The position numbers and the translations under genes were made by a program. DNA of 63,071 nt, filler included, from Choristocarpus tenellus KU-1152 (lineage: Eukaryota > Protista > Phaeophyceae), in the NCBI GenBank assembly GCA_964200185.2. It is 12 parts of 12 records of this genome, joined end to end, with 100 filler letters (N's around TTAATTAATTAA, not from the genome) between each part and the next. Parts side by side here need not be neighbours in the genome. Positions count along the whole stretch, not along the records: positions 39,816 to 51,986 come from CAXNAD020001939.1; 11 more parts are not named here. One strand, given 5' to 3'. The notes beneath the pieces were generated by a model that worked only from the letters and a program-made list of their open reading frames with translations, made no database searches and was not told the origin of the DNA. Shown piece after piece: positions 1 to 63,071 of the stretch. How positions within the stretch are numbered: position 1 is the stretch's first letter; each line of letters opens with the position of its first letter.

Positions 1-54
1 ATTGATTGTTCCATTACTCCATACATATTTTACGGTAACTGTCCGATAGAGTTG

Positions 55-312
55 GAAGAGTCTAATCGAACATAGGGCTGCATCTGTTCGGGATCATAAA
101 TCCAAAGTTGTGATTTTCATTGGTTTTGATTCATCGTGTTTGCTAGTAAGTGTATGTATCCTTGCGCCGGACACAAGTTTCATAGTCGTGTATAAGTTTA
201 GGTAACTGTGTTTACACCCAGAAAACCCAAAAAGGACTTAAAAACCCAGTGGGAAGCCAAACCCCGAATGGACAAACAGGGCAAACCCACTGCCCTTTTA
301 AATATTTGACTT
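55..312 (+). mobile_element. Old, degenerate copy of MITE family A
   Basis: Contains GGGAAGCCAAACCCCGAATGGACAAACAGGGCAAA and internal segments collinear with the intact copies at 32799-33056 and 33731-33990. Ends are approximate. Confidence 0.65.
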
Positions 313-1667
313 GATGTAGATGGATCTGGGGTGTTCATTTACTCTGTGGGTTAAAAGTAGAGAATAGCGAAAGACTCCATGTCGCCTAGACTGAGGTTCT
401 ACATGACGGAGGAAGAGGTTGAGAAGGGCATCAAAAAGCTTTGAGAGAAGGAGAAGAAGAGAGCGCAATCAAGTAGCGGCTGAACACGATATCCAATGCC
501 TTAAGCATTTTGCCCGAGTTGGACAAGAGAGAAACCCTTCACGCCAGAGGTAAGGGGAGGGGATTGTACTTTCATGACAACCAGTGGATGCGAGGCGCTG
601 TGGTCAGATACCCACCCTGACTCATAGTTGAGGATGGGAGAGGACCGAATGAGCTATCTTTTTGAGGTCAAATGGGAGAATGGCGAGGTGCAGAATGTCC
701 AGCTTGTTGCAACACTACAATACGGGACAGGGCACTCCTAGGTGGATCTGTTTCTGGAGAAGTCCCACATGATAACACCTTTTTTTTTGCGCGTGTGTGG
801 CGTTTTCCTTCATCCTTATTGTAACTATTGTTATCTTGTGATCAAGAAGTCGGACATGATTGGTGTGGGGATGCTTCTTCATACACAATATTCAGCTTGT
901 GATTTTTTCCAACCTTGTTTGTGTAGCTGGGTGTTATATTTTCTCTCTTGTTCTCATTACTAATGGTATTTTACAAAATATATATTTTTAATATTTTTTG
1001 TATTGCTCTTTGTGATGAATTGTTTCGGGGCGATCCAAAATCGACATTTGGATTAAATTTGCATGTGCATTTTTTAAACGGAAGTTGTATTCGGTTATAG
1101 ATTCGTAGGTATTTTCGTGTGATGAGATCGGTGTGTCCTCTTGTAGCATGGTCTTCCTTGCCGCATCTTCGAAGCTGTACGTACGCATTCCCGAGCGGAT
1201 TTACTTTCGTGTCTTGGAGATTGCATATGCTTAGGACATTGATGTGGCATTGAGTGTTATTTCGTTTCCCACACAAGTCTCTTCTCCTTCATATGAATGA
1301 TTTCTGAGTCGCCAAAGTCATGGACAACAATATGGTCCAACCATAGCCTAGACATTCTTCACGTTCTTTCCAGTTCCAATTCGAAGGCAGAAAATCTACC
1401 CGAAGAGTCCGCTATTCTAAACTTATCATCAAAACAATATGAAAATCAGGTCAAAGAAAGACTATATGCACACGCTAAATTCACAACTCCTGCCCATGGC
1501 CTGAATGGACGCCCGTGCTAGACCCCCCCCGGCAAGGATTTGGAGGGCCGATAGCACCTGCAGGCGGCAAGTCACATCCAGTACTGTCAGACCAAAGGAC
1601 GGTTGAATCTACGAGCCCTATTGAGGTTGCCCTGTCACACACAAACTCTACTGGCGGGTATGCTCAC

Positions 1668-2077
1668 CTTCAGCTTCACAGGTATGCCAGGGCGTCCGGT
1701 GGAATCTGTGGTTCGACAACCAAGCCATTCCTGCCTTTCTACCTCTTTCACTAAATATTCAAAGAAAATAAATCAGACTCGGAACCGCCTCCTGAACTTC
1801 TGTGCCTCCCGCGAAGTGGCGTCTCTTAGAGCTACCTCTCTCCCCAGCATAACCCCCCACGAGCCGCCATATAAACGGGTCGATCTTGGCGGATGCGAAA
1901 CCTGCGAAATAATGGACGTCCTTCCTTCTTATCCTCCTTGTCCATCAAAGCGGAGATGAGCAGTATCCCAGTTGCGTTTATCCTAGATCTCGCTTCCAAC
2001 CTAAAGGTAGATTCATTAGAAGAAGATGAATTAGAAGACGATGAACTCGAGGACAATGAACCCGAGGACGATGACAT
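1668..2077 (-). pseudogene. PIF/Harbinger-like transposase N-terminal remnant
   Basis: Ser-rich N-terminus, then after a frameshift near 1832: LRDATSREAQKFRRRFRV*FIFFEYLVKEVERQEWLGCRTTDSTGRPGIPVKLK|GTGAG. The FRRRFR...D..GR..IP..LK pattern is typical of PIF/Harbinger transposases. In-frame stop present. Confidence 0.65.
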
Positions 2078-2133
2078 TCGGTCTCTCTCACTCTCTTCAT
2101 TCATTTTGTTCATCTTGAACCAGATGTGCCGTA

Positions 2134-3001
2134 GGAAATAACTCTGTAGCCCCAAGTACATAGCTACGCACAAAAACAGAGGGCAATCGAATCACCAAGA
2201 ATTCCATTCAGTTTGCCTTGAAAATTGGTCAAGAATTGCATGATCCACCCTCCGTTCAGATTTGCCTCGTTCAGAAATGCCTCAAAATTGCCGTATACTT
2301 CCCACTTGTTACGATTTTCCGTTTCGAAATTCCCCAAAATGAGAAAAACCAAAGGAAAAGGGGATGAAAACGTGCGTATAGGAGATGGCCTTACACTAAA
2401 ATAATAATATTGGTGATAAAAGAATTTAATCGAAATATTAATAAATAATAGTCTTAGTTGTGAAAATACTTACCATCTTGATTTGCTCATGACTTTTGGA
2501 TTATTTTTAATTATGCTTTGGTCCGCACCCCTCGTGTTCTACTCCTCCTCCCCCATTGTAATGCCGCTGGTGACCAACCAGTCACCTCTGTCACTGATTT
2601 CCACTCACCACCATATCCGGTGACAAACCAGTGCGACTAAAATCACTAAAAATCAAGATGGTAAGTATTTTCACAACTAAGACTATTATTTATTAATATT
2701 TCGATTAAATTATTTCATTACCAATATTATTATTTTAGTGTAAGGCCATCTCCTATACGCACGTTTTCATCCCCTTTTCCTTTGGTTTTTCTCATTTTGG
2801 GGAATTTCGAAACGGAAAATCGTAGCAATTGGGAAGTATATGGCAATTTTGAGACATTTCTGAACGAGGCAAATCTGAACGGAGGGTGGATCATACAATT
2901 CTTGACCAATTTTCCAGGCAAACTGAATGGAATTCTTGGTGATTCGATTTGCCCTCTGTTTTTGTGCGTAGCTATGTACTTGGGGCTACAGAGTTATTTC
3001 C
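2134..3001. mobile_element. Non-autonomous foldback element with ~350-bp terminal inverted repeats, TA-flanked
   Basis: 2132-2484 is a near-perfect reverse complement of 2650-3003, with a 165-nt spacer. Ends read TA|GGAAATAACTC...GAGTTATTTCC|TA. Confidence 0.85.
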
Positions 3002-3309
3002 TAAGAGAGCTACTCAAGTAGAGTAATTTGCTTTGTGTGGTATGGATATGTTTATTAGCGGAGTCAGCACTATCCTCAAGATGAGGGGTGGTGCTCTCCA
3101 TTGTTATCTAATTCAGTCGACATCAAACACGTCAGAAATATGTTTAAACATGTTTGTGATAGTTACACTACGTCAGTCACTTATTAGTTCAAGTTACACT
3201 ACGTCCGTCGCTTATAAGTTCAAGTTACATTACTTCATTCACTTTTATACTATAAACCATATAGACTATTAGCCTATATTGCACACTCCCCCATGAGCGT
3301 GCAGCAAAG

Positions 3310-3409
3310 NNNNNNNNNNNNNNNNNNNNNNNNNNNNNNNNNNNNNNNNNNNNTTAATTAATTAANNNNNNNNNNNNNNNNNNNNNNNNNNNNNNNNNNN
3401 NNNNNNNNN
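3310..3409. other. Artificial contig spacer (first of 11)
   Basis: N44-TTAATTAATTAA-N44, which has stops in all six frames. Identical spacers at 10719-10818, 14722-14821, 20394-20493, 26152-26251, 29644-29743, 34061-34160, 36724-36823, 39716-39815, 51987-52086 and 57875-57974. Confidence 0.98.
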
Positions 3410-4986
3410 TTTTTCCCTTCCCCCAAACCAAAAACTATTTTTCACCCACCTTCCCTTTTTTGGGGGGGGGTTTTGTGGTTTTCCCCCCCCCCCCCCCCCC
3501 CCCCCGGATGATGAAGAGACTATGCAAAAATTGTACGAGAGTTATTATTCTGTCATTTGAAGCCCTTGTTGCAAAGAAGTCTTCTGTTAGACGTGCACCA
3601 ATTATTGAACAATCTCCTGTTGGATACATACACCGGTGTTGACCATCCGACACGCACGCAGTGAACACAAAAAATACAGGTGTGTGTGCTTTTTAAAAGA
3701 GGAAGACATGTTTTTGAAAATACAGGGCAAGAAGGTGGTGGTTGGGTTCAAAGACAAAAAAAAAAAAGAAAAGAGATGCAACAGAACACCTTCTGGTGGG
3801 TTAAAAAAAAAGAGTTGGACAGGATTCCAAGTTGTCACCACTGGGGTCGTTCGTTGCGCACGCCTGAGGCTGGATTTGCACTCCGTACCAGGGGACACAT
3901 GTGGGTCTTGCTTGAATCACAGGTTGGTTCTCGGGCTTGAGTCAGCTCGAGGTGAAGGTCCAGCCCAATTCCAGGTCTGAGGTCAGAGTATCACAGGCCC
4001 CGGTATGAAGGGGTGTAAGAAATGGTTCAGTTAGAAAGGAAGGAGGTGAAAGGTCCTTATCTCTATATTCCTATTTGTGGTCCTGGAGTGAAAAATTTAG
4101 GTGTTCTTGGGTGATTTGGTGAAGGGACTGTCATCAGAACGATCCATTTGTTATGCGGGTTCTGCCCCTGTACCTAGTAGGTCTTCAAATATTGTAAAAA
4201 GAAAGGGTGATATTGCTGCGACTCAGGTGGCAACATTTATATCTCTGCTGGTACTACTGCGGGATGTGCAAGAACACCTAGGATAGGATTTTTTTTTATC
4301 TCAAGGTGACAAGTACAACCAGTGCAATAGCTGGAAGAGTCGAGAAGAGTTCCCACCACCTTGGGAAGGCGGGTGACACATAGATAGGCAGCGGACTATG
4401 AATTGTGTCTCTGATCTTTGGCAAGGACAGAAAGCTGCAGGTAACATTTCTGATGTTTGGCGCAATTGGTGATATGAGAATGACCTTTACAAGTAGTCTA
4501 GTGTATGCACCATACGTATTTAAAAAGAAACGTAGCTAACGATATTTTAGGAGCCGAAACGTATGCCAACTAAAAATCAAGGTGTGCAGGAGAAAAAGGT
4601 ATTACATTACATACACAAATACACTACTATGGTCTCCCGTCTCCCAGGACTGCACCGGAACATTGTGTTGTTATTGCCTACACTTTGACATTTCACCTGA
4701 TGCGTGCCGGCACTGCTCCCAGGCTTATCAGATTCAGACCGTGTTAAAAACACCAGTACAATGTATTTACAAGGTGTACGTACAACTTTGAGCCAAAAAA
4801 AACGAAAAAGAAAGCCTAACCCTCACGCCGACAACCTCAAATGCGTCATCTACGACAAAACGAAGTAAGAAAAAAGAAAATCAAATATGCACTTGCTTCA
4901 TTCAGCACTCACAATACTACTTGAACACATATACAGAGGGTGGGGGGGAGAAGGGAAGGTAAACAAGGGAGAGGGAAACAAAAAAA

Positions 4987-5994
4987 TTAAGCGGCACCCC
5001 CATCCTCAGCATCAGTGCCTCTGCCATCAACCCTTTCACAACTCAACTTTGGCATCATGGTTCTCCTCCTGACCTCCCCTCGCAATTCACCAGTAGTGTC
5101 TGACCCCCCAGGTTCAGTGCCAGTTTCAGGTCGCGCTACCGAGCTACTTGGGCTGAAGGAGAGGGTGGTCTGCCTTGGTCGCTTTCTTCCTGTCAGCGGT
5201 GAGGACCCCCCTGCTCCTCCAATAACTCGAGGAACAACCCCACCCCCTGTTTTCTGTTCAGTCCCAGACTCACTCCTTTCATTTTTCTTACCGGAGGTCC
5301 CTCTTTTTATCTCCATTTCAGTTGCTGACATCCCTGCACCCTCCTTCCCCTTTCCCTTCCATCTTCTCTCCGCGTGGCGCACAACCCTGCAGGTCCCTTC
5401 ACTAATGTTGTCCTTGGAAGGCGATAACTTGGATGGGGACAGGGGCTCGCGGCAGTGACCAGTGGATGGGGATGGAGGAGGACTTTTCTGGGGGCGAGGC
5501 AATGGTGGCCTTCCTTCTACATTTCCCACTTTCACTGAGCGAGAGAAGTGACACTCTCTGCTGAGAGTGTTCGCTCGGTGGATAGAGGGCAACCTGTGAG
5601 TTGGTGTTGGTTCTGTCTTGCTGGTTGTGTCTGAGGCAACTGGCGTGGACTCAACCTTGCAGTAGATTGTTGATGTTGGGTCATCATTTCCCTCCAATTC
5701 TACACCACTCGGGGGCGCAGAAGAGGAGGGAGAGGAGGCGTGTTGAATGGCAAGGCGGAGGGTGCGGTGATGGTCCAACAGCTGTCGTACAAGCTCGTCT
5801 GCAGTCCCAGAAGGGTTGAGACTGGCATCTTGGAGGGCATTTCTGACAAACGACACCTTGACAAAAAAAGAGACAGCAGTAGCATTTGGTGGATAGTGAA
5901 AATAATTCTTTGTTATGATCAAAATAGGATACTGCAGGGGAGGGGGATAATATAGGGAGTCAGGATAAGGGTGGAGGAAGGCAGTTGATGACAA
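4987..5994 (-). CDS. Intronless ORF with a SAP-like motif and low-complexity tail, probably element-derived
   Basis: 335-codon ORF. KVSFVRNALQDASLNPSGTADELVRQLLDH fits the SAP helix-extension-helix spacing (L...L..SG..ELV..L). Basic KRPR segment near the C-terminus. Confidence 0.4.
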   Translation of the reverse strand: MSSTAFLHPYPDSLYYPPPLQYPILIITKNYFHYPPNATAVSFFVKVSFVRNALQDASLNPSGTADELVRQLLDHHRTLRLAIQHASSPSSSAPPSGVELEGNDDPTSTIYCKVESTPVASDTTSKTEPTPTHRLPSIHRANTLSRECHFSRSVKVGNVEGRPPLPRPQKSPPPSPSTGHCREPLSPSKLSPSKDNISEGTCRVVRHAERRWKGKGKEGAGMSATEMEIKRGTSGKKNERSESGTEQKTGGGVVPRVIGGAGGSSPLTGRKRPRQTTLSFSPSSSVARPETGTEPGGSDTTGELRGEVRRRTMMPKLSCERVDGRGTDAEDGGAA

Positions 5995-6252
5995 GGCAGA
6001 GATCTGAAGGTCTTGAGGTGTTGAGATTCATGGGTAAGGCCTCTGGGGGATATCACATCGTGGAGACAATGGGGGGATATTAGGTAGATACAACTGGGTC
6101 TAAACCCTCGAGCAATTTACAGTGTCATTTTCAGTGTACTTCGTCTTTTGATTGCGAACTCTTTTTGGTTACAGACTGCGCGAAGGTTAAATAATCCTTA
6201 GTTCCAAATTATTGTGCCATCAAAGCGCCATGAAATGAAATCCTTCATTTCT

Positions 6253-6930
6253 TTAAAAGAACGTTTGGTCCGCAAGATCTACTCCAATTTCATAGCACGC
6301 TTCCATCGAAGTATCAAACAAGGAGGACTCCATGGCGCAGATGTTATACTCCACTTCAACAAAACGACGAATCAAATTCAGCCTCAAATGCGAGCTCACC
6401 GTATCGTCGTTGAGGAGGTAGGAGGTTTCAATATAACCTGCATCGGGACTTTGCACAGGGCTATCTTCCTCCTGGGAGAGATCACTCCCTTGATCACCAT
6501 CAGGGGTGGAGCCTGCGAATACAACGCCACCAGCAGGGATGAATTCCTCTTCTGACAGGTAACCACTTGAGTCTTCGTGATGGAAGGTGTCCACGGGCAT
6601 AGAAACTTCCTCTTCCGACAGGTATGCATCTGAGTCGTCATCGTTGGGAGCGTCCACTTCGCTGTCAGTGTCCGCAGTTTCCGATTGTTCCGAAGGTACA
6701 TACTCTGCGTCGCCGTCTTCATCACCCTCGACTTCTTCAGTGGCAACCTCCCCACACATCATAGGCGCGCATGGGAGGCGGGGCAGGGACATCGAAGAGA
6801 ATGCCCGATCCACATCAATAGGCAACATGGACAGACGATTTGCGTAATCCGTATATATCCTTGTCGACAGGTACAGCTCCTTGCAAAAAGTAGAGATCTT
6901 ATCATGAATCTCACCACAAAACGAATGCAT
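6253..6930 (-). CDS. Acidic hypothetical ORF in the same decayed block
   Basis: 225-codon ORF, very D/E-rich, with an internal repeat (YLSEEE twice). No family recognised. Confidence 0.3.
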   Translation of the reverse strand: MHSFCGEIHDKISTFCKELYLSTRIYTDYANRLSMLPIDVDRAFSSMSLPRLPCAPMMCGEVATEEVEGDEDGDAEYVPSEQSETADTDSEVDAPNDDDSDAYLSEEEVSMPVDTFHHEDSSGYLSEEEFIPAGGVVFAGSTPDGDQGSDLSQEEDSPVQSPDAGYIETSYLLNDDTVSSHLRLNLIRRFVEVEYNICAMESSLFDTSMEACYEIGVDLADQTFF

Positions 6931-7881
6931 ACCAGATCTCTGCGGTGAGGGAGGAGAGAGCTTGTATGAGAGTTAAGTGATAAACCCAAGTGAACTATAA
7001 ATGAAGCACTGAACGTGGAGGTTACGTTAGGTGTCAATCCCTTACTGTATTACCTCATTGTGTGGTCTAAATGTTTGTCTTAGGACATGTCGCACATAAG
7101 CCTGTACCACTTCGAAAAAGCGCAAGGGTACCCCAGGACAAAGATCCTCGGTGTAGATCCTCGGAGAAGCCTGCTGATTCATGAGTTGCCACCCCAGGCA
7201 CGCATGCAATTCCTGTTCGGCAGTCATATTCGAAGCCATACTCTACGCAGAAAGTTGATCTGGTGTGGAGTATAAAAAATATGCGAAGTGGGTATGGAGA
7301 ATTGAGTAAGGACCTAACACAAATCAAAATTTTGAAATAAGGGAAAGGTGAGATGGGATGGAAGGCGTTGGTTGGTTTGGTGGTGCAATTTCATTGTTTT
7401 TGTCAGTATTATGTAAATGGCGAAGGAGAGAGGGTTCTGAATCTCGATACCATCCCAAACCCATCCAATGTTGAGGACACAGGTTGGTGATTGAGGCTTG
7501 GAGAAATCGAACCCAGATAGTTGTAAACCAAGAGTTCGAACCTCGATATTGAGCTATGACTGATATGGATGTATGGAGCGCAGCAAGACGGGGCTCGTTG
7601 GAGGAGGTGCAGGTGTGTTCATCGAACACATAGGCAGGACAAGTCCACATTCATGAGTTCAGAATCTCTGGCAGCACTCAACAGAAACTATGAAGGATTG
7701 CAGGCATAGATAAATTTGTGAAATGCATCGTCTGCTCTTTCTCAGGTAGTGGAGGTGATGGCTGGTTGGCAAGATGGGATAGTCTTCAACATCAACATAG
7801 TTTGTAGAATTGTAAAGAGCATGTTGTCTCATCACTCTCTCGGATACGTCGGCTTTGAAACACAGGAATACATATTTTCAG

Positions 7882-9737
7882 GTGGAGACCCCAACTCGCG
7901 GGATTCAACCTATTTGTCTCCATTGCACCAGGCTGCTATTGGGGGCTCACAGGTGACCAGCGTGTTGTCTTATTGTTTGAGCTTCTGTGTTCGCCGTTGT
8001 GACAGTCAGTATGGTGCAACTTTGATGCGGTGACGATTTCTCATTTAAACCCTGAGATAGAGGGGAAGAAACAGGATCGATAGGGATATGTTACAGATTT
8101 CGCACGTATCGGTCCGCAGAAGTTGCCTAATATTCCACACAAGGCAGGCTGAGAGAGGGACCAGCTGTTGTAGGGATAGAGAAAACATATTTTTGATGGA
8201 ATGGTGGTTGCTCTCCGACACGCTGACCTCTTGCCAAGGTATTGCTTGCTTTTGATGGCCATATTGGGTTCTTGTTCCGGCATATGTGAGGAGATGGTGG
8301 CCCTGTATGACTTGGTACTGGCCTTAAGTCTTACCAGAATCCTCTCGTAGATTCCAAGGCCTGACCATGGGGATTGTGTGAATGGCTCAAGATCGGTCCT
8401 GAATTCTAAAGACATTTTCATGCCTCGCATTCGTAGCGCATGTATAAGCGAGGTTTTGGTTCATCGAGCTCAGCCCCCAACTTCTATTACCCCTACACCG
8501 TCTGCAATCACGCTATCACCCTACCAACAGGAAGTGATTGCGGAACTGTTAAATGCTGGAGCGGATGTGAATATTGTTAACACCTTGGGCACAACGCCAC
8601 TGCACAGCGCTTGCGCCATGAATCGCCTACGCTGTGTTGAAATCCTACTGGCACGGGGGTGAGAACGGAGTGTATTTATGATAGCGCCCGAACAAGTGCC
8701 TTTAGCAGCCACCCGCCCTCTCAAGAAATCTTTCCATACACATTATAGTGCATCATAGGGTGTTAAAAAGCATGCTTGAAGCATGCGTGTCTAACCTTGT
8801 GCGGTTTTCATTCTCCAATTTGGGCTGCTCTGTTTGTTCTGACTGCTCAGTAGTGTTTGGGTTAGCAGGTTATCTTCTAGAGTGTATATTCTTAACTTAG
8901 GATGGAATTAGCGATTGCGTGGTTTTGTGCCTCTTCTACAGGACATCCAAAATCTTTCCCCTTGTGTCTATTCTCGTCACTTTCTGAACGACACGATATA
9001 GAGGAGATGACATGGCAAGGGATTTCCGTGGCAGAACTCCAGTAGATGTGATTGGAGACGACGTGAGGGCAGAGGGACAGGATGTGGATTGGGCTATGCA
9101 TGACTCTATCAAGCGATGTCTAGATGGAGGGATGGACCTTGCCCAGGATGCTGTTAAGGCAGCTGAAGAGGTGAGGGTGGTGAACACTATACCTGTGCTT
9201 ATGTTTTTGGCATTGTGAACTTGTTGGTTTGGTGGGGGGATGCTGTAGCTTGATAGTAACCATGATGGTTGAAGCAGGCAGGTTAAAGGGGGGGAGACTC
9301 AAGGAACAATACGACCATTGTGTTTCCATAGTGTTTAATGTCAGGCAGGGGTTAGGAAGTCAACAGGGAATCGCCCTGATCCCTTCACCCTACCCCCCCC
9401 TCTCCCACTGGGACCACTATCAAAGTTAGTACCACTGCTGAATGAACTCTGTGATCTCCCCTTCACTTGAAAAAATGGAATGTAACACACTTGTCAGGCA
9501 TTTGACATTGCTCACGAGGAGCTTACTCCTCCCTACGAGCTTGGTGGACGAAGGCGGTGCAAGTCTCACAGCTCGCATGGCCAATACACCCACCATAGTC
9601 CCAGAAGTGCAGGGCCCCCCGGTAGGAGCACAGAGTCAGCACTACGTCAAAAGGTGACCAGCTTGCTTGCACAGCTTCGGAACAGGGATCAACGCTTGCG
9701 AGGTCTGGAGCAGGGGATGGTCATCAGGGAGGGCGAG
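7882..9737 (+). CDS. Ankyrin-repeat protein, partial (4 exons)
   Basis: Phase-consistent GT-AG exons 7882-7952, 8531-8658, 9002-9170, 9498-9737. Ankyrin motifs DPNSRDSTYLSPLHQAA, LLNAGADVNIVNTLGTTPLHSAC and ARDFRGRTPVD, followed by a coiled-coil-like segment. Gene ends unresolved. Confidence 0.85.
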
Positions 9738-12700
9738 GTATGTCTTGAGTGTGTGTGTGTGTGACTAATGTAACTTCCTTCCAGTGACAGGGGTTTTTTT
9801 CCCCTAAGAAATTGGTACGCTACAGGAGATTAATCGAGATTTATTCGGGTCTAGGTTTGGAGATGTGTTGAGCACAGTTCCTGTCTGGTAAGGTAGGCTT
9901 AGTGTGAGGGCTCTTCAACACGGGTGAGCCAAGAATGAGAGGCAAGAAAAGGTGTTGCGTGTGTATGGTGTTGTCAAAAGAATCCTAAAGCGAATTTAAT
10001 ACACATTGGTTCCTATGTTCTCATCTGTTGTAAACATGGAAACCAGGATCTGTGCAGCACGATTCATCTTGTGTGAAATCAAGAGATCAATCCTAGACCA
10101 TGGTGGTTCTACGTTATTCTTTTCCTCTTTTGCTGAGTGTTCATGATCCTACATCAAAAGTGCAAATTTGTAGGAAATGGAGAAGAAATGCATGCAATGT
10201 AATAGAATGGACTCACTACATCACCGCTCACTACATCACTGGAGAGGTCGTTTGTCGTGCCACGGGTAAAGTGCAAGAGGCAATGGAAAAGACAGGCAAT
10301 AACATCTTCTGTTTGGGGGGGGGGAGGGGGAAGAAGAAGCATATAGGATTGATTGGAAGGGATGGCATCTAAGGATGCACACAGCAAGTGGAGAATGGCA
10401 GTGCAGTGGTCTACAGCATGCCTGTACAGTGTTTTTGTTGCACGGCGTGACCCAGTTGTGCCATATTCTTGAATGCTCCATGTTTTGCCACACTTGGCAC
10501 ATTTCTTGTCCCGGCCTGTTAATATAGACGTTAGGTTTGGCACTTGTGTGTAGCGGCATTGTAGCATTGATAGTCCACATTGCATTGCATGCTGTTGGCT
10601 TCACACTGAGGTTTTTTTTAATGCCTGTTTGATGTGTGTGCTTGTGTGCTCTTTTGGGTTTTGTTGGGGGGGGGGGTGGGGGGGGGGGGGATCTGGGCGG
10701 GTGGGCTAACCCGATTAGNNNNNNNNNNNNNNNNNNNNNNNNNNNNNNNNNNNNNNNNNNNNTTAATTAATTAANNNNNNNNNNNNNNNNNNNNNNNNNN
10801 NNNNNNNNNNNNNNNNNNAGAATACCTCATTTGACTTGGCATGGATTGTCTGGTTCAGAGACCCTGGCCCCCATGAGTGAGCCTTAGTCAGCAGGTGACA
10901 ACATCGCACAAACGGGAAATAATGGAAAGAGAGTGGAGAGAGAACAACACGCATGTTCTCCGGGTGAAAATGGTTACTTCTGGCGTCAAAATCGTCCTTA
11001 AATGCGCGGTTCGCGCGGACTACTTGATTTAAGTATGGTCCTGTATTTCTCACTATTACTGCAAGTTGACCAACCAACACCCATCAAATAAGGTTAAGTA
11101 TGATTATGCGATTAAAACAAACGAATTTTCATGAAAAAAGTTGATGTTGACCCTAAGTTATGGCACGACAAAGTTTATGTAGGAGGCCGACTGCCAACAC
11201 TGCATCAACACTTCATCACTCTGGAATATACAAATATATTGGTGACCCTTGAATGATACATGTTGGGCGTGGGAAATGAGGGGAAAGGATATTTGTACGG
11301 TGGGGTGATGCGCCTCTGTGGTAATAATACTCTGGAATAGAACGTCACCTCAATGCTACAACTATGGTAGTGGTGGGAATACCGATGTGCCGTACCTCAA
11401 AAAGTACTGTCATGATAAATTTCTTGGTTCTATCAAACAGCACTAGGGACGAAGATAATATCAGGAAGTACTACTACTGTTTTGTTGACTAATGTCAAAA
11501 CCTGGCATGCAATGGTCACAAGGTGATTCACACATTAATACCAACATTATACCCACCTGGTCGATTTACCTGTTTCATGTTTTGGAGTGTCCAGGGTAAT
11601 AATGGAATAGATAAGTCCTGTCTGTTGTTGCATGATACTACCTACCCAATCAACGCCATCCCACTCCAGGCTGCCTTCTCACAAAAATCTAGGTGCTGAC
11701 TACCTCGTACTTCATAAACTACAAGGACAATTATTGTGCATGTACGTGACTGTGGGCGATCCGTTTCAAGCCTTCGAAGGAGAAGAAATTTCATGCTTGA
11801 CCAGAGAGCAAAGATCGCAACAGAAAAAACGAGTATTTTTTTGTTTGTAGGCGGTTCACCACACATTACGAAAATCCCGAATAAACGGCAAGGAACACTA
11901 GGGGAGTAGATTTCACTGCGAGAGACACCAGACAAGTGACTTGCAAAAAAGGACTACAGCAAAACCTCTCCTAATGAGAGCAAAGAAAGGTGGATGGCGT
12001 CGGATCATCCGTCAGCCACACACGCACATCAACAAAATTATTTTTAAAACTGTCATGTGTTGAATCAGATATACATATATGATCAGAGTAGCCGTGTCTA
12101 CTCATAGGTAAAATAACTAACAACGAACAAGTACACACCCATGCAACAAGTGCTGCCGAGCACCAAGGAGTTTGTTGATGCGGCAGGGGACACATACACA
12201 CGATGTAAAGGAGGAAACACAAGAGACCAAGAAGACAGTGAAAACTTCCCTAAATGGTTAGACATGGGTACCATGAGCCACGGGGTGAGGGTCACCAAAG
12301 TATACATAAACTAATGTCGGGTGTTTGATCTGCACTATTACCACAGCACTACACAGCACTTCCTTCTGCACTGTCTGTAGCAGTCAACCCAGGGAAATTT
12401 CTACCATGCACAAGAAGAGAAGTAATACAAAGCGTTGTACATTCCCATACGCACGATACATTCAACCCATCCCTGCGCTAAGAAAACCTCGCAGAATACA
12501 CAAACCGAAGCATTACTGCTCCGGAACAATGTACCAAGCACAAACACAAACCTCAGTGCCTTTGTGAGAGGGCATGGGTTCTCTTCATCCCACCGGTTGT
12601 ATACGCGCTAGGTGTGCTCTCAAGGAACAAAAGCAGTACACATAGTGGTCTATTCAAGGAACCTACTGCTGTGTCTCTTTACTTAGCACCACAAAACCGG

Positions 12701-13501
12701 CAAGAGTATTTGAATTCCAAACCCAACAAGATTCAACACCCAGCCCTTTCCTCTTGTTCTAAGTTTCACAACAAAAACCTACCGTATCCACTAAATAACT
12801 TCAGATTACAGTTGTAGGCTCCCCATGTCACGGTTCAAGGAGGGAACAACTCAGGTAGCAATGCAGTATGTGCTCGACCGTTTTCTGTCTTGGGGAAGTC
12901 ATGCACTGCTGCCTCTTACAGGTTCAATTCGAGTCAACAAAAGGCAACAAAATAAAAATATTAATCTCGTATGTGCTCTCTTCTTCTTGATATTTCTTCA
13001 ACCATAGACACGAGGAATCGGCCTGACAAGACTCCGGTGTGGTGGATGGGTGGAATGAGGGTGCTCGATAAGTGCTTGCTAAATTCAACAAAGGCTTTTC
13101 ATCGCATCAACCTGTCATGCTGAGAGGGAGGGATCACGAGAACGGATACTACCTACCGAGTTGGGGTTCCATGCCTCTCTTAGGGACAGGGGAGACTGCA
13201 AAGCTGAGCTGATGGAACATTTGGGAATCCCTCTAATACAAACATTGCAACGAGACCATGATCGTCCCCCACATATGATAATACGCAAACACTTGTTGGG
13301 CACCGTACCCTATGCCCCAACACGCTCTCTTGACTGCAGTCAAGGGTTCATGTTGCCACCATGCCTTGACACGGCGAAAGGGACCTCCAGCAAAATAGTC
13401 ACAAATTAAGGTTGCACTACCCAGCTACCCAGAACTCACACCAACAGATGTCATCCCTTGAGAAAATTGACATGGAGGTGGGGAGGGAAGCTTCCCATCA
13501 C

Positions 13502-14362
13502 TCAAACCAAGTTGATTGATGAGCCTTGCAGAGCCTCTTGGATTTCAGAGTAAGTTTCCAAGGCTTGTGTGGCATCTGCTTTGTTGTCCTCATCCGTTGG
13601 CTGTAAATGCATGGGAAGCAACAAGCTTCACGTGGGATGGGAATGAGCACAAGAACGGGATGCACAGGGGCAGGATGTACAATGGCATCAGTGCGACATT
13701 TGATGGGTGAAGGGAAAAATTGGGGGCTAGGACGGGCAGCACATGGCACAACATTGTCTAAAATCACTCTAGTACGATAGCTCATCCTCATCCACAGGAA
13801 ACAGAACAATGTCTCCAGAGAAACCCTGCAAGATATTCCCTGCCAACCCAGACAAGCAGGAGCCCAGCCTTCCCATTAATGCACAAAAGAAGCATACACA
13901 CACACTCTGCCCATCCAATGTGTGACCAACACTGTTGGCTACCCGCCACCTTCCACTCTAAACACTTAAATCGCCCTACAAAAAGTCTTCGCACTAAAAT
14001 TTGCAAAAAGCTCTCTGTAATCAGACTTTCTGACACAAACCTTCCCACACCCACTGACCTCTAACCCTAACCCCAACTCCCATGACACAAACAAATCTCT
14101 GGTACTTAATGCCAGCTCTTTAGTTGTAGCCATGACCGACACGCATTCGTACCTATCAGGGATTACACCACACCACAGCTCCTGGCAATTGAATAAGAAT
14201 GATCTACGTGGAACGTTTGCCCTGCGCTTCTCCCCCCGGAGGTACTCATTAGTTGTTTGCCCCTTGCAGAGCAGGTAAATGTGGAAACCCAGGAGGGACC
14301 CCACCAGGACTGTCACCAACGCAGTCCATGCAGACAGCACCGGGCTTACAAAACAACTCCCA
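13502..14362 (-). CDS. DHHC-family protein S-acyltransferase, last two exons
   Basis: Exons 14362-14153 and 13625-13502 join in phase. TM helix, then FHIYLLCKGQTTNE (TTxE motif) and NCQELWCGVIPDSLL (PaCCT-like motif), then a stop. The DHHC exon itself lies outside the contig. Confidence 0.85.
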
Positions 14363-14821
14363 CTGTTGTTGCAGGAAGATAGGAGCAGTGGAAAAGTGCT
14401 GTCAAGGGCTACGTAAGAGATGAATTTTCTCATATTTATGAGGCGTGAATAGGCGAGAATTTCACTTCTATGCACGTCTCTTGCGTTCAATACTGGTTGC
14501 AAACACCAACATAAGGTGAGTTTTGAGTTACACGCTTGGATTGGTCGTGACGGCCTTACAACTTGCCCTGTTGGGCTGTCCCCAAATAGTATTTTCTACC
14601 ACCTGCTACAAGAAGAGTATGGGATTCTCTTCTCCTTATCTGCCCTCATTCAAACCCTGACCCCCCCACCCCCCCCGCCCCCCCCCCCCCCCCCCCCCCA
14701 CCACCCCAGCCCCCCCCCTCCNNNNNNNNNNNNNNNNNNNNNNNNNNNNNNNNNNNNNNNNNNNNTTAATTAATTAANNNNNNNNNNNNNNNNNNNNNNN
14801 NNNNNNNNNNNNNNNNNNNNN

Positions 14822-15148
14822 CCCCAAATGGACAAACAGGGCAAAACTCGTACCCTCTAATATACTTTCACTCAGGAATCAAAACATACGGAGATAAAGT
14901 GTCTGAGAGGATTAAAAAATGTCGAAATGGGGATCAAACACCAGAATTGTGATTTTGGTGTATATTTGGCTATCGTGTCTGTTAGCAAGTGTCAGTATCG
15001 TTGTTCTGGACGCACCTTTTTCATAACGTATATATGTTCCTAGTTAGGAACGTTTCAGAGTAGGTAAATGTCATAAAAAAGGCGTTGGAAGTCAAACACT
15101 AAAGGGACAAGCAGGGCAAAATTCGTGCCCTTTAAGACACCTTCGCTC
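14822..15148 (+). mobile_element. MITE family A: right end (14822-14873) plus an older full copy (~14892-15148)
   Basis: CCCCAAATGGACAAACAGGGCAAAACTCGTACCCTCTAATATACTTTCACTC terminus, followed by a diverged collinear copy. Confidence 0.8.
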
Positions 15149-15927
15149 TGTTTGTTGCACAGTTTAAATCAATGACTAATATTTGTTTGTGTGCATGTGT
15201 TGGGTGTTGTATGCAGTAAGACGTGGTTGTTGTCGCTGAGGGTGTTAGGGTTGAAGTTGTTGGTACGAGGTACGGCAAAAGGTGTAGACGGAATACTTAG
15301 TGTGTACGAATGGTTACTGGTCAAGTGATATTGTCGTACGTTCCGAGGAAAGTAGTTCGAGGTACACTTCCACAGGTTCTGGGCTGGTGCTGTGGTTAGG
15401 GCATCGTGGGTGGACTTAGGCATATGATCCCCTACGATTCGAATGACTGCTACACTTGATCGAAACTATTTCGTCGACAGTTGGGCAAAGCAAGAGGTGG
15501 TGCATACAGTATTGAAATGGATGGGGGGAGGTGCGTTATCGTGTACAAGGAATAAATAATGGCTCACAGAAGGACAGGGTATTCATCGCTGCCCTTGGCG
15601 AATCGTTTGGAAAGGTTAGCCGGGAGAATGGAGAAGAGTTGTTTGATCGATGTATTATATTTTAGGGCTGTAACATTGTAGCAGACGTGCTTTTTAAAAC
15701 AAATGATAAGACAGGTCTGATCCTCAGCGTGAGTATGATATATGATACGTTGACGACTCTGACCGATAGCTACGTGTCTTTTGTTCCACTATCTAAATGC
15801 ATAACTTGTGATGTGCAAAGTGCATGAACATGAGAGTCGGACACCATGGAAAGATGTACTCATGCAGAAATTTGCACAACCTGCAACTCTACCCGTACTT
15901 GAACAGAAAACCTGAACGACCGAAGCC

Positions 15928-17699
15928 CTATTTCAATTGCTGGGCGGACTCGAAATTGCATTCGTCACCCTTGTCCCACCACTCTGTGAGCTTAAGGTAT
16001 GCCTCGACAAGAAGGTGCCACAGATTTAGGCGCGTGGAGTACGTGGCGTTCCAAGGCTCGGGCTTCCCGAGGCTCAAGAAGATAGTTTTCTTCGCCTGGA
16101 GTGCTTCCACATTCTCAGGGCGCAACGTATTGTCTGCCTTCCCTCCACGATCGCCGAGTTTCACCTGTGTGGGCCCATGGACGTAGCACTCGTCCCCGAA
16201 AATAAGAGAAGCGACCCCTTTACCAACATTCACAAGCCTGAACCCGTGATCGTAAATGACTTGGGTTAGGACTTGCGTCTGCACTCAATACTGTGCAGAA
16301 GCAGGTTTCGTGCAGATTGTAGGAGCTCGGTGACGCACGCCTCCATGAAGGCTTCGGTGATCCCCACATTGGATGCATGGCCGGAGTTGGCCGCGTCCTG
16401 TGTGACGCAATCCTCCTCACCTCGAGATGATCTTTGGTCGTCATCGTCGTCCCTCGATGTGGGTGAACATGGATGTACCGTGCATCTGCCCATTTTAGCA
16501 GAAGCGAAGACGTCATCGAGGAAGTCAGGTTCTAATGCGCTGCCATCAGGATCAACAGGCTGTTTGAAACGTCTCGTCTGTCCAGCATCTTCTCTCGCCC
16601 TCTTTTTCCTAATTAGTGTTCTAGATTCCCGGGCTTCGCCCTCCTCGGAAGGCTTGCCCCTCTGGGTTGTGGAACTGTCATGGTTCTCACTTGGCCTCAC
16701 ACCATGGTTGTACATGTTCCAAGGCACCTTTGCATCATCGTCACCGCTGCCCACCGAATGGGCGTTCAGGGACATCCCTGTGTCACTCCGGAGAGGCGTG
16801 GACTCCGAGTCCTTGCCTCGCCACCCCCTCACGTCCTCCACAGGAAGTTCCTCTGGACATGTGAAAACGTCACCGTCGGGTCGGTCCCCCTCGTCTTCGG
16901 AGTCTTCTCTAACCCTCCTTTTCCTAATCAGGGTCCTTTTGCCCTTCTCTTTATCCTTCTTGAAAGGCTTCTTCGTCGGGGTTGTGTTACGATCAATATG
17001 TACGCGGTTTTCGCTTCGCCTCACACTATGGTCGTACACATTCCCTGGTACTTGTGACTCTGTTCCGCCGCTGTCCACTGAATGGGCGTTCGTGGACATC
17101 CCTGTGGCACTCCTGAGAGCCGTGTACTCTGAGTCCTCACCTAACCGCCCTCTCACGTCCTCCATAGGAAGTTCCTCTGGACCTGACAAGTCGAAACAAA
17201 CGGGTCGGTCCACCTCGTCTTCAGAGTCTTCTCTAACCCTCTTTGTCCTAATCAGGGTCCTTTTGTGCTTCCCTTTGTCCTTCTTGGAACTTTTCTCCCT
17301 CGTATGTACGCGGTTTTCGCTTCACCTCACACTGTGGTCGCACATGTTCCGTGGTATTTGTGACTCAGTTCCGCCGCTGTCCAGTGAATGGGCGTTTGTG
17401 GACATCCCTGTGGCACTCTTGTCAGGCGTGTACTCCGAGTCGTTGCCTAGCCGCCCACTCACGTCCTCCATAGGAATTTCCTCTGGGCCTGACAATACGT
17501 TACAAACGGGTCGGCCCCCATCGCCTTGAGAGTCGTGTTCCGAGGGTGTGATTGTATTCCTCCCCCTCTCTAGGTTCCTGCTTCCCGCACCTATTGCAGG
17601 GCTAGGTGATGGGTTATCTTGCTCCTCTCGCGCACCTGGTGCGTCGGATCTCCCACAAGGTATGCTGGTGGATACGCCACCAGCTACCGGTGTCTTCAC
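15928..17699 (-). pseudogene. Disrupted long ORF with a ~100-aa internal triplication
   Basis: ORFs 17699-17322 and 17213-16266 are in one frame, split by a TGA where the sister repeat has CGA. A frameshift leads into 16284-15928. Confidence 0.55.
16590..17525. repeat. Imperfect tandem triplication, unit ~300-320 bp
   Basis: GAATGGGCGTT...GACATCCCTGTG...CACGTCCTCCA recurs at ~16757, ~17080 and ~17386. Confidence 0.9.
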
Positions 17700-20161
17700 C
17701 AGTGCAAAATGGTCAATGTCGAGAGCTTGTCCTACAGGAGTTTGATAGGATCCGGGTCAAGGTTGAAACCATGTGATGACCAGGCCTCCCGGTCGTGTTT
17801 GGAGACGGGCAACTTCTCTCTCGTGAGCTGCGTTGGTCTCGGACTTGAACTTATTGAGGTTGTGCTCGGACGTCGAAAGGTTCTCTGGCGTGATCATAAT
17901 GTGAGTGACACGCGTTATCTCTGTGATGGCGGAGGAGCGGCGAAGGTCGTAGCGATGTGGGGGTAAAAACGACAGGAGGATTTGTTAGTGTTAGGAGGCA
18001 AGGGATGAGATAGAGAGGTTCGTGAGAAGGAGTACGTGGGGCAGGATGCAGAGGAGAATACGGAGGCTGTGGAAAGGATGGATGGACCAGACTAGTGGCG
18101 GTTCTTTGAAGGTGTGCCGATGATGCGAGCCCTCAGGACAGGGGGACGAATAGGGCTGGTAAGAAAGGGTGAAGTGGAAGCGTACTGGACTAGCATGTAA
18201 CCGCGACATAATTTCTCTCTTTTCGCGGGGTTCTGACAATGGGTACAACATAGGCAAAGTACGACACAGCGTGTACGACGAGCAAGTTCGTAACCTTTGA
18301 AAGAACCGGAGATCCCTGTGACAACGTTCGTTGTGTAACTGTTGAGCGTCGATAGGATGGAGGAGAGTTGTGTGTTTGGTGTGGGGAAGGGTGCTTGGAT
18401 TTTCACCTATGGCGATGTCGTGCAATGCTGCAATTGCTCGCCTGTGAATTCGTAGCTGTTGCTCAGGGTAACGCCCTCAGAGTATTTGATGATGTCCAGG
18501 TATTTTGTGCCCTCCTCCACATCCCGCATCAACATGAGGTCTCTTATCACCTGTGGAATTGAGGGAGTAGATAAATGTGCGCAATCAGGGCGTTTATTGT
18601 GATATGGCTTTACACGATGAACTGAAATGCGGTGGATAGGTGAAGTGATGAACTAATACTATTGAGTACCTTGTCACTTATGGTGTATTTCTTGGTAGGA
18701 GGACCCTCTGCTGCAGACTCTCCTGGTGAATTGTCAGCGTAGGGGTCTATCCCGAGCCTGTCCTTCTCTTTCAGGTGCTTCATAACCTGAACTGCGACCT
18801 CCAGGACGGCCCCCTTGATGAGTACGTCCTTGGTGTGCATACGTCTCAGGTATGCCAATTGCACCCTCCAGGGTTGCGCTTCCCAATCCTCCTCCGCCTT
18901 CGCGGCAGACACAGGGTCTGGATCGCCGACTCCTGTTTTATTTTTCTTCCCCTTTCCTCTTGTCTTCTTCCCTTTGTCATGGTCGGCTGGGGGCCATTTG
19001 TTCCGGACGCCCCTAAGGGTGTGGGAGAACTGTCGTGGAGAAGTACATGGGCGCTGGAACGGTGAGTGACATGGATAACACTGGTGTCTGTCTTGCGGGG
19101 TATGAACTAGGTGGTAAACATTGCGGCTGTTGCAGGGTCAGGAGGGGGATATACGCATATACATCCATACGCTACTTCAATCGTCACCGTCAAAATCGAC
19201 TTACCCATTCCTCTGGAAATGTCTCCATCCCAACAACATACATCAACGCGAGCGCGTCAGTAGGCAGTTTTCTGGCTGCCTGCTCTGAGAAGACGTGCAC
19301 AGCCACTTCGACAATGTCGCGCCATCGATGACCTCGGGGAGTCTCCCCTCTCAGGATGGATAGTTCGACTCCAGCGAGAACATCAGTGCACATTCTAGCG
19401 AAATACTGCCCCTTGACCTCGTTCGTGAGCTACATGTGCATGAAATGTGCGACAGAGTGTGGTTAGGATATCCGTAAAGAATGAGCTTCAAGGATGTCGA
19501 GGAATTAAAATTGGCAGTGTATATGCCAGGGAGGGAAAAGCAGGGGATGCGAGTAGTGCATCGGAAACTTACGGCCATGGGGATCGCTGGAAATCGATCG
19601 CTCTACCGTTGGTCAGAACACGTCAAATCCTTCAATTGCTGTCTGCTCTATGTCAAGTGTGCCGATGTCGAGTGGAGACAAAATGGTTGGGAACGTTTAT
19701 CCCACCTTTGTCATGTACATGTGATTGAATCCACCGCTGTTCTTAAGAGAATCCATGGCAGCGTCTGGGTTGGCATTCCAGAGCACAGTGAACATGTGAA
19801 CCGCTCTGAAGTCGAATTTGTCCTGGTCGGGTGCGCGGTGGATGAGTGGGGGATAAGGTAATATGATCAGGACAGAAGAACATGGGAGTGGGAGCGGGTT
19901 TGTTGGTTGCTGGTGAGTGTCATATGGTCGATAGTGAAACACATGTGTGAAAAGTCAATTCAAACTCATAGTATTGGAAGGCAGGGGTTACTACTGTGTT
20001 GTTGTTGGACTGTTGGTGATGGGGGGTATTTCATGTACTAATATTAAAACGGGTGCATCGCGCTTACATTCGATCCCTCGCGCTTCTTGTGCTCTCTCCA
20101 CACACCGAGAAGGATCTCCTCCAGTTCTTTTGTCTCTGTTGGAGGATAGCAGGGGGAAGAG

Positions 20162-20393
20162 GAGTGAAAGTATCTTAGAGGGTATGAGTTTTGCCCTGTT
20201 TGTCCATTTGGGTTTTGGCTTCCCATGGGTTTTTAATGACATTTTCCTACTCCAAAATATTTTGGAGTGTGTAAAAGAGCCAAAGTATCTTAGAGGGTAG
20301 AGCCGCGTACATTTGGGGGTCAAAATCTAAAGTTGCGATTTTGATGTAATTTTGGTATTGTGTTAGTTAGGAAGTGTCAATATCAATGTTCTG
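20162..20393. mobile_element. Nested MITE family A copies
   Basis: A reverse-orientation copy starts at 20162 (GAGTGAAAGTATCTTAGAGGG) and is interrupted at 20277 by a forward copy (GAGCCAAAGTATCTTAGAGGG) that runs to the contig end. Confidence 0.85.
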
Positions 20394-23300
20394 NNNNNNN
20401 NNNNNNNNNNNNNNNNNNNNNNNNNNNNNNNNNNNNNTTAATTAATTAANNNNNNNNNNNNNNNNNNNNNNNNNNNNNNNNNNNNNNNNNNNNCTCACAA
20501 ACCACCCCCCCCCCCCAGATACTTTGACCCTTCTATTAGCGTATTATTTAACTCTTCCGTGCCTTGTTTGTAGTGACAAGTACTCCTCATGTTGTCCTCC
20601 TCCTATTCTTACTGGCGCACAGGGTAGGTTTGCTCGCACCACTGGGCTACCTACTACTGTCTTTTCTGTGTTGCTTCAGTACTATTTCTTATTTTTTAGT
20701 ACTTCCAAATAGTCTTCTATTGTTATCATTTTTTTTTATTGACTACCTCCTTGTGCTGTCATTGAGTGAAGCAACTGCTGCTTCTGAACTCATTCAAGAG
20801 GGTGTTGTACTCAGGCATTGTGGTAGAGAAAACCAAGCGATGATGGTATGATCTCTTGTTATCCTTATCAACCTCTCGTTTTCACAATCCGTTTGTACTT
20901 CATACGTCAGGACAACCTCCCAATCACAACAGAACAGTGCTGTTACAAGCCTCCCTCCTTGTGTCATTAACAGTGTTATTGCTATTAGTGGTAGCTTACA
21001 TTCAATCTTTTTCTTCTCCTTTGTGTGAGTTACCTCTCTCACATTCTTGTAGATGCACACAAGCACTTGAGATTTTTGGGGTGGAATATGGGCCTAGTTA
21101 GCCGGATTTAGGCGAAGAAACATCGTTTGCTGCCTTTCTTGTTACTCCATGGCGAGAGTGCCCGTTGTTGTTCTTCTCACGTTCTTGTATCGCCATAGCC
21201 AACAGTGAGTACTTTGACCTTGTGCATCCTTTCTCTCAGCGTTACCGTCACTCAGTACTAGTAGCAGTAGCCGCTGGTACTACTACTAGAACCACTACTG
21301 CACGCATTTATTCTATCCTTTATGTTGTGAGATGCGTGGTGATGATGATGATGAAGTGCAGAAAACATTGATTGATGGTCGATCCTTTTCATAATAGGGG
21401 GGGGTGTTGATTCTGGACCTGACGCCTCCTCCTCTCCCGCTCCTCTAACACTCACTCTATCTATTCAATTATTTGTTGTTCCCATCACTATTGTAGTGGT
21501 AGTAGTTGTAGTATTATTAATAAAGCACACTAGTTGTAGTTAGTGGTTGGTTATAGGACTGCTACTAGTCGTAGTGGTTGTGGGTGGTACAGAAAAAAAC
21601 ATCCGTAAACACAGAACACACTAAAAAAAACAATAACAGGGGTCATCGTTAGTGAGTGAAGGGGGTACGTGACGCTTTCATTGCCTACAGATCGTGTATA
21701 CGCACCCCACAATGTCCAAGACAAGGACTCATTTCAACAGGCTCCTCACTACGAACAAACTACAAATATCCAGTACAAAACTCTATTTCAGGTCCATCTC
21801 CCAGAACTTAACGGTAAAAAGGATACATTTTCAAGGAAATTTCACTATATGTTTCAATATACGACCTTGTCGTCAACATATTCTGGATGACTATCCACCC
21901 ACAAAATTTTGGGAGTCTTGTGGGTTCAAACTCTGTTTGTAGAAGAAGCGAGATTTTGATCACAGAAAATTTCCTCTCCATTAACCTTATGAGAGTGGAT
22001 TGGGAAGGTACACCTATCCCTCTGTATCTTCCACAACTTGGTAGACAAGAATACGACGGAGAAAGTTCTGGATGGCTGAAGCAAAGATTCATTGTTAAGG
22101 GATGGAGAACTCATTTCAATGAATAGAGGAAACGTAACAGAAAGTGGTTGGCGAGGTGGACCCTACAATAAAAAACTACGTGTAATTAGTTTTGTTAAAT
22201 AGTGCAATTGGTAGTTTGTACAGAAGAAGAAATACTCAGTTTTCAGTTCAATGTACTCACCAAGTCTATAGTAGGAAGTAAGCAAGAAATAGATATTGCA
22301 GAACAATTGTGTTTTGGGGTTGAAGTATGTGTTACAGAGTTCGATATTGTTTTTTAGTTTTCGCTGGAATTTCCTATCTTGCCGTTCCTCAGCTTCTAAT
22401 TCCCCATCACAGATTTTTGGAAATGCGATTGGATGTGAATTAGTGTATGGCGGTAAAACCGTTACAATGTGTTCTGACAACCAACCCAATAAACACGATT
22501 CTCGCTACTACTACTATCCAATTAATTGTATTGGTGTAGTTGAAAACATACACATTCTTTAGATTGTAAGAAGATGACTTGGGGGGTTTTCTAAATTTTC
22601 AAGTTCACCTACAATTGTAAACAAAAAGCGGAGGTTCCACAATAAGAAAGGGAGGAGGAGAGAGCGTTGATAAAGGGAGAGCAATACCCTGGTAATAATT
22701 TTGTTGAGATTGGTGACATTGACTGAGCTTTTCCTCTTCTTTGAATGTTTCCGTTGTTAGCCGCCATTCTCTTGGCGGGGATGGCAGGGGCTGGGCCTGT
22801 CGTGCTGAGTGAGTCCTGTGGAGACGGCAACATAGAGAAGACTCAGAATGTGACGCTAGATGAGGTGGAAAAGGCCATGAGGAAGAAGAGCCGGCCGGTG
22901 GAGTTGAAGGTGTGAGATCCAACCGGTTGCTGAACGTTGGTGCGAGATAATGGAGGAGAGATGTCCTAGGACTTGTGAACCTTTGATGTTGAACCTGTGA
23001 GTTGATGAGTGTTGGTTCTATCCGGTTTAGAATTCTGGCGCGAACCGGGTTGGGGTCATGTGAATTTCATGCCAAGTTGTTTTTGTGACATCTAGTGAGT
23101 TTGCTGACAAATGAGTTTTTTCTGGAAATCTGATGTGAAGAACACGCCACCGTTTATCTTAAGAGGGAAAAAGGAGTGAAGGATGGCGGTGGATAACACT
23201 CCGAGAAAATCATTTCTTAGGGTTGTGTAACTGTTTTGGTGTTGTGATGGATTACCTCTATCCTGGCAAATCAGTATCTCTACCCAGAGTCTTTCCCAAG

Positions 23301-24286
23301 GCCTTCATTAGTAGCACTCTGTACTGTGCGGCATGGAGATCATCACTGTTACAGATCGTCGCAGATACGTCAAACGATTCAGCATCGACTCTGGACATCA
23401 ACCTCCTCCACTCCCACAATTGTCTATGCCATAGAAATGGAAATTCAGCATGGTTTCGTAAGAATCTGTTTGAGTATGATCCACAAAGGATGATATTGGC
23501 ACACGTACTCTGCAGTCGTTACATAACAAGAATTGTCATCATACAGCTCCTTGCTGTAGCTCTCCCGAGTGACTCTATCCGCCGTTACCCACGGTAAAAT
23601 TCTTTCCCGTTACCCATTTTTCTCGCATTGGTGACCTTACATGATCTCAAGAGTGCATGCGCTAGAAGAAATTTCAACCTACGTATCTCGATTTTGGTCA
23701 AATGTTAATACCAAGCTGTAGCACTAATCCATCAATTTTTTCTATGACCTGTCTTTTGATTGATTACAAATGGTCGGATTTATGTTTCTACCGTCTTTCA
23801 GGGTTCTGTTATGGTAGGGTGGGGGTACAGAAAACATTTCAACAAGGTTGGGGGTATTACTTTAGATTGCTCCTTTTTCGCTCTATCAAAGCTCTTGAAG
23901 CGCGCATATCGTCTGGAGACTGTGAGGTTTGTTGAAGTATTTTTTGTTCGCGGTAAATGGGAGGTGTTGAAAGTCAGAAAAATTTGGACGGAATCCCACC
24001 GCAAAACTTGATTGATTTGACTGTCCACGGGTAAGGAGACAAATCGGTAGAGGGTAATGAAGGTGTACAGGGATTGCGTTGTACCATACACAGTATAGTG
24101 AGGTTTATGTCGTCTGAAGAGTTAGCTCCATACAGGAGGAAGAGGAAAAAAAGATGCTGAGAGGATATCTTCCCCTGCTCCCTTACCTCCCCTTTAACTG
24201 ATTCACCTCACATGCCTCAAGAGAAGAAGTTTGTCCATTTTCCCCATCTCATTTTGTTGTGCCTTTTGATTTGTTGTGTACTCAAG

Positions 24287-25655
24287 GTTATTGCCGAGGG
24301 AAGTCTGTATGAGGTACCAGAGGGGGTCAAAATGATGACTCCTTCGGAAAATGAGGCTCAGAAAGCGTGGTGGAAGGTGGGTAACCCATGTTTTTTTTCT
24401 TTAAATTAATTTTTTGTATGTAACGGCTCTCGGTTCAATTTCGGTTCATTTTCTTTTTGTTCCGTTGTAATTTAGAAGCGGGTCAAAGGTGAGTGGCGAT
24501 CCGCCTTGTCCCTTACCTGGTTGCATGGGAATGGTAAGTAAAATGAAGCAACAGATTTGTTGGAGTGGTGGAAAGACACGTGATGGAAAACGCCTCCCAC
24601 AATGCAGAATTAGACTGCGTCCGTTGACAATGCCCCGGTGGGCACTGTACCTGGTTGAGACCAATATCAACCCCCAAGGCAATGGCCTTTGAACTAGGGT
24701 GAGATGTTACTGCCGCCAAAAACAGTTACAGGCTTCAGCTGTCTAAACTCGGTCCATCTCAGCCTGTGTCATGAAACTGACTTGTATTAGGGCTACGGCA
24801 GTGTGGCCTGGAGTGGGCGCCCTGACTGTGATGGAAGCATCCTCGAAAGCCCACCGCCTTTCAGAGGTGGTGGAACTTTTCAGACAGTGACTGAACGCGC
24901 TTGCCAGAAATGGCCACAATTTTTTTATTTTATTTATTTATTTATTTTGGGGGGGTGGGTGGGAGGTGGGGGTATAAAACCTCGCCAGTATGAGGCGGTT
25001 CTTAACACCTGCTGGAGCCACGACGACTTCCATGTGCGAATCATCATGTGAACAAGGTGTGATCCTCTCGGGAGCGCGAAGACCGGTCCGAGAAAGGACC
25101 TTCAACTTTTTCTTCTTTTTTTTTCTTGCTCTCGTCAACGCAGGCAGGGAGTGGACGCCCCAGCAAGGTGAGAAACGCGATTTTGTTCTGAATCTGATGC
25201 TATTGTTGTCTGATCCGAATGCGTCCTTGGTACGTGTAGGCGTGTGGTGTGATCCTTTTTGGTTTTTGGGGTTGGTTGTTCCGACGGTCCGTCATCGATG
25301 CCGGCATTTGTCGATGAGATGTCGATGAGATGTCAATGAGATGTCAATGAGATGTCAATGAGATGTCAATGGGTCCTCCCGTCTTTTGTTCCCTTTTCTG
25401 TGACAAATCACGGGAAACATCGAATTGTGTTTCCCGTGACAAATATTTTCTGTCTTTTCTGTGTCATGGCCATCTGTACTTATGTATGTATGTATGTATG
25501 TATCATATATATTTATTATTTTATTTGTGTGTGTGTGTTTGTGTGTCTGTGTCTCTGTGTCTGTGTGTCTGTGTGTCCAGGACTGTGGTGCTGGTGAAGG
25601 GAAGAGGATGTCAGGTTGTTATCGCTGACTCTACACTGAAAAGCCCCCGAGGCAG
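24287..25655 (+). CDS. Probable multi-exon hypothetical protein fragment
   Basis: Several AG...GT-bounded open segments (VIAEGSLYEVPEG...AWWK; QGVDAPAR joining TVVLVKGRGCQVVIADS in phase). I could not build a complete phase-consistent chain. Confidence 0.35.
25310..25371. repeat. 11-bp minisatellite
   Basis: (GTCRATGAGAT) repeated about 5.5 times. Confidence 0.9.
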
Positions 25656-26424
25656 GTCATAAAACTGTTTTGGAGTTGGGAGTTGGGAGTTGGTTGATGT
25701 TGGTCTCGAGTGGATCACTGGTGGGTTGGACGTGGATTATGTGAGGAGACCAGAGTGACCCACGGATGAATACGGACCTCCGTTGACCAGCATAAGGCCG
25801 GCACTGCAGGGCACTCGTGTGCATGGGGTGTGAAGTGGCAAGGTTGAAGTTATGTGATGGCACTGGTGGAGGATCGGCAGGGCAGGCTCTCCCACCTCAA
25901 CAACCCGTCTCTGTTCACATCAAACCAACTGAGAGATAAGGCATGGTTGCTCATTTAGGGATTAAAGATGTCCCAGAACATGCACTCCTCGTTTAGAACG
26001 TCTCCATAACATTGCGAGGCGTATGACCTTTTGTGAGCGGGACCAGCAGAGGTGCAGGGTGGGGGTAAGGTGTATGCAACTGGAGCAACGGATAGGGGGC
26101 AGGACTGTCCATCCAGGCAGGGAGAAGGTTTTTGCCTGGGTGAAAGGGGGGNNNNNNNNNNNNNNNNNNNNNNNNNNNNNNNNNNNNNNNNNNNNTTAAT
26201 TAATTAANNNNNNNNNNNNNNNNNNNNNNNNNNNNNNNNNNNNNNNNNNNNAGTAAGCGAGATTTGACAGTCCCTTTCCTGCTATAACCTCCCGCCTCTC
26301 CCCCCCCCTACTGCGTATGTAGCCAACTCATCCAGAAAACTGAAGGTGGCAATCGTACCTTATCGTACCAAAGAAAGTCCAGGGTTACTGTACAGATGTA
26401 AGGGGGCATTGTAGTGAAGCTACT

Positions 26425-26770
26425 ATCAAATAGTAAATAGTTTTTGGAGGTATATATTTTCATTCGTTACTTATTTGGAGTCCTTGTCATATTCGTTTGG
26501 CTTTTCTCCTGACATATCCGCAAAATGTGAGAGGGTATAATAACATTGGCCTTACAGGGGCCCTTGTGATATTGGTTTAGCTTGACACATCCGCAACACG
26601 TAAGAGGGTGTAAGAATATACTTTTATTTTATGCCCCCTGACATTTTGCAGATGTATCAAAGGAAAAACATATACAATAGAATACAATTCAAATATCAGA
26701 ACCCCTGAAAAAGTAACAGTTGTCGTAAATGTGAAAAACATTTTCTATAATCTATTTACTATTTTACTAC
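26425..26770. mobile_element. Degenerate inverted-repeat (MITE-like) element
   Basis: Ends ATAGTAAATAG / CTATTTACTAT. Internal inverted pair CTGACATATCCGCAAAATGTGAGAGGG versus CCCCTGACATTTTGCAGATGTATCA. Related sequence at 39816-39856. Confidence 0.5.
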
Positions 26771-26779
26771 CAGGTATGC

Positions 26780-27180
26780 GACACCACTGCCCTCCTGTGC
26801 CTCCAACCTAGGCTTAGTCTTGCACACCAAGCCTCCAACCTAGCTTAGTCCTGCACCCCAGGGTGAGGAGCTTGGAAAGCATCCAAAGAATATAACAAGC
26901 CCCTCCTTGCCCATCTCTCTGGTGTCTCCAGGTTAAAATGTATGACACGTCTGGATAGGGCTACTTGCGTTGTGACAGAAGCTATCTGTCGTAGACGGGA
27001 TTTGACAGCCCCTTTGCTGCTGTAGCTTCCTGTCCCTCTCCCCCCTACTGCATGCGTAGCCAAGCTATCCAGAAACATTTCTACTTGCTTACCAAGGCAC
27101 CCAAAACTTTCCACTTCGAAGTGTTGAGGTTATAACTACAAGGGTCAAAAGAACCCTCGTAGTGGGAGAGGTTTCACGCC
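26780..27180 (-). mobile_element. RLE-type (CRE-like) non-LTR retrotransposon 3' remnant
   Basis: ESFGCLGKQVEMFLDSLA...KSRLRQIASVTTQ matches the C-terminal E..G.LG..A..FL..L pattern of restriction-like-endonuclease LINEs. A further fragment lies at 26253-26340. Confidence 0.75.
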
Positions 27181-27249
27181 TTAGCTGTATATAATGATGG
27201 ATCTGGTCTTCCATGCTGGGGCAACTTGTGGACACCGGATCAGCTCCCT

Positions 27250-27730
27250 ACCGCGAAAAAGCCTCCTTCTAAATATTACGTTTGCAGAAGTACAGGCAGC
27301 CTCCCATCTACCACACTCATCCACCAGCAATTGTGTAACTGCTGCTGCCGCTGAGGCGTGAAGGCACACCCAATACGAGGGCACTTTGACCCTCGTATAG
27401 CTATAACCTCAACACCTTTGCGGTGGAATTTTTTGGGTGCCTTGGTAAGCAAGCGGAACCTTTCCTGGATGAGTTAGCTACGCACTCGGTAGGAGGGAGA
27501 GGGGCAGGAGGCTACAGCAGCAAAGGGGCTGTCAAATCTCGTCTACGACAGATAGTCTCTCTCACGGCGCAAGTAGCTTTATCCAGACATGTTGTGCGTT
27601 TAAGCTGGAGACACCAGAGAGATGGGCAAGGAGGGGTTGTTAGATTTGTGGGATGCTTCCCTAGCCCCTCACCATGCAGCACTAAATTAGGTTGGAGGCA
27701 CAGGAAGGGAACGGTGTACAATACCTGTTA
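27250..27730 (+). mobile_element. RLE-type LINE 3' remnant, inverted copy
   Basis: Diverged homolog in the opposite orientation: LLLNITFAEVQA...EFFGCLGKQAEPFLDELA. Frameshifted. Confidence 0.75.
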
Positions 27731-27849
27731 GTAAAACAGTAAATTGATTTATGTCTTTCACATTTATGGTAACTGTTACTTTTTTAGGGGTTATTAGAAG
27801 ACATTTGTGACAAACAAACAAAAACACTAACCTATTTGTTTTTCACTAT

Positions 27850-28540
27850 GTTGTACCACTGCCTTCCTGTGCCTCCAATCTACCTATTCCTGAACCCTAG
27901 GGTGAGGAGCTAGGGAGGCATCCCAAGAATACAACAAACCCCTCCTTGCCCATCTCCCTGGTGACTCCAGCTTAAAACGCATGGCATGTCTAGACAATGC
28001 CACCTGTGTTGTTACCGAGACTATTTGACGTAGGCGGGATTTGACCGACCCTTTCCTGCCATCCCCTCCCGTTCCTCTCCCCGCCACCATGTTTGTAGTT
28101 AGCTCATCCAGGAAACTTTCTACTTTCTTGCCAAGGTGCCCAAAACTTTCCATCTTGAAGGTGTTGAGGTTATGACTACAAGGATCAAACAAACCTTCGT
28201 AGAGGGTGCGCTTTCGCACCTCAGCTGCAGCAGCACCTACACCATTACTGGTGAATGAATGTGGAAGATGGGAGGTTGCCTGCACTTCTGTAAATGAGCC
28301 AAATTATCTTAGAGGGTAGAGCCGCGTCCATTTGGGGGTTAAGACCCAATGTTATGATTTCGTACATTTTTCCTACTCCGAAATATTTTAGAGCAGGAAA
28401 ATGTCATTAAAAAAAACATGGGAAGCCAAGCCCCGAACAGACAAACAGGACAAAACTCGTACCCTCTAAGAAGATGCTTTTACTCACAATGTAACATCTA
28501 GCAGAAGGTCTTTGTCCTGGCAGGGGGCTGTTCTAGCGTT
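27850..28540 (-). mobile_element. RLE-type LINE 3' remnant interrupted by a MITE
   Basis: KDLLLDVT-[MITE]-FTEVQA...AAAAEVRKRTLY...FKMESFGHLG: the D-V-T, E..K..Y and E..G elements of the RLE domain. Confidence 0.8.
28296..28485 (+). mobile_element. MITE family A, internally deleted copy
   Basis: Both termini present. AAT on the left flank; AAT on the right after 2 extra nt. Confidence 0.85.
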
Positions 28541-28729
28541 ATTATTTATTATGCCCACCGGCATTTGTTCAAAAAATCCAACGGCAATTGCTGCAGTGCT
28601 GTATCGTGGAAATTCTGAAATACCGAGGAAAATCCAAGACAAAGTGTATCATATCGTCTAAAAACAAACTTTCTGTTCAGGTACCATTGTTTTATATTCA
28701 AATAATGTAAACCCCTATATGTACACAAC

Positions 28730-28803
28730 GCTTCGGTAGCTCAGTTGGTTAGAGCGTACGACTGAAGCTCGTAAGGCCATGTGTTCGATTCACATTCGAA
28801 GCA
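28730..28803 (+). tRNA. trnF-GAA: tRNA-Phe(GAA), intronless
   Basis: Acceptor stem GCTTCGG/TCGAAGC, D arm GCTC/GAGC, anticodon arm TACGA-CTGAAGC-TCGTA, T arm ATGTG-TTCGATT-CACAT, discriminator A, no encoded CCA. Confidence 0.96.
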
Positions 28804-28804
28804 G

Positions 28805-28810
28805 TTTTTT
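28805..28810 (+). terminator. RNA polymerase III oligo-T terminator
   Basis: T6 run starting 2 nt after the tRNA discriminator. Confidence 0.8.
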
Positions 28811-29743
28811 AATGTCTGCGTGGTTAAGATGTTATATTGACATTTATTTACCCATTTATATTTCGAGTTTTGAAACCCTTCAACGCTATATTTGTATTAT
28901 ATTGGAATCCGTTATCGACTATTCAATTCCACCTGGCAACCAAACGAATTGTACACCTAAGTACTATTCTGTCCGTGGTTGTTGTGATACACCAAAAAAA
29001 CGCTGGTAGAAGATTGACGTGGAACTTCGAGGTGGATGGGGTCCATGAGAAGTTACGAAAAGGAGAAGGAGCGACAAGCAGTGGGAATGCTGAACCCAAC
29101 GTAATAGAAACACAAGGCAGGAACAGAGGCAGCACAATTAGGCGTAGTGCAACAGTTGGTCGATATATTGCAGTATTTAAACATAATTTGTGCAGAGGGT
29201 AGTACCTCAGACCACAGGTCTGGATAGTCTCCAGAATATTGATGTGAAGCAAATGATAAGTAGTAATATTCTATATTTTGTCATATTAGTCTGAGGAATC
29301 TCGGGAAGGGGAACGCTTGTGGAAGTAGAATAGTAGAAGGAAGACAGACTATTGAAAATGCATGTACACTTCATACACCGCTCTTAGGCAATTTTCTTAT
29401 TTGACTTGACACTTCTAAAATCGCTCAACATATCTGGGTGTGTGTGGCAGCTGTCCATTTGGGATCAATCTTTTCGTGTCGCGATTTTTGGGCGATTTGG
29501 TTGCATACGTCGGATGGATAATGTAATGCACTTTTCCTGATTTTGATCCAAATGAACACCCTGGTGTAGACCCCCGGCCCCCCCCCCCCCCCCCACTCCC
29601 GCCACTACCCGGTGTAGGGGGTGAAACGTTTGGGGATCGTTGGNNNNNNNNNNNNNNNNNNNNNNNNNNNNNNNNNNNNNNNNNNNNTTAATTAATTAAN
29701 NNNNNNNNNNNNNNNNNNNNNNNNNNNNNNNNNNNNNNNNNNN

Positions 29744-29811
29744 AAAAATCGCGACATGAAAAAATTGACCCCAAATGGACAGCCGCCACCCCCTCCCAGA
29801 TACTTTGAGCC
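29744..29811 (-). mobile_element. MITE family B terminus
   Basis: GGCTCAAAGTATCTGGGAGGGGGTGGCGGCTGTCCATTTGGGGTC. Same end at 34161-34229, 51918-51986 and 52087-52150; degenerate at ~29422-29560 and ~20494-20530. Confidence 0.85.
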
Positions 29812-29813
29812 AC

Positions 29814-32800
29814 CTTGGATTGGAGAGAAGACTTCATCGCTGCTAACTCCTCCTCAGCTGTATCTCCATAATGTTCAGAACTCTTATCTGTATCCACTGC
29901 TTCAGCATTGATTTCAGCCCTGTTCTGTACGCCTTCACACCCATTACCAGGTGGTGCAGGTAGAGTGCCGAGTTTGGTGTCCGTAGCTTGTTCGACTTCT
30001 GCTGAGCGTGTGCAAATGCCGAGTGCCTCCTTGGCATTGTACTCCCTTTCACACGCCTCCACCCTTTCCTCAGTTGCAACCCTTTAGGTCAGAATTTGAA
30101 GTTCATAGGGAATAGCATGGCTTTCAGTAGCAAAAATATAGGTAAAAAAGAAGTCTCGAAGGGAGTCATTGCTTGAACCACGTCATCGATGTAGATAGCT
30201 TCAATACTTTCCGTGCATGCTGTCTCAACTACCATGTCATAACAATGACATGTACTGATTTAAATTTTCAAACACAGTTAGCCTATTATATACTGGAGTA
30301 TATTGACATGCAACAAACTACTTGTAGAAGACTTTTTCATGGAAGCTGTACCACATAGTGCATGTTCAATGAATAAGCCTAAAAAAAATATCAGAGCAGC
30401 ACAATATAGACTAATAAACGTGGATAAATGCTTGAAGACTGTTGCCCTAATGGCAAGCACAAGGACAGACCTTTCATCAACACACGCGCGCGCGCGCACA
30501 CACACATCATTTCAAGGCATTAGCGACTTTGATGAAATTGTTGTGGCGTCCAAACATTAGAGGCAATAACTATGTGCGTAATGGTGCATGCAATCTTGGG
30601 TGCAATGCAGTACTATTGGTATGTAACAACTCAAAAATGGCAACTTCTACCTTTCCACACAGTGCAGGTGTGGGGGGAAAGTCATGTTACACTATACAGT
30701 CAGGAGCAGCCCAACTGAGCGCTTGGAGATGGGTGGGCGTGAGAACGGAAGGGAGTAGAATTTGGAAGGGACACTCCAATGGTATCATGCTTGGCTCATA
30801 TCAAACTATCCTGAACATTTAACAATCTCAACAGCTCACTTGTAATTTGTACGCATTGATATTACGTGCTAACAGAAATACATGCTAAATTAAACTGAAC
30901 CCTCTGATACATCCTAAAGATCCTAGAAAATGTATATTCTCTTTTTTCCTTGAGTAACCTTAGGAACCAACTGAGCCGGGTGGATCTGGTCGAGTCACCT
31001 CTACTGGTCATAGCGAAGCCTAGATCATCCTTGCAGAAATGGAAACAGTAGCTACCACCTACACAACAGGAGAATTTCCAGGATCTGCCTGGATCACACC
31101 TGAGCAGTTTGTCACCCTCCGCTTCAGCAGCTGCCACTGACTCCACCTCTCTGTTTTTTGCGTCCAGGGCCTTCCTTAGCACGGCCACCGCTTGCATGCC
31201 CGCATCAGCAGCTGGTTTTACAATGGTGAAAGTTTTGTTCTGGTCAGCACTGCTGCTGCTCGTGAGTCTTGAATGTGTCACTTTGAGAGTGTGGGTTGCT
31301 GGAGGCCTTACATCTCCTTGTTGACGACTAAGTTGTTTTGTGTATCTTGTGGTTTGGTAGTCTTCAGACATGACCCGTCCCGGCAGGTATATATTTCGAG
31401 GTAGATACATACTTACACATAATGAACTACAATACGATGCCTACTCCTACTGAGCTCTGGTAATACCAGGCCATAGTGCCGCAATCAGTGGCTATGAGGT
31501 CCTGTCTCACAGGTACATGGAACGGTATACTAGGTATGCTCATGTGAGGTGTCAACCGTACACAATGGAGTCCGCGGAACGGTAATTTCGAGTCGATCAC
31601 TTCACAACGCAATTGATTGACATAAAATAGATCGTATCTACTAATAAAGGGCAAGGTATATCGCTAAATAGGTACCCCACGACATGGAAATATTGGTCCA
31701 TATTATACTCTTAATGAAAACTAGCGATAATGTGAAACAAGGTATACAACATATAGTTCAGATTGACTACTATCAACAATTGCAAGCGCAAGCAGGAGCT
31801 TTTATTCTATAATACTACTTAGTAGCCAAGGAGAAACGCATACTCACCATACTATGAGGTTTATCCGCTGTGTACTTTACACATTTCCAACAAAGGAGGT
31901 TGAAGATTCATCGCGCAAACTTTGAGGAATGCATTTTCAGGACCTATTATAGGATTCATAGGGGCACGGAACTACGTCTTTGTGGTCCTAGGATATTCCA
32001 TGAGGATTTGAAGCCGCAGAGACATAGTGGAGAAGGAAGACCCTTGCATTAGATAGAAAAGAAAAGCCACTGTGGTAGAGAAAGTACTTGGTATTTCCCA
32101 TCTAAATGAAATGGACGTTTTTTCGAGCAAGAATTGTGAGTGATACATTTTGGAAATTCACAGACCCAGTGGAACAAGGTACCTACAAAAAGTCGATACT
32201 TCGAAGTATTTCGTAAGAAAATCACCTCTGTTGTAGTGGAATTACTTGATCATCTTCTATTCTGAATGTCATCGATATTTTAGAAGCAAGGGTTGTGGAC
32301 AATATGCACTTCGGAGAACAATTGTCAAGGTTGCTGTACTGCAAATATGGAGTACATAGAGAATGCATATGACTTTTAGGTTTTTGTCCCTAATGGAAGC
32401 ATTAATGCAGCTTGATGTACTGCTCTCGATACATGACAATACCAGATAAGGACACTCTCAAAGAGATAAGAGTTCTAGTTCAGGACTATACCCTCTTGGC
32501 TAGCAGCCAGGGCGGAGACTTCTTTCTTTAGCCTGACAAGCCTAGCCTGGGCTTCATTCCACTCTCCTTCCAGCCACATCAGTTTGTCCTTGTTTGATAT
32601 TGCCACTTCCTCACACCGTGCCAGTCGTCCTGCTGCCTGTGAGTATGGAGCATATCAAACCTTGATGGAGGTAGCATATGAGTAAAATTGGTTCGCAAAC
32701 AAAAGATTGAAAGTTCTATCATTGTGTTCCGTGGGCCTATTCCATGGTATAGCTAGCATGATCAGTTGTATGACAGAGTGCAGTGAGGCAGTGACATTGA

Positions 32801-33616
32801 GCCAAAGTATCTTAGAAGGTAGAGCCGTGTCCATTTGGGGGCCAAAATCCAATGTTGCGATTTGGATGTAATATTGGCTATTGTCTTTGTTAGGAAGTGT
32901 CAATATCCTTGCTCCGGATACACCTTTTCGTAACATACACATTTTACGTACTCCGAAATATTTTGAAGCCGGAAAATGTAAAAAAAACAACATGGGAATC
33001 CAAACCCTAAATGGACAAACAGGGCAAAACTCGTACCCTCTAAGATACTTTCACTCATTGTGACCAAATCAGACCCTCAATGTCCTGATGCATATGTGCA
33101 ATTTTTTACACTCATATTGTGGGCTATGATCTACCAATTTATTTTTTTACTCTTCAAGGGGGAGACTCAGAGTACCGTAAGGAAACTATTCCATGTAAGT
33201 AATGCAAAAGAGTGAGGTTACATCGAAATTGTGTGTTAGCATTCAAGTCTACAGAGCTGGTCAATAACTACAAGAGATCAAGTGTATGCTGAATGTTGCA
33301 GTACACCACTGCTTACAAAATATAACAGAGCTTTAAGTCACATATCTGTCCAAACAACAGGACAATGTAGCTGTACTGTGATGTAAGCACAGCTCCCTTA
33401 CTTCACCCTCTTATTTCTAAAAGGGTTCCTCAAGTCAAGTGAACTCAATTCACATGTGACGTCTACTATAATTTCGTGCCAAATTGGTGCATAGGACAGA
33501 CGGGAAATACAGCAAGAAATATCAAAGCAACCTCATTAGCTTCTCTTTGGAGTTTAGCATGCTGATCTTGAATCTGAGCAAGCTTGGTGCCTGCCTCGAG
33601 ACGTCCAGTAAGATAC
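29814..33616 (-). CDS. Coiled-coil-rich hypothetical protein, partial (at least 4 exons)
   Basis: GT-AG exons 33616-33532, 32636-32492, 31361-31100 and 30081-29814 join in phase without stops. Heptad-like segments (AQIQDQHAKLQREANE, EAQARLVRLKKEVSAL). Confidence 0.65.
32799..33056 (+). mobile_element. MITE family A, full length (258 bp), TSD ATT
   Basis: Imperfect TIRs GAGCCAAAGTATCTTAGA.GGTA / TACCCTCTAAGATACTTTCACTC, with ATT on both flanks. Intronic. Confidence 0.92.
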
Positions 33617-33730
33617 CTGTGGTGTAGAGGTGCAACCTTAAAGTTTGGATCTAATGGAACTATTAAAAAAGGTGAGCTTTACATTGTTTCATAGGGAGTG
33701 TGTCTGCATGCTAATATCTGAAGGAGTATG

Positions 33731-33990
33731 GAGCCAAAGTATCTTAGAGGGTAGAGCCACGTCCATTTGGGGGCCAAAATCCAATGTTGCGATCTTGATG
33801 TAATTTTGGCTATCGTGTTTGTCAGGAAGTGTCAATATCCTTGTTCTGGACACACCTTTTCATAGCGTTTACATTCTACCTACTCCGAAATATTTCGGAG
33901 TAGGGAAATGTCATTAAAAAAACCCTTGGGAAGCCAAGCCCCAAATGAACAAACAGGGCTTAACTCGTACTCTCTAAGATACTTTCACTC
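33731..33990 (+). mobile_element. MITE family A, full length (260 bp), TSD ATG
   Basis: Same TIRs, ATG on both flanks. Another left end at 34030-34060. Confidence 0.92.
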
Positions 33991-34534
33991 ATGGTAGGTT
34001 GCAGAGAAGATGCGTTCTGCTGGCCAAGTGAGTCAAATTATCTAAGAGGGTAGAGCCGCGNNNNNNNNNNNNNNNNNNNNNNNNNNNNNNNNNNNNNNNN
34101 NNNNTTAATTAATTAANNNNNNNNNNNNNNNNNNNNNNNNNNNNNNNNNNNNNNNNNNNNCCAAAATCACGACATGAAAAAGATGACCCCAAATGGACAG
34201 CCGCCACCCCCTCCCAGATACTTTGAGCCATCTCACCGTCAGTTCACCTTCTCCAGCGCTTTCGTTTTTAAGTTCTGAAAATATGTACTAGTACGCCTTA
34301 GTATGTAGGACATGAAATGAAACGACATCACAAGGAAGTGGCATAAAAAGTCAAATTAATAACAGTACAAACGGAAGCTATCGACGCATTTCTTTTTCAT
34401 AACATACTACCTCCGCGCCGTAAGTCTGTGCCGCGTTGTCCATAACTTTTGAAGATAAGGATGAAATTCATTTCTGAAAGAAGATTTGGAATCCTTGACG
34501 AAGTTCTGGTTAGGGGCAGCTCTTATCCTTATTA

Positions 34535-35137
34535 TTACTCCCCATCCATCACAATTTTATCAGCCGTAGAAAAGGTCTCCATGTCTACCTTTGGCGTGTT
34601 TTCAAGCTCACGAGACCACTGCCTCTTCCTTATCCCTGTGCGCTCCACACTGAAGTCATTCCCCCCTTTGTATCTAAGTACTTGATTATATACCACAAAA
34701 AGGAGCTGCCAAGCCCTCTCAAGGGTGGTTTCATCATACTCCTTATACTGTTTCTTAATGACCTTCACCATCTCCTTGACGGATCCAAACCGCTCCCCCA
34801 TCACCCAGCATTTCAAAGACCTGAAGAAGCACGGGGCCATGAGATTGAGGTCGGGGAGGTTAGATGGCTGCGTCAAAAGCCTAATCGACTACCTCTCAGT
34901 CTTCCCTGTCCCTGACAAGATTTCTGAGTTGCCCTTGCCCGTGGGGGGGGTGGCACCGTCTTGCTGGACCACAACGTGCTTCCCCTGCAACCAAGGCATC
35001 TTGGTCTTGATTGCAGGCAGTAACTCCTCCGTATACCACTTCCTGTAACACAAATGGTCTAAAGTACAGTCCTGCTCATACACACCCCCCTTTTTATGGT
35101 TCTTGTTTGTCCTGTCTGTCGTTTTTGGCGCGCACAC
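34535..35137 (-). pseudogene. Tc1/mariner (DD39D-like) transposase C-terminal remnant
   Basis: VVVQQDGATP...*SIRLLTQPSNLPDLNLMAPCFFRSL...KGGNDF matches QQDNAxPH / QPPNSPDLNxLDLGFF / GGN. One frame with an internal TAG at 34889-34891; the third catalytic D reads as A. Confidence 0.88.
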
Positions 35138-36272
35138 ACGGCCAAATGTTAAAACGTAGGCTACTCATTCGGTTTGCTTGATACGATACAGTATCGTCGG
35201 TTCACACTGAATGCTGATTCGTCCATTGTACTGGTCGCTATACTCATTCTCCCATCATTATTTCATCATCACACTTTACTCAATCACTGTAAGTACCTCA
35301 CAGTGGATAGAAAGCGTAGGGACAGTCGCTGCCCATCATACACACATACTATGAGGGACATTAGTTATGTTTGATATGGATTCCAGCTTGTCTTCTTGTT
35401 TCTTCTTTGTTTTTACTTCTACATGTACATGACGCAAGTTATCAGTTGCATAGGATGTGTTGATTCTTATCTTTACTTGACTGGCATTGCCCCCTCAATA
35501 AGACATCCCATTACTCTGCAACACGTATAAAAGACACACGCCGGGAAGCAACATATACAGTTAAAACCATTCTTCGAAACCCTTCTCTGCCAAGGGGACA
35601 ATCCTCTTCACAGACGATGAATTTCTTCATTTGAGCGCCTTAATGAATGACCACACAGTTTCTATCAATCGCAGTCTGTGCTTGAGTAAAATATGCCACA
35701 GACATCCCAGTACCCATCTCACTTCAGCCAAAGTCTGATTGAGTAAGACATCCCTTCAGACACATCAAACCGAACCCGCAGGTGTCTTGTTGGACTATGA
35801 CACACACTTGCCTCTAACCGTGTTAATCACAGCATTAACCAAACACACCTTCACATCGAACACTGTCTGACAGAACACTACATATCATCAGACCTACCAG
35901 AACAAATTCATCAGTGATTTGTTTCGCAATGATCTCCTTCATCACAAACCAGACACATCACAACAATACACAACTCATATGAAACCAGTTTTCAACACCA
36001 AACACCAAGTTTTCCATCAAACCTGTGAGCCAAATCTGGGCGTGCTTTGGCTACATTGATCGTGGTTTTGGGGATATGACTCTTGTGCTGCACAATAGGG
36101 GAGCCTGGAAGGTCTCTATCATCCTCATGCGGAAATACCCTAACCCTTTCCCCATCAGTCATCATGTAAAACCAGGTTCAGGCACATGGATCGTGTTCGC
36201 TATGGAGGCGTACACCCCATTTTCCGGTCCACTTGATCGCAAACAAAGTCCATTCTCCATACCTTTTGACAA

Positions 36273-36642
36273 AATTTAAGCTTGGGTTTGATTCAGCAGC
36301 AACTCGGCATGGTCCCCATATCATCCAACCACCTGTTTATGATGCCCATGCTATAATTCAGCCCCTTGGTGGCCACCTTCATTGTCACCTGATACACTGT
36401 GGATGTCCTCCCAGAGCCGTCGCATGTAACGCTCAGGCACTTCAAACTTTGCTGCGAGGGTCGGCCCAACGTGTCACAAGAGTTTATGCTCACCAGGGAC
36501 CATTGCCGCAATTTAAGCTTGGGTTTGATCCAGCAGCAATTCGGCATGGTCCCCATATCATCCAACCACCTGTTTATGATGCCCGTGTTATAATTCAGCC
36601 CCTTGGTGGCCACCTTCATTGTCACCTGATACACTGTGGATG
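36273..36642. repeat. 133-bp near-identical direct repeat pair
   Basis: 36273-36405 and 36510-36642, period 237 nt, few substitutions. Confidence 0.92.
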
Positions 36643-37743
36643 ACCGATTATCGGAGTTGATACTATGTATTGCGACTATATCTTGGTCGGTGTGAGCTCC
36701 GAAGGCCGCCCACTACGTGCCGCNNNNNNNNNNNNNNNNNNNNNNNNNNNNNNNNNNNNNNNNNNNNTTAATTAATTAANNNNNNNNNNNNNNNNNNNNN
36801 NNNNNNNNNNNNNNNNNNNNNNNTTTTTTGTGTGAAAATTTTTTTTTGGTGGGGGGGGGTTTTTTTGACAAAAAGGGGGGGGTGGGGGGGGGGGGGGGGT
36901 TCTTCTCTTTAGGGGAAGAATACTATTGACTTTTTAGCTATGGACCTTGTTTTGTCTTTTCAAGTGGTACCTTTAAATGTCTCGATTTTGTGGATGAAAT
37001 GTCACCATTTTAAGAAAGAAAAAAAAAAGGTTTTTGGAACAGTTTTAGTAGTACCATTGCTCTGTTGCCAAGTGATGGAAAGGGGGAGAGAAAAAAAGAC
37101 TGCAAATAAAAAGGTGTTCAGGTCTTTTACTCTCTTAAGTAACGCTAACCCTAACCCTAAGTAACGCATGTTGAAAAGCGTAAGTCTGCACACCAATAGG
37201 AGATACTTTTTCTTCCGGAACAAGTCAATGGGATTGATTCATTTCATGGGATTGATTCATTTCCTGGGAATTTTTTTTTTTGAACTCATTTGATGTTTTA
37301 GTCCACAAAAGGAAGCAGTGATCTCAAAGTAAGTATAATGAGGGTGTCAGTGTCAGTGCGGGGTGAGTTAATGACATAAAACATAGGCACATTTCGATTT
37401 GTTTGGAAATGATCGAGAAGGGTATTTTGAAAGGTACCAAGCATACACCTTTTTTTTGTCAAGGAAGGGGAACATGCACAGAGCAGTACAGAGTCCTCTT
37501 GCCTGTGTGCCTGTTGGTTGACTTAATTAATGATGATAAGGATCAGCCTATTGTTGCCGTGTGGCAAGTAAGTGCATGTCTAGCGAAGGCAGTGGTGAGT
37601 ATCTTTTTATTCTTGCGAAGAGGAACTTTCCTGTCCAATGAAAAAATCCCTGTGTGTTCACTTGCCCAATTGTTATGTGTTTGTCCTGTGTGAGTCAGTC
37701 CTCTCTACGATACACCCATGTATCTCAGCATGACTCTAGTCCT

Positions 37744-37767
37744 GGTTAGGGTTAGGGTTAGGGTTAG
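37744..37767 (+). repeat. Interstitial (TTAGGG)n telomere-type tract
   Basis: GGTTAGGGTTAGGGTTAGGGTTAG. Shorter tracts near 14060, 37145, 37930, 60430 and 60910-60936. Confidence 0.75.
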
Positions 37768-38085
37768 AGGTCGGTTCAGCTCTCTCTGCTCTGCTGTTGC
37801 ATGAGTGTATGTAGTGAACATGTTGTATTTTATTGTTTTATTATCCTGAATTCGCAAGTGGAGATCACTCAAGAATGTTCTTTGTTGGTAATTATTTTTA
37901 CAGTTTTGTTGCACCGATCAATGTTAATGGTTAGGGTTAGGGTTATAGAGAGGGTAGACTCAACTTTGCTGAAATATCCTCTTCTCTTCCTCCCCTTCCC
38001 CCTTGCACTTTTCCACATTGTGTTGGTGTGCCTATATTGGCTCTCCCAACACACACACACATACACGCACGCACACACATGACAG

Positions 38086-38194
38086 TATTGGTCTCACGGA
38101 CGCTGAAAGAATGGTTCAGCACAATGCCGGTGGCATCTTTGCTATGCGTTTGACAGACGTTCGAGGTCTTCCTGAGCCATACTACAAGGGCTGA
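38086..38194 (+). CDS. Terminal exon of an SMP-30/gluconolactonase (regucalcin-like) protein
   Basis: AG-preceded exon IGLTDAERMVQHNAGGIFAMRLTDVRGLPEPYYKG* resembles the family C-terminus (AG.[IL]F...V.GLPE..[FY].G). Upstream exons not found. Confidence 0.55.
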
Positions 38195-39955
38195 GAATCG
38201 AGCAATGAGAGGGTTGGGTGTGCATAGGGGTGCCCTTCCAGAAATGATGAGTTGTGTGGAGGAGGAGAATTGCAGGTCGTCATGGTCGGGCAAGGGACTC
38301 TTCAACCTCCTTGCGATTTGTCGTCTTTGTATTGATTCGTGTCAGTTACGTGTCTTTTGTGCCTTTTTCCGATCGTGAAGGGTTAGGGATGATGAGTTTT
38401 GCCTACGGTTTGTTTCCGGATGGTTAGGTATATGGGTTGGCCTTGCTTGCTGTGCAGGCTGCTGCTGATAGGGTGAGACAAGGTTGGGAGGGGAGGTGAG
38501 GATGCCTTTTGGGGGGAGGGGGGGGAGGGGGGCGTTTTTTTGTTTGTGGCAGCTTCTGCTGGCATTAAAATTTTTCGAATGTGTGCAAGAAAGTGTTGAT
38601 GACATTTTTTTTGGAAGTGCATGTACTGTCGTTGGGGGTACCTAACGTGACATTTATTTCCAAGTTGGCAGTCTGCCCAAGAATGGGCCCCTGTTTAAGC
38701 GCTGTTGAGAACCGCATTTGGGAATTGTATAGTGTCAATTTCATCTTGGTGGCTTGTGGTCCTTGGAAAGAAAAACAAAATGGTATATGGGGGAGTGGGG
38801 GAGGGGGTAGGGGTTGTTGTTGTGGTATTTATGCCGTGGGGGGTGCAGTGGATGGCTTGGTAGTTCGTTTCCTAGGGAATGTCTACGTTTGAAGGCGGTG
38901 TAGACAAGACCATAGAATCAATCGCTTGTTGTAGGTCATCGCCCAGAGAGAAGAGAGCAGCCCGCCAATAAGTGGCCAAGGCTGACACCCCTTTGTGCGA
39001 CAAAATGGTAGTGAATGCATGTACGATGTTTTGTGCTTACACATATCTCCAGCAGAGGAGTACTGTATATAGTACATATATATATACTCGGCGACTTTCT
39101 GTTTGTTTAAGTCTATGTCCTGTCCCTTGGTTAAATGATGATGTGCCTTCCCGTGATTTTGTTTTCTGTGTCTATTTGTCTTGACTGCTCTTGCCATGGG
39201 TGAGGGGAGGGCATAGCCAATCAGATGCCACTCGATTTGTTCTATAGATAAGCCTAAGTACGGGTGGAGATGAAAGGAAACAAGGGAAACGCTAGGTGAA
39301 GAGAGAGAGAGAGAGATAGTTGATGATTTGTTTGTAAGCTACTGGTGTGATTGGACTGACTGGGAAATGGACCCATCACCTTACCTGCTTACTTGACCGT
39401 ACCCTCTCTGCTTTCCGTACGTTTACGTGTACCCTATTTGGGACTTTGATGCTGCTCTCTTTCTCGTGAGTGCAGTCATCTCCCTCATTTTGTATGCAAC
39501 AATGATAATGATGACCTTCATTGCGGTCACAAAACAAGCAACAAGGAGATGAGTTTAAGGAACGAGGCTATAATACCCTCGCATGTTGTGAACCTAACCA
39601 TGCCAAAAAACAGCCGATCACCAAAATTGAGGATGGAGGATGAGTTTGACCCAAAATGAGTCTCGGAAAGTGCCCATATGTTTTTTTTTGTAAAGGTTGC
39701 GGCACTTTTGAAGGGNNNNNNNNNNNNNNNNNNNNNNNNNNNNNNNNNNNNNNNNNNNNTTAATTAATTAANNNNNNNNNNNNNNNNNNNNNNNNNNNNN
39801 NNNNNNNNNNNNNNNTTCCCCTGACACATGTGCAAAATGTCAGAGGGCATAATAATATAATATATAAAATAACACTATATTTCATGTTATGAGATAACGT
39901 GTTTTACGTTAAAATGACAACGCATGTATGTATGAATGTTTAACAAAAGAGTGTT

Positions 39956-40082
39956 AACAGCCGATTTCAAAAATTGAGGATGGAGCTTTTCATTGAGGAT
40001 GGACTTGACCCAAAATTGACTGGGATAAAGTGTAGATATGTTTTTTGTTTTAAATGAATCTCAATTTTTGAAATCGGCTGTT
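39956..40082. mobile_element. 127-bp mini-MITE with perfect 23-bp TIRs
   Basis: AACAGCCGATTTCAAAAATTGAG / CTCAATTTTTGAAATCGGCTGTT, with TGTT on both flanks. Diverged relative at ~39608-39690. Confidence 0.75.
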
Positions 40083-40392
40083 TGTTAGGTATTTTAGCTC
40101 GGAGTGTTCCATGGAAAACATAGTGTTGTGTTCGTTTTGGAAAGGAGTGCCGCAGATATAACATAGTGTTGCACATGTTGTTATATCCAGTGTTATGCAC
40201 AAAACACAGTGTTGAATGTTATGTTATCTAAAGTGAAATATAATGAGCAAAAACAGAGAGAACAGAAGCCTTATCTTCTCCACCAAAACCTACAAAACTA
40301 AACCTACAACTTGACTTGAGCAGATATGACACGGCTGCTTGAATGAAGCTTTAGCGGTATAAAGGAATCAAATTCACTGTAGTAGTGCCTCG

Positions 40393-43300
40393 ATGAAACC
40401 TGCGAGCATTGTGGTGACCCTTGCAGTCAGCACAAAGGTTGCAGGATGGTAAGTTCAGTCGCATTTTCCCTCATGATCACCTCTTGCGCATCCTCCAATA
40501 ACTGCAACTTGCTCACCACCTTCTCACATCTTACCTTCAGGAGCACCTCTCATTCCTTTGGAACATCCGCAAAACAATTTTTGGTGGGATGTCGATCGCC
40601 AGCCCACCTCAACGTTGCAATGTCTTCGCATGCACCTTGGGTGGGCCACGAATGTAGCAGACACCGCTCGTTCCCACAAGGTGGGTGGGGGTTGGCTAAA
40701 CCCAAAGCACGGTTTGAAAACCTGGTGTCGGAGGCATTGAAGGATGGGCCTTCGCCGATGTCAGAAAGTGAAGACTTGGTTGAGGACCCTCGCCCTTATC
40801 CGAAAGTCGGCGATATCGTACGATACGATGGCAAGTGGGAAGATGATGTGACCCTCGGGGAGGTGGGTGGCAAGATATAGCACGATGACCCTTAGTGGTC
40901 TCCACAATCATCTCACAGTGTTACCTACATATAAGGAACAGCTTCATGCTGACGCCAAGATTGTGCTGGAAGTATACAACATTCAAGCTTGAACAAAAGA
41001 CCATGGTGTGTGTGCTGTAGGAAATGTTCAGTGTTCACAACGCTCATTTTTATGTTCATCATCTACCTCCACAGTTAGTATGAAATGAAGATGCCGCCAT
41101 AACGCAACCAAATATATCTGATAAATTGAAAGGAATAGATGTGTTTTTTAAACCTATCCCCGTCTTGAGGCGAAGCATTACGCGAAGAAGTTTATTCCCC
41201 TCAACGAAGCTGCCTCAGCCTTCTCGACTGCTTTTCATTCTTCAACAACAAATCATCTCCCTCTCTCACAATTATACAAATACAGATACGTCAATTGCAG
41301 TTTGTGGAGCAAACGGGAAAGTGGAGAGCCTATGTGCTTCCACTCAAAGAGATTGGCGAGGTGCAGTGTGCGATTTCTTAACCTTTATGGGATGAATAAA
41401 TTGATTGCATTTGGTAATTCTGAAGGGCAATCATTGCTGTAGTGGGATCCAACACTAGTTCCTCTGTTTGATCTTCTTTTGAGCATGAGCTAATATCAGA
41501 AAGATTGCGTACATTGTGCATACACAGGACCAATATGCACGGAAGAAGGGTCGCAGATCAGCTGCAGAGGATGCCGAGAAGCTGAGGTAAGAGAGAGCAC
41601 TACACACTGGTGTGGAGCAAATGTACTGTGACTTAAGGGACTGCTGTAGCATGCACTTGTCGATGTGCATTGATTTGGCACTGTCATCCTCAACCCCCCC
41701 CCCCTCAAATGCCATCATGTGTGTTCCCCATGTTGCAGGCCAGTTCGAGCATTCTATGTGAGGAGTGTCGATGGATTTAAGGTCAGTAAGGCATTATGAA
41801 GCCATTGTACTGTGGTCTCTGGTTGGTGTTGACCTTGATCTCATGTTGTCAATACACACTATGAACGCCATTTTCTATTCAGGTTATGACAGACAGTGAA
41901 ACAGGGGAGCCAAGGTACATCAGTGACGGCTACAAGCTGGATGACTTCCAGCTCCCTGTGAGTACACTTGAGCACCACTATCGATTATACTGTGCACAAT
42001 GTTCTCTTCCACAATACCCAAAAACGTGCGGGCTAAAAGTATGTATTAAGTGTATGCCATGAATATAAAGTGTTTATATAGTGTGATTTTGTGATAACAA
42101 GAAAAACAAAGAAGGTGATAGCACGCCCTGCCAATGTTTTAAAATCCCTTGTTACTTCTTTACCTCTCACTTTGGCATACGAGAGTGAAGTAGGCAGGCA
42201 GTCGGGCAACAGATCACCCCAGAAGGAATGTGGTCGAGGAGAGAGGATAGCGCTGAGGATCTAATTTTTTGCGCCTTGACTATTGCTTTGTCTCAGATTT
42301 GGGCTGGGTATGGGTACCACTCGGAGGAAGGGTTGAGAAATTTTCCTTGATACATAGAGATGAGGTTGTATGGATCCAATGGCGAAGTAGGCAAAGTAGG
42401 CAAAGTGGGGGGGGACTGCCTGCATATAGAGGTCATGGCATACACCACATTTGTGACTTTGAATAAGTCACATCTTGAAAGATACAGTGTTAGGAGCTGT
42501 CAGGATGCAAGCAGGGAAATGGGTAAAACGGGTACCATAGGATGGCGTTGACTCAAGCACCTCCTGGTCTTAGAATCTCTTTTAGTTGGGGGTTGAACTC
42601 AGGCAAGCAAAGAAATCTGTGTTTTGACTACTGCACCTGGTTCCACAACCTATTTGATTCAACTTGAACCTACAATGGACAACACAAAATTGAGGCTAGT
42701 TCCTACTACATAAGTTAACCAAAGTAAGTGGCCTTGTGTGAGTATTGCTATATTGATAGAGCTGCACAGAGATCATGGGGTGGGAAAAAGCTTGTTAAAT
42801 CCTGGACCGAGGAAGAGATGAAAGGGTGCCCAAGAGGGCCTCATCTCAGGTTGCAATCACAAGACCCTGGTGGGAGCAACTGTTTTGCATCTGATCCCTT
42901 GCACGGAGCATGCCCTTAAGTTAGGGTCTCTACTGTGTAGCTACTATCCTTGGACACTAGGGGAAATTGTCCTGACTGAACTTGAATGCATAGAGGACAA
43001 GAGATGACCCCGGAAATCTGCAGCTTTAGTAAATGAAAGTGCAGTGTTGCTATGTCCTTGGTTACTTAGTAACTGGAAGTCACAGTAAAGTTCAAGCTGT
43101 GTTGCCTTGACAGTTTGCTCAATGTTAGCTAGTCAAAACGAAATATGGATCATGTACATTGGGTGGGTGATGTTCTGTACAGGTACCTGTCATTGATCCT
43201 GCCAAGGCTGCTGTTGATCTGAAAAGCTACGAAGACCTGAAGAGTAGGATTCTGTGGGATGCTGTCAATTTTGGTGCTGTCGGCTCTATCTTAACTTTTC

Positions 43301-45252
43301 TGGTGAGTGGTAGGTGAATTCGAACCTGTGACCTTCAATTGACCATATGAATTTGTTTCCCCTGCAGTGTGACGTCTCGCTCGCTCTTCTCAAAGCCAGA
43401 CCAGCAATAGAGCCAGTCCCCATAGATTTATTGTCATGTCTCACCTGGGAATACCTGAAGGTAGAGAGGTACATGGTTGTTGAAATCTACACACTTTGGC
43501 TTGGTCCATATATTGACAGTCTTTATTTCTGTGTTCCCTCTGTGAAATTGTGCACCACATTTGAAGATATGAGCTGTATGGATTTTGGTGCATATCTTAG
43601 GCTTGTGCAACCTGTCTGATCGTTTTTGTGCCTCACCTCACCTTGTATTTGTGTTGTGATTTGGCTGGGGGCGTGGGCCTGGGTGGGGGATTTCATTAGG
43701 TTGCTGGCACAGACCTTGGCTTGCTCTTTGCCTTTGGTTCACTTGCAGCTGTCAGTTACGTTATTTTACTGGAAAAGAATGCTGATGACGTGGCAAGTGG
43801 CAACCAGGGCAATCTCTCCAAGCTTCGAGGTGATACAAGGTTTTTGATGCCTGTGCTTCTCATCTTGTCAGTGGCACTCAAGAACTACATTACCCACCCT
43901 GAGACAGTGCAATTTCTTAGTCTCGTACCCAAGAACCAGTTTGCTGCCGCCATGCTTGGGTTTGTGGCTCCTTCTCGACTCCCCTTATTATACCGTGAGA
44001 TCAAGGGTTCTATAAAGGGTGAAGAGCTCCTGGACATGGTGCCCGGCTCAGTTGGTCAGGGGAAGAAGATTCTAGAGGATCTCAGGGGCTCTGATGCAAA
44101 GGGGTTCCTTGAATCAACCTCACCATCCAACAACAAAAAGGTTATTGTTGTGTCTGGTCCAAAGGGCCTTGGTAAGACAACTCTTGTGCAGAAGATGTTG
44201 GAAGAGGATTCACGTCTTTCTGCACCATTGTGGTGCACATCAAGACCCCAGAAGCAGGGGGAGATCGATGGGGAAACATTCCAGTTTCTCGAGCCCATCA
44301 AGTTTGAAGAAGTGCAAAGGGTGGGAGGGTTCCTGGAAACATTCCAGGACAGAAATGGGGAGTCGTATGGCCTGCGAAAATCGGACATCCTGTCTGTGTC
44401 TAAAGAGGGCAAGGTGAGTGCAATGCTTGGTCTTGAGCTCATGTAAAAGGCATGTTTCTTAGGAAATGGGTTGATGAGCATTACCTAGTACTGTTGTGCT
44501 CTAACTAACACAGTGACTTAATGAGAGTTGTGGGGTTTGAAGAAAAAAGCTTGAGAACCAGAAGGGATAATATACAAAGAATCAGACCAAAATAGAGTGG
44601 TGCCTCTTTCTTGTCAAGCCTACCTCAATTATTTTTCCTTTTTTGTAACGCTCCACATCAATCATACTTTGCATATAATGCAACTCCTCTCATCCCTTTG
44701 GTATTGACTTGTTTAATCTTGAAAGACACATAATACTGCTGACAATCGATCTCACTCCTTTTTATTCCCACACTCTACAATTCAACAAAAATAGAAACTT
44801 TGAGACACAAGATTGTTTTACTGGTACTGCTATTATCACACCCAATACTCCAACACTAGCTGCATCCTCTGATTTGAGCAGCTTGCGCATTCAAAACACT
44901 CACTAATCCACACTTCCCCTGCATAACTCTTTTCCCAAAGGCTTGCATTATTGATGCAGACACATCACTTGCTGGGAAGCTTATGGGGGTGGATGACGTA
45001 ACTCTTGTAGGTGTTTGGGTGAGCTTGGATAATATGCCTGCCCTAGAAAAGAGGGTGAGGATAGTACTTGCCGCAAGTGGGGCTCAAGAGGGAGAGGAGT
45101 TTGAAACTGAGGTACGGGGACGGATAAGGCAGGCAATCAGCGACATCCAGTTTGGTGTGACAAGCAAAATATTTGAGTTTACTGCCATCAACCATGACAT
45201 TGAAGAGTCACTCATCACTTTGCGCAAGGCTGTCAATTACACCCTGGAATAA
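40393..45252 (+). CDS. 591-aa putative plastid membrane protein: CGL160/Atp1(UncI)-like module fused to a guanylate-kinase-like domain
   Basis: Nine phase-consistent GT-AG exons: 40393-40448, 40541-40862, 41286-41360, 41528-41586, 41739-41781, 41883-41957, 43183-43302, 43700-44413, 44941-45252 (1776 nt). GK motifs VSGPKGLGKTTL, TSRP..GEIDG, FLE..YG, IIDAD, INHD. Hydrophobic module YEDLK...SYVILL...D...RFLMPVLL...AMLGF. Confidence 0.85.
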
Positions 45253-46763
45253 TAGCACAGTACAGCTGCACATCAACACATGGTTCTTAATCCCCTCTGG
45301 TAGTATATGAGCTAGAGGTCCTTACTAACTTTAGGGGAGGTTTTATGTTCTGCATTAGGTTTAGTTGTAGTACATGAGGTTACATAAGGCTAGCAAACTT
45401 TTATTTTACTATACCATATCTTCCCCTGCGAGACAGGTCAACAAGACACCAATTGCTCTTTACATATCATGGGGTGCAAAATGTCACCCCCCTTCGAGTC
45501 ACTGTATGTGTGTAACCTGCAATGATTTTGTCCAGGAGAAATCCTATTCTTGCTTTAATGACTTCGGCTAATAATAATAATACAAGAGTGACTTCCAGAT
45601 ACGAAGTTTCAATATTTTTGATTGGCCTATTTGGGTGCCAGGAGCTTCATGTTCTGCCGAGTATTATTCGATTAACTCCCAATTGAGGCAGTGCACATTC
45701 TGTGTAGATTACATACATGTATGTATCAATACTCTCACAAGAGACGACATAATCAAGGAATTCATTGGTAGTATTCACAGCAGTACCACAGGAAGAAGAG
45801 GAACTCACAATGCACACAGATTTGAGTCAATGTTCAACTTCGGGGGTTTTTTGCCTTCCAATTTCACTTTCTGTATCTACTGGTCATAAATAAGCATGCT
45901 CAAGTTTTTTTTATTGACTGACGTGGTGCTTTTTTTGGTGAATCATTCAAACCCTTGAGTCGCTCCTTTTGTTTCAAGTGTAACACATGTTGTTCTTGAG
46001 GCATGGACTATGAGTTTGAAATATTATACAGAAGGGCAAAATGTATTCTTGCACTCCCAGTGTCGATGTCCCTTATTCTGCTCAGCTCTCACTTCCACTG
46101 ACCAGTGAGAAGGTTCACAATCCATTGTGTGCTTGAATGATGTGCATCATCAGAAACATTGGTAATAGTATACGTAAGAATTGTAGTATAGATTGTTATC
46201 TCTTTATTTATTCCACAATGCAATACAATACTCACATGATGCCTTTCTCTACTCAAAATAATTCATACCTTGATGGTGAGAGCAAATTTGTTGTTGAAGT
46301 ATGTGATATCCTTCAACCCGTTTCCTTACAAGAATATGACCTTACCTCATCCTCCTATCATATAAGTTGGTTTGCATTTTCACCAGAACTAGGGTTTTAC
46401 AATATTTCTGCAAAGTACTCTGGTGTATTCTGAAGCGAGGGCTAGTATGTACAGGTATATTACTGAGAAATAAATCAATTGCCATATTAATTGGTAGTAG
46501 CTTCTGCACTGTTAATAAAGTCTGTGCATCACAAGGGATTATTTATGATTTTGATAGAGTCCAAGCCAAGGATGTGATAGGACCCCTGCATCACGCCATT
46601 GATACAGGAAAGTGTGAAAGAAAGATTCCCACAATACGAACCAGAGCATGTGTGATAAGTCACAGATGAGAGTCATATTAGTGTTAGTAGCAGCAACAAT
46701 GCCTTCCACAACTATGACCTGTCCCTTCAGAACTCCCAGTACTCCTAGCCCAATGCTTTGCCC

Positions 46764-49700
46764 TTAGAAATTGGGTGTTGCCTCCAAGATCATCTCCTCT
46801 TTGGGGGGCAGGATAGTGATCACATCTGAGAGAGGGATCTTGGGACCCTCCTTTCCCTGTTGCAAAAGGACAACGAATAAATTTGTCAGAGTCATGACTC
46901 AGGACTTGTTTAGAAAACAAAACCGGTGCTATGAGTTCAAAGAAAGATCTTGCACATAAAATACTTACAAAACTATTTATCATATTTTTTTTCAAAGTTC
47001 AATGAACTGAACACAAGTGTGCGTTGTGTGAGGTGGTGGTGAGGGAATACCATAGTTTGTAGGTGTTAGCAGGCATTCAAGTAAATTGTCAAGCGTACAA
47101 ATATTCAAAGTTGAAAAGAAAGGAGAATATCAACTACAATCACGCTTGCTCTTTACCAAAAAATGAATCAGGTTAATAGATCACTACAACTCCCTACTTT
47201 AATAAAAAAGCAAATTGTAGATTTATGAACAAGATCAAAAACAAAGAGGGTTGGATTTGGTCCTTTCAAGCTTCAAGGAATTTTTGAAACTTTTGCAACA
47301 CACACCATGCTCACACCTAAAATACAGGTCACTACCCTTGGGGATGTGTGGCAGAATGTTAAACTGAAAACACATTTTTGGTCAAAAGCACACTCCATAG
47401 CACTCAATACACATGTATGACAAGACAGAGGTAGGCACCCTTGAAACCCAGCAACACTCTGTTCCGCACTATCACTTCAAGAATCATTTACACTGCAATA
47501 CTGCTTACAAAGAGTGGGGCATCGAAGACTCTTAAGGTTAGGAAAATACAGATAAAAATTTCAATTCAACTAGTCAGACAGTGTGGTGTGGAGTTGAATT
47601 GGCATTGTGCTAGCACAAAAACTTCATGTCTGGAGAAATAATAACTGTGTATGAGAAATCATGAGATTTTATCTTAATGGTTGAGGACACACAGCAGTGT
47701 AGAATAGTCAACTGTTGCAGAGTGCTTCCATTTGTTTCAGACATAGATGTAACTCGAGCAAGGGATACTGTCATATTTGTGCAAATTACTCTATTGTGTT
47801 TAGCTAAACTTACTGTGGGGTCATGGGGAAGCATGATGGATACTGTCACACCAAGAACACCCTGACGCATCATGACGTGGCGAACAGCACGGTCAACATA
47901 ATCTGACAAAAAGAAAAACAAAAAGAGTTGCAGGAAACAAGATGGTCAATGGTCACGTCAGAAGGCAGTCAAACCAAGGAACAATAAGGGTACAGTTAGT
48001 ACAATCTTAAAAAGCACCCCCCAACAAACATCATGTGGTTCATGCATTCAACACACAAACACCAACAAACTGGTAGAAGAAGTGAGGGTTTCCTTCCAAG
48101 AAAGACCTGACTTTGACAAATGGTAATCAAGGAGAGAGGTACTAGACCCTCTCATATATCACAGTGAAACCCACCTCTTCTGATTTGAACAAATTGAGCA
48201 CCAGAGGACTTGAAAGGGTACAAGTTTATCAGAAGAGGATAAGAAGTCATATACCATCATAAGAAAAAGACCAGCTCCCTCAATCAATGATGCATGTGTT
48301 TAGATGATCACTAGAAAAATTCAACCCTCCACACTCACAAGAGATCCACCAATAGTACTCACCCTCCCTCACACGACCACTCTTGATCATGTAGCCATCA
48401 CGGAACTTCATGGCTTTGGCACGCTGCGCCCTGAGCTTGCCTGCCACAATTACCTTGACATAGAAATATTGGGGAACAAATATTGGGTGCTGAAGGAATA
48501 AAAACATTTTGAATGCTAGTATTAATAGCCATCACCACATCACACTTAATGTGCTAGATAATTGTAACTTCAACCATACAGCTAGCTCCCCCCTCTCTTA
48601 TCCACTTAAAAATATCATAAGAAATGTAAAATTCACATTCAAGTACTTCTATCCGAGGGTTGTCTAAAAGATCACACAGTTCAGAGCAACATGACTTACA
48701 CAATGACAACGAACATGGAGCATATACCCACATAGCCAGATGCAGCAACTTTTTTTTAGGTTGCTTTGATTGTTTTTCTAGAAAGAGAAGACGAAAACTC
48801 AAACGGAGCTCTTCTCAATTTACCCTTTCACAAAAAGAAACACTTGCTAAATTTGAATTTGAGAACCCCTGTTCTACCCCCCAAATATCAAAGAAAAAAA
48901 TGAGTTACATCTACAAAAAAAACAGGATTTCTTATTTTGCATCTACAAGTAGATCATATGAAAGTCAATGGTTAGAAGAATTTCCAATATCCTCCAGATA
49001 TATATCCTGGATCGCAAAGAGGATACAAAATGAGAGCAAAAAACCCTACCTCAGCACCCTTCGCGCCTGATTCCATGATGAAGCGCAGCACACCATAGCA
49101 CGCACGACGCACAGCTAGTCCACCAAGGAGTTTGTACTTGAGAGATTCTGCCTGCAGATATTGAAAGTACCACAACACAAGAGCAGGCAGTACAGAGATA
49201 TCAACACTACCTTCATTTTTTTCATTTTCAAGTTGATGAAGGCAGGGAATTGATGTAAGAAAGCACAAAGAATTAGTAGCAAGGAGACAGACCAAAGGGT
49301 GTGCAGCACCCCAGCCTCCCAATGGATAACTGTCATACATTTATGGTCGTATCAATCAATATGGAAGGAAACAGGTACATTGAGTTGAGTTGGTCACAAA
49401 GCTGAGGTAACACAGGTCAAGTACACATAATACATGGTTTCAGGAAATTCACACAGCATCCACATTGTAGGCTAAATTGAAGTCATATTTTCGGGTGTAC
49501 AGGGACACACCCCTACCTGTGACATCTTGTACATTGCAGAGACATTATGAAATTCTCTACATCAAAGGAAGCTCTAGAATAAATCCTGTAAAGCAACAAT
49601 CTAAATAGTGATGTACATCTAACTACACAGCATGGCATGGTCTGATCCACCACCTCATGCATCACTCATACGATAAAGCAGATATATAGCAGTCATATAC

Positions 49701-50863
49701 CAGAAATCAAAACTCTTTTATATCCACAAGTGTACCTCAGTCCGTAATTGATACAGATCCATCGTGTGAAAAAATTGACCCCTTCAAACACCAATCAAAC
49801 AGAAACGATTGGAATGCTCTCCGACACATCCGACCGCCAATAATAACTATCTAATCAGTTTACAGATGTCCCCGCAAGATCTGCTCCCACAATGCGCCAC
49901 AATTGTTGTACGGTTAACCTTGACCAAGAGACGCGAAAGTCAGTAGGATCATAATTGGAAGATGAACAGTATAATGAGTTGAATTCCTAAAACAATGCTT
50001 TCACTTGCATTGAATAACTGCTCTTTACTCCATTTGCGGTAGATAAAGTACTGAGAACTCCCATGTATCCCAAACCACGCCTATTCAATTCTGTCAGCAT
50101 AAATGACCAGAACAGCAACTACCGAGAAAACCACCACTTCCAAAATATTTATCACCGTATTCCCTTGTATCACAGTTTGCGGTTCGTTAACTTCTTTCAT
50201 TGTTTTTGTCATCTCAAGCTGACCACTTATGGAACGTTTGTCCTGCAAAATACAACGATGCCCACCTGGGTCTGCGCGCAGAGTCCACGCTTGGCAACCC
50301 GCTCAGCGTAGAGCTCAACAGCTCCATCTGGAAAGCTGAATCTGTAACGTATCAGAAAACGGGTAAGGAAAGTGAACTCTCGTGACCATCCAGCACCCTA
50401 CGCCTGTCCAACCAAGGTCGCTGAGCCCTGTTGAGTCTTTTAAAAGCACCCAAAAGCGCACAACTTATTATCAACAGAAACCTCGATATGATACTACTTT
50501 GTCCATATCCCGCAAGTTTTTCGTGAGGAAGCCTTGACCTACCTCTTCTGCACAACAGAAGTTAGTTCCCTGATGCGCTGACCCTTCTCACCCAGCACGT
50601 TCTGGGGTCGGGTGGCGCTGATTATGATCTCCGTGCGGAGGGGAGTGACACGGACCTCAACACCAGCGTAACCTTCTTCCGCAAGTTCCTGGGTAAGGAG
50701 CTGCGCAGCACAGGAGTAAATGATATCAGCAGTGCATCAAATGCAGGAAAAGATGCTTGTTAAGGTTGTGGAGGTGGTCGGGTAAGACATTTACCTCGTT
50801 CAGCTCAGCATAAAACACTCCATCGGCCACAAACTTGCGCTTCTTGCTCATGTTGGTAGTCAT
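46764..50863 (-). CDS. RPS3: 40S ribosomal protein S3 (uS3), complete, 225 aa
   Basis: Exons 50863-50795, 50700-50543, 50341-50266, 49151-49050, 48453-48363, 47902-47814, 46856-46764 (678 nt, all GT-AG). Motifs [47 protein letters not shown]. Confidence 0.98.
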
Positions 50864-53800
50864 GTTGACCACGCCCCGTCGTCAGACACGGGCTTTACAA
50901 GGGAGACCAGGGGCTGGGACTCTGTGCTACCCCGATGAAGCCAACACCACAAAACCATAAACAAAATGTATGTTATTTTTTTTATTCCTTTTATTTTTTA
51001 TGGACCTTCGTTTTCTTGAAGTATACAGTATATAAAGGTTTGTTTCCTTGACGGTCACATCCTCTGATCTCCTAATAACATCGCTAAACATGGACGTCTC
51101 TCTTAGTTTACAAGGTGAACCAGTGCTCAAGTGTCTCGTGTCAGACTTATGGAGTGTCATTTGGCACTTATCGCAATCAACTGGTACACAATCTACAACT
51201 ACGAACGATCGCCACGGTCATCGATGACCCTGCCCCAAAAACATATCTAAGCAAGGATGACTTTCACCCCACCAAATTCGACAACAAATCTTCACCACTC
51301 CAGATTGTTGAACCAAAATTTCAACCTACCTAATCAAATATTTGATACATTTTAACCTATAGCCTCGCAACCACCTGTTAAAAAATTGCTTTGAGCTCTC
51401 ACACAAAAAAGGTACGTTTACTAGTTACGGTTCAAAACTATAGCGAGCCAAACCATTTGCGAGGCAGGCAGGTTTCAACCCTTTTGCATTGTAAACCATC
51501 TTCTTTCCCGTACAATGCACTCAATTTCATTGCTTTATGCGCATAATGGTGTACACAAATTTTGATTTTCCCCCTTTCCACACACAAGGTCGCACCACAA
51601 TTAATCCAAGGTTCTTTCCGTAAGGAAAAAAAGTATGTGTTTTTGTCCTTTCTTGGGATCCTTGGAATCCAACCCTCTCTACCTCTCAATGGTTTGGCTA
51701 AGTATTGAGCTTTAAATTCCAATCTACTTCACCCCCTCACTTCCTACCTATTAGTTCCATCACGAAGAAGGGTTATACCCCCAAGGTTGCAAAATGATGA
51801 TCTAAATCAGTATATTACCCGAGAATTTAATCAATACTGTGTAATGGTAGAGGAGGTTTGTGTCAGTCTCTGATTTTCTTCATCTCATGGATATTAGGCC
51901 TCCAACGTTTTTGTTTGGGCTCAAAGTATCTGGGAGGGGGTAGCGGCTGTCCAATTGGGGTCAATTTTTTCATGTCACGATTTTTGNNNNNNNNNNNNNN
52001 NNNNNNNNNNNNNNNNNNNNNNNNNNNNNNTTAATTAATTAANNNNNNNNNNNNNNNNNNNNNNNNNNNNNNNNNNNNNNNNNNNNTCTCGACATGAAAA
52101 AATTGACCCCCAAATGGACAGCCGCTACCCCCTCCCAGATACTTTGAGCCTCTCTCCTCGTGATGTTTATGTACATGTGTTCATGGTCCGCTAGTGGAGT
52201 CAAGTGTCTGGAGCAGACCTCATACGTTGAAATAGATGCCAAATTGAATTTCGCAGGTGCCTCGCCTCCTAGTTCATTGCTATCAACTATGGCCTCTTTT
52301 TTGGGGTGGGAACCATTGCTCGATAACAAATCTCCATCATACAAACAGGTCATCTAGAAGCACTTGATGCAAGGAGACAGGGGCCATTGTGCAGAAAGTG
52401 CTAGTGGAGGTCCAACCGAATAAGGGCCAACTTAACAAAATTGGCAGTAGAATAGTGACGATCCCCCAAGAAGAAAGGAAAAATATAAAAATCATAACCT
52501 GACTTGCCATCAAATCATGTGTTGTACTAATATTGCAATGAGAAGCCATGCCAACTTCACCTACGTCACAACCCTCTTCGACCCACCCCACCCCATCTCT
52601 TCTCTCCTCTTTTCTTTGCACTTGGGATCACCTCTCCACTCCACCAATACACACGGATGGGGTGCTGCTATCGGATCCAGGACAAGAAGGTAGCTGTGGG
52701 TGGAGGGGATGCTTCCATCCGTGTCATTGACATTGTTGAAGAGAAGATCGATGACCACTATTGACGCTGGAGTCTTCAAATTGTACAGAGGTACAGAAGA
52801 GAGTACAGGATACTGCGTTCAAGTACTTTTTAGTACTATTTTGCAATGCTCTATAGTGGGAGCCTATCATTGACAATACCTTCCGTGCCTTTGTACTTTT
52901 GGGGTGTTTAAGTGCAGACAGCAGAGTGCAAAATTTGGCTGGGGTTGTGGGCTGGAGTGGCCCCCCTGGCTGAAAGGTATCACAAGGAGTATTTTATTGT
53001 ACAGGGGTGGCACGCTCACCTGGTCACTGTGATGTTGGTAGTTGTAGACAGGGCGATGTTGTCTAGAACGTTTTTGGATTTTGTGTGAGAGTAGGTGTCA
53101 CAGAATATGACCAACTGACAGAAACTAGAGTTGCTGGAGCATAAGTTATTATGTTTGTTTTTCGAGAAACTTCCTCTATATATGGATGATGAATTTTCAC
53201 TAGGAATGGTGCATGAGGCTGATGAAACAGTTCGGGGTCGACCAATAATATACCATGTAATTTGTTGTAGGGTCCTTTTTTTGTTTCGATCATACAAAAA
53301 TTCTGTGGGGGTTTCACTAGAATATTCACCTGATGAGCTTGGCAATCGCTTGAAATGTACTAAACCTCAGGAGGTGACCAAATCAAACCACACACAAGGG
53401 TGTTGTACTTACTTTCAATAGCCTATCCGCCTTCTTTCTATACATGAACAAAAACACAGAATGAGGGAAAGACAAGAAACACCACTACTAATCTCACTGA
53501 GCCTCCCTCTGGTACCACAGACCCTGTTTCTATAGGCATCATACTCAATGTTGCAGACGTTGAATGAAGGGACTACAGTAGAACTGATCCTCCTACAACA
53601 TATTGTGAAAAAAGAGAATAACTGCAGGTACCAAGAGGAGACAATGCTTGCACCGTTTTGGATATCAAGATCGATGCTATCTTGTCCACGGACTCAACAG
53701 TACATCATATTTCCTCCCTGTTTGCTGGTGTGCACAAAATGCACTTGTCTTTGAACGAGGAACTCTGGTAAAAATGTGCCACTACATGAATCATCTCCTG

Positions 53801-53865
53801 GCATTTCAACAAGTATGCAACTAATACTGTCAAAATAAGATGGACCTATTCTTTTTCTATTCAAC

Positions 53866-56800
53866 TCATTCACTTTTGGAGCTGCTCAATGTTGATGACA
53901 TCTCCTTGGTTTCCGCACTGGACAGCAACCCACCATCCGCAGATTCATGTCCGCCACCTTCAATGGGAGTGAAAGCTGCCTCACTGTTGTGCCTTTCCTG
54001 ATCTTCTAAGTTCTCCCCTTTGTTTCCACCATTGCTTGTGCTGGAGTCTTCAAAATCTAGGTCATCTAGACTATAGTCGTGAGTGACTTCCGACTGCCCC
54101 TGAGAGCGTGGAGTCAACTCCCCATCAGCCCTAATCTCACTGTTCCTATCAATATCCTGCATGTCTCCAAAATGATCATCTGGGCGGTCAGCCTGTTGCT
54201 CTTCCTCATTTCCACAGCCATCTGCTGGATTGATCGTATCACCTACTATAGCACTTGCTTTATCCAAAGATTGGTCAGGTGCAATGTTGCTGCTGCTATC
54301 AGCTGAGTCAAGATTTAGACTGTTGCCTGTGTCACCCATGCCTCTCGGTGAAGATTCAGTTGTTGCTGCATTGGTTATTTCTTGATCAGTGTGTACTGGC
54401 TCCGGGACGTGTTCGCTTCGTTCAGTTGTGTCATTGACTAGCTCACTACTATTGCCTGAATCTCTGTTAATTTCTTGCTGGTGACCCATGTTCTCAGTTT
54501 TTGCTGCCTCTTGTTTTTGACGAGCTACACCCTGTATGATCAAGGCTGCCCATTTCTCCCTGACCTTTTTGTCCAAGGCTTGCTTCGCACCCCTTTGGCG
54601 GACAATGGACTGGATTTTCACTGTGGCACTGTCCTGATAACCCTTGATTCGACGCCTCTCACTGACCTCTCCAATTGCGTGCTTCTTGCGAGCAGCTCCC
54701 TGAATTTGAATAGCTGCGCTGTTCTGGGACTGACGGTTGTTCAACTCCTCTTTGGCAGACTTCTGGCGCCATACACTTTGCACTTTTGTAGCTGCACTGT
54801 CATGCTGGTTCCTGGTGTGTTGGAGCTCTGATGCTAATCTCATGCCTTGTTTCCGCCTTATGTTAGCCTGAAGGACAACAACAGCTTCTCGCTCTGTTGC
54901 ATACTGTTGTTGAGTCCTCTGTTGATGCCTGGTTGCACTCCATCGAAGAATCAACCTTTGGATTCTCTCCATTGCAACCTGCCTCTCGAGAGGATCACCA
55001 GCTCCAGTAGCTTGCTCAGCTAAATCGTGATCAGCCCCCCAGTCTGAAGACTCCCTGGGTGTACAAGGCGCCTTTTCCACGGTTATTTGACTTTCCTTGT
55101 GGTGAACACCATTCCTTTCCAGGTCTATTGAAGCTGATGCCCCCTCTGTTGCAGTCATCTCCCCACTGTCCTCCACACTGAAGTCTTCATCATAGGGTGC
55201 ACTCTGATCATCAGGCCCAGAAAATATGTCCTCCTTGTTGCCTTCCTTCATTTCACCCCTGACTGGTACACTCTGAATGTCATCCTTCGACGAATTGTCG
55301 TCACATCTTGACAGACAATTTCCATCATCGTTGGCACGGCCACTGTGTTGACTGTCCTCACGACTGTTCAGTGTACTTTGCACTATGCCATCGGCTGTCC
55401 CCAGCCCTTCCAATGCTTCCATTCCTCCACAATCTTCTTGGGAAAAGGGAGATGAGGCTCTGTCCTGATTAGCAGAGTCGTTGCTCGAAACAAGATGTGA
55501 GATTGATGCAGTTACGTTTGGGCCCCGTCCCTCCTCTGCAGAGTAGTGACCCACGCCAACCCTAAAGTCGTTGTCCCTCACTTCTGGCTTATCCCTCATC
55601 TCTTCTCCATGCCCGTTTATGCTATGAACAACTTTGTTCAGAGATTCGTCATCTTGATTTAAACTATGGTCATCATTCCTGCCTTTCCATTGACCCTCCC
55701 TACGTTCGCTCTCCAGGAGTTCATCACTTTCCCCTTTGACTGTAGCCTCTCTGTTCTCTGGGTATATGTGCTCCCCTCCTTCCTCACCGTCACAAATCCC
55801 CCTCATCGTCCTTCCCTCAAGCTGTTTTCCCCAACCCTTCCCACCTTCCAAGTCATTGCACCCCAACACACTACTTTCCAATTCTCCACTACAGTGCGCT
55901 ATTGAGGCTGGTTCCCAATTAATCCACTTCTTCCCTTCCGTCTCCTCGTGTTCTCCACACCTTTCCTCTACCTTCCACTCCGACCTGTCCTTCTCCTGAT
56001 TCTCCTTCTTCTCAACATCACATTTGTCATTCCATCCGTTCTGTGACATATTATCTCCCCCCTCCTGCACTTCCCGCCTTTCAGAGTACAGTCTCTCCTT
56101 CACCTCAGGGTTTAGGCCCTGACTCCGACTTTCAAGCTTCTGGTCTTGTCCCCCTTCTTCTTGGGGTATCAAACAAATATCATCTGCTGTCTTAGCTGAT
56201 GGATCTCCGCTCCTAATCACACCCTTTTTGGGGTCTACAACAGGATATCCGTGGTCCTTCTCATACTCCTTCCGAGACTTGGAGACACGAGAAGGACTCC
56301 GCTGTCGAATGGTCATTCCGGGGAGCCACCTCAGCATGGGGATGAAGTATCCCTGGGAGTGGGTGGGAGGAGATCAATCTCTAATAGACCCAGCACAGAG
56401 TATATTCCTTATTCGAGTTCTAAGGCACTATGCACTTCCTCGGGGGGGAAGCAGAGGGCTCAGCTGAACTCTCACCAGCAAGTGTCCTTTCTGTAGGATA
56501 TTATGCACAAGCAACTACTGCCTGCACTGAAACTCCTTATTACAGCATCGGTTGAAACAACTCTGACTCGATATTCAATCATCCAAATTTTTCCATTGCG
56601 AGAAGTTTAATGAAGATCGGGATTTTGACTGTACATGTCACCTTCTGCCGTAGATTTTCCTGCTCCAATTCCACTGTTGCCTGCAGCTTAGATTCTTCAG
56701 TCAGTACCGCTGCTATCTTAACCGTTTTTTCCTTGTATTTGGATGGCGTTTCAGAGCCAAAGTACAATGTCTGGTACTCTGCAATCAAGTCTGTGCTAGT

Positions 56801-57684
56801 TGCATTGGTGCACTTCAAGAACCTCTCCGAGTCACTTGCAATGGGGACAATAATGGGGGACTGTGTCCAAGACCGCATGGGAAGCAAGCATGATGGAGAG
56901 AGGTAGCAACAGCCGTACAAGAATTAAAAAGTGTATCAAAAGTAAATTATGAGAAAAAATGGTGTGGGGTCAGGTCATGGTGGGTAAGTAAGGACTGGAT
57001 AGCAAGAAGTCTCAGGTTTGAAGGCATGATAGTACTTTCTACCAGCCATTTGTGTGCTGTAAATTTCTGCTGAACTAGGGCAGGACATGTTGGGGTCTAT
57101 ATTTTGGGAGAAGAACAATACACAGGTACGTTGTGGGCGCAGTAGTGGACAAATTAAGGAAAGTCAAAAGTACGACAATATTGGTTATTGCTGTAGTAGG
57201 ACATTGAAGAATTGATCATCGATTGAGGTTGGAGTAAAATAGAGAATAAGCGCCAATCAAAACTAGTAGGGCCTAAGAGCTGAGGGCAAGCAACACTTCC
57301 TCCTAGTTCACAGTATGTCAAAGATCAGAGAGAAAACTATACAACACTACATTTTGTATATGCCTGTCTATCTTTTTTGTATCTGATATATACTTGTTGA
57401 CGAAGTAAAAGTTTTCTACCCTGTTTCCCCACATATCTGCATATCGAGAGGTAAGTCTTTCAGTTCAACCTGTGGGATAGCAACATGGAATTGATCCAAG
57501 CTGCTTCTCAAGCAATTGTTCACACAAGGTGTCTCACCAGGTCAGTGACATCTAAGCCGACAGATGCAAGCATTGACTGCCCGGAGTCGGACAGCAGAAA
57601 TTCAGTGTCCTTTGTCATTTTTTCCAAATAATTAACCTCGTGCCAGAAGAATGCACGAGGTTGCCAGAGTTGATTCCTCCAACC
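53866..57684 (-). CDS. Large acidic protein with clustered IQ calmodulin-binding motifs, partial
   Basis: ~2.5-kb exon from 56352 with LQANIRR, VQSVWRQ, IQGAARK, IQSIVRQ and IQGVARQ. Upstream exons 57684-57538, 57469-57420 and 56834-56642 join in phase. 3' end unresolved. Confidence 0.8.
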
Positions 57685-57808
57685 CTGTGGCCACGTTAAA
57701 TATCAGAGATGAACTCTGTTCCTATACATAAATGCTCTAGAGTGACCTCATGTTAAGAAGTTTGATGATGAATACATCTGATGGTATTTAACACGATGCA
57801 AAGATGCT

Positions 57809-57874
57809 GAATGGAAGTATCTTAGAGGGTACGAGTTTTGCCCTGTTTGTCCATTTGGGGCTTGGCTCCCCATG
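57809..57874 (-). mobile_element. MITE family A terminus at contig end
   Basis: AAGTATCTTAGAGGGTACGAGTTTTGCCCTGTTTGTCCATTTGGGG. Confidence 0.85.
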
Positions 57875-57974
57875 NNNNNNNNNNNNNNNNNNNNNNNNNN
57901 NNNNNNNNNNNNNNNNNNTTAATTAATTAANNNNNNNNNNNNNNNNNNNNNNNNNNNNNNNNNNNNNNNNNNNN

Positions 57975-58078
57975 TTGACACTTCCTAACAAACATGATAG
58001 CCAAATTACATCAAAATCGCAACATTATATTTCGACCCCCAAATGGACGCAGCTCTACCCTCTAAGATACTTTGGCTC
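57975..58078 (-). mobile_element. MITE family A terminus at contig start
   Basis: CCCCAAATGGACGCAGCTCTACCCTCTAAGATACTTTGGCTC, followed by flank ACT. Confidence 0.88.
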
Positions 58079-58265
58079 ACTCTCTTACGCCTTGTACATT
58101 CAAGCACCTTCAGAGACTTCCTGGTCCATTATGGATATATTTTGCATGCTCCATGGTGATTTGCATCAGAGTGCCTTCATAAACTACTCTCAGTAGTGTA
58201 CATGCCTGTCCTGTGTGGCTGATCTGTTCTCCCCACCTTGTCTCAAAATGAATTTGGTTGTTCAG

Positions 58266-58421
58266 GTGGTCACAAAACGCAAATCTGTCCTGCCACATAA
58301 GTTGACCTATGGCAAGCGCAGAGGTGCTGTGGCTATGACAGTGCATGATTTTGATGTGGACTCGGAAGATGACCCCGAGGAGGATGATCTACCTGCCAAT
58401 GACCAACAATCACAAGAATGA
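58266..58421 (+). CDS. Possible terminal exon of an unknown protein
   Basis: TTCAG acceptor, then VVTKRKSVLPHKLTYGKRRG...acidic tail and a stop. Confidence 0.35.
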   Translation: MVTKRKSVLPHKLTYGKRRGAVAMTVHDFDVDSEDDPEEDDLPANDQQSQE

Positions 58422-59881
58422 TACATGATTACACTATCGGGTACATAAACTGTGTATGGCGTGTTGTACAGCTTTGTATGGATAGCGTCTTACTAATAGA
58501 GTGGAGCGCAGGTGCTACATGTCTAGAACACAATGGCCCCACTAGAGGCATTTATTTGTGAGGTGCACTGATGAATATGTCGAAACACGAGTCATGGTAG
58601 AACCTACAAATGGGGAAAGTTTACTTGAACATCCTCTTCAAGAACAATGTTCATAGTTGTAGACAGATTAAACCTTCGTTGATCTGCTGCTGCTACAAGG
58701 ACTCTGCCCTCAGTAGACTTTCAGTATGGACTCCATAATCCTTAACAAGATTGAAGAGAGCTTTTGGTAAGTCTCGGATAATGTAAAGGTCAAGAAATCC
58801 GAAATAATCTCAATACCAATGCCTTACATACATGTATGAAATCCTTCTCTTGTGTCTCTATGCTGTTCTCTACTCATGGCTCGATTTGGTAATCCTGAAC
58901 CTATGTAAGGCGAACATGTGTGGTATATTTTGCAAGCCTTCATCAGGGATGGCCTTGTCCTCAACAGGGTTGATGTTCAGGGGTTGTTGGCTTCAGTTGG
59001 CTTTGTAGCTCATGTTGAAATGTCTTTGTACAACAGTACATATGCTTTTTTTGATGGGTGGGGGTGGGGCGTTAGGTTCAGGGTTGGATTCGTGAAGGGA
59101 AAATGCTATAAAGAGTAATAATTATAAAGGCAAAACTCAGTGCATCTGGGGGTGCAGCTTATTGCCCATGTTGAGTGCGTGGAGCATATACAACAATGGT
59201 GCACTTAGTAGTTCTGTTAAGACAAAATATTACCAGTACTCTGAACTGTGTTCGGATGGAAGTCCTCTGCTGTATCTGAGAACTGTCAGGATTTCTGATT
59301 GTTTTTCAGGCATGGGAATGGGGTGTCAGAAATTCTTGGAAGACCAAACACTAGTAATCGAAGTTTAGAATACCACGACTCTTCCCAACCTGGTGATTCT
59401 CTTCACCATCCTTGTCTGATTGAACTGTGGTTCCTCAGAATTGCATGATATATACTGCAGTCTTCTTGCACTTGAGGTGATGAGGGGGACTTCAAACCAA
59501 CAGCTAGTTTGCTCCCATAATTCTTGCCTTACCAATGCAACTCCACCACGTATCCTTCTGGGGTTCACTTCACTTCACACCAGATTGTGGAAGTCTTCAT
59601 TGAGTGCCCATGTGCTGCCTGTAATGGATGGAATGACAGCACTGGAGGAGACCTGTGTTTCCTGTCTGCACATGGTTATTTGTCTCACTCAGAGTGCAGC
59701 TTCTTCCCAGTCAGCTGCAGGTTGATATTACCAATACTTGATGAAGACCTACTAAGTATAAATTGCAGTTTGAAAGAAGTACGATTTCAACTGAAGGAAT
59801 GCATTGCATGAACAAGGTGCATAATCACTCGCAGAAAACCCCACTCAAATATACATGAGAAAATCACAGAGCTACACTTCC

Positions 59882-61088
59882 TCATCCCCCCCCTCCCCCC
59901 ACGACAAACCCGCTGAAGCCCTCGTCTTCTGCAAACAGGTCCCGTGCCCACTGGGATCGGGACACGCCTGTGTGATAATCTACCCGCATGCGAACAAACT
60001 CCTTGAGCTCATCCCTCCCCATGTCCGCGAGCCGCCCCTGGTCCATAAGCGAGGCAAGATTATCTGGAGGGACAACAAATAGATTGATGACCTCACGCAG
60101 CTGATTGATAGCAGCAGTGACCTCCTCACACTTGAAGTTCCCCATCACCTCCTGTAGTTAAGAGGTGAAAAATGGATCGGATTGAGATGAACTCTTTTAA
60201 CACCACTGCCATGACTCTACTCTTAACAGGATGAGCAACTTCATTCATGTATATATCACGGGGGCAAACTCACTGGGAGGGTAAAAATTGTCAACATGGT
60301 TCTACCCCCCCCCCCAGGCAATCAATTTCTAGCTCAGACCACAAGCCGTAAGTTTATATTGCACCCGGATAACACGACTGCTTCTAATGACCTTTGTACA
60401 CCAAAGTGGTGCAGGAAAGAACGATACCAACCCTAACCCTATACCTGTAAGCGGTTTACATCATTTGTCAGTATGAAGGCACCAATGACGTTAACCTTGG
60501 TCTTCTTGATGTGTTCCACAAACAGGCGGTGTACCTGTTTGAAATCGAGTCAAATGAAGCAGGAGGAGGCAACTGCCTTTGGAGGGCGGTATCGTCGCAG
60601 TGGCACTAAACTCAAAAAACGATAGATGGGAATGAGACAATTCAAATCAAGGGAGAAATTTCCAGGCAAAGGCGATAGCAGGTAGATGGAAATCAGGGTA
60701 AAAAGAAAAGAGTAATGGTATTGGTACCACTGTAGAATGACACTAGGAAATGGAATGCTAAAGGCAAGGTACACCCTTCCTGAAGCATCCATGAGAAAGA
60801 CCGTTCAAGACTGATATAGAGTGACACAAGCGGATGAGTTAAGACCAGCGGTTGACTGAACCTTTACAAAGAATATTCCTCAAAGGCCAAACTGATGCGA
60901 GCATAAAACCCCTAACCCTATATAACCCTAACCCTAAAAACCAACACGCGTACAGAAAGAAACGACGGAGACACAAGATACTGAACACATTACTGATGCA
61001 CACGTAACCTAAATCTACACACATGCACCAAATCAGAGGCGCTGACAGAGAGACAGATAGATAGACCGGCAAACAGTCAAACAGTCAA

Positions 61089-61120
<32 letters not shown>

Positions 61121-62781
61121 ACAGGCAGGCAGGCAGATAGATGCACCTTCATTCCCACCGTGGCCCAAATACCCCTCAGGTCCATATCTGTCAAGCATTC
61201 GGTGGCCAATAAGAACTGGTTATGGAGAACGGTGCAAACCACCTTTCAAGAGCCATTGGAAAACAAACAAACGGGTTTATGAGGGGGTCACCGAGAGGGG
61301 GGTGAGAGATACGTATGTACCACAACAAGGCGCCTGCAAGTCCTCTTCATGAACAAGTTATCAATCAACTGCACAAAAAAATACCACTCACTCAACAAGT
61401 AGCGATCAGGTATTGACTCGAGAAAAAAAAGAGTTAGGATTATTTATTTTTTTTAAATACGATCCATCGTCATCACCCCCATCAACAAGGTGGGCACACA
61501 CACACACACACACACACACGTTTCGGTTGTGTAAATATATTTACATTTGGAAGGGAGAAAAAAAAAAGAGCTCTGTGTTTGCCGGTACCCTTTAGCGTCA
61601 TTCAAAAATCGGAGGGGAAAAAAACAAACCAGAAAAAAGGTGTAAGAACAATGAAGCAAAGATACCGTGCAAATAGTACTAGTGACGTATGTGGACCTTG
61701 AAGTGAAAAAAAACCTTCTTTCATGAAACCTCCTTACGCACAAGCAACTGGAAGTGAGGCTCTTGGACACGTTTACATCACTCATGCATGTACTGGCATG
61801 ACTATGTCACTCAATTGAGTCGTAGAAATTTACCCAAGGTTCATTTACAAAGGCAGGGTGTGGGTGGAGATAGGTTTGGCCAACAAAACTCCCCAATTCC
61901 ATGAAAAAAGGAGGACCTTCTCTCGGGCTGGTCCTGACCGGATGCTTTTCTAATCAGGATTTGGTGAGGAGTGGTGGAAAAATGGACAACAATCAGGGGG
62001 TTCTTGCATATGACATTTAAAATCACCTGTTCAGGTTTTCAACAGAAGGGCATCTATCGCAAGAAGTGCACAAAAGGTGTTTTATGTATTACATGTGCAA
62101 CCGGTAAAGAACATGAAGCTTTATTTCTTAAAAAAAAAGAAGCACTGTGCTCAGCATACACTCTTGCATCTCATAACACACATGTATCCTTTTACCTGAA
62201 CAACTTCCGAGAAATAGCAAAGAAAATTCTTACGGCAGGCGAAGCGCGGACATAGTGTCTGACCATCAAAGGGCTCTACTTAGTCGAGGCATATATCAGA
62301 CCAAGAAAGTTACCTTTTACCTTCCAATTTCTCACTGATTGCAACTCCCCTCCTCCCACCAATCACACAAAAAATGAGACCCGACCTAATACACACACAC
62401 CTACAAATGGGTAAACACATGCATAACACACACACACACACACATGAAGAAATGTTCCAAGGGATAACCTCAGTCAAGGCCGTGCCAATGCCAATGCCAA
62501 TGCCAATTACAGCGCAGAGAAACATTTTTTTTAACACTCAGAGCCAGAAGAAGGGCACTGGAATGGGGGGTGGGGGCAGCAATCTACACATAGACATTAT
62601 AACACGAAGGCAATGTACAAGTGACAAATGGTGCACATGCCTTGGTGGTGCGAGTGACTTCTACCAAGGCAGAGTCCTCTTTGGGGCAGTAGTCACTCTT
62701 GTTAGAGCGGCTGGAGAGCTGCCGTTCCGTAAACGCCACTATGAGCTCCAATGCCCGCTGTAGGACCTTCTCCGTGGATGC
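59882..62781 (-). CDS. SEC10: Exocyst complex component Sec10/EXOC5-like, 3' exons
   Basis: Exons 61242-61147, 60534-60445 and 60151-59882 join in phase; an upstream exon starts at 62781 (donor unresolved). Sec10 C-terminal pattern KSDYCP..T.AC / EHIKKTKVNVIGAFILTNDV / NLFVVPPDNL / FVRMRVDY. Confidence 0.75.
61091..61137. repeat. (AGGC)n microsatellite in the SEC10 intron
   Basis: About 11 AGGC units. Confidence 0.9.
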
Positions 62782-62962
62782 CTACGATAGAATAGAACAC
62801 AAAACAGTCACAGCACATAACGAATAAACCCCCCTTCATTATCTCACACACAATGATAGGTCAACAGGAAAGACATCTCACTTCGAGACCTCGCACAGGG
62901 ACGTATTATGTGCATGCTTCTACAGAGGTTGATATACTTCTTCTTGAATGGAAAATGTCCCT

Positions 62963-62997
<35 letters not shown>

Positions 62998-63071
62998 TCC
63001 CCCCACAAACCAGCAAATACACAAAAAAAAAAAAAAAAACCACACAAGGAAAAAAAAAACACAACAACGAA

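Follow-up and report, generated by a model that had tools for sequence, protein, structure and literature searches.

A guanylate-kinase-fold domain joined to a CGL160/Atp1-type membrane module in the brown alga Choristocarpus tenellus and its red-lineage relatives

To our knowledge, all work on the assembly of chloroplast CFo comes from plants and cyanobacteria. Two of the factors described there, plant CGL160 (Arabidopsis At2g31040) and cyanobacterial or bacterial Atp1 (UncI), contain a four-helix membrane module of the same Pfam family, CGL160_C. Atp1 consists of this module alone, while CGL160, named as 'conserved only in the green lineage', also has an N-terminal domain, CGL160N, which recruits CF1 and is specific to the green lineage (Reiter et al.). 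The Choristocarpus protein described here has a four-helix module of the CGL160_C family, to which it adds a Tudor/SH3-like barrel at the N-terminus and a guanylate-kinase (GK)-fold domain at the C-terminus. The latter shares the complete fold, the P-loop and several active-site residues with canonical GKs such as yeast Guk1, human GUK1, bacterial Gmk and plant plastid GKpm. Unlike these enzymes, it is tethered to a membrane protein, has four GMP contacts replaced, has lost the LID arginine motif and scores below the equivalog cut-off for GK. A second comparison is offered by the GK-like domains of MAGUK proteins (PSD-95/Dlg, CASK, MPP), which derive from GK enzymes but serve as non-catalytic binding modules.

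The coding sequence occupies positions 40393..45252 on the plus strand of the window, by which we mean the whole 63,071-nucleotide stretch of DNA that was analysed. Frame analysis gave nine exons with an uninterrupted frame of 591 codons plus a stop codon, and all eight introns have GT..AG borders (Table 1). The exon-by-exon translations are exact, ordered and gapless substrings of P0151, a 591 aa NCBI entry annotated as 'unnamed protein product [Choristocarpus tenellus]', and the complete model is identical to it. In spliced contigs from the public run X3, all eight splice joints were found at the modelled positions, and sequencing depth was 100-215 in exons versus 7-22 in introns. The gene is therefore transcribed and spliced as modelled, and the nine-exon frame proposed in an earlier sequence-only reading stands at every RNA junction.

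That reading had also placed the membrane module and the GK domain in one exon. Searched alone, exon 8 matches both Guanylate_kin (aa 146-238 in exon numbering, E 9.6e-11) and CGL160_C (aa 5-69, E 1.8e-5), and no splice is therefore needed to join the two. The CGL160_C score of exon 8 is 25.6 bits because the first 40 profile positions sit in exon 7. We rejected an annotation or assembly artefact joining two neighbouring genes, which is barely conceivable given that both modules lie in a single stop-free exon, that exon 8 is contained within one RNA-derived contig of run X3 with the flanking joints also seen, and that the same architecture recurs in dozens of independent genomes and transcriptomes.

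Table 1. Features of the Choristocarpus gene and its predicted protein, in window positions
Feature	Positions	Strand	Basis and remarks
Exon 1	40393-40448	+	
Exon 2	40541-40862	+	
Exon 3	41286-41360	+	
Exon 4	41528-41586	+	
Exon 5	41739-41781	+	
Exon 6	41883-41957	+	
Exon 7	43183-43302	+	
Exon 8	43700-44413	+	
Exon 9	44941-45249	+	
Stop codon	45250-45252	+	Frame analysis
Predicted presequence, aa 1-98	40393..40778	+	pLDDT <50 (AlphaFold2 model), low identity, orthologue pattern
N-terminal soluble domain, aa 99-215, exons 2-7	40779..43197	+	AlphaFold2 model, conservation
CGL160/Atp1 (UncI)-type membrane module, aa 216-352, across the exon 7-8 boundary	43198..44005	+	Pfam, model, hydropathy
Low-confidence linker, aa 353-395, inside exon 8	44006..44134	+	pLDDT 39-59; 33% identity to Ectocarpus
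GK-fold domain, aa 396-591	44135..45249 (exon 8 44135-44413 + exon 9 44941-45249)	+	Pfam, Foldseek
P-loop GPKGLGKT, G403-T410, intact	44156..44179	+	Sequence
W428, yeast GK Ser34 position (R38 minus 4)	44231..44233	+	Site table
L475, yeast GK Ser80 position	44372..44374	+	Site table

In the full protein, CGL160_C (PF24763) matched aa 218-319 with 43.0 bits (E 7.3e-11), above the Pfam cut-off of 34.2 bits. AlphaFold2 predicted four long helices at aa 216-252, 254-283, 288-315 and 328-355; when aa 211-350 are divided into blocks of ten residues, none has a pLDDT below 80 and about half exceed 90. Hydrophobic cores were found at aa 233-251, 256-274, 298-316 and 322-340. Together with these four hydropathy peaks, the counts of Lys plus Arg along the flanks and loops (3/0/4/1/3) suggest that both termini are on the same side of the membrane. 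Since the N-terminus of plant CGL160 is stromal by protease protection (PMC9806626), a four-helix homologue would have both ends in the stroma, which would also be the topology of CGL160 and Atp1.

No part of the protein is more conserved than the columns defining the CGL160_C profile. Across the family, Y226, G263 and G337 never vary, D279 and R297 almost never do, and L229, K230, Y270, L274 and P301 are further invariant or near-invariant columns; the motif pattern first recognised by eye corresponds to these positions. When the membrane module was compared by sequence with solved structures, no related protein was found, the best E-value being 1.4 and the matches being to unrelated proteins. 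A language-model similarity search of the membrane part returned CGL160_C clusters at 0.81-0.83, a consistent lead only, as these values are below the trust level of the tool. By its profile match and predicted helices, the membrane module is of the CGL160/Atp1 type that the sequence-only reading had suggested.

Upstream of the membrane module, no Pfam family matched aa 1-215. AlphaFold2 modelled the N-terminal domain alone as an all-β SH3/Tudor-like barrel of eight strands (pLDDT 88, pTM 0.80), and this domain is conserved from red to brown algae. Searches with Foldseek against the PDB, with VIA-align against 48,161 representatives and in the ESM Atlas found only generic SH3, Tudor, BAH and KOW barrels and no specific relative, with Foldseek E-values of 0.08 or worse and VIA Z-scores of at most 6.4, all below the caution level of Z = 8.

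The protein begins with a short hydrophobic, signal-peptide-like stretch ending in ...KVAG|W, so that the tryptophan reported earlier at the likely +1 position reads as quoted; it is followed by a part rich in Ser, Thr, Arg and His that is predicted to be disordered. Identity to brown-alga orthologues is 16-23% in this region versus 49-80% in the domains. Plastid targeting is supported comparatively, as ochrophyte orthologues have a signal peptide followed by Phe, Trp or Tyr at the predicted +1 (pattern [AGS]|[FWY]). Red-algal members have no signal peptide, their N-termini are transit-peptide-like, and most of those examined have a Phe near the N-terminus. We therefore read aa 1-98 as a predicted plastid presequence of the bipartite type, and a plastid location is favoured by the Trp at +1 and by the conservation of the pattern in orthologues.

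At the other end of the protein, Guanylate_kin (PF00625) matched with 59.3 bits (Pfam cut-off 25.2 bits) over profile positions 2-179 of 182. Foldseek matched the domain to the structures 9j8l, 8pts and 1gky with E-values from 2e-15 to 3e-14 and TM-scores of 0.74-0.80 by target. With human and yeast GKs matching at E 2e-15 and TM 0.79, the in-exon GK-fold domain first noted from the P-loop is borne out. How the domains are arranged relative to each other in the full model is of low confidence (pTM 0.42). On the NCBIfam equivalog profile TIGR03263 the Choristocarpus protein reached 82.0 bits, below the cut-off of 160.45 bits. The yeast residues S34, R38, R41, Y50, E69, Y78, S80 and D100, which we take to be the GMP contacts from the yeast GK-GMP structure, are here W, R, K, F, E, Y, L and D, so that four of the eight are replaced: S34W (W428), R41K (K435), Y50F (F444) and T80L (L475). 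Retained are the P-loop, which follows the consensus GxxGxGK[ST], and R432, E438, E463, Y473 and D495, equivalent to R38, E44, E69, Y78 and D100. The LID motif RG(T/S)E is gone, and a non-Arg stretch with an eight-residue insertion takes the place of the LID arginines. W428 presumably replaces a serine that both contacts guanine and acts as a hinge (yeast S34, or S35 in some numbering), and L475 presumably replaces another guanine contact. This ochrophyte-type domain is probably no longer a guanylate kinase by its residues, although a weak GK activity or another nucleotide-dependent activity would be compatible with the intact P-loop and the kept R38, E44, E69, Y78 and D100 equivalents.

At 50% identity, over 40 clusters combine the N-terminal barrel, the four-helix module and the GK domain, and all three parts are present in 41 of 179 proteins retrieved by a single-sequence search and in 76 of 317 retrieved by a profile search. 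Members include the brown algae Discosporangium, Laminaria, Ectocarpus and Hapterophycus, other ochrophytes (Phaeothamnion, Chrysoparadoxa, Tribonema, Nannochloropsis, Pelagophyceae, Aureoumbra and many diatoms) and the red algae Compsopogon, Rhodosorus and Pyropia. The same fusion thus occurs from red algae to diatoms and kelps, with pelagophytes, eustigmatophytes and xanthophytes also represented, and the three-domain architecture is common to red algae and ochrophytes. The suggestion that this architecture had not been described holds in part: no description of the fusion was found in the literature searched on CGL160, on plastid and red-algal guanylate kinases and on the ochrophyte plastid proteome, but the proteins are widespread in public sets under automatic names ('CGL160/ATPI domain-containing protein' and 'Guanylate kinase-like domain-containing protein').

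The state of the GK domain differs markedly along this range. All 15 red-grade members keep K14, S34, R38, R41, E44, Y50, E69, Y78, T80 and D100 as well as the LID RG(T/S)E, and the GK domain of Compsopogon matches yeast GK with an E-value of 1e-60. Scores on TIGR03263 fall from 212.5 bits in Rhodosorus and 211 in Compsopogon to 82 in Choristocarpus, which has the least degenerate brown-alga copy, 72 in Ectocarpus, 62 in Tribonema and 29 in a pelagophyte, with no match in a diatom. In the Ser34 column, nine of ten canonical GKs have Ser or Thr (the tenth has Ala) and 22 of 22 red-type members have Ser, whereas 21 of 31 ochrophyte representatives have Trp. Every brown alga and pelagophyte has this Trp, as do the eustigmatophyte and three of eight members of the diatom clade; it is found in none of the three members of the P0071 group or the two of P0009/P0010. 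The Ser80 column holds Thr or Ser in all canonical and red-type members but Leu in 27 of 31 ochrophyte representatives, the rest having Ile or Tyr. Most of the GMP loop is missing in pelagophytes. The P-loop Lys, followed by Ser or Thr, is kept in brown algae (6/6) and pelagophytes (5/5), and is replaced by Arg, Ala or Thr in Tribonema, Phaeothamnion, Chrysoparadoxa and most diatom-clade members.

By these residues, the GK domain is fully canonical in red-algal members and its GMP site appears decayed in ochrophytes. We chose red algae as the root of the tree, in which no single branch separates the three named red-algal rows from the rest; that the domain was active first and decayed later is suggested by parsimony and the known red origin of ochrophyte plastids. 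Identity of the GK-like domain among brown algae is 49-57% versus 16-23% for the presequence, pointing to purifying selection on this domain. Brown algae also have a canonical GK in a gene of its own (P0273, P0275). The decay is reminiscent of MAGUK proteins: in PDB 4f4j, a Ser-to-Pro variant of yeast GK that became a spindle-orienting protein-binding domain, alignment with the wild type places the change exactly at the position equivalent to W428. MAGUK domains, however, lost the P-loop and bind phosphopeptides, while the Choristocarpus protein keeps its P-loop. The decay took place in plastid-bearing algae and seems independent of MAGUKs. We regard the likeness as one of analogy, not of membership.

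We put at roughly 60% the probability that the protein is a plastid CFo assembly-factor homologue, the red-lineage counterpart of CGL160 and Atp1, with a GK-derived, probably non-catalytic stromal domain. Both its localisation and its role in ATP-synthase assembly are proposed from homology to these two factors. It would be a thylakoid membrane protein whose two soluble domains face the stroma, and the membrane module would help to assemble the CFo c-ring, probably the same job as that of CGL160 and Atp1. The fusion may date from the red-algal ancestor or earlier, with a GK that was then active, and have reached ochrophytes with the red plastid. There, the GK domain would have lost guanylate-kinase activity while selection kept it for a structural or binding role. 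Its intact P-loop possibly still binds an adenine nucleotide, and the domain may dock a stromal partner such as CF1, a job done in plant CGL160 by the apparently unrelated N-terminal domain.

A different view of the membrane module, as no more than an anchor that holds a plastid GK or GK-like protein to the thylakoid or envelope and has no link to ATP synthase in the red lineage, seems very improbable to us. The soluble domains appear entirely unlike CGL160N, with which Pfam finds no shared N-terminal family, but strong conservation of precisely the CGL160_C-defining columns argues for a specific membrane function over a passive anchor. The sequence-only reading had proposed a coupling of ATP-synthase assembly to guanine-nucleotide or ppGpp status; in this version the C-terminal domain would be an active guanylate kinase, possibly ppGpp-inhibited, that ties assembly to the plastid guanine-nucleotide pool. 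In its favour, ppGpp inhibits the chloroplast GK of plants (Nomura 2014, as cited in PMC10107265), the domain has a complete GK fold and scores above the Pfam cut-off, and the P-loop and five further active-site residues are kept. This coupling is poorly supported in Choristocarpus, where half of the GMP contacts and the LID motif are lost, the equivalog score is about half the cut-off and a canonical GK is separately present in brown algae. In ochrophytes more widely, neither the GMP site nor, often, the P-loop Lys is conserved, and the loss of this Lys in sister lineages implies that catalysis is not what selection keeps. We therefore consider an active GK improbable here, and plausible for red-algal members with their fully canonical domains.

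An enzyme with a changed substrate, such as a P-loop ATPase or a non-GMP kinase that perhaps acts on assembly, is also unlikely in our estimate. In its favour, the brown-alga and pelagophyte representatives all retain the P-loop Lys and the Ser or Thr after it, despite the loss of most of the GMP loop in the latter, and the domain is under purifying selection. The missing LID arginines, which nucleoside-monophosphate kinases use, speak against it, and the replacement of the P-loop Lys in the diatom clade, the xanthophyte, Phaeothamnion and Chrysoparadoxa makes a shared catalytic function across ochrophytes unlikely. Returning to the assembly-factor reading, a bolder version of it is speculative and rather doubtful: the red-lineage c-ring factor would carry its own GK, which in red algae would be an active, thylakoid-tethered enzyme linking guanine-nucleotide supply, and possibly ppGpp control, to ATP synthase, and in ochrophytes a binding module, converted by substitution at the hinge serine also changed in animal MAGUKs, that has taken over CF1 recruitment. 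If true, this would be an independent and datable case of an enzyme becoming a scaffold inside an organelle.

Red algae and the ecologically dominant algae with red plastids (diatoms, kelps, pelagophytes and eustigmatophytes) thus appear to own a version of CGL160 with two different soluble domains, and the family offers a concrete candidate for functional study in Phaeodactylum, Nannochloropsis and Ectocarpus. Its GK domains form a graded natural series, from canonical in red algae to unrecognisable in diatoms, of how an enzyme may become a non-catalytic module. Read as enzyme assignments, the automatic 'guanylate kinase' names of ochrophyte members are probably mistaken.

Two more clades stand out within the fusion family. 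P0025, P0242 and P0249 form a clade that has signal peptides and a still-canonical GK, and P0054, P0071 and P0135 form another clade.

The gene lies on the piece of the window at 39816-51986, and we re-derived its model from a three-frame translation. This gave the frame proposed in the sequence-only reading, with nine exons, GT..AG introns and 591 codons followed by a stop (see table). A close relative used as query in a word-index protein search retrieved P0151, the public copy of the window protein (591 aa; NCBI name 'unnamed protein product [Choristocarpus tenellus]'), which contains all nine exon translations exactly, in order and without gaps. Because of this exact match, the public annotation and the proposed gene model are the same. 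All eight exon joints were present at the predicted positions in contigs of the public sequencing run X3, whose depth over the gene (window 40300-45400) was 100-215-fold in exons versus 7-22-fold in introns. Run X3, though not recorded as RNA, in effect represents a transcriptome from the same organism. A second public run, X1, contains the gene stretch as one identical genomic contig and could be the assembly from which it came. The gene thus has this structure and is expressed.

Coordinates of features in the window (nucleotides) and in the window protein (aa)
Feature	Position	Strand	Source
Inverted repeat, arm 1	39956-39978		
Inverted repeat, arm 2	40060-40082		
CGL160-GK gene, exon 1	40393-40448	+	three-frame translation
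Exon 2	40541-40862	+	three-frame translation
Exon 3	41286-41360	+	three-frame translation
Exon 4	41528-41586	+	three-frame translation
Ten-C run	41695-41704		
Exon 5	41739-41781	+	three-frame translation
Exon 6	41883-41957	+	three-frame translation
Exon 7	43183-43302	+	three-frame translation
Exon 8	43700-44413	+	three-frame translation
Exon 9	44941-45249, stop next	+	three-frame translation
uS3 gene	47610-49340	-	Pfam Ribosomal_S3_C
Disordered region	aa 1-98		AlphaFold2 model
Beta domain	aa 99-215		AlphaFold2 model
Four long helices	aa 216-252, 254-283, 288-315, 328-355		AlphaFold2 model
Weak linker	between helices and GK fold		AlphaFold2 model
Confident GK fold	aa 396-591		AlphaFold2 model

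Both modules of the fusion had been placed in one exon, and exon 8, itself one single X3 contig, indeed matches both Pfam families when searched alone: Guanylate_kin (aa 146-238, E 9.6e-11) and the membrane module CGL160_C (aa 5-69, E 1.8e-5). The latter match is under threshold only because the first 40 profile positions sit in exon 7. The full protein passed both cut-offs, with 59.3 bits for Guanylate_kin (cut-off 25.2; profile positions 2-179 of 182) and 43.0 bits for CGL160_C (cut-off 34.2), in support of a CGL160/Atp1-type module joined to a guanylate kinase (GK) domain. Solved guanylate kinases were also matched by exon 8, at an E-value of about 1e-8. In an AlphaFold2 model built from a 68-sequence family alignment (mean pLDDT 79), the GK fold matched human and yeast GK in Foldseek with an E-value of 2e-15, a TM score of 0.79 by target and about 23% identity. 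The hydropathy of the membrane module shows four cores, and K+R counts of 3, 0, 4, 1 and 3 in the flanks and loops would place both termini and the second loop on the same side. As the N-terminus of plant CGL160 is stromal by protease protection (PMC9806626), both soluble domains of the window protein would, by homology, face the stroma.

Modelled alone from 53 sequences, the N-terminal domain was confidently all-beta (pLDDT 88, pTM 0.80). It has no Pfam family, and its fold matches were generic SH3-type barrels only (Tudor, BAH, chromo and KOW), with VIA Z-scores of at most 6.4, where the tool's caution level is 8, and Foldseek E-values of 0.08 or worse. Its best match in the Atlas was one diatom cluster, which probably belongs to the same family. 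The N-terminal domain of plant CGL160, CGL160N, has been called green-lineage-specific (PMC9806626).

To survey the fusion, we searched 1.84 billion cluster representatives exhaustively with HMMER, using exon 8 as the query. This yielded 52 proteins at E ≤1e-10, many of them 450-640 aa long with both modules matched in one stretch. The three-part architecture was found in 41 of the 179 proteins first retrieved by domain-wise searches, and in 76 of 317 from a profile search. Its carriers include brown algae (Discosporangium, Laminaria, Ectocarpus and Hapterophycus), other ochrophytes (Phaeothamnion, Chrysoparadoxa, Tribonema, Nannochloropsis/Microchloropsis, Pelagophyceae sp. CCMP2097 and Aureoumbra) and diatoms (Fistulifera, Amphora, Seminavis, Epithemia, Mayamaea, Fragilaria and Cyclotella), and also red algae (Compsopogon, Rhodosorus and Pyropia). 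The CGL160-GK fusion is a conserved family and is not peculiar to the genome of Choristocarpus tenellus, an early-branching brown alga. A tree of the N-domain and membrane columns, with a chosen root, set a red-algal grade apart from a clade with the ochrophyte lineages, in which the window protein groups among brown algae. The membrane motif first picked out by eye corresponds to columns that are invariant or nearly so, namely Y226, L229, K230, G263, Y270, L274, D279, R297, P301 and G337. A three-residue insertion ahead of the last strand, absent from ordinary GKs, is common to the red-type and ochrophyte GK parts and fits one ancestral fusion.

Public databases already hold this architecture under automatic names ('CGL160/ATPI domain-containing protein', 'Guanylate kinase-like domain-containing protein', 'guanylate kinase' and 'P-loop containing nucleoside triphosphate hydrolase protein'). 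Among the papers searched, no guanylate-kinase fusion was described in those mentioning CGL160, nor did the protein turn up in those connecting guanylate kinase to plastids, ppGpp, red algae, Cyanidioschyzon or thylakoids.

One diatom member of the family, P0419 (from a Bacillariaceae sp. MAG, 780 aa), is listed with a protein-kinase domain (PF00069) besides CGL160_C, which could reflect either an additional fusion or gene calls that were merged. Five diatom proteins of 590-635 aa (P0279, P0309, P0285, P0304 and P0291) have a canonical GK domain as their sole Pfam match; this domain shares about 50% identity with the GK part of the red-algal proteins, CGL160_C is absent, and some 400 residues lie outside the domain.

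The plastid address suggested by the N-terminus of the window protein recurs across the family. At the start of ochrophyte members, a hydrophobic segment resembling a signal peptide ends in A, G or S, and the very next residue is F, W or Y (junctions marked by a slash: KVAG/W in the window protein, TAA/W in Ectocarpus, VTA/F in Tribonema and SFS/F in an MMETSP transcript). Red-algal members have no signal peptide, and most of those examined carry a Phe within the first few residues. Such a contrast is expected between complex and primary red plastids. These presequences support a plastid location.

The GK domain differs strongly among lineages. In an alignment of ten ordinary GKs with the GK parts from 55 representatives of the family, we tabulated positions whose catalytic or GMP-contact roles we take from the yeast GK-GMP structure, with the yeast numbering checked against yeast GK alignments. 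The P-loop Lys and Ser/Thr, the residues S34, R38, R41, E44, Y50, E69, Y78, S/T80 and D100, and the LID motif RG(T/S)E are kept in the ordinary GKs and in all 15 red-grade members. Of the 31 ochrophyte representatives, 21 have Trp at position 34 (all brown algae and all pelagophytes, but only three of the eight diatom-clade members) and 27 have Leu at position 80; positions 41, 50 and 69 are variable or deleted, and the LID arginine has given way to an insertion. In Tribonema, Phaeothamnion, Chrysoparadoxa and most of the diatom clade, R, A or T stands where the P-loop Lys would be. Retained in the window protein are the P-loop, R432, E438, E463, Y473 and D495.

As an objective scale we used the NCBIfam guanylate-kinase equivalog model TIGR03263 (cut-off 160.45 bits). 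Scores were 212.5 bits for Rhodosorus, 211 for Compsopogon and 149 for Pyropia among red algae, 72 for Ectocarpus, 62 for Tribonema and 29 for a pelagophyte, while a diatom member gave no score. The window protein reached 82 bits against the cut-off and carries W428, K435, F444 and L475 at altered positions without the LID Arg, which makes it unlikely to sense guanine nucleotides or ppGpp as proposed; such sensing is a reasonable proposal for its red-algal relatives. The window protein has probably lost GK activity. Identity among brown algae is 49-57% in the GK domain, 16-23% in the presequence and 33-51% in the linker. The GK domain is conserved, and is therefore still used for something.

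A seven-member group (P0025, P0242, P0244, P0245, P0249, P0254 and P0057) carries signal peptides followed by F, W or L, as in complex-plastid algae. Its GK is near-canonical, with nearly all canonical residues kept and TIGR03263 scores of 150 (P0025) to 169 bits (P0249). These proteins may come from haptophytes or cryptophytes; if so, the GK decay would be ochrophyte-specific.

Brown algae also encode a separate, fully canonical GK of about 305 aa (P0273 in Pylaiella littoralis and P0275 in Discosporangium mesarthrocarpum). Judging by its N-terminal extension with a hydrophobic stretch, which ends in AYA/W in Pylaiella, it may be the real plastid GK of brown algae, and it could have released the fused copy from catalytic constraint.

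A possible use of the altered domain is suggested by PDB entry 4f4j, titled 'Conversion of the enzyme guanylate kinase into a mitotic spindle orienting protein by a single mutation that inhibits GMP-induced closing'. Aligned with wild-type yeast GK, 4f4j has Ser changed to Pro in FSVS/PSTTR, at the fourth residue ahead of R38. In the window protein this position, likewise the fourth ahead of R432, is taken by W428. The ochrophyte proteins are thus changed at the same residue that switches yeast GK from an enzyme to a binding module. The brown-alga proteins differ from MAGUK domains in having retained the P-loop. As an analogy rather than proof, the parallel with 4f4j and MAGUK domains would point to a binding function. 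Most likely, the window protein would act in the thylakoid as an Atp1/CGL160-type CFo assembly factor, with a stromal GK-derived domain that has turned non-catalytic and may serve as a structural or binding module. The main interest of the family lies in a red-lineage counterpart of CGL160 and in a natural series from enzyme to pseudoenzyme.

Three further features were observed around the gene. Intron 4 contains ten consecutive C residues. A perfect 23-nt inverted repeat with arms 81 nt apart precedes the start codon by about 310-440 nt; this promoter-region repeat could be a small MITE-like or hairpin-forming element. Downstream, three ORF pieces successively match Pfam Ribosomal_S3_C positions 2-32, 30-57 and 59-83; they form a multi-exon gene for the cytosolic ribosomal protein uS3, convergent (tail-to-tail) with the CGL160-GK gene.
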